Shown here piece after piece: positions 1 through 15,227 of a stretch of DNA of 15,227 bases. This DNA comes from Promethearchaeati archaeon (GTDB lineage Archaea; Asgardarchaeota; Heimdallarchaeia; JABLTI01). The notes under the pieces were generated by a model. The model saw only the letters and a list, made by a program, of their open reading frames with translations. It had not been told where the DNA came from and ran no database searches. Positions within the stretch are counted from its first letter, which is position 1; each line of letters begins with the position of its first letter. A program made the translations under genes and the position numbers. The stretch covers positions 1 through 15,227 of the forward strand of contig JABLTI010000068.1 in NCBI GenBank assembly GCA_013166835.1. Reading direction: 5' to 3'.

Positions 1-354
1 CTGATTTAATGTTTCCTCTAGTAGAATTTGCCCGAATTGGTGTCGATTAATAATAGCTAGTTGTCCTTGAACAGGTAAGGCATAATCCTTCTTCTTATCC
101 GGAGAAATTAAATGAGCAGTTTTAATGATATTTGCGAGAATATTATTTTCTTTAATTGGAAAACCAAGTTCTTGTAAGAAATCTAAGTGCTTTGTACCAA
201 TACCATCTCCACAGATCTTCTTTCCGATTAATTTCTGAGGTTTCCGATCAACCAAGGCAATCTTACTTAATCCTTCCTTAGCTGCTGTATAAGCAGCTAA
301 ACAACCTGCTGTTCCTGCACCGATGACAACTAAATCGAAATTCTTCGAGACCAA
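1..354 (-). CDS. Geranylgeranyl reductase family FAD-dependent oxidoreductase (digeranylgeranylglycerophospholipid reductase-like); 5' part only, runs off the left edge
   Basis: Manual translation (not in ORF track): MVSKNFDLVVIGAGTAGCLAAYTAAKEGLSKIALVDRKPQKLIGKKICGDGI...AIINRHQFGQILLEE. Has the Rossmann GxGxxG, the KxCGDG motif and the INRxxF motif typical of GGR. Start is TTG at 354 behind AGGTG; alternative GTG at 363 with an in-frame TAG just upstream. Confidence 0.88.
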   Translation of the reverse strand, partial: MVSKNFDLVVIGAGTAGCLAAYTAAKEGLSKIALVDRKPQKLIGKKICGDGIGTKHLDFLQELGFPIKENNILANIIKTAHLISPDKKKDYALPVQGQLAIINRHQFGQILLEETLNQ

Positions 355-402
355 ATCATCCACCTAGTAATTGTTGTGATAAAATGAATTTACCAGTTTC
401 CT

Positions 403-419
403 ACATTAAAGTCTTTGCC
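403..419 (-). promoter_or_regulatory. Putative BRE/TATA promoter of the GGR gene
   Basis: Minus strand reads GGCAAAGACTTTAATGT about 50 nt upstream of the start. The same CAAAGACTTT core lies upstream of aIF-1A (12303-12312). Confidence 0.5.
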
Positions 420-524
420 AGTTACTTTCATATTTTCTAATTAAAATAATACAGTATTCTTAAATTTGTGAATGAGAAGTATAAAACACATAGTGGAAAA
501 TTATTCAATTGAGTTGAAAGATCC

Positions 525-1019
525 GTGAAAACATTAGTTGTTTATTATTCCTTTGAAGGGGATACAAAGTTTATTGGTGATGCAATCGCCAAAGAAATGG
601 AAGCCGACGTCTTAGAATTAACAATAGCAAAAGAAGTGAAATCAAAGGACTATATGAAACATTACTTAGGCGAAAAGCAAGTTCTTATGAAAACTGAGCC
701 ATTATTGAAACCATATGATAAGAAACCCCAAGATTATGATCTAATCATAATAGGGACACCTGTTTGGTCCGGGACTTATGCCCCCGCTTTACGATCATTC
801 TTTCGAATCGAAGAGATAAAAGGTAAAAATATTGCTTTCTTCTATTGTTTCACAGTAAAAGCTGGAAGAGTCTCTCGTCGAATGAAAAAACGTTTGAGGA
901 GAAATGATTTCATAGGGGATATTGGATTCAAAGATCCACTGAAAGGAGATAAAGACATAGCTCTAAAACGTGTGGAACGCTGGGTGGCCGGTCTAAAAGA
1001 ATATTTGACAGATAAATAA
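525..1019 (+). CDS. Flavodoxin family protein
   Basis: N-terminal KTLVVYYSFEGDTKFIGDAIA (FMN phosphate-binding loop, SxxGNT-like) and YDLIIIGTPVWSG; 164 aa; GTG start. Confidence 0.88.
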   Translation: MKTLVVYYSFEGDTKFIGDAIAKEMEADVLELTIAKEVKSKDYMKHYLGEKQVLMKTEPLLKPYDKKPQDYDLIIIGTPVWSGTYAPALRSFFRIEEIKGKNIAFFYCFTVKAGRVSRRMKKRLRRNDFIGDIGFKDPLKGDKDIALKRVERWVAGLKEYLTDK

Positions 1020-1147
1020 AAGTTCAAATAGTTCTTTCATTCTGAAATAAAGTGCAAATGCTCTTCTCTTAGCAAATATTAGATGGATGTAACAACATTA
1101 ATTATTCGCTTTATGTAGAGTCATTCATTTATCTGTGGTGAAGTTTA

Positions 1148-2485
1148 GTGGATAAGAATCCTGAAAAAGAAGAACAAAAAATCTCTTCAACAAATCCTGA
1201 GGAAGAATCACCGACAAAAGAAAAATATCGGATAGATATCGCAGGTACATTATTTTCAATGGTTTCTTCACCGAAAATACCCTGTGTATATCGTTTCTGG
1301 GCAACTATGAAGGATCTTGTAAAAGCAAATGATTTACAGCAAGCATTAGATAATATAATGCCTCGATTTCCTTATTTTCAAGTAAAACTCTCTCGGGGCT
1401 TTTTCTGGTATAAATGGAAAACAACTACAGATAAACCAGAAGTGATTAAGGTACCTGAATATCCATGTCAACATATTCCAATTAGATCTACTACAGTTTT
1501 CCCTTATAGAATAATAGCTAGTTATAATAAAATCATAGTAGAATTTAATCATAGCCTAACTGATGGTTTTGGAGGACTAACATTCCTGAAGGCTCTTATT
1601 GCAGAATATCTAAGAATACAAGGACATGTGATACATGATTGGGGGGATGTTTTCAGAGCAGATCAAAAACCTTCGCCAGAAGAGTTTGAATATTCTTATC
1701 GAAAGAATTTCAAGATTGGTATACCTAAGGTTGGTAAAATTTATCCTGCCTTCCATTTGCCTTATGATCGGGTAAAACCGGGTGTATCTCATGTAATAAA
1801 TGGTAAAACGAATGTTAATGATGTTCTCAAGGTAGCAAAAGAATGGAAAGTAACCTTAACAGAATTTTTAACCGCTATTTATATTGATGTTCTTCAAGAA
1901 ATCTTACACAATCTCCCTCGTAGACAATTTAGACGTCTTAAAAGACCTATTAGGATTATGTTCCCAATAAACGCAAGAAACATAATCCCATCCAAAACAA
2001 TGAGAAACTTTACCACCTTTATTTCACCAGGTATTGATCCTCGTCAAGGAAAATTTACTTTTAAAGAAATTATTGAATTAGTTCATCATTACAAATATCT
2101 ACACTTAACCGAGAAATCTATGATACAACAAATATCGAATTTTGTTGCATTGGCAGCTAATCCTGGTTTAGCAGTAGTACCTTATTTTTTAAAATTATTA
2201 TTCATAAAACCTTTCTATAGACAATCTGCGGAATCATTATTTTCAGCATTTCTAACAAATATGGGGAAAGCATCTATGCCAGTTGAATTAAGTGAAGAGA
2301 TACTAGATATCCAATTACTTCCTATGACTCATCTTTACTTCAAGTCAAGTTGTGCTATACTAACTTATTTCGATGATTTGAACATAAACTTTGTAAGAAA
2401 TGTTAAAGAAAAGAAGGTTGAAGAATTATTCTTTAATCGACTCGAGGAATTCGGAATAGAAGTAACTGTTTCTGAAACATTGTAA
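1148..2485 (+). CDS. CoA-dependent acyltransferase (condensation-domain / alcohol acetyltransferase-like superfamily)
   Basis: Catalytic HxxxDG motif (EFNHSLTDGFGG), LQQALDNIMPRFPYF, PINAR...TMRNF and TNMG segments; 445 aa; SD GGTGA before GTG. Confidence 0.8.
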   Translation: MDKNPEKEEQKISSTNPEEESPTKEKYRIDIAGTLFSMVSSPKIPCVYRFWATMKDLVKANDLQQALDNIMPRFPYFQVKLSRGFFWYKWKTTTDKPEVIKVPEYPCQHIPIRSTTVFPYRIIASYNKIIVEFNHSLTDGFGGLTFLKALIAEYLRIQGHVIHDWGDVFRADQKPSPEEFEYSYRKNFKIGIPKVGKIYPAFHLPYDRVKPGVSHVINGKTNVNDVLKVAKEWKVTLTEFLTAIYIDVLQEILHNLPRRQFRRLKRPIRIMFPINARNIIPSKTMRNFTTFISPGIDPRQGKFTFKEIIELVHHYKYLHLTEKSMIQQISNFVALAANPGLAVVPYFLKLLFIKPFYRQSAESLFSAFLTNMGKASMPVELSEEILDIQLLPMTHLYFKSSCAILTYFDDLNINFVRNVKEKKVEELFFNRLEEFGIEVTVSETL

Positions 2486-2491
2486 TAATTC

Positions 2492-2679
2492 TTAATCATA
2501 TGATAGTTCATCAGTTTCAATTTGGAATTCTCTTGGATCCTGTAGTGCATCTGGGTCTCGTTCAATTTCTTTTTCCTCGTCTTCGGATTCTTCTTCCTCT
2601 TTTGAGGGATAGCACTCTACGCTCTTTTTCCTCAAAAATACCGTGTAAAGTGATTTTTTAAACTATATTCTCTAAACAT
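2492..2679 (-). CDS. Small acidic hypothetical protein (47 aa from TTG 2635, or 62 aa from ATG 2679 via a -1 shift or indel at the A6 run)
   Basis: Frame 2635..2492 reads LRKKSVECYPSKEEEESEDEEKEIERDPDALQDPREFQIETDELSYD* (19 of 47 residues D/E) and stops 6 nt from the convergent acyltransferase stop. An ATG at 2679 with GAGGT SD is out of frame by one base. Confidence 0.5.
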
Positions 2680-2725
2680 AAAACCTCAGAAAATGACTAT
2701 TCTCTCATCTTCACATTTTTTATGG

Positions 2726-2740
2726 CAAAAAATTATAATT
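2726..2740. promoter_or_regulatory. Putative BRE + palindromic TATA (AATTATAATT), possibly bidirectional, between the acidic ORF and top6B
   Basis: CAAAA followed by the perfect palindrome AATTATAATT at 2731-2740, about 50 nt from both TTG 2789 (+) and ATG 2679 (-). Confidence 0.5.
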
Positions 2741-2788
2741 AGATGAATGAAATAATTGACTAGAGCGCAATAAATAGAGTGGTAACCA

Positions 2789-4297
2789 TTGAGTAAGGTC
2801 GAATTTAAACAACTTTCTCCAGCTGATTTCTTTTATCGTAATAGAGAGCTAGCTGGTTTTGATTCTCCAGTTAAAAGTCTATATACTGCCTTCAGAGAGA
2901 TCATTGAGAACTCTTTTGATGGGGCGGAAATCGGTGGAATCAATCCGGATATTTTCGTATCGATCAAAGAAAAATCAGAAGATGTGTATACGATTTTCAT
3001 ATCCGATAATGGTATTGGAATACCTGGAAATAAGGTACCAAAAGCCTTGGCAAAACTTCTTTTTGGTGGGAAATATGTTGAACGCCAATCTCGAGGGCAT
3101 TTTGGTCTAGGGGCATCTATGACTGTTTTATACTCACAAATCACAACAAATCTTCCAACACGTATCCTTAGTTGTACAAGAGGAAGTGATGTAATAGATG
3201 AATACCATTTAATGATTGATATCCAAAAAAATGAACCAATTATAAGATATCATAATCAAATACCAAATAAGAAGAAATGGCATGGAGTAGCTGTTGAAGT
3301 AAACATTGAAGGAGACTATAGAAGAGCTCATCCTAAAATATTGGATTATATTGAATCAACAGCATTGGTTGCCCCATATGCAAGTATTACGTTTATCGAT
3401 GCTTACGGTATTCTCTACAAATTCAACAAAGTTGTAGATGAAGTACCAAAACTTGGCAAAGCTGTTTTACCTCATCCAAGAGGAATTGATACTGAAAAAA
3501 TGCTGCGATTAATTAGAGTGGCAAGACAGAAATCTATGAAGAATTTCCTCACTAGCAATTTCCAACGTGTTGGTGATATAACAGCAACAAATTTCCTGAA
3601 ATATGTAAACATAAAACCTGACAAAGCCCCTGATCAGCTTGATCATGATGAAATCGTAAGATGTGTGCAAGGAATGAATTCTTTCGAAGACTTTCTTTCA
3701 CCTGAAACGAGGTGCCTATCACCTATAGGGGAAAATGTTCTAGAAGCTGGAATACGAAAAGAACTAGATCCGAAATTTATAACTACTGTGACCAGAAAAC
3801 CTCAAGCATATTCGGGGCATCCATTTGTTGTTGAAGTAGCCATGGCTTATGGGGGCAATAAAATTGAAACATCATCAGAACCTACACTGTTTCGTTTTGC
3901 AAATCGAATTCCATTGCTTTACGACCAATATGCTGATGTTGCTGCGAAAGTTATTCGCTCCTTTAATTGGCGGATGTATAAAGTTCCTCAAAGTGCAAAA
4001 CTAGCAATAATCACTCATATCGCTTCTACTAAAGTTCCTTATCGAACTGCTGGAAAAGAATCAATTTCAGATCGACCTGAATTGGAACGTGAAGTGAGAT
4101 TAGCCATGCAAGTTTGTGCCAGAAAGATGCGAGTCTACCTTTCTCGAATTGAGCGTGAAGAGCGATCTGCAAAAAGAGCAAGCATCTTTGAAAAGTACTT
4201 GCCATACATTGCACAATTTGCTACGAAGCTTAGTGGCAAAAAACAAGTTCCTCCTACAGATTTTGTAAAAGGAGGTAAGAAAGGAGATGACCAATAG
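2789..4297 (+). CDS. top6B: DNA topoisomerase VI subunit B
   Basis: SPADFFYRNRELAGF, GHKL motifs EIIENSFDG / DNGIGI / SRGHFGLG, PHPRG, H2TH region, GHPFVVE, RFANRIPLL, WxxY (WRMY), STKVPY...GKE; adjacent to top6A. Confidence 0.98.
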   Translation: MSKVEFKQLSPADFFYRNRELAGFDSPVKSLYTAFREIIENSFDGAEIGGINPDIFVSIKEKSEDVYTIFISDNGIGIPGNKVPKALAKLLFGGKYVERQSRGHFGLGASMTVLYSQITTNLPTRILSCTRGSDVIDEYHLMIDIQKNEPIIRYHNQIPNKKKWHGVAVEVNIEGDYRRAHPKILDYIESTALVAPYASITFIDAYGILYKFNKVVDEVPKLGKAVLPHPRGIDTEKMLRLIRVARQKSMKNFLTSNFQRVGDITATNFLKYVNIKPDKAPDQLDHDEIVRCVQGMNSFEDFLSPETRCLSPIGENVLEAGIRKELDPKFITTVTRKPQAYSGHPFVVEVAMAYGGNKIETSSEPTLFRFANRIPLLYDQYADVAAKVIRSFNWRMYKVPQSAKLAIITHIASTKVPYRTAGKESISDRPELEREVRLAMQVCARKMRVYLSRIEREERSAKRASIFEKYLPYIAQFATKLSGKKQVPPTDFVKGGKKGDDQ

Positions 4298-4315
4298 TCT
4301 CATAAGGTGAAAAAT

Positions 4316-5443
4316 ATGTCCAAAGAAACTAAAGAAAAAACTCATGCAGACAAAGTCAAAGATAAGTCATTTAAGAAACTCGTAGCACTTGGAAAAGATG
4401 TTTACAGTCAATTAGAAGAAGAAAAGTACCCGGATTTCGAAATGCCTTTACGTGCTAGTTCTAACATTTTCTACGATTTAAAAACAAGACAATATTCTGT
4501 TGGTAAGAAGAGAGTAAGAAGATCTGCCGGAAATGTTCGACATCTCAAACCATTCTTGCAAACAATGTTTGTAGCTTCTTTTGCTGCTCGGGATCTTTTG
4601 CAACCTGGTAGAACAAGCACCTTGAGAGACCTCTATTATTCCTCTGAATCAGCTATGGCAAAAATGTTCAATGACCAATCAGAATCTGATAATGTAATTA
4701 CTGATGTTGAAGCAATAATTGGAATGGCTCGAGAGGATTTCAACATTTTCCCAGATGCTAGGAGCACTATCTTCGGAGACCTCGTTGTCTCATTCCAGGA
4801 CAAGAAAACAAAACAGAAAAGAGAACTTAATCTAACATTTAATCCCGATGGGCAAACCATAGGCCCAACATTGGTCAAAAGTGATTTCGTAAAAACAGGT
4901 GCTGATAAAGTTATTTGCGTAGAATCAGGTGGTATGTTTCAAAGATTGATTGAAGAAGATGCTGATGAGCAATTCAACGCTATCTTAGTTCACCTCGCTG
5001 GTCAAGCACCAAGAGGAACTAGACGATTAATAAGAAGGATGAATCAAGAGCTAAAACTCCCTGTCTATGCATTTGTCGATGCTGATCCCTGGGGAATGCA
5101 CATCTATAATGTCATAGCTTCAGGTAGTGCTTCTGCTGCTCATTTAACTGGATTAACAACTCCTGATGCTATTTGGATGGGTTTAACTCCAACTGATATC
5201 ACTACCTATGATTTACCTACAGACAATTTTACTAAGGGAGACTTGAATCGAACTGTACAACTTATCAGAGATCCTCGCTATCAAAAACCATACCTCCAAA
5301 AGGAATTGAAGGTCTTTATGCAATTAAAGAAGAAAGCAGAGCAACAATCACTGACATCAAAAAGTCTTACTTTTGTTGTAGATGAGTATTTACCAGCAAA
5401 ATTCAATGAAATTGCAAAAATGCAAAGGGATGGAAAAATTTAG
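4316..5443 (+). CDS. top6A: DNA topoisomerase VI subunit A (Spo11 family)
   Basis: STLRDLYY (catalytic Tyr), FNDQSESD, TOPRIM Glu (VESGGMF) and DADPWG, KAEQQSL. Start moved to ATG 4316 because the ORF-track GTG at 4307 lies inside the SD AGGTGA. Confidence 0.98.
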   Translation: MSKETKEKTHADKVKDKSFKKLVALGKDVYSQLEEEKYPDFEMPLRASSNIFYDLKTRQYSVGKKRVRRSAGNVRHLKPFLQTMFVASFAARDLLQPGRTSTLRDLYYSSESAMAKMFNDQSESDNVITDVEAIIGMAREDFNIFPDARSTIFGDLVVSFQDKKTKQKRELNLTFNPDGQTIGPTLVKSDFVKTGADKVICVESGGMFQRLIEEDADEQFNAILVHLAGQAPRGTRRLIRRMNQELKLPVYAFVDADPWGMHIYNVIASGSASAAHLTGLTTPDAIWMGLTPTDITTYDLPTDNFTKGDLNRTVQLIRDPRYQKPYLQKELKVFMQLKKKAEQQSLTSKSLTFVVDEYLPAKFNEIAKMQRDGKI

Positions 5444-5487
5444 TCATTTAGATTTCTTCATTTGCATCGCTTCATAGAATTTCGGAA

Positions 5488-5526
5488 TAAAGTACAGATC
5501 TATAGAAGATAATAGACCTGTATTTA
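5488..5526. terminator. Imperfect inverted repeat between convergent top6A and bPH genes; possible bidirectional terminator
   Basis: AAGTACAGATCTAT (5490-5503), 8-nt loop, ATAGACCTGTATTT (5512-5525); 12 of 14 positions complementary. Confidence 0.5.
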
Positions 5527-5529
5527 CTT

Positions 5530-6147
5530 TTATTCTTGTTTTAGCAATTCCTTAATTTCTTGCAAAGTTGCTAGAATTTGCTGATTTACTCTTAATTGTT
5601 CTTGATATCCTAAATCTTGCTCTTCAACTTCTACACTAGCACGTGGTGTCATTGCTTGTAATGGTCTAATTTTTGCTATTAACTTATCATAGACTTCCTG
5701 GTAATTAACTAGTCCTTCTATGTTTTCTTCAGGTAAGGGTGTTCCACTATAACCAGCTGTGTGTAATCGTATGGTTCCAATTCCAAACATTCTATCAAAT
5801 AGACTTCTAAAAATAGCTAAATTTGTAACTGCACGGAAAGGTACATTTTTTTCGATTTTTTGAAAAACTCCACGACGGACTATCATTTCATTTACTTTTA
5901 ATTGGTAAATCATTGATTTATAGTAATATGAAAGATATATTATCCAGAGTATGTACCAAACTACAACTCCTCCTCCTGCAGCAAATAACACAATTAGAGC
6001 TGTTGTTTTATTTCCACCTCCAAAATATAATCCTAGGAAAATTGCTAGAACAATTATTAGACTGAAAAAGAGCCACATAAAAGAAACAAATTGTCTTTTT
6101 TGTAGATATTTTCTATCCGGACCAAATTCCATTAATTCTTTAGACAT
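5530..6147 (-). CDS. Membrane protein with bacterial PH domain (bPH_2 / YdbS-like)
   Basis: Two hydrophobic helices, then YQL...IVRRGVF...VPFRAVTNLAIFRSLFDRMFGIGTIRLHTAG...IEGL. Likely start ATG 6147 after GGAG; the ORF track uses TTG 6162. Confidence 0.88.
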   Translation of the reverse strand: MSKELMEFGPDRKYLQKRQFVSFMWLFFSLIIVLAIFLGLYFGGGNKTTALIVLFAAGGGVVVWYILWIIYLSYYYKSMIYQLKVNEMIVRRGVFQKIEKNVPFRAVTNLAIFRSLFDRMFGIGTIRLHTAGYSGTPLPEENIEGLVNYQEVYDKLIAKIRPLQAMTPRASVEVEEQDLGYQEQLRVNQQILATLQEIKELLKQE

Positions 6148-6165
6148 TTTATCATACTCCAATTT

Positions 6166-6777
6166 TTAGTGTTTGCGTTTTCCTATTAATTCTTTAATTT
6201 CTATGAATTCTTGTAGAATTGCCTTTCTAATTTCAATAATATCAGTTGATAAAACTTCAACAGGTAATTTTTCCTCAGCTTTAAGTGGAGTAATCCTACT
6301 GACAAGTTTTACACTGATCATTACTTTATCATAAATTTCATTGTAATTTGTTATCCCTTCTATCTTTAATTCAGGTGTTTTTTCCCCACTGTATCCTGCA
6401 GTTTGAATTTTTACCGAACCTATATAGAAGATTCTATCAATTGGATCTCTGGAAACTGTGATATTTGTTATAGATTGAAATGGGACAACTTTCACTTTTT
6501 TATGGAGAACTCCACGTTGAATGACTATTTCATGTTCTTCAATTTTATATTGAATTGATTTAAAGTAAAGAACATTAAAGATAATCCAACCTACTAGAAT
6601 AGTTGGAAATATAGCAGCCATTAAATACCAGAGAATTGGATCAAGTTCTATGTCTTTATCAAAATACCCTATTAAAATTGTTACTCCAAAAATAACAATT
6701 ACTGTGAAGAAAGCTACAATATTCCTTTTGTGTAAAAATCTTCCATGAGGTTTGAATGTTATTTCTTCCTTAATCAT
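6166..6777 (-). CDS. Membrane protein with bacterial PH domain (bPH_2 / YdbS-like), paralog of the downstream gene
   Basis: Two TM helices, then YKI...IQRGVL...VPFQSITNITVSRDPIDRIFYIGSVKIQTAGYSG...IEGI. Confidence 0.88.
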   Translation of the reverse strand: MIKEEITFKPHGRFLHKRNIVAFFTVIVIFGVTILIGYFDKDIELDPILWYLMAAIFPTILVGWIIFNVLYFKSIQYKIEEHEIVIQRGVLHKKVKVVPFQSITNITVSRDPIDRIFYIGSVKIQTAGYSGEKTPELKIEGITNYNEIYDKVMISVKLVSRITPLKAEEKLPVEVLSTDIIEIRKAILQEFIEIKELIGKRKH

Positions 6778-6875
6778 TATGTATCCAAACTTGAATTTAT
6801 TGAAGTTTTCATCATTTAATTATGTTAGTTTTAAAGATAAGTATTTTTATTTTAAACATAACATTCCCAAAGATA

Positions 6876-6890
6876 ATTAGCATTGCTAAT
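6876..6890. promoter_or_regulatory. Palindromic putative transcription-factor site upstream of the bPH pair
   Basis: ATTAGCA-T-TGCTAAT, a perfect 7-1-7 inverted repeat about 100 nt upstream of ATG 6777. Confidence 0.4.
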
Positions 6891-6986
6891 ATAGTAAAAC
6901 TTCTTAATAATGATTTTTGAGAAATTTGTTTTGGATTATCTTATCGATAAATATCTTTTCCAATTTATCAAAGATATCTTAGAAAT

Positions 6987-7017
6987 TGAAGAAAAGTGGA
7001 GAAATATCATTCCACTT
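6987..7017 (-). terminator. Hairpin plus T-rich tract downstream of the zinc-finger gene
   Basis: Minus strand AAGTGGA-N10-TCCACTT followed by TTCTTC, beginning about 15 nt after the stop at 7032. Confidence 0.45.
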
Positions 7018-7031
7018 CTGAATATATTTTT

Positions 7032-7184
7032 TTATCGTCCTGCACCAATGCCAATAATGGTTCCACAGTTTGTACAAAAAACCATAGCCACTAAATCTCT
7101 TGGCATTTTTTGAGTCATATGTTGAATTTGTTTGTATCTAAAATAATCTGATTTTCCACAATTTGGACAGGTAGGTTCTTCCAT
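7032..7184 (-). CDS. Small CPxCG-type zinc-finger / zinc-ribbon protein (50 aa)
   Basis: Manual translation: MEEPTCPNCGKSDYFRYKQIQHMTQKMPRDLVAMVFCTNCGTIIGIGAGR*. Two CxxCG knuckles, SD GGTGA before ATG 7184 (alternative ATG 7196); below the ORF-track length cut-off. Confidence 0.85.
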   Translation of the reverse strand: MEEPTCPNCGKSDYFRYKQIQHMTQKMPRDLVAMVFCTNCGTIIGIGAGR

Positions 7185-7223
7185 TTTTTTCACCATTTAA
7201 TTTTAAATATATATCAGAAATCT

Positions 7224-7251
7224 AGGGGATAAACCCCTTTAATACTTTTGC
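7224..7251 (-). promoter_or_regulatory. Putative BRE/TATA of the zinc-finger gene with adjacent GC-rich inverted repeat
   Basis: Minus strand GCAAAAGTATTAAA running into AGGGG-TTTAT-CCCCT (7238-7224). Confidence 0.4.
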
Positions 7252-7303
7252 AAGTTTAGATGAATCACAGTTTCCTCCGGAAACTTTACATTCTATTCTT
7301 CTA

Positions 7304-8494
7304 TTACCAATCATATGGTGTAGTTAATCCTGAACCTGTGATAAATAACACAACTTTGTCTTTTTGATCAATGAAGTTTGATTCTCTTAGTTTTTCAGCT
7401 GCTGCAACTGTTGCTGCTGCTTCTGGAGCAACCATTGTACCTTCTGTTTTTGCCATTTTATACATAGCATCTCTTATTTCGGAATCTTCAACCGCTATTG
7501 CACTACCTTTTGATTCTCTCAAAGTATTCAAAATAAGATAATCAGCAATTGCTCCGGGAACTCGTATTCCGGCTGCAAAAGAATGGGCATCTTTCCATGG
7601 TTCCGCGAATTTATCTCCTTGATGAAATGCTCGAACTATTGGTTGACAACCACTTGGTTGTACAGTTACCATTTTTGGTCTTTTGCTATCAATTAGACCC
7701 ATTTGTTCCATTTCATCAAAAGCTTTCCACATACCAACTATTCCAGTTCCTCCTCCCGTTGGATAAATAATCATATCTGGAAGAGTCCAACTAAACTGTT
7801 CTGCAAGTTCTAATCCCATTGTCTTCTTTCCTTCAATACGATATGGTTCTTTAAGAGTAGACATATTGAACCATCCATATTTCTCACCTTCTATTTTTGC
7901 TTTAGCTCCTGCATCACTAATTAATCCGTCAACTAACTCTATCTCCGCTCCCATAACCTCGATTTCTTTTATGATAAATTTTGGAGCATCTTTCGGAAGA
8001 AAGATATGAGCTTTTCCACCTATGTGGGCAGTATAAGCTGTTAATGCAGCCCCGGCATTTCCAGCAGTAGGCATAACAAATTCTGTTAATCCAAATTCAA
8101 AAGCCTTAGCAACTGCTGCACCAAGTCCTCTAGCTTTAAAAGATCCTGTTGGGTTCAATCCTTCATCTTTAATATATAAATTATCTATAGACAATTGCTT
8201 TCCATAATTTTGTAATTGAATGATAGGAGTCCATCCTTCTCCTAAGGAAATTCTAAATTTCTCTTCTTTTACAGGCATGATTTCATGCCAGCGCCAAATA
8301 TTATATACCGATCGAGCTTGAATTGATTTTCTAGTAATAGTTTCTTTTGCTGTCTCGAGGTCATATTTAGCATATAGAACTTTACCACATTTTTTACAAA
8401 CAGTATGGATATCGTTAGACGAATATTCTTCCGCACAATATGTACAATACAGATTGGTAATTAGAGAATTAGGATTTTCTTTAATTGTTATCAC
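7304..8494 (-). CDS. thrC: Threonine synthase (fold-type II PLP enzyme with N-terminal zinc ribbon)
   Basis: CTYC...CKKC, SLGEGWTP, KDEGLNPTGSFKARG (PLP lysine), PTAGNAG, PYRIEGKKTMGLE, YPTGGGTG, LFITGSG. Exact substrate could differ within the ThrC-like family; start codon uncertain. Confidence 0.9.
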   Translation of the reverse strand: MITIKENPNSLITNLYCTYCAEEYSSNDIHTVCKKCGKVLYAKYDLETAKETITRKSIQARSVYNIWRWHEIMPVKEEKFRISLGEGWTPIIQLQNYGKQLSIDNLYIKDEGLNPTGSFKARGLGAAVAKAFEFGLTEFVMPTAGNAGAALTAYTAHIGGKAHIFLPKDAPKFIIKEIEVMGAEIELVDGLISDAGAKAKIEGEKYGWFNMSTLKEPYRIEGKKTMGLELAEQFSWTLPDMIIYPTGGGTGIVGMWKAFDEMEQMGLIDSKRPKMVTVQPSGCQPIVRAFHQGDKFAEPWKDAHSFAAGIRVPGAIADYLILNTLRESKGSAIAVEDSEIRDAMYKMAKTEGTMVAPEAAATVAAAEKLRESNFIDQKDKVVLFITGSGLTTPYDW

Positions 8495-8539
8495 CAGGAT
8501 TTTTTGCTATTGGAATTGTGTTCTGGTTATTTATAACAA

Positions 8540-8908
8540 TTACTTTTTCTTTTGCTTTGGAACCTTTGGAGGTAATGAAGAAACAAAGCTTACTGCTTTT
8601 TCTAACCATTTTTCCAGAGTTGGAATGTCTCTATAGATTTCTTCATCTAAAACAATATACTCTCTCATTTTCCTTCCTTCAAGAGGGTCGAAATGATTAA
8701 CACTTGGAAATTCTTTCTTAATCTTCTCCCTATCCTCTTCTGACAATCGAAGAAAGATAACGTCTTCATGGACACCCGTAAGCATGTTATTATTTACAAA
8801 ATAAGTCAGGCTACCAAACATCTTTCTACTGGAACAATTGTAGGGTTCCAATAGTGTAGCTAGAAGATCCAATAAATCCTCATTTGGTTTTCGCCATTTA
8901 CCGGTCAA
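8540..8908 (-). CDS. TfoX/Sxy N-terminal domain family protein
   Basis: RKMFGSLTYFVNNNMLTGV...IFLRL...FDPLEGRKMREYIVL...W...FVSSLPPK pattern; SD GAGGGAG before TTG. Confidence 0.88.
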   Translation of the reverse strand: MTGKWRKPNEDLLDLLATLLEPYNCSSRKMFGSLTYFVNNNMLTGVHEDVIFLRLSEEDREKIKKEFPSVNHFDPLEGRKMREYIVLDEEIYRDIPTLEKWLEKAVSFVSSLPPKVPKQKKK

Positions 8909-8926
8909 GGCACTCCCTCAGCTTAT

Positions 8927-10132
8927 TTAGAAACCTTCAGTGAGTATTGGAGGTAGTATTGGGAACCATGCATCAAGAAGTGCTTTTTCATCTTTGGTTG
9001 CATTTTTTATCCAATCAAAGGATTCTAAGTCATCTAATCTTAAAAGACCATATATTAAAGAAGCTAATCCTTCTTGAGTCATCTCAAGTTTGCTGGGTTT
9101 TTCTCCTAGCTCTTCAACACTTAGTTTTCCATTTTGAGATGTTATTGAATAAGTTTGATTGTTTTGGAGACAATGGTCGTCTGATATTTTAACAGTGATT
9201 TTCCCTTCTGTTGCTACTGGCATATCCTCAAGAGTCAGTTTCACATTAATGATTCTCGTCATCCAGATATTTTCTGCTTTAATTTCAGTCATATAATGTC
9301 CATACAACCAAGGATAAAGTTCTGATTCGTAAGGAACTACTGGCATTGTTACCTCAACAACTTGATCCGCATATAGGTATAAGTAATGGTAAAGTGATTG
9401 ACGAGCTTGGGGTGTTAAGAATTTAATATCATTTATACTTATTTTCCCGGATTCAGACCAAGAAAATCCTTCCATAAAACCTTTGGTTGTGTATCTCATT
9501 ATACCTTCTGCTTTTCCTTTTGAATTAAACGCTACAACAAACCATCCAGGCCATTTCTCTTCCCACAATTTCCATCTCTTTTCATTTCTAACTATTCCTC
9601 CATGCACATTCTTGATTCTTGTATTGTAAATCTCTTTGTAGTGTTTGAAACCATCGCTTGGGTTCAATCTTTCTACTGTATAACCTTCAGGCAATTTTTT
9701 CCAGCGAACCATAAATTTAGGATTAAATTTAATGAATACATGAGGATTTGCATTTACATAACCATATGCTGCATAGAATGAATCTTTAAATGGATACAAG
9801 TTTGAAACAGCGAAATTTTCCTTTTCCATTTTATCAATAAGGAAATTCATAATTTCGCGAATATACCCTCTCCTTCTATACAATGGGTCAGTAACCACCA
9901 TTGCTATTCCCCCCATTTTCATTATTTTTCCTCTAACATTTTGATCAAAGGTTATCAATCTTATATTAGCAGCTATTATCCCATCAACTTCTATACAATA
10001 ATTCTCATCATATTGATATTCGAATCGCTCTTTGAATCGTTCAGCAAAAGCCTCTGGAGCAAACCCATAACTGAGAGCGTTTAATTCATTTATTCTTTCA
10101 TAATCTTCTGGTTTTGTTTGACGTATTTTCAT
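8927..10132 (-). CDS. Eis-like GNAT N-acetyltransferase (tandem GNAT + SCP2-like C-terminus)
   Basis: MGGIAMVVTDPLYRRRGY acetyl-CoA motif, LYPFKDSFYAAYGY, MTRIINV, ISDDHCLQNN, C-terminal Phe. Start moved to ATG 10132 (MKIRQ) to remove the overlap with the KH gene; 401 aa. Confidence 0.9.
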   Translation of the reverse strand: MKIRQTKPEDYERINELNALSYGFAPEAFAERFKERFEYQYDENYCIEVDGIIAANIRLITFDQNVRGKIMKMGGIAMVVTDPLYRRRGYIREIMNFLIDKMEKENFAVSNLYPFKDSFYAAYGYVNANPHVFIKFNPKFMVRWKKLPEGYTVERLNPSDGFKHYKEIYNTRIKNVHGGIVRNEKRWKLWEEKWPGWFVVAFNSKGKAEGIMRYTTKGFMEGFSWSESGKISINDIKFLTPQARQSLYHYLYLYADQVVEVTMPVVPYESELYPWLYGHYMTEIKAENIWMTRIINVKLTLEDMPVATEGKITVKISDDHCLQNNQTYSITSQNGKLSVEELGEKPSKLEMTQEGLASLIYGLLRLDDLESFDWIKNATKDEKALLDAWFPILPPILTEGF

Positions 10133-10151
10133 TAAAATCACGCCCTTCCTG

Positions 10152-10757
10152 TTATTTGGATTTCGCATCTCTTGAAGCTTTATCCCATAATTCTCTAGCA
10201 CTCAATCTGAACATCTGTGCTCTATCTTCTAGAAATGCATAAACAGAACCATGCTTGGATCCTTGGAGGAGCATATGGATAGCGTCTCGAGCGACTTTTA
10301 GTCGTTCATATGGACCAATTATCCCTATAGTATTTCCAAATACAGAAATTCTAGTTCCAGTTGTTTCTTCTATTATCTTTCTGGTTCTCCCTTCCTTTCC
10401 GATAATTCTTCCTCGAAATCGAAGTAATTTATTTGGATTTGTTCCAACAACTAATTTCATATTAATAATTTCTAGATACATCTCTTCATCTAGGAGTGCA
10501 AATGCTACTTGAGGATTGAAACCTCTTCCAACTGCGTGTACAATATCTCTTGCTTTTATCACTAAGAAAGGATCAGTCATTTTCGGTTTAGAAGCGATTA
10601 TCACTTCACCTGAACCACTATGAATATCTATCTCTACTCCAGCTAAATCTTCTAATCGTTTCTTAACTCTGCCAGATGGTCCTATAAGTGCTCCTATTCT
10701 ATTCTGGGGTATCGTGACAACAAATTTTGATACTTCTTCTACTGGTTGAAAATCCAC
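10152..10757 (-). CDS. dim2: KH-domain pre-rRNA processing protein (archaeal Dim2/Pno1)
   Basis: IPQNRIGALIGPSG, AVGRGFNP, RGRIIGKEGRTRKIIE, GSKHGSVY; SD GGAGG; canonical position after rio1. Confidence 0.95.
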   Translation of the reverse strand: MDFQPVEEVSKFVVTIPQNRIGALIGPSGRVKKRLEDLAGVEIDIHSGSGEVIIASKPKMTDPFLVIKARDIVHAVGRGFNPQVAFALLDEEMYLEIINMKLVVGTNPNKLLRFRGRIIGKEGRTRKIIEETTGTRISVFGNTIGIIGPYERLKVARDAIHMLLQGSKHGSVYAFLEDRAQMFRLSARELWDKASRDAKSK

Positions 10758-10825
10758 TTAATTTTCCTCCTATTACTTTTTTTCATACTTTCTCTCTTTA
10801 ATGATTTTGCATTGATATTATTTTA

Positions 10826-11707
10826 TTAAAATTCAAACGCTTTTACCTTATCAGTAAGCGGTTCTCCAGTCAGTTTTTCAAATAAATCTTCAGCCTCAAT
10901 CACATCCACTTTTTGAGCTTTGAAATATCTTGTGATATTTTTTATGTCTCGATAGAGAAATATCTCTACGTAGGAGTGATCAAGTAGGACTGCTTGTGAT
11001 ATATCAATGAAGTAGACTTTTGGAGTATATATCATATTATATTCTGATAGATCTGCATGAACTAATCCTGCACCATGGTAAAGTAACTCTAGATTATCTA
11101 GTACTTCCATATATGTTTTCCTGGGTTTCTTTAGTTTCACATCTTTCATAAGAGGGTAAGGTAATTCTTTTTTACCAATGAACTCCATAACGACAACGTC
11201 TTTTACACAAGTAATTGGTTTTGGAATGGATACTTTTGCTTTATATGCTCGAGATAGGTTTTTGAATTCCTTTTTTGCCCAAGCATAAACAAATGACCTT
11301 TGATCTCTCTTGATTCTTGCAAATCGTGGGTCACCTATAATATAGATCTGTAATCCTTTGAAGATATTAGTAGAAGTTCTATAGATCTTGATAGCTAATT
11401 CTGAACCATCAGGTGCGTATCCATGGTAAACATTAGCTTCTTTTCCAGTTGAAATAACACCCGTCATATAATCAATTATTTTCCTTTTTCGCAAATTGAA
11501 TAGAGTTGTTTTGGTTTCAACGTCAAGAACAGATTCAGCTACCTTTAATGCGTCACTGTCCTTTACTTTGATGTTCTTCTCATCAATTTTATCTATCTGT
11601 AATTGATCTGCATCCTTTAGCTCTCTTGTAATCCTAATATCCTCTTCTACTTCTAGTAATTCTTCTTCTGCTTTTTGTTTTTTTGATCGTTTTTTCTTCT
11701 TGGGCAT
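10826..11707 (-). CDS. rio1: RIO1 serine/threonine protein kinase
   Basis: ISTGKEANVY, AIKIYRTS, YIIGDPRF, WAKKEFKNL, VMEFIG, LVHADLSEYN, IDISQ; SD GGAGGTGA. Confidence 0.96.
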   Translation of the reverse strand: MPKKKKRSKKQKAEEELLEVEEDIRITRELKDADQLQIDKIDEKNIKVKDSDALKVAESVLDVETKTTLFNLRKRKIIDYMTGVISTGKEANVYHGYAPDGSELAIKIYRTSTNIFKGLQIYIIGDPRFARIKRDQRSFVYAWAKKEFKNLSRAYKAKVSIPKPITCVKDVVVMEFIGKKELPYPLMKDVKLKKPRKTYMEVLDNLELLYHGAGLVHADLSEYNMIYTPKVYFIDISQAVLLDHSYVEIFLYRDIKNITRYFKAQKVDVIEAEDLFEKLTGEPLTDKVKAFEF

Positions 11708-11853
11708 TATTTCTCACCTCCCAATAGATTCTTCTTCCTATTAAAACATTAACACATTTTAATCTAAATCTGCTGTAATCTCAGATTCATTTGAAGAACC
11801 ATATCGAGTTATAGAAAATGTTAGTTTGAAAGGTAAAACAGTAAAGAAGTCAT

Positions 11854-12255
11854 TTAATCTAATTTAATATAACCTTTCTTTTCTAACCAATCAGCTTGAT
11901 TTCTATTATAGCGATATACTAAATATGCACGAGTATTCACTTGGGTCTCAAAATCATACCAAGGCATAACACTTACGATATCATTTTGTCTAGTCCAAAG
12001 TCTTTTCCTGAATTTCCCAGGAATTATTACAATTCTTGTATGACCATCTGTACACCGAACTTGAAGTCGATCTGCTCCAAGGATCTGTGTGACAACACCA
12101 AGAACTTCACCTTCCTTAGGTAATCTGACTCTGATAGTTTCAGGTTGCCCTGTTGCTCCAGTGATTTTTATAGAAACGGATGGGTCTCTATCGTAACTCC
12201 TGCGTCTCTTTTGACCTTTTTTTGGTTTTCCTTTTTTCTGGCTTAAATTTTTCAC
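11854..12255 (-). CDS. eif1a: Translation initiation factor aIF-1A, with long basic N-terminal extension
   Basis: RVRLPKEGEVLGVVTQILGADRLQVRCTDG...IPGKFRKRLW...DIV...PW...YRY...ADWLEKKGYI OB-fold signature; upstream of rio1. Confidence 0.96.
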   Translation of the reverse strand: MKNLSQKKGKPKKGQKRRRSYDRDPSVSIKITGATGQPETIRVRLPKEGEVLGVVTQILGADRLQVRCTDGHTRIVIIPGKFRKRLWTRQNDIVSVMPWYDFETQVNTRAYLVYRYNRNQADWLEKKGYIKLD

Positions 12256-12296
12256 ATTCCTTTAAATTATGATACTAAAAGGTAGTTTGGGTCTCT

Positions 12297-12314
12297 AACT
12301 AAAAAGTCTTTGGA
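12297..12314 (-). promoter_or_regulatory. Putative BRE/TATA promoter of the aIF-1A-rio1-KH operon
   Basis: Minus strand CCAAAGACTTTTTAG about 45 nt upstream of GTG 12255; same core as the GGR promoter. Confidence 0.5.
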
Positions 12315-12526
12315 TTAAAAGGTGCGTTTTTGCTGTTTTTTTCAATTTTCAACACTTTTCTCTCATAATTTGATATAAATTGAATGTTTTTGATCACTTA
12401 TTGGTCAATAGAAATCAATAAGATAGGTAGAAACTTTTATGAGAAAAAATTATATTATAGATTAATCATTAACACAATGACAAGTGGCTGTTAATAATAA
12501 GTAATAGGCAGAATGAGGGTTTTTGA

Positions 12527-13570
12527 GTGAATTCAAGGAGAAATGTGATTATACAGAATAATTCTTCTGATGAAAATATCTATCTTAGTAAGGTGCTTTT
12601 GTTCACTCAAGATGCTATTGGTTTAGCAGAAAACCTCAAAGCTTTTTCAGAATCCACAGTTAATACAAATTGTTTGAATACTATAGGTATGTATCCTCTA
12701 ATTTTTCGATTAGAAACTCCTCTTGGTAAATTGTGTATGTCTATTTGGATCATTAATGATAGTCCTCGTTTCAATCAATTCAGAATGGCTTATTACTCGG
12801 GTTCATCACATTCGGTAATTCTATTTAGCGATCAAGAAGAAAATGAAAATATCTCCAATTTATATTCTATAACACCTCAAGGTGTTCCAACAACAATTCT
12901 TAAAGTTGGAAATAACATTGAAAATTCCGAAAATACTCTCCCGAATTCTATCCCTGATGAAGAACATCGAAGTCCAATATACTTCAAAACAATTAGTGAA
13001 ATACAAACGATTTCAACAGTTTTTAATGAGATAGGAATGAAAATCGCTCAGGATATTCTTTCTGGTGAATATCAGACTTTCTCACCTCAATTAATTAAAC
13101 CTTCAAATGTCTTCAAACTTTATAACAAGAAATCGTTTGATAAAGCTCAAAGTTTAGTAAAACGATTAGGTTATGATCTTCAAGAAAATGGCATAGTTAC
13201 GATTATAAAAGATGGATTCACTTTTGATATTGATTTCTATCGAAATCAAGTGAAAGCATTCATAACCTCTTGTCTTGATTGTGAAAAAGGATGCAAACAC
13301 TATCGAAAATTGTGTGTTATTGAAGAAGATCAAGGTTTTTCTAATTTCATTCATTTTGATAATTTACGTGCTCTAGCTATACTCTATTCTATTCATGATG
13401 GTAATTTTGTGAACTTAATTGGTGCACGAAAACATGAGGACATCGATTATCAATTAAAGAAACTGAGGAGCTTATACGAAGTAAATTGTGATTATCATAA
13501 GGATGAACAATCCTTTTTGGAACTAGAATCTCAGAACTCGAAAAAAGCTAAACGTCTTCGAAAGAAATAA
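12527..13570 (+). CDS. Rab-like small GTPase-fold protein with degenerate G motifs (pseudo-GTPase) fused to a Cys/His-rich C-terminal domain
   Basis: Residues 22-101 align without gaps, by eye, to the Rab1-type consensus (KVLL..G / TIG / IW....RF....YYxG). G1, G3 and G4 are degenerate. C-terminal CLDCEKGCKH..C..C..H and a KKAKRLRKK tail. Alternative start GTG 12545 after AGGAG. Confidence 0.8.
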   Translation: MNSRRNVIIQNNSSDENIYLSKVLLFTQDAIGLAENLKAFSESTVNTNCLNTIGMYPLIFRLETPLGKLCMSIWIINDSPRFNQFRMAYYSGSSHSVILFSDQEENENISNLYSITPQGVPTTILKVGNNIENSENTLPNSIPDEEHRSPIYFKTISEIQTISTVFNEIGMKIAQDILSGEYQTFSPQLIKPSNVFKLYNKKSFDKAQSLVKRLGYDLQENGIVTIIKDGFTFDIDFYRNQVKAFITSCLDCEKGCKHYRKLCVIEEDQGFSNFIHFDNLRALAILYSIHDGNFVNLIGARKHEDIDYQLKKLRSLYEVNCDYHKDEQSFLELESQNSKKAKRLRKK

Positions 13571-13580
13571 GAGACGAATA

Positions 13581-13587
13581 TTTTTTT
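13581..13587 (+). terminator. Oligo-T tract, possible archaeal terminator
   Basis: T7 run 10 nt after the stop at 13570. Confidence 0.35.
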
Positions 13588-13703
13588 AACTAATTCTAAT
13601 TGCTCATTAACAAAGAATCATATATTTAAAGGAAAATCTGTATTTTGTTATTACTAATAGGTACAAAATCGCAAAATATCAAGTAGTTGTTTTGGTGTTA
13701 TTG

Positions 13704-15227
13704 ATGAGTATACAAAAAGAAAATGTTATTCCATTTATTATGAGTCCGAAGGATGAGATTGTTCCTCTTGAAGCCGAATTTGCTTACATTGTCGGTGTTG
13801 TTGGAGATAAAATAAAGAAGGGTGGGATTTTCAAACGTTCCAAGGAACAATTAACTCAAGTCTCAAAATTCTATTGGCGATTAATGGTTGATACAATTCA
13901 CAACCGAATTATCCTGGTAGACTCCTTAGGAATTTATGGCGGTGGTGCAGAAGTTCAAGACTTATCATTATCAAATGTTTTTGCACAGCTAAAAGCCATA
14001 CAAGATGCAACTACTGTTAAAGCCTATACTGAGAATTTAGAGGAAGCCAATCAAGTTCTTATCTTAGCAACTGATAATTATCCGTTATTTGATGAAGAAT
14101 TCACACGTTCCACACTTGAATTAGTTAAACGTAGTGTCAGTGAGGATATGATCGATACTCCACTTATTTTGCCTTCTTTCGAAGACACAATGAGCAGCGA
14201 ATTGGTTCAATTGTTGAATGAAACTCCGAGATTTGATGAAGGACAAGAAATTTTACGAGAATTAGCTCAACAATGGCTTGCAGAAATAAATTCAGAAATC
14301 ACTACTATCGAACGAGATTATGCTGGGAGAATTGCTCGTAGACAAAGTGAAGTTGAAACTCGACTTGTACAGTATAAAGAGAAAATGGATCAAACAATTG
14401 ATTCCAATCTCGAAAAGGCAAACGAAGCGACTTTCAGAGAATTATCTAAATTCGAATCTAGTACTTTAGGATTAACAGGAATGATAAATCCTATTCAAGA
14501 GCATGCAAGGCAAATTCTTAATGAAGTGCCATCCATTGAAACACCCAAATTCCAAGAAAGTATGAAGAGTTTTCTAAATAAATCCAAAGGCCAAATAGAA
14601 AATATCTCTTCGAAAGTTAAAGAAATGGATGAAGATCGAAAAAATTTGGCAAAAGCGATCAATGGTATCACTAAAAAATTCATGGATGCTAAACAAAGTG
14701 CAATTGATGAATATGAAAATAATAAGGCTGTAGCTGAAAGAGAAGTTGATGAATTACGCATGACTCGAGATAGAGCATTGTCGAATCTTATGGAAATGCG
14801 AGAAAGTATAAAACAAAACACTGATTCAATTTGTAAGAAATTACAAAAAGTCCAGCAGAATCGTAAAGAAGCAATAAACAAGTCGACAACAAGTAGTAGT
14901 GCAGATATTCCAACAGATATTATTATTTCATTATACTTGATAAAATTCCAAGAGAAGAATGATATCAGATACTTTGTAATACCACCTTTAATTAGCCAAA
15001 GAGGTAGACGAGGAGCTGATTACCCAAATGCTGAAATGGATTCAGCTATTATTGGTGGAAAGAAGGTTGCTGACAAGCTCGCGGAAGAATTAGTATTTAA
15101 CCGAAGATTAAAAACCTCATTTGATGCTCTACGAGCAACCAACTACCTTGCAACTAGTGAATTTGTAGGGGCAGTTAGACAAGGTTTGGATTACCTTGTA
15201 CAAAACGAAATGCTAAGTAAGAAGGGG
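13704..15227 (+). CDS. Uncharacterised coiled-coil protein (>508 aa, truncated at the right edge)
   Basis: Open frame from ATG 13704 to the window end, absent from the ORF track because it has no stop: MSIQKENVIPFIMSPKDEIVPLEAEFAYIVG...KKGGIFKRSKEQLTQVSKFYW...; E/K/Q/R-rich heptad region at about 14240-14880; then ISLYLIKF...RYFVIPPL...VRQGLDYLVQNEMLSKKG. GGTG lies upstream of the ATG. Confidence 0.9.
   Translation, partial: MSIQKENVIPFIMSPKDEIVPLEAEFAYIVGVVGDKIKKGGIFKRSKEQLTQVSKFYWRLMVDTIHNRIILVDSLGIYGGGAEVQDLSLSNVFAQLKAIQDATTVKAYTENLEEANQVLILATDNYPLFDEEFTRSTLELVKRSVSEDMIDTPLILPSFEDTMSSELVQLLNETPRFDEGQEILRELAQQWLAEINSEITTIERDYAGRIARRQSEVETRLVQYKEKMDQTIDSNLEKANEATFRELSKFESSTLGLTGMINPIQEHARQILNEVPSIETPKFQESMKSFLNKSKGQIENISSKVKEMDEDRKNLAKAINGITKKFMDAKQSAIDEYENNKAVAEREVDELRMTRDRALSNLMEMRESIKQNTDSICKKLQKVQQNRKEAINKSTTSSSADIPTDIIISLYLIKFQEKNDIRYFVIPPLISQRGRRGADYPNAEMDSAIIGGKKVADKLAEELVFNRRLKTSFDALRATNYLATSEFVGAVRQGLDYLVQNEMLSKKG

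Follow-up and report, generated by a model that had tools for sequence, protein, structure and literature searches.

A Rab-derived pseudoGTPase-like protein encoded next to an undescribed head-and-stalk protein in Heimdallarchaeia

Few known organisms are as closely related to eukaryotes as Heimdallarchaeia, and their Rab-like GTPases, longin proteins, and roadblock proteins form the main genomic argument for a pre-eukaryotic membrane organisation. No Asgard Rab-like protein has a known partner. The Asgard Rab-like GTPase Thor-Rab has no C-terminal prenylation cysteine (PMC10933270), and Asgard longin and roadblock families have been reported (bioRxiv 10.1101/2020.10.19.343400). Another point of comparison is AAGAB/Irc6, a class I pseudoGTPase that acts as an assembly chaperone, in which an N-terminal GTPase-like domain, seemingly non-nucleotide-binding, serves for protein binding and is followed by a C-terminal domain; the AAGAB pseudoGTPase domain binds the adaptor (AP) sigma subunits through a surface outside the switch regions (PMC12490416).

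The window analysed here is a stretch of 15,227 nt from a Promethearchaeati archaeon of the Heimdallarchaeia (contig JABLTI010000068.1). The original prediction was that two co-oriented genes, 133 nt apart and divergent from an aIF1A-RIO1-KH operon, encode a pseudo-Rab and a coiled-coil effector. The coordinates confirm this layout (Table 1). Since the aIF1A, RIO1, and KH genes lie on the minus strand and ORF1 on the plus strand, transcription is divergent across the spacer between aIF1A and ORF1. A GAGGG sequence was read 6 nt upstream of the GTG start of ORF1. The reading frame of ORF2 is open from a TTG at 13692 and leaves the window at 15227; the start common to its relatives is the ATG at 13704, separated from the ORF1 stop by positions 13571-13703, and by comparison with a relative (L002) an estimated 13 final codons lie beyond the edge.

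Table 1. Genes, protein regions, and candidate signals of the locus
Feature	Positions	Strand	Description
KH protein	10152-10757	-	Pfam KH_1, 59.6 bits
RIO1	10826-11707	-	Pfam RIO1, 192.3 bits
aIF1A	11854-12255	-	Pfam eIF-1a, 62.9 bits; heads the divergent aIF1A-RIO1-KH unit
aIF1A/ORF1 divergent spacer	12256-12526		271 nt, read from sequence
ORF1	12527-13570	+	347 aa, GTG start; Rab-derived pseudoGTPase (probable) with C-terminal extension
ORF1 G-domain-like fold, residues 18-180	12578-13066	+	AlphaFold2, Ypt1 and family alignments, Foldseek
ORF1 switch I/interswitch/switch II equivalent, residues 49-92	12671-12802	+	CLNTIGMYP ... SIWII ... RFNQFRMAYYSG
ORF1 conserved C-terminal domain, residues 201-320	13127-13486	+	No known family
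ORF1 Cys cluster CxxCxxxC(xH)x6C	13271-13315	+	C249, C252, C256, H258, C263
ORF1 polybasic tail	13517-13567	+	...SKKAKRLRKK, without terminal cysteine
T7 tract	13581-13587	+	Candidate terminator of the archaeal oligo-T kind, 11 nt past ORF1 stop
Conserved ACAAAGAATCATATA element overlapping TATATTTAAA	13610-13630	+	Candidate BRE/TATA promoter of ORF2
GGTG Shine-Dalgarno-like motif	13694-13697	+	6-nt spacer to ATG 13704
ORF2	13704-15227	+	508 of ~521 codons; belongs to an archaeal head-and-stalk family not described before
ORF2 N-terminal alpha/beta domain, residues 1-151	13704-14156	+	Motifs VSKFYWR, DSLGxYG, IDTPLILPSFE
ORF2 antiparallel coiled-coil hairpin	14196-14885	+	Helices 165-274 and 281-394
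ORF2 conserved hairpin tip, residues 250-283	14451-14552	+	FESSTLGLTGMINPIQE ... PSxETPKF
ORF2 C-terminal part, residues 395-508	14886-15227	+	Beta-hairpin, then three helices; cut by window edge

Rab ancestry and motif losses of ORF1

The AlphaFold2 model of ORF1 (mean pLDDT 75) has the alpha/beta fold of small GTPases, with the order b1-a1-b2-b3-a2-b4-a3-b5-variable insert-b6-a5, the insert taking the place of helix 4 of Rabs. In a Foldseek search with this model, Rab11, Rab8, and Rab1 lead (E 2e-9 to 1e-7, TM on target 0.45-0.67), and the matches listed are Rab/Ypt/Sec4 proteins except for one Ran chain and one predicted human GTPase. The best match is the Rab11a chain of 6ixv, while TM on target is highest for the Rab11a chain of 6djl; both entries are of Rab11-SH3BP5, an example of a Rab with a coiled-coil effector or exchange factor, from which ORF1 differs in that it would have no nucleotide to exchange. 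A PDB search with a profile of 24 family sequences gave 199 matches at E <= 1, and the 60 of these that are listed are without exception Rab/Ypt/Sec4 (Ypt1, E 2e-7); going by those 60, the ORF1 sequence is nearer to Rabs than to other branches of the Ras superfamily. The Pfam Ras family (PF00071) scores 17.4 bits, below its gathering cut-off of 21.6, and no other Pfam family was reported for ORF1 at E <= 0.01. A precomputed Ras domain is present in one (P0018) of the 42 homologues found, 40 of which span 337-353 residues; organism names, where given, are all of the Asgard group or Heimdallarchaeota.

The nucleotide-binding motifs are largely gone. Opposite GNSGVGKS of Ypt1, where the P-loop GxxxxGK[ST] (G1) is expected, ORF1 has FTQDAIGLAE with neither the Lys nor the Ser/Thr, and this loss is common to all 24 aligned family members. 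The DxxGQ motif (G3) is absent, with WIINDSP opposite WDTAGQE and WIISxxx as the family consensus. NKxD (G4) and SAK (G5) are also absent; their positions are variable, non-matching columns in the 24-sequence and Ypt1 alignments. The Rab-specific RabF motifs are IGVDF, KLQIW, RFrsiT, YYRGA, and LVYDIT, and partial counterparts can be recognised as IGMYP, MSIW, RFNQFR, and YYSGS. Like Rabs, ORF1 keeps the TIG of switch I with its Thr, the interswitch Trp, and the YYxG(A/S) motif of switch II. From these comparisons, ORF1 has a small-GTPase fold and descends from Rabs; of the five nucleotide-binding motifs it has lost four, namely G1, G3, G4, and G5, and by sequence it ranks as a pseudoGTPase, probably one that cannot bind nucleotide. 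Both the identification as a pseudo-Rab and the claimed retention of its switch/interswitch surface were thus borne out: the switch/interswitch equivalent is the conservation peak of the G domain, with 14 invariant columns out of 44 and a mean majority fraction of 0.80, compared with 0.60-0.61 in the rest of the fold (b4-b5 and b6-a5).

ORF1 differs further from Rabs in about 165 extra C-terminal residues that include a Cys4 cluster and end in a polybasic tail. The C-terminal domain is another conservation peak of the protein (23 of 100 columns invariant in residues 201-300). It gave noise alone against Pfam at E <= 10 and no usable match in the Atlas. The columns of the Cys cluster are invariant or nearly so in the 24-sequence alignment, and the cluster is a candidate metal site. 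At least five K/R are found among the last 20 residues in 23 of the 24 family members. A prenylatable C-terminal cysteine motif is absent from the window ORF1, which ends in RLRKK; one member of the 24 (P0018) ends in KKKICS. In this absence ORF1 resembles Thor-Rab (PMC10933270). The domain order recalls AAGAB and Irc6, although there is no detectable sequence relationship to either of them, and ORF1 is archaeal and has the Cys4 domain. Moreover, the AAGAB interface lies off the switch regions (PMC12490416), whereas the switch equivalent is what ORF1 conserves most.

Head-and-stalk architecture and distant relatives of ORF2

The AlphaFold2 model of ORF2 is confident (pLDDT 82.6, mostly >= 90 in the hairpin). 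ORF2 had been described as a coiled-coil protein; a long hairpin is indeed present in the model, but so are an alpha/beta head and a C-terminal part. The arm of about 110 residues would reach about 16 nm when fully extended, by my own arithmetic. It turns at residues 275-280 of the model, where invariant or nearly invariant columns are dense. The beta-hairpin of the C-terminal part contains an RYFVIPP motif that is found superfamily-wide. The protein is strongly conserved over its whole length (mean column identity 68%), and 34 of its 35 close homologues span 518-543 residues. No Pfam or NCBIfam family was found for ORF2, no Pfam match at E <= 10 for residues 1-160, and no match to known Rab-binding or effector families. 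Among the anti-phage defence models of PADLOC, ORF1 matched none and ORF2 had weak coiled-coil matches alone (ZorA and JetC, E >= 4e-4, <= 17 bits). ORF2 is thus, as modelled, a member of an undescribed archaeal family whose conserved globular N- and C-terminal parts are predicted to be joined by an antiparallel coiled-coil hairpin.

Foldseek matches to the hairpin are generic coiled coils alone (TM on query <= 0.24). They include SH3BP5 chains at ranks 24, 26, 32, and 49. With a TM on query of 0.13-0.17 and an rmsd of 24-28 A, these chains match as any antiparallel coiled coil would, and equal scores are reached by pore-forming toxins and Smc arms; SH3BP5 is also without the large conserved head of ORF2. 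The resemblance to SMC/Rad50 is one of architecture, with N- and C-terminal parts linked by a long antiparallel coiled coil with a conserved distal tip. However, the Smc fragments among the matches cover the arm alone, no ATPase head (SMC_N or AAA) was found by Pfam, the hinge domain is absent, and the ORF2 arm is about one third of the SMC/Rad50 arm length.

In a search of 1.84 billion representatives, the ORF2 profile had 90 matches at E <= 1e-3, many of them of about 540 residues and aligned end to end. With about 80 distant representatives, the superfamily far exceeds the pseudo-Rab family in breadth, and therefore the ORF2 fold is independent of a pseudo-Rab. Look-alike clusters in the Atlas are labelled Thermoproteota and Bathyarchaeota. 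Six homologues of 650-701 residues have an N-terminal extension of about 135 residues. Longin-type Pfam families exceed the cut-off in two of the six (Fuz_longin_1 in P0086, 30.1 against 26.1; Clat_adaptor_s in P0091, 22.6 against 22.5), fall below it in another two (P0127 and P0123), and are missing in the remaining two (P0083 and P0128). Relatives of the fused P0086 are named Jordarchaeaceae, Lokiarchaeia, and Freyarchaeota, and precomputed PF19036 is present in 6 of the 11 proteins listed in the P0086 search, P0086 included. ORF2 and the fused set align over 487 columns (hhalign probability 99.65%, E 3.9e-25). In contrast, when the N-terminal domain of the window ORF2 was compared with the longin extension from 16 fused homologues, the hhalign probability was 0.16%; together with the lack of Pfam matches in residues 1-160, this leaves the window ORF2 with no longin domain detectable from sequence.

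A longin-type domain thus starts distant full-length homologues of ORF2, as in the longin GTPase platforms (the Mon1/Fuz/HPS1 longin and the adaptor sigma chain; Asgard longin and roadblock families, bioRxiv 10.1101/2020.10.19.343400), and the fusion is a lead that ties the family to small-GTPase-type regulation. For the ORF2 body, no counterpart in such complexes has been described. The partner of AAGAB is the adaptor sigma subunit (PMC12490416), and the Pfam family of that subunit, Clat_adaptor_s, also matches the extension of one fused homologue.

Conserved neighbourhood and competing explanations

ORF1 and ORF2 are fixed neighbours in this Heimdallarchaeia group. They are adjacent and co-oriented in all nine related Heimdallarchaeota loci, five pairs have consecutive NCBI locus tags, and 19 pairs of matches lie on contigs of identical size. 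Orthologues of either protein turned up in one Heimdall-group lineage only, the same for both, and always side by side. The flanks are similarly constant. The aIF1A and RIO1 genes are divergent from ORF1 in 8/8 related loci holding upstream DNA, with KH and GNAT genes next in 7/7 loci reaching that far. On the other side, every one of the six loci extending far enough has an adenylate kinase gene next to ORF2, the gap ranging from a few nt to about 25; its identity was assigned by the NCBIfam equivalog of the archaeal enzyme, NF003122 (190.3 and 195.8 bits in L002 and L006, cut-off 155) and by a PDB match (6pjw, E 5.6e-45). Myo-inositol-1-phosphate synthase, a HEAT-repeat protein, two ABC exporters, and an MFS transporter are also encoded past ORF2 in relatives, and ORFs of the sizes of the inositol-phosphate synthase, the HEAT protein, and an ABC exporter are present in 5/5 loci (two Pfam-checked).

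No trafficking, cytoskeletal, or ESCRT genes were seen downstream of ORF2 in the related loci. The expected continuation past the right edge therefore holds for ORF2 itself, which runs 13 codons further, but not for a module with such genes. Likewise, the linkage of the two genes was upheld by the neighbourhood analysis, but because the whole block is syntenic and unrelated neighbours are equally conserved, their adjacency says little on function. Of the proto-trafficking module, what stands is a pseudo-Rab beside a coiled-coil protein; the downstream genes and the lack of a known Rab-binding or effector family in ORF2 speak against the rest, and the longin fusion of distant ORF2 homologues speaks in its favour.

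The caveat that a T7 tract and a TATA-like element might separate the transcripts proved well founded. A run of at least five T past the ORF1 stop, within the spacer, is present in nine of ten sequences. ACAAAGNATCNTATA occurs 67-94 nt 5' of the ORF2 ATG in 7/10 sequences (TATATTTAAA at 13621-13630 in the window), and GGTG is found at equal spacing from the ATG in 9/10. Since these three signals recur between ORF1 and ORF2, separate transcripts are likely. ORF2 looks operonic with adenylate kinase and not with ORF1.

It is a serious possibility, if a minority one, that ORF1 and ORF2 are functionally unrelated in a stable syntenic block, with ORF2 being structural or scaffolding alone or together with adenylate kinase and ORF1 having a different partner. 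The promoter-like element and Shine-Dalgarno site of ORF2, the T run past ORF1, the short gap to adenylate kinase, the equal conservation of unrelated flanking genes, and the breadth of the ORF2 superfamily all fit such an arrangement, but the restriction of both sets of orthologues to one lineage, always adjoining, does not, and the longin fusion of distant homologues points to GTPase-type partners. It is improbable that ORF1 belongs with aIF1A-RIO1-KH as a GTPase-derived RNA- or ribosome-binding factor acting via its Cys4 cluster and basic tail, with ORF2 uninvolved. Cys4 clusters and K/R-rich tails are common in nucleic-acid binders, and the divergence from aIF1A across the 271-nt spacer is kept wherever upstream DNA is available; however, the synteny caveat applies to this linkage too, the nearest relatives of ORF1 are Rabs and not translation or ribosome-biogenesis GTPases, and no RNA-binding family was found in ORF1 by Pfam. 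An AAGAB/Irc6-like assembly chaperone, whose pseudoGTPase and C-terminal 'hands' would hold subunits such as longin-fold proteins encoded elsewhere, is very improbable, since the similar outline of the ORF1 model (an N-terminal Rab-like pseudoGTPase and a helical C-terminal region) and the sigma binding of AAGAB are met by the lack of an AAGAB-type sequence match, with Ras the sole Pfam family, by the lack of an AAGAB chain among the 60 PDB sequences or Foldseek matches listed, and by a Cys4 domain that AAGAB is not known to have.

A possible docking protein and its candidate scaffold

The best explanation, tentative and somewhat short of an even chance, is that ORF1 is a Rab-derived pseudoGTPase docking protein beside a stalked scaffold, ORF2, as its leading candidate partner. 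ORF1 would act independently of nucleotide, partners would bind its frozen switch/interswitch face and the Cys4 domain, and the basic tail would anchor it on something acidic, a membrane or RNA. ORF2 leads the candidates, although that it is the partner is itself rather doubtful; its role would be that of a scaffold or tether on a stalk. Elsewhere among Asgard lineages, the ORF2-type scaffold would bear its own longin domain, the usual small-GTPase platform; the pseudo-Rab of Heimdallarchaeia, encoded by a gene of its own, may replace the longin domain or bind at the same site. The fullest form of this proposal is unlikely: the switch face of the frozen Rab would dock on the head or tip of ORF2 and the tail would hold the pair on a membrane, and elsewhere (Jord-, Frey-, and Lokiarchaeia) the longin domain of the scaffold would recruit a live small GTPase.

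The conserved Rab-derived ORF1 offers a simple, nucleotide-independent handle for finding partners, and ORF2, from an undescribed and strongly conserved head-and-stalk family that is longin-fused elsewhere, offers a concrete candidate scaffold. If the pair does not bind, the locus would be a warning that conserved adjacency in a syntenic clade is no evidence of a module. If it does, an effector-like partner would for the first time be defined for a Rab-type protein of archaea. Should the frozen Rab and the longin scaffold prove to work as proposed, they would represent a pre-eukaryotic tether and GTPase-platform system, an archaeal forerunner of the Rab-tether and longin-GEF pairs.

Sequence and predicted fold of ORF1

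The original prediction took ORF1 for a pseudo-Rab, and this identity holds. By its sequence and model, ORF1 is a predicted Rab-derived pseudoGTPase with an extra C-terminal domain. Pfam Ras covers residues 22-129, under the family cut-off (17.4 vs 21.6 bits), and NCBIfam gave no usable match. A word-based search yielded 42 homologues, 40 of which are 337-353 aa in length with 43-92% identity. Where organism names are given, all are "Asgard group" or "Candidatus Heimdallarchaeota". When a family profile of 24 sequences was searched against the PDB at E <= 1, it matched 199 PDB sequences; the best 60 of these 199 are all Rab, Ypt, or Sec4, the top match being Ypt1 (E 2e-7, residues 17-182). The AlphaFold2 model (mean pLDDT 75.1) has the strand and helix order of a small GTPase, with helix 4 replaced by a variable, low-confidence insert. 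In a Foldseek comparison of the model with the PDB, Rab11a, Rab8a, and Rab1 came top (E 2e-9 to 1e-7, 11-21% identity, TM on target 0.45-0.67), and Rab/Ypt/Sec4 proteins make up all but two of the matches listed.

The motif status of ORF1 was read from its alignment to Ypt1 and from the 24-sequence family alignment, using the common definitions of the G1-G5 motifs. The G1 P-loop (GNSGVGKS in Ypt1, FTQDAIGLAE in ORF1) and G3 (WDTAGQE in Ypt1, WIINDSP in ORF1) are lost. So are G4 (NKxD) and G5 (SAK), both present in Ypt1 and both replaced by variable columns in ORF1. The switch I threonine of G2 is kept (TIGVDF in Ypt1, TIGMYP in ORF1). The equivalent of switch I, interswitch, and switch II is the conservation peak of the G domain, with a majority fraction of 0.80 (14/44 columns invariant) versus 0.60-0.61 elsewhere in the domain. 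The domain past residue 200 is equally well conserved (23/100 columns invariant). The C-terminal domain has an invariant CxxCxxxC(xH)x6C cluster and two long helices, and a K/R-rich tail is found in 23 of the 24 family members. This domain had no usable Pfam match at E <= 10 and no Atlas match. One ORF1 homologue in a Heimdallarchaeota MAG has an in-frame TGA between KLDG and TEKEN (L008:2453-2455), and the frame runs on to the normal end at 2594. This TGA could be a sequencing error, a sign of a pseudogene, or a recoded codon.

The ORF2 family and its longin-fused relatives

ORF2, the gene downstream of ORF1, encodes what its model presents as a head-and-stalk protein, and the family is undescribed. 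No Pfam family was found for the whole protein, and its domain pieces gave no usable Pfam match at E <= 10. NCBIfam returned only coiled-coil noise, and PADLOC indicated no defence-system membership for either ORF2 or ORF1. Of 35 close homologues, 34 are 518-543 aa in length (45-97% identity), and the mean column identity is 68% over the full family length. The model (pLDDT 82.6) has three parts: an alpha/beta domain (residues 1-151), a helix pair, and a beta-hairpin with three helices. The paired helices (165-274 and 281-394, about 110 residues each) are folded back on each other in the model. Conservation is among the highest at the hairpin turn (FESSTLGLTGMINPIQE...PSxETPKF) and in the RYFVIPP strand. 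Foldseek with the whole model against the PDB found generic coiled coils only (TM on query <= 0.24), among them Smc arms, the stalks of pore-forming toxins, and SH3BP5, a Rab11 exchange factor; the SH3BP5 matches were given no weight. One homologue with 84% identity, P0050, is called "cytochrome c556" in one source, with no sequence or model support. A helical match seems to have produced this label as an artefact of annotation.

The ORF2 profile was searched against 1.84 billion cluster representatives (E <= 1e-3). It found 90 proteins: three full-length orthologue representatives (E < 1e-185), a few fragments, and about 80 distant homologues, which are mostly 500-565 aa in length and in many cases matched from residue ~5 to ~515. 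Six homologues are 650-701 aa in length, and their ORF2 match begins near residue 140 or later. The extra N-terminal region matches Fuz_longin_1 in P0086 (30.1 bits, above the cut-off of 26.1) and Clat_adaptor_s in P0091 (22.6 bits, above the cut-off of 22.5). Below the cut-off are the matches of P0127 (Fuz_longin_1, 20.4 bits) and P0123 (Longin, 16.7 bits), and no longin-type Pfam match was found for this region of P0083 and P0128. In a profile-profile comparison, ORF2 residues 11-516 align to 137-672 of the six long forms (probability 99.65%, E 3.9e-25, 487 columns). P0086 has close relatives with the names Jordarchaeaceae, Lokiarchaeia, and Freyarchaeota, and precomputed PF19036 is present on 6 of the 11 proteins listed for the P0086 search, P0086 included. 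Searched against the PDB, the ORF2 family profile and the fused-homologue profile both gave coiled-coil noise only (for example apolipoproteins, haemagglutinin HA2, and myosin). Sequence lends no support to a hidden longin in the window ORF2 itself; the hhalign probability of its N-domain with the longin extension is 0.16%, and there is no Pfam match either.

Longin domains are the usual platforms for small GTPases. An Asgard survey, in the part consulted, likewise describes them as small-GTPase platforms (bioRxiv 10.1101/2020.10.19.343400). Thus, the longin fusions provide a second, independent tie of the ORF2 family to GTPase-type regulation. Atlas look-alike clusters of ORF2 bear Thermoproteota, Promethearchaeota, and Bathyarchaeota labels (scores 0.94-0.95). 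By these labels, from which alone the taxonomy of the ~540-aa homologues was taken, the ORF2 superfamily probably extends beyond Asgard and far beyond the range of the pseudo-Rab.

Gene order and transcription signals

The sequence, the ORF list, and Pfam bore out the predicted layout, in which ORF1 and ORF2 are co-oriented and divergent from the aIF1A-RIO1-KH genes, and the T7 tract and TATATTTAAA lie where they had been placed. The window is AT-rich (GC 0.27-0.38), and Rfam and tRNA scans of it gave no matches. The ORF2 start common to relatives is an ATG exactly 133 nt after the ORF1 stop, with GGTG 6 nt ahead of it. The window copy of ORF2 lacks its last 13 codons only.

Features of the window, from left to right
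Feature	Position	Strand	Remarks
445-aa protein	1148-2485	+	Weak alcohol-acetyltransferase match (18.5 bits, under cut-off)
Topoisomerase VI B and A subunits	2789-5443	+	In tandem, 9 nt apart
Two paralogous membrane proteins	5530-6777	-	In tandem; bacterial PH domains (bPH_2, 45 and 60 bits)
GNAT-SCP2 (Eis-like)	8927-10201	-	Mechanical GTG start, overlapping the KH gene end by 50 nt
KH protein	10152-10757	-	Two KH domains; strong Pfam match
RIO1	10826-11707	-	Strong Pfam match
aIF1A	11854-12255	-	Strong Pfam match
ORF1	12527-13570	+	347 aa
T7 tract	13581-13587		
TATATTTAAA	13621-13630		
ORF2	13704 (ATG), open past window edge 15227	+	TTG 13692 in mechanical ORF list

A linkage scan with ORF1 patterns, using one genome per GTDB species, found nine loci. 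ORF2 lies downstream of ORF1 on the same strand in all nine. aIF1A-RIO1 is divergent upstream of ORF1 in 8/8 loci with upstream DNA, and KH-GNAT comes next in 7/7 loci reaching that far. Five NCBI locus-tag pairs of ORF1 and ORF2 are consecutive, and 19 match pairs lie on contigs of equal length. Downstream of ORF2, ORFs of about 200, 411, 350, 610, and 625 aa follow in constant order, the first in 6/6 loci extending far enough and the others in 5/5. In the two loci whose downstream ORFs were scanned (L002 and L006), they are an adenylate kinase, a myo-inositol-1-phosphate synthase, a HEAT-repeat protein, and ABC exporters, with an MFS transporter after the exporters in L006. Eight loci are labelled Heimdallarchaeota; the ninth, L005 (DATKZI010000004.1), is labelled "Candidatus Bathyarchaeia archaeon" yet is fully syntenic, from GNAT to the MFS transporter. 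Its bin is probably mislabelled or mixed. The ORF2 homologue P0059 bears the same label.

The position of topoisomerase VI relative to the aIF1A block varies: it adjoins TfoX/GNAT in L004 and L009, and PALP and bPH genes intervene in the window and L001. Therefore, the block varies more on its left side than on its right. The bPH_2 paralogues also occur in L001, where they share 33-36% identity, and are absent at that position in the other loci. The 445-aa protein is kept upstream of Top6B in L004 and L009; I take its HSLTDGFG to resemble the HHxxxDG of condensation-type acyltransferases. The true start of GNAT-SCP2 is probably Met at residue 24, because relatives align only from residues 4-24 on in most loci.

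It had been cautioned that a T7 tract and a TATA-like element suggest separate transcripts, and relatives agree. In ten ORF1-ORF2 spacers (110-154 nt), a run of at least five T past the ORF1 stop occurs in nine, ACAAAGNATCNTATA in seven (67-94 nt ahead of the ORF2 ATG), and GGTG in nine (6 nt ahead of it). The earliest possible start codon of the next ORF is 5-20 nt past the ORF2 stop, and its likely ATG is ~14-25 nt past it, with a GGTGA-like motif ahead in some loci. A gap this short leaves no room for a promoter. These signals suggest that the likely transcription units are ORF1 alone and ORF2 with the adenylate kinase gene (adk). The latter follows ORF2 in 6/6 loci (L002:2846-2865, L004, L005, L006, L007, and L009) with a gap of a few to ~25 nt, and the two look co-transcribed; a housekeeping kinase would not usually have such a partner.

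Candidate function and comparison with known systems

I suppose that ORF1 would not cycle nucleotides and may act as a fixed docking module. Partners would be bound by the conserved switch-equivalent face and the Cys4 domain, and an acidic surface by the basic tail. The leading candidate for a partner is ORF2, given its constant position beside ORF1 and the fused longin through which its relatives would recruit GTPase-type proteins. This pairing is tentative, and a functional ORF1-ORF2 module is put forward as a hypothesis. A complex prediction with both proteins as alignments, run without controls, gave a score of 0.00 and a mark of 0.32, which speaks neither for nor against binding.

About as likely as the pairing is that ORF1 and ORF2 are merely inherited neighbours. 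The pair is adjacent and co-oriented throughout, but the whole clade is syntenic at this locus, unrelated flanking genes included. Since the downstream neighbours are equally syntenic, adjacency does not distinguish between a module and inheritance. The trafficking or cytoskeletal module of the original prediction thus stands in part: ORF1 is Rab-like, its switch face is conserved, and its neighbour contains a long coiled coil. The suggested continuation was not borne out: the genes downstream in relatives include none for roadblock, longin, active GTPase, actin, or ESCRT proteins. A tie of ORF1 to the divergent aIF1A-RIO1-KH unit is less likely. A Fap7-type ribosome-biogenesis kinase, which would tie the locus to RIO1 and KH, was considered for the downstream P-loop gene and rejected; the gene is an ordinary archaeal adenylate kinase. 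An AAGAB-like chaperone role of ORF1 is also less likely. AAGAB, described as a class I pseudoGTPase binding adaptor sigma subunits (PMC12490416), is the nearest functional analogue of ORF1. A sequence relationship between ORF1 and AAGAB was looked for and none was found.

ORF1 resembles the Rab family in fold and nearest-relative tests but lacks G1, G3, G4, G5, and a prenylation motif, and it scores below the Pfam cut-off. It works like the Rab family without being a member. Asgard Rab-like GTPases have been structurally characterised, and the passages concerned mention no pseudoGTPase (PMC10933270). Searches of the accessible literature found nothing joining "Asgard" with "pseudoGTPase", only unrelated work for "pseudo-GTPase" with "archaea", and nothing on the ORF1/ORF2 pair; the families may already carry unnamed asCOG numbers in the supplements of the Asgard survey. 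What is new here is a variant of two known kinds, pseudoGTPases and Asgard Rab-like proteins, together with a head-and-stalk family that has no name and includes a longin-fused branch.

Follow-up and report, generated by a model that had tools for sequence, protein, structure and literature searches.

A predicted Rab-like pseudoGTPase joined to a cysteine-rich domain in a Heimdallarchaeial family

Rab-, Arf- and Rag-like GTPases form large families in Asgard archaea and are seen as the material from which eukaryotic membrane traffic was built; throughout the literature that we found they are treated as switches. A locus in a Heimdallarchaeial genome raises the question of what a Rab-like domain may do once the residues that bind nucleotide are gone. 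The window analysed here is a stretch of 15,227 nucleotides (contig JABLTI010000068.1), in which an initial annotation, made from the letters alone, had read positions 12590-13057 as a lone, catalytically dead Rab-like G domain. These positions correspond to residues 22-177 of a plus-strand open reading frame with a GTG start (Table 1). The Rab-like domain stands, but that reading had overlooked a second conserved, cysteine-rich domain and a polybasic tail. The product is best described as a two-domain protein, a pseudo-Rab joined to a cysteine domain, with a dead paralogue, Asgard relatives that are partly intact and a conserved coiled-coil neighbour.

Table 1. Coordinates in the window of the pseudo-Rab gene, its parts and its neighbours.
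Feature	Position	Strand	Remarks or basis
Pseudo-Rab gene, whole ORF	12527..13570	+	347 aa: pseudo-Rab domain, linker, Cys-rich C-domain, polybasic tail
Predicted small-GTPase (Rab-like) fold without nucleotide-binding motifs, residues 17-181	12575..13069	+
P-loop (G1) position, residues 26-34 FTQDAIGLA, no Gly-Lys-Ser/Thr	12602..12628	+	alignment to Ypt1
Switch I/interswitch/switch II equivalent, residues 48-93 (NCLNTIGMYP...SIWII...RFxQFRxxYYSG), conserved surface	12668..12805	+
G4 (NKxD) position and length-variable insertion, about residues 127-150	12905..12976	+	indels in A1
Conserved linker, residues 182-199 (SGEYQTFxPQLxKPSN)	13070..13123	+
C-terminal alpha+beta domain, residues 200-325	13124..13501	+
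Cysteine cluster C249-x2-C252-x3-C256-x6-C263 (with K257, H258)	13271..13315	+
Fifth conserved cysteine, C321	13487-13489	+
Polybasic tail, residues 326-347, ends KKAKRLRKK, sequence variable	13502..13567	+
Coiled-coil gene, ~521 aa, probable start MSIQ at 13704, cut by contig end	13692..15227	+
Divergent intergenic region, 271 bp, eIF1A (-) to pseudo-Rab gene (+)	12256..12526	.
KH (Krr1/Pno1-like), RIO kinase and eIF1A genes, divergently transcribed	10152..12255	-	Pfam
eIF1A	11854-12255	-	Pfam
RIO kinase	10826-11707	-	Pfam
Two-KH-domain Krr1/Pno1-like gene	10152-10757	-	Pfam

The N-terminal domain and its lost motifs

A search of a large protein collection returned 42 matches, nearly all of 337-353 aa and with identities down to 41%; where names are given, they read hypothetical protein, in Heimdallarchaeota or 'Asgard group' records. 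The window protein was aligned with 41 of these 42 homologues, the 205-aa fragment P0042 being excluded (alignment A1, mean column identity 63%). Taken as a single sequence, the protein gives a weak signal against Pfam Ras (PF00071), scoring 17.4 bits (E 0.0035) where the cut-off is 21.6, and its Rab similarity becomes significant through the family profile, which matches Ypt1 (2bcg_Y) with an E-value of 4.9e-07 and 32.1 bits, aligning query residues 17-180 to chain residues 5-174. The best 60 of 192 PDB profile matches (E<=10) are all Rab, Ypt or Sec4 proteins, and the nearest solved sequences are Ypt1, Rab1, Rab8 and Sec4. From about position 17 to 95, that is, from the first strand through the YYxG motif, the alignment to Ypt1 contains no gap; it pairs TQDAIGLA with GNSGVGKS (G1), W-IINDS with W-DTAGQ (G3) and the threonine in NTIG with its counterpart in STIG, and so bears out the block-for-block match to Rab1/Ypt1 that had been drawn from the single sequence.

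An AlphaFold2 model built on A1 reached a mean pLDDT of 77.7 and a pTM of 0.50, with pLDDT values of 85-94 over most of residues 20-130 and poor values at residues 131-150 (54-59) and in the linker at 189-196 (below 50). Foldseek matched this model to Rab8a (4.7e-9), Rab1b and Rab10, in the range from 5e-9 to 1e-8, with superpositions at an rmsd of 5-8 A for the whole-protein model. Rabs lead the matches listed, and the later ones are other nucleotide-binding GTPases. The Ras/Rab fold that had been expected was recovered by PDB profile, Foldseek and VIA, and the N-domain is predicted to have the G-domain fold of a Rab-type small GTPase. As a side observation, the three best Foldseek chains come from exchange-factor complexes, and the three best VIA rows are Rabs with exchange factors (Rab23-Fuzzy/Inturned, Ypt32-TRAPPII and Sec4-Sec2); both are hints only, rows within 1 Z unit counting as ties.

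Motif counts over A1 (n=42) establish that the loss of G1, G3, G4 and G5 noticed in the window protein is family-wide. GxxxxGK[ST] (G1) occurs in none of the 42 members, and neither does GK[ST] within the first 200 residues; DxxG[QHTE] (G3, with the catalytic Gln) and SA[KLA] (G5) are equally absent from all, and [NT]KxD (G4), counted anywhere within the first 200 residues, occurs in three. For G4 the loss itself holds, but the proposed replacement of NKxD by NNIE (129-132) does not hold as a conserved feature, these being window-specific residues in the most variable loop. Retention of the TIG, W, RF and YY residues of the switch and interswitch regions proved to be family-wide as well: T52 occurs in 40 of the 42 members, I53 and G54 in 41 each, R81 in 39, Y89 in 41 and Y90 in 37 (F in the other five), while M55, P57, W74, I76, F82, F85 and G92 are invariant. 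D29, at the P-loop position, is kept in 30 of 42. Expressed as mean top-residue frequency, the P-loop/helix-1 equivalent (27-47) reaches 0.58, the switch I-interswitch segment (48-76) 0.84, the domain maximum apart from strand 1, and the G4 loop with its insertion (about 127-150) 0.35, the most variable part of the domain. In this alignment, the conservation pattern is the reverse of that of a working GTPase.

The RabF motifs, whose wording reportedly comes from Pereira-Leal and Seabra in 2000, are kept as IG of RabF1, IW of RabF2, RF of RabF3 and YYxG of RabF4, with RabF5 not recognisable. The available text of PMC4915359 describes these motifs as diagnostic for Rabs. No CC or CxC prenylation terminus was found in the 42 tails listed, the window protein ending in KKAKRLRKK. 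On the predicted model, the N-domain would belong to the class i pseudoGTPases, combining a GTPase fold with the absence of the G-motif residues, a reading for which the computational support is good. Going by the motif loss, the domain most likely neither binds nor hydrolyses GTP.

Selection was estimated as Nei-Gojobori dN/dS from codon alignments that comprised eight loci (L001-L006, L008 and L009) besides the pseudo-Rab gene of the window. In the five close pairs (dS 0.12-0.68), the ratio was 0.10-0.17 for the N-domain, 0.04-0.26 for the C-domain and about 0.10-0.21 for the whole gene, more distant pairs being saturated at synonymous sites. These values show purifying selection, and the gene is not a decaying copy. 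One orthologue, L007, has a reading frame that is interrupted by one TGA codon and intact elsewhere.

The C-terminal domain and the neighbouring genes

Behind the linker (182-199; mean top-residue frequency 0.74 in A1), residues 200-325 are conserved like the switch face, at 0.71-0.83. The cysteines C249, C252, C256, C263 and C321 are all invariant in A1; in the wider two-domain family, C256, C263 and C321 remain invariant and C249 and C252 are kept at 90% or more. Folded alone (alignment A2), the C-domain gave a confident model with a pLDDT of 90.2 and a pTM of 0.81, in which a helix leads into three strands, and a short helix and a fourth strand precede the final helices. Foldseek returned no confident fold match (best E 0.089), and the domain alone found no match by PDB sequence profile, Pfam or ESM Atlas. 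The weak VIA matches include many E2, UEV or RWD proteins, which fit the topology but lie below the tool's noise guide, so that the domain is given no fold assignment here; the structural matches listed include no roadblock or longin fold. With its five conserved cysteines, the domain probably holds a metal, as Zn or Fe-S. The tail carries a median of 7 K/R in its last 20 residues, with a net charge of at least +4 in 30 of 42 members. Pfam detected no RNA-binding domain in the protein.

The next gene downstream starts its frame 121 bases behind the pseudo-Rab ORF, on the same strand, and encodes a protein whose two terminal parts are conserved and whose middle is a long coiled coil. No family for it emerged from Pfam, NCBIfam or the PDB, only coiled-coil noise, and its Atlas matches are unnamed archaeal clusters of low recognition value. 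It has 37 homologues, in the same kinds of record as those of the pseudo-Rab, and the NCBI locus tags of the two are adjacent in six records. The pairing of the genes is conserved: they adjoin co-directionally in nine of nine related loci and are adjacent in each of the ten genus genomes that hold both on one contig. Two genomes of the family, G199 and G256, gave no orthologue match; in both, the coiled-coil gene is represented by a match to its 3' part only (profile positions 156-521 in G199 and 250-521 in G256), and the match in G256 begins at contig base 4. The whole neighbourhood, from a GNAT gene to an ABC transporter gene, is syntenic in a narrow clade, and adjacency is therefore weak evidence of a functional link and may reflect shared ancestry only. 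Co-folding of the coiled-coil protein (A4) with the pseudo-Rab (A1) scored 0.00 in two runs, controls not folded, and is evidence neither way. On the other flank, the divergent eIF1A-RIO-KH arrangement is present in all loci reaching upstream (L001 and L003-L009, with L007 showing eIF1A and part of RIO).

Relatives, distribution and described counterparts

An exhaustive profile search gave 91 proteins at E<=0.001, some of which, 300-390 aa long, are similar to both domains. When 15 two-domain proteins (alignment A3) were used as the query, 20 proteins were returned, and the named matches include 'Rab family GTPase [Candidatus Helarchaeota archaeon]' and a Thorarchaeota hypothetical protein. 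In an alignment of the two-domain proteins with canonical small GTPases, P0135 shows GDVAVGKT, DIAGQ and NKVE, P0064 shows GAVGTGKT and DIAAQ, and P0137 shows GDAGTNKT, DIAGQ and TKAD; in most other two-domain relatives the P-loop is absent and the Asp after Trp is often kept, and the window family, its paralogue family and the Thor-type group show no G motifs. The two-domain relatives thus appear, by alignment, to form a gradient of G-motif decay in which P0135 is intact-like and P0064 and P0137 are intermediate. P0135 lies above the cut-off of the TIGR00231 small_GTP model (57.2 vs 42.5 bits), and no NCBIfam model was matched by the window protein or its paralogue. Together with the homologue names, this agrees with the expectation that annotation pipelines call the pseudo-Rab hypothetical.

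The same genome contains 30 PF00071 matches, all above the cut-off, and a paralogue of 321 aa that is also without G motifs (G000:C69, ORF L011:1231-2196). Distribution was surveyed in 301 genomes sampled across the phylum, with orthologue level set at E<=1e-150. The orthologue is present in 10 of the 11 genomes of the window's genus, the missing genome being 83% complete. Matches at paralogue level likewise number 10 among the 11 genomes, here with a missing genome that is 90% complete, and both are found together in nine. Outside the family, nearly all matches in the 301 genomes cover the G-domain part alone, and the window-type two-domain protein is confined to one Heimdallarchaeial family among the genomes searched.

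A quick maximum-likelihood tree of the G domain comprised 78 rows, among them 24 of the 30 PF00071 matches, six partial ones being excluded; with several long branches and a quick method, its deep placements are unsure. The initial annotation had called for such a phylogeny with Asgard small GTPases, and its outcome was mixed: the window family forms one group (96), with the motif-less paralogue family as its sister (SH-aLRT 90), but the two-domain proteins overall are not one clade, and the label needs three changes. The motif-bearing Helarchaeota two-domain proteins nest among single-domain Helarchaeota Rab-like GTPases (97). This counts against the favoured history, in that the direction from intact to lost is then a matter of parsimony, the tree being unrooted.

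Asgard Rab-like GTPases (Thor-Rab, PMC10933270; the family of PMC4915359) share with the pseudo-Rab the G-domain fold and the Rab-type switch/interswitch residues, and in the available text of these two papers the archaeal Rab-like proteins likewise have no C-terminal prenylation cysteines. Unlike them, the pseudo-Rab has no G1, G3, G4 or G5, and it is extended by ~150 residues that form a domain with five cysteines, together with a polybasic tail. The available parts of the sources describe archaeal Rab-like proteins as short, nucleotide-binding and without a polybasic region, and in PMC4915359 their sequences are also said to have no extended C-terminal region.

A GTPase fold with absent G motifs is also what defines the counterparts among class i pseudoGTPases, namely the AAGAB N-domain, CENP-M and the dynein light intermediate chain (PMC12490416, available in part), which according to the accessible parts of PMC12490416 and PMC10211241 serve as protein-interaction or assembly modules. 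No sequence relation to these three proteins appears among the PDB, Foldseek and VIA matches listed. The likeness has further limits: the AAGAB interface is not the switch face, whereas that face is the conserved one in the pseudo-Rab, and nucleotide non-binding was measured for AAGAB (PMC12490416) and is deduced from the motifs for the pseudo-Rab. The flavour of a first case in a prokaryote given by the initial annotation was overstated, as the available text of PMC12490416 reports pseudoGTPases from bacteria to human. Within the literature that we found, including the available parts of PMC10933270, PMC4915359, PMC12962969, PMC12490416, PMC10211241 and bioRxiv 10.1101/2020.10.19.343400, there was no archaeal or Asgard pseudoGTPase, and the asCOG supplements may list the family. 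Archaea and pseudoGTPases co-occur there only in two general reviews, and the accessible text of PMC10211241 mentions archaea under pseudokinases only. No published description of the pseudo-Rab two-domain family was found.

Rag/Gtr GTPases combine a G domain with a C-terminal dimerisation domain and form heterodimers of two paralogues. The pseudo-Rab resembles them in overall length, in a layout that places a C-domain of ~150 residues behind the G-like one and in the occurrence of two paralogues in most genomes of the genus (9 of 11).

Proposed role and alternatives

We consider it likely that the protein is a class-i-type pseudoGTPase acting as a constitutive, Rab-derived binding module with a probable metal-holding C-domain, the coiled-coil protein or the paralogue being the candidate partner. 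Its N-domain would descend from an Asgard Rab-like GTPase and would have lost the P-loop, DxxG, NKxD and SAK, while the switch I-interswitch-switch II face appears to have been kept under strong purifying selection. Rabs contact exchange factors and effectors through this same face. Motif loss taken together with the kept switch face suggests that the N-domain likely acts as a permanently 'set' protein-binding module. The five-cysteine domain probably holds Zn or Fe-S, and through its polybasic tail the protein could be anchored on an acidic surface, a membrane or RNA. The most likely partner would be the co-directional coiled-coil protein directly downstream, with the paralogue as the second candidate. 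The scaffold, decoy or heterodimer role put forward in the initial annotation is conjectural.

If this reading is right, one Heimdallarchaeial lineage has recast a Rab-like domain as a module that does not switch, keeping the partner face and joining it to an undescribed cysteine domain. The P-loop-bearing relatives would then offer a natural series from active to dead, and the protein a soluble, tractable test case of 347 aa for what Asgard Rab-like faces bind and for whether scaffolds made from pseudoGTPases are older than eukaryotes.

Nucleotide binding is known from some proteins that have no canonical motifs, and structure models are uninformative on ligands. The domain might accordingly bind a nucleotide or phosphate ligand non-canonically, as a non-cycling pseudoGTPase or an atypical switch; the retention of the switch I Thr equivalent T52 (40/42) and of D29 (30/42) would fit this, as would GxxxxGKT in P0135 and P0064, from which it follows that the ancestor bound nucleotide, and the available text of the AAGAB paper (PMC12490416) allows for an unidentified factor that promotes binding by motif-less proteins. 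We nevertheless judge such binding unlikely, given that Gly-Lys-Ser/Thr, DxxG and, apart from the three [NT]KxD occurrences counted above, the guanine-specificity motifs are absent from the first 200 residues of the 42 members, and that the P-loop-equivalent segment is variable (0.58), unlike a ligand site. A degenerating Rab-like duplicate, under relaxed selection and on its way to a pseudogene, might likewise be suspected from the disappearance of all catalytic motifs and from the TGA in L007. This is contradicted by the whole-gene dN/dS, by 42 homologues of near-constant length at identities down to 41%, by the sharp conservation with invariant W74, F82, F85 and G92 and five invariant cysteines, and by the presence of the orthologue in nearly every genome of the genus (10/11), all of which makes decay very improbable. 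Least credible of all is that the Rab resemblance is due to chance or to generic P-loop NTPase similarity in a domain not derived from small GTPases; the sub-threshold single-sequence Pfam match speaks in its favour, but the profile and structure matches to Rabs contradict it.

Other alternatives concern the cellular setting of the protein. A role in small-subunit ribosome biogenesis or translation initiation, with co-regulation from the divergent promoter region that the gene would share with eIF1A-RIO-KH and with the basic tail on rRNA, is suggested by the divergent arrangement seen in all loci that extend upstream, by the polybasic tail and by one 151-nt metatranscriptome contig in eIF1A. 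However, the eIF1A-RIO-KH cluster is widespread in archaea without a pseudo-Rab gene, the wider neighbourhood is syntenic anyway and the Pfam search detected no RNA-binding domain, so that we regard this role as improbable; being a matter of context, it could hold together with the constitutive binding module favoured here. A more speculative and doubtful extension of that module would have the Rab-like domain frozen in the empty, exchange-factor-bound shape and sitting permanently on the coiled-coil partner, as Sec4 does on Sec2, with a cysteine domain that is metal- or redox-sensitive in place of the GTP switch and a basic tail that places the complex on a membrane. The hints behind it are the exchange-factor rows in VIA, the matches to Ypt1, Rab1, Rab8 and Sec4 and the conserved coiled-coil neighbour. 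Were it true, archaea of the lineage closest to eukaryotes would possess a forerunner of the eukaryotic reuse of spent GTPases as assembly scaffolds.

There is a weak indication that the pseudo-Rab gene is expressed, although the contigs concerned possibly derive from contaminating DNA. A single metatranscriptome run covers any of the stretch, with four short contigs, the uncovered parts being uninformative. Two contigs of 151 nt lie inside the pseudo-Rab ORF (12696-12846 and 12897-13047) with 1-2 differences; besides the one in eIF1A, the same run holds a divergent contig in the coiled-coil gene, which comes from a relative and carries 14 differences.

Two-domain relatives and the origin of the Cys-rich domain

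The genome of the window encodes a second two-domain family member, a paralogue that likewise lacks the G motifs and lies in gene surroundings that differ from those of the pseudo-Rab gene; no coiled-coil neighbour was found beside it (see table). At the level of this paralogue, six of the ten matches in the genus were flagged for containing one or two stops within the match, which may merely reflect extension of the profile beyond the natural stop.

Loss of the nucleotide-binding motifs is not shared by all two-domain proteins. We found that the Helarchaeota-type members P0064, P0135, P0137 and P0140 retain G1 and G3, and their G domains fall within the single-domain Helarchaeota ‘Rab family GTPases’ (support 97 in a quick maximum-likelihood tree of 78 G-domain rows). 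Because these motif-keeping two-domain proteins nest among single-domain GTPases, there may have been repeated gains or losses of the C-domain; alternatively, long branches may have misplaced the dead G domains in the tree. Distant two-domain relatives, including P0055, P0062, P0070, P0071 and P0075, carry an additional conserved C-terminal helix motif, TLLRN...G.LP.S.Y..LK, which is absent from the window family.

The coiled-coil gene downstream

The gene directly downstream of the pseudo-Rab gene, encoding a coiled-coil protein, is truncated by the contig end at position 15227. The last 61 residues of its product match the start of another contig of the same genome (G000:C77:1-183), and the two contigs therefore probably abut. 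Distant relatives of the coiled-coil protein were detected in other Asgard families (genomes G047, G070, G052, G028 and G038, among others), with open frames of 575-720 aa, most of which match profile positions ~287-512. In the genomes checked by coordinates, none of these relatives adjoins a two-domain pseudo-Rab relative.

Further genes and an orthologue with an in-frame TGA

In a Pfam search, the 445-aa frame upstream of the topoisomerase VI genes gave no match above threshold (AATase, E 0.00084).

Coordinates of the genes and frames discussed
Feature	Location	Strand	Description
Paralogue	G000:C69:2964-3653 (L011:1231-2196)		321 aa
445-aa ORF	window 1148-2485	+	upstream of the genes for topoisomerase VI B and A (2789-5443)
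Two tandem genes	window 5530-6777	-	each with a bacterial PH (bPH_2) domain and a weak DUF7642 match
Pseudo-Rab orthologue	L007:1544-2590		another Heimdallarchaeial MAG; one in-frame TGA

The TGA in the orthologue lies at about residue 300, after LxG, at a position where the residue is variable, and the remaining frame is intact and conserved. This codon could stem from an error in sequencing; recoding or a nonsense allele at the strain level could equally account for it.
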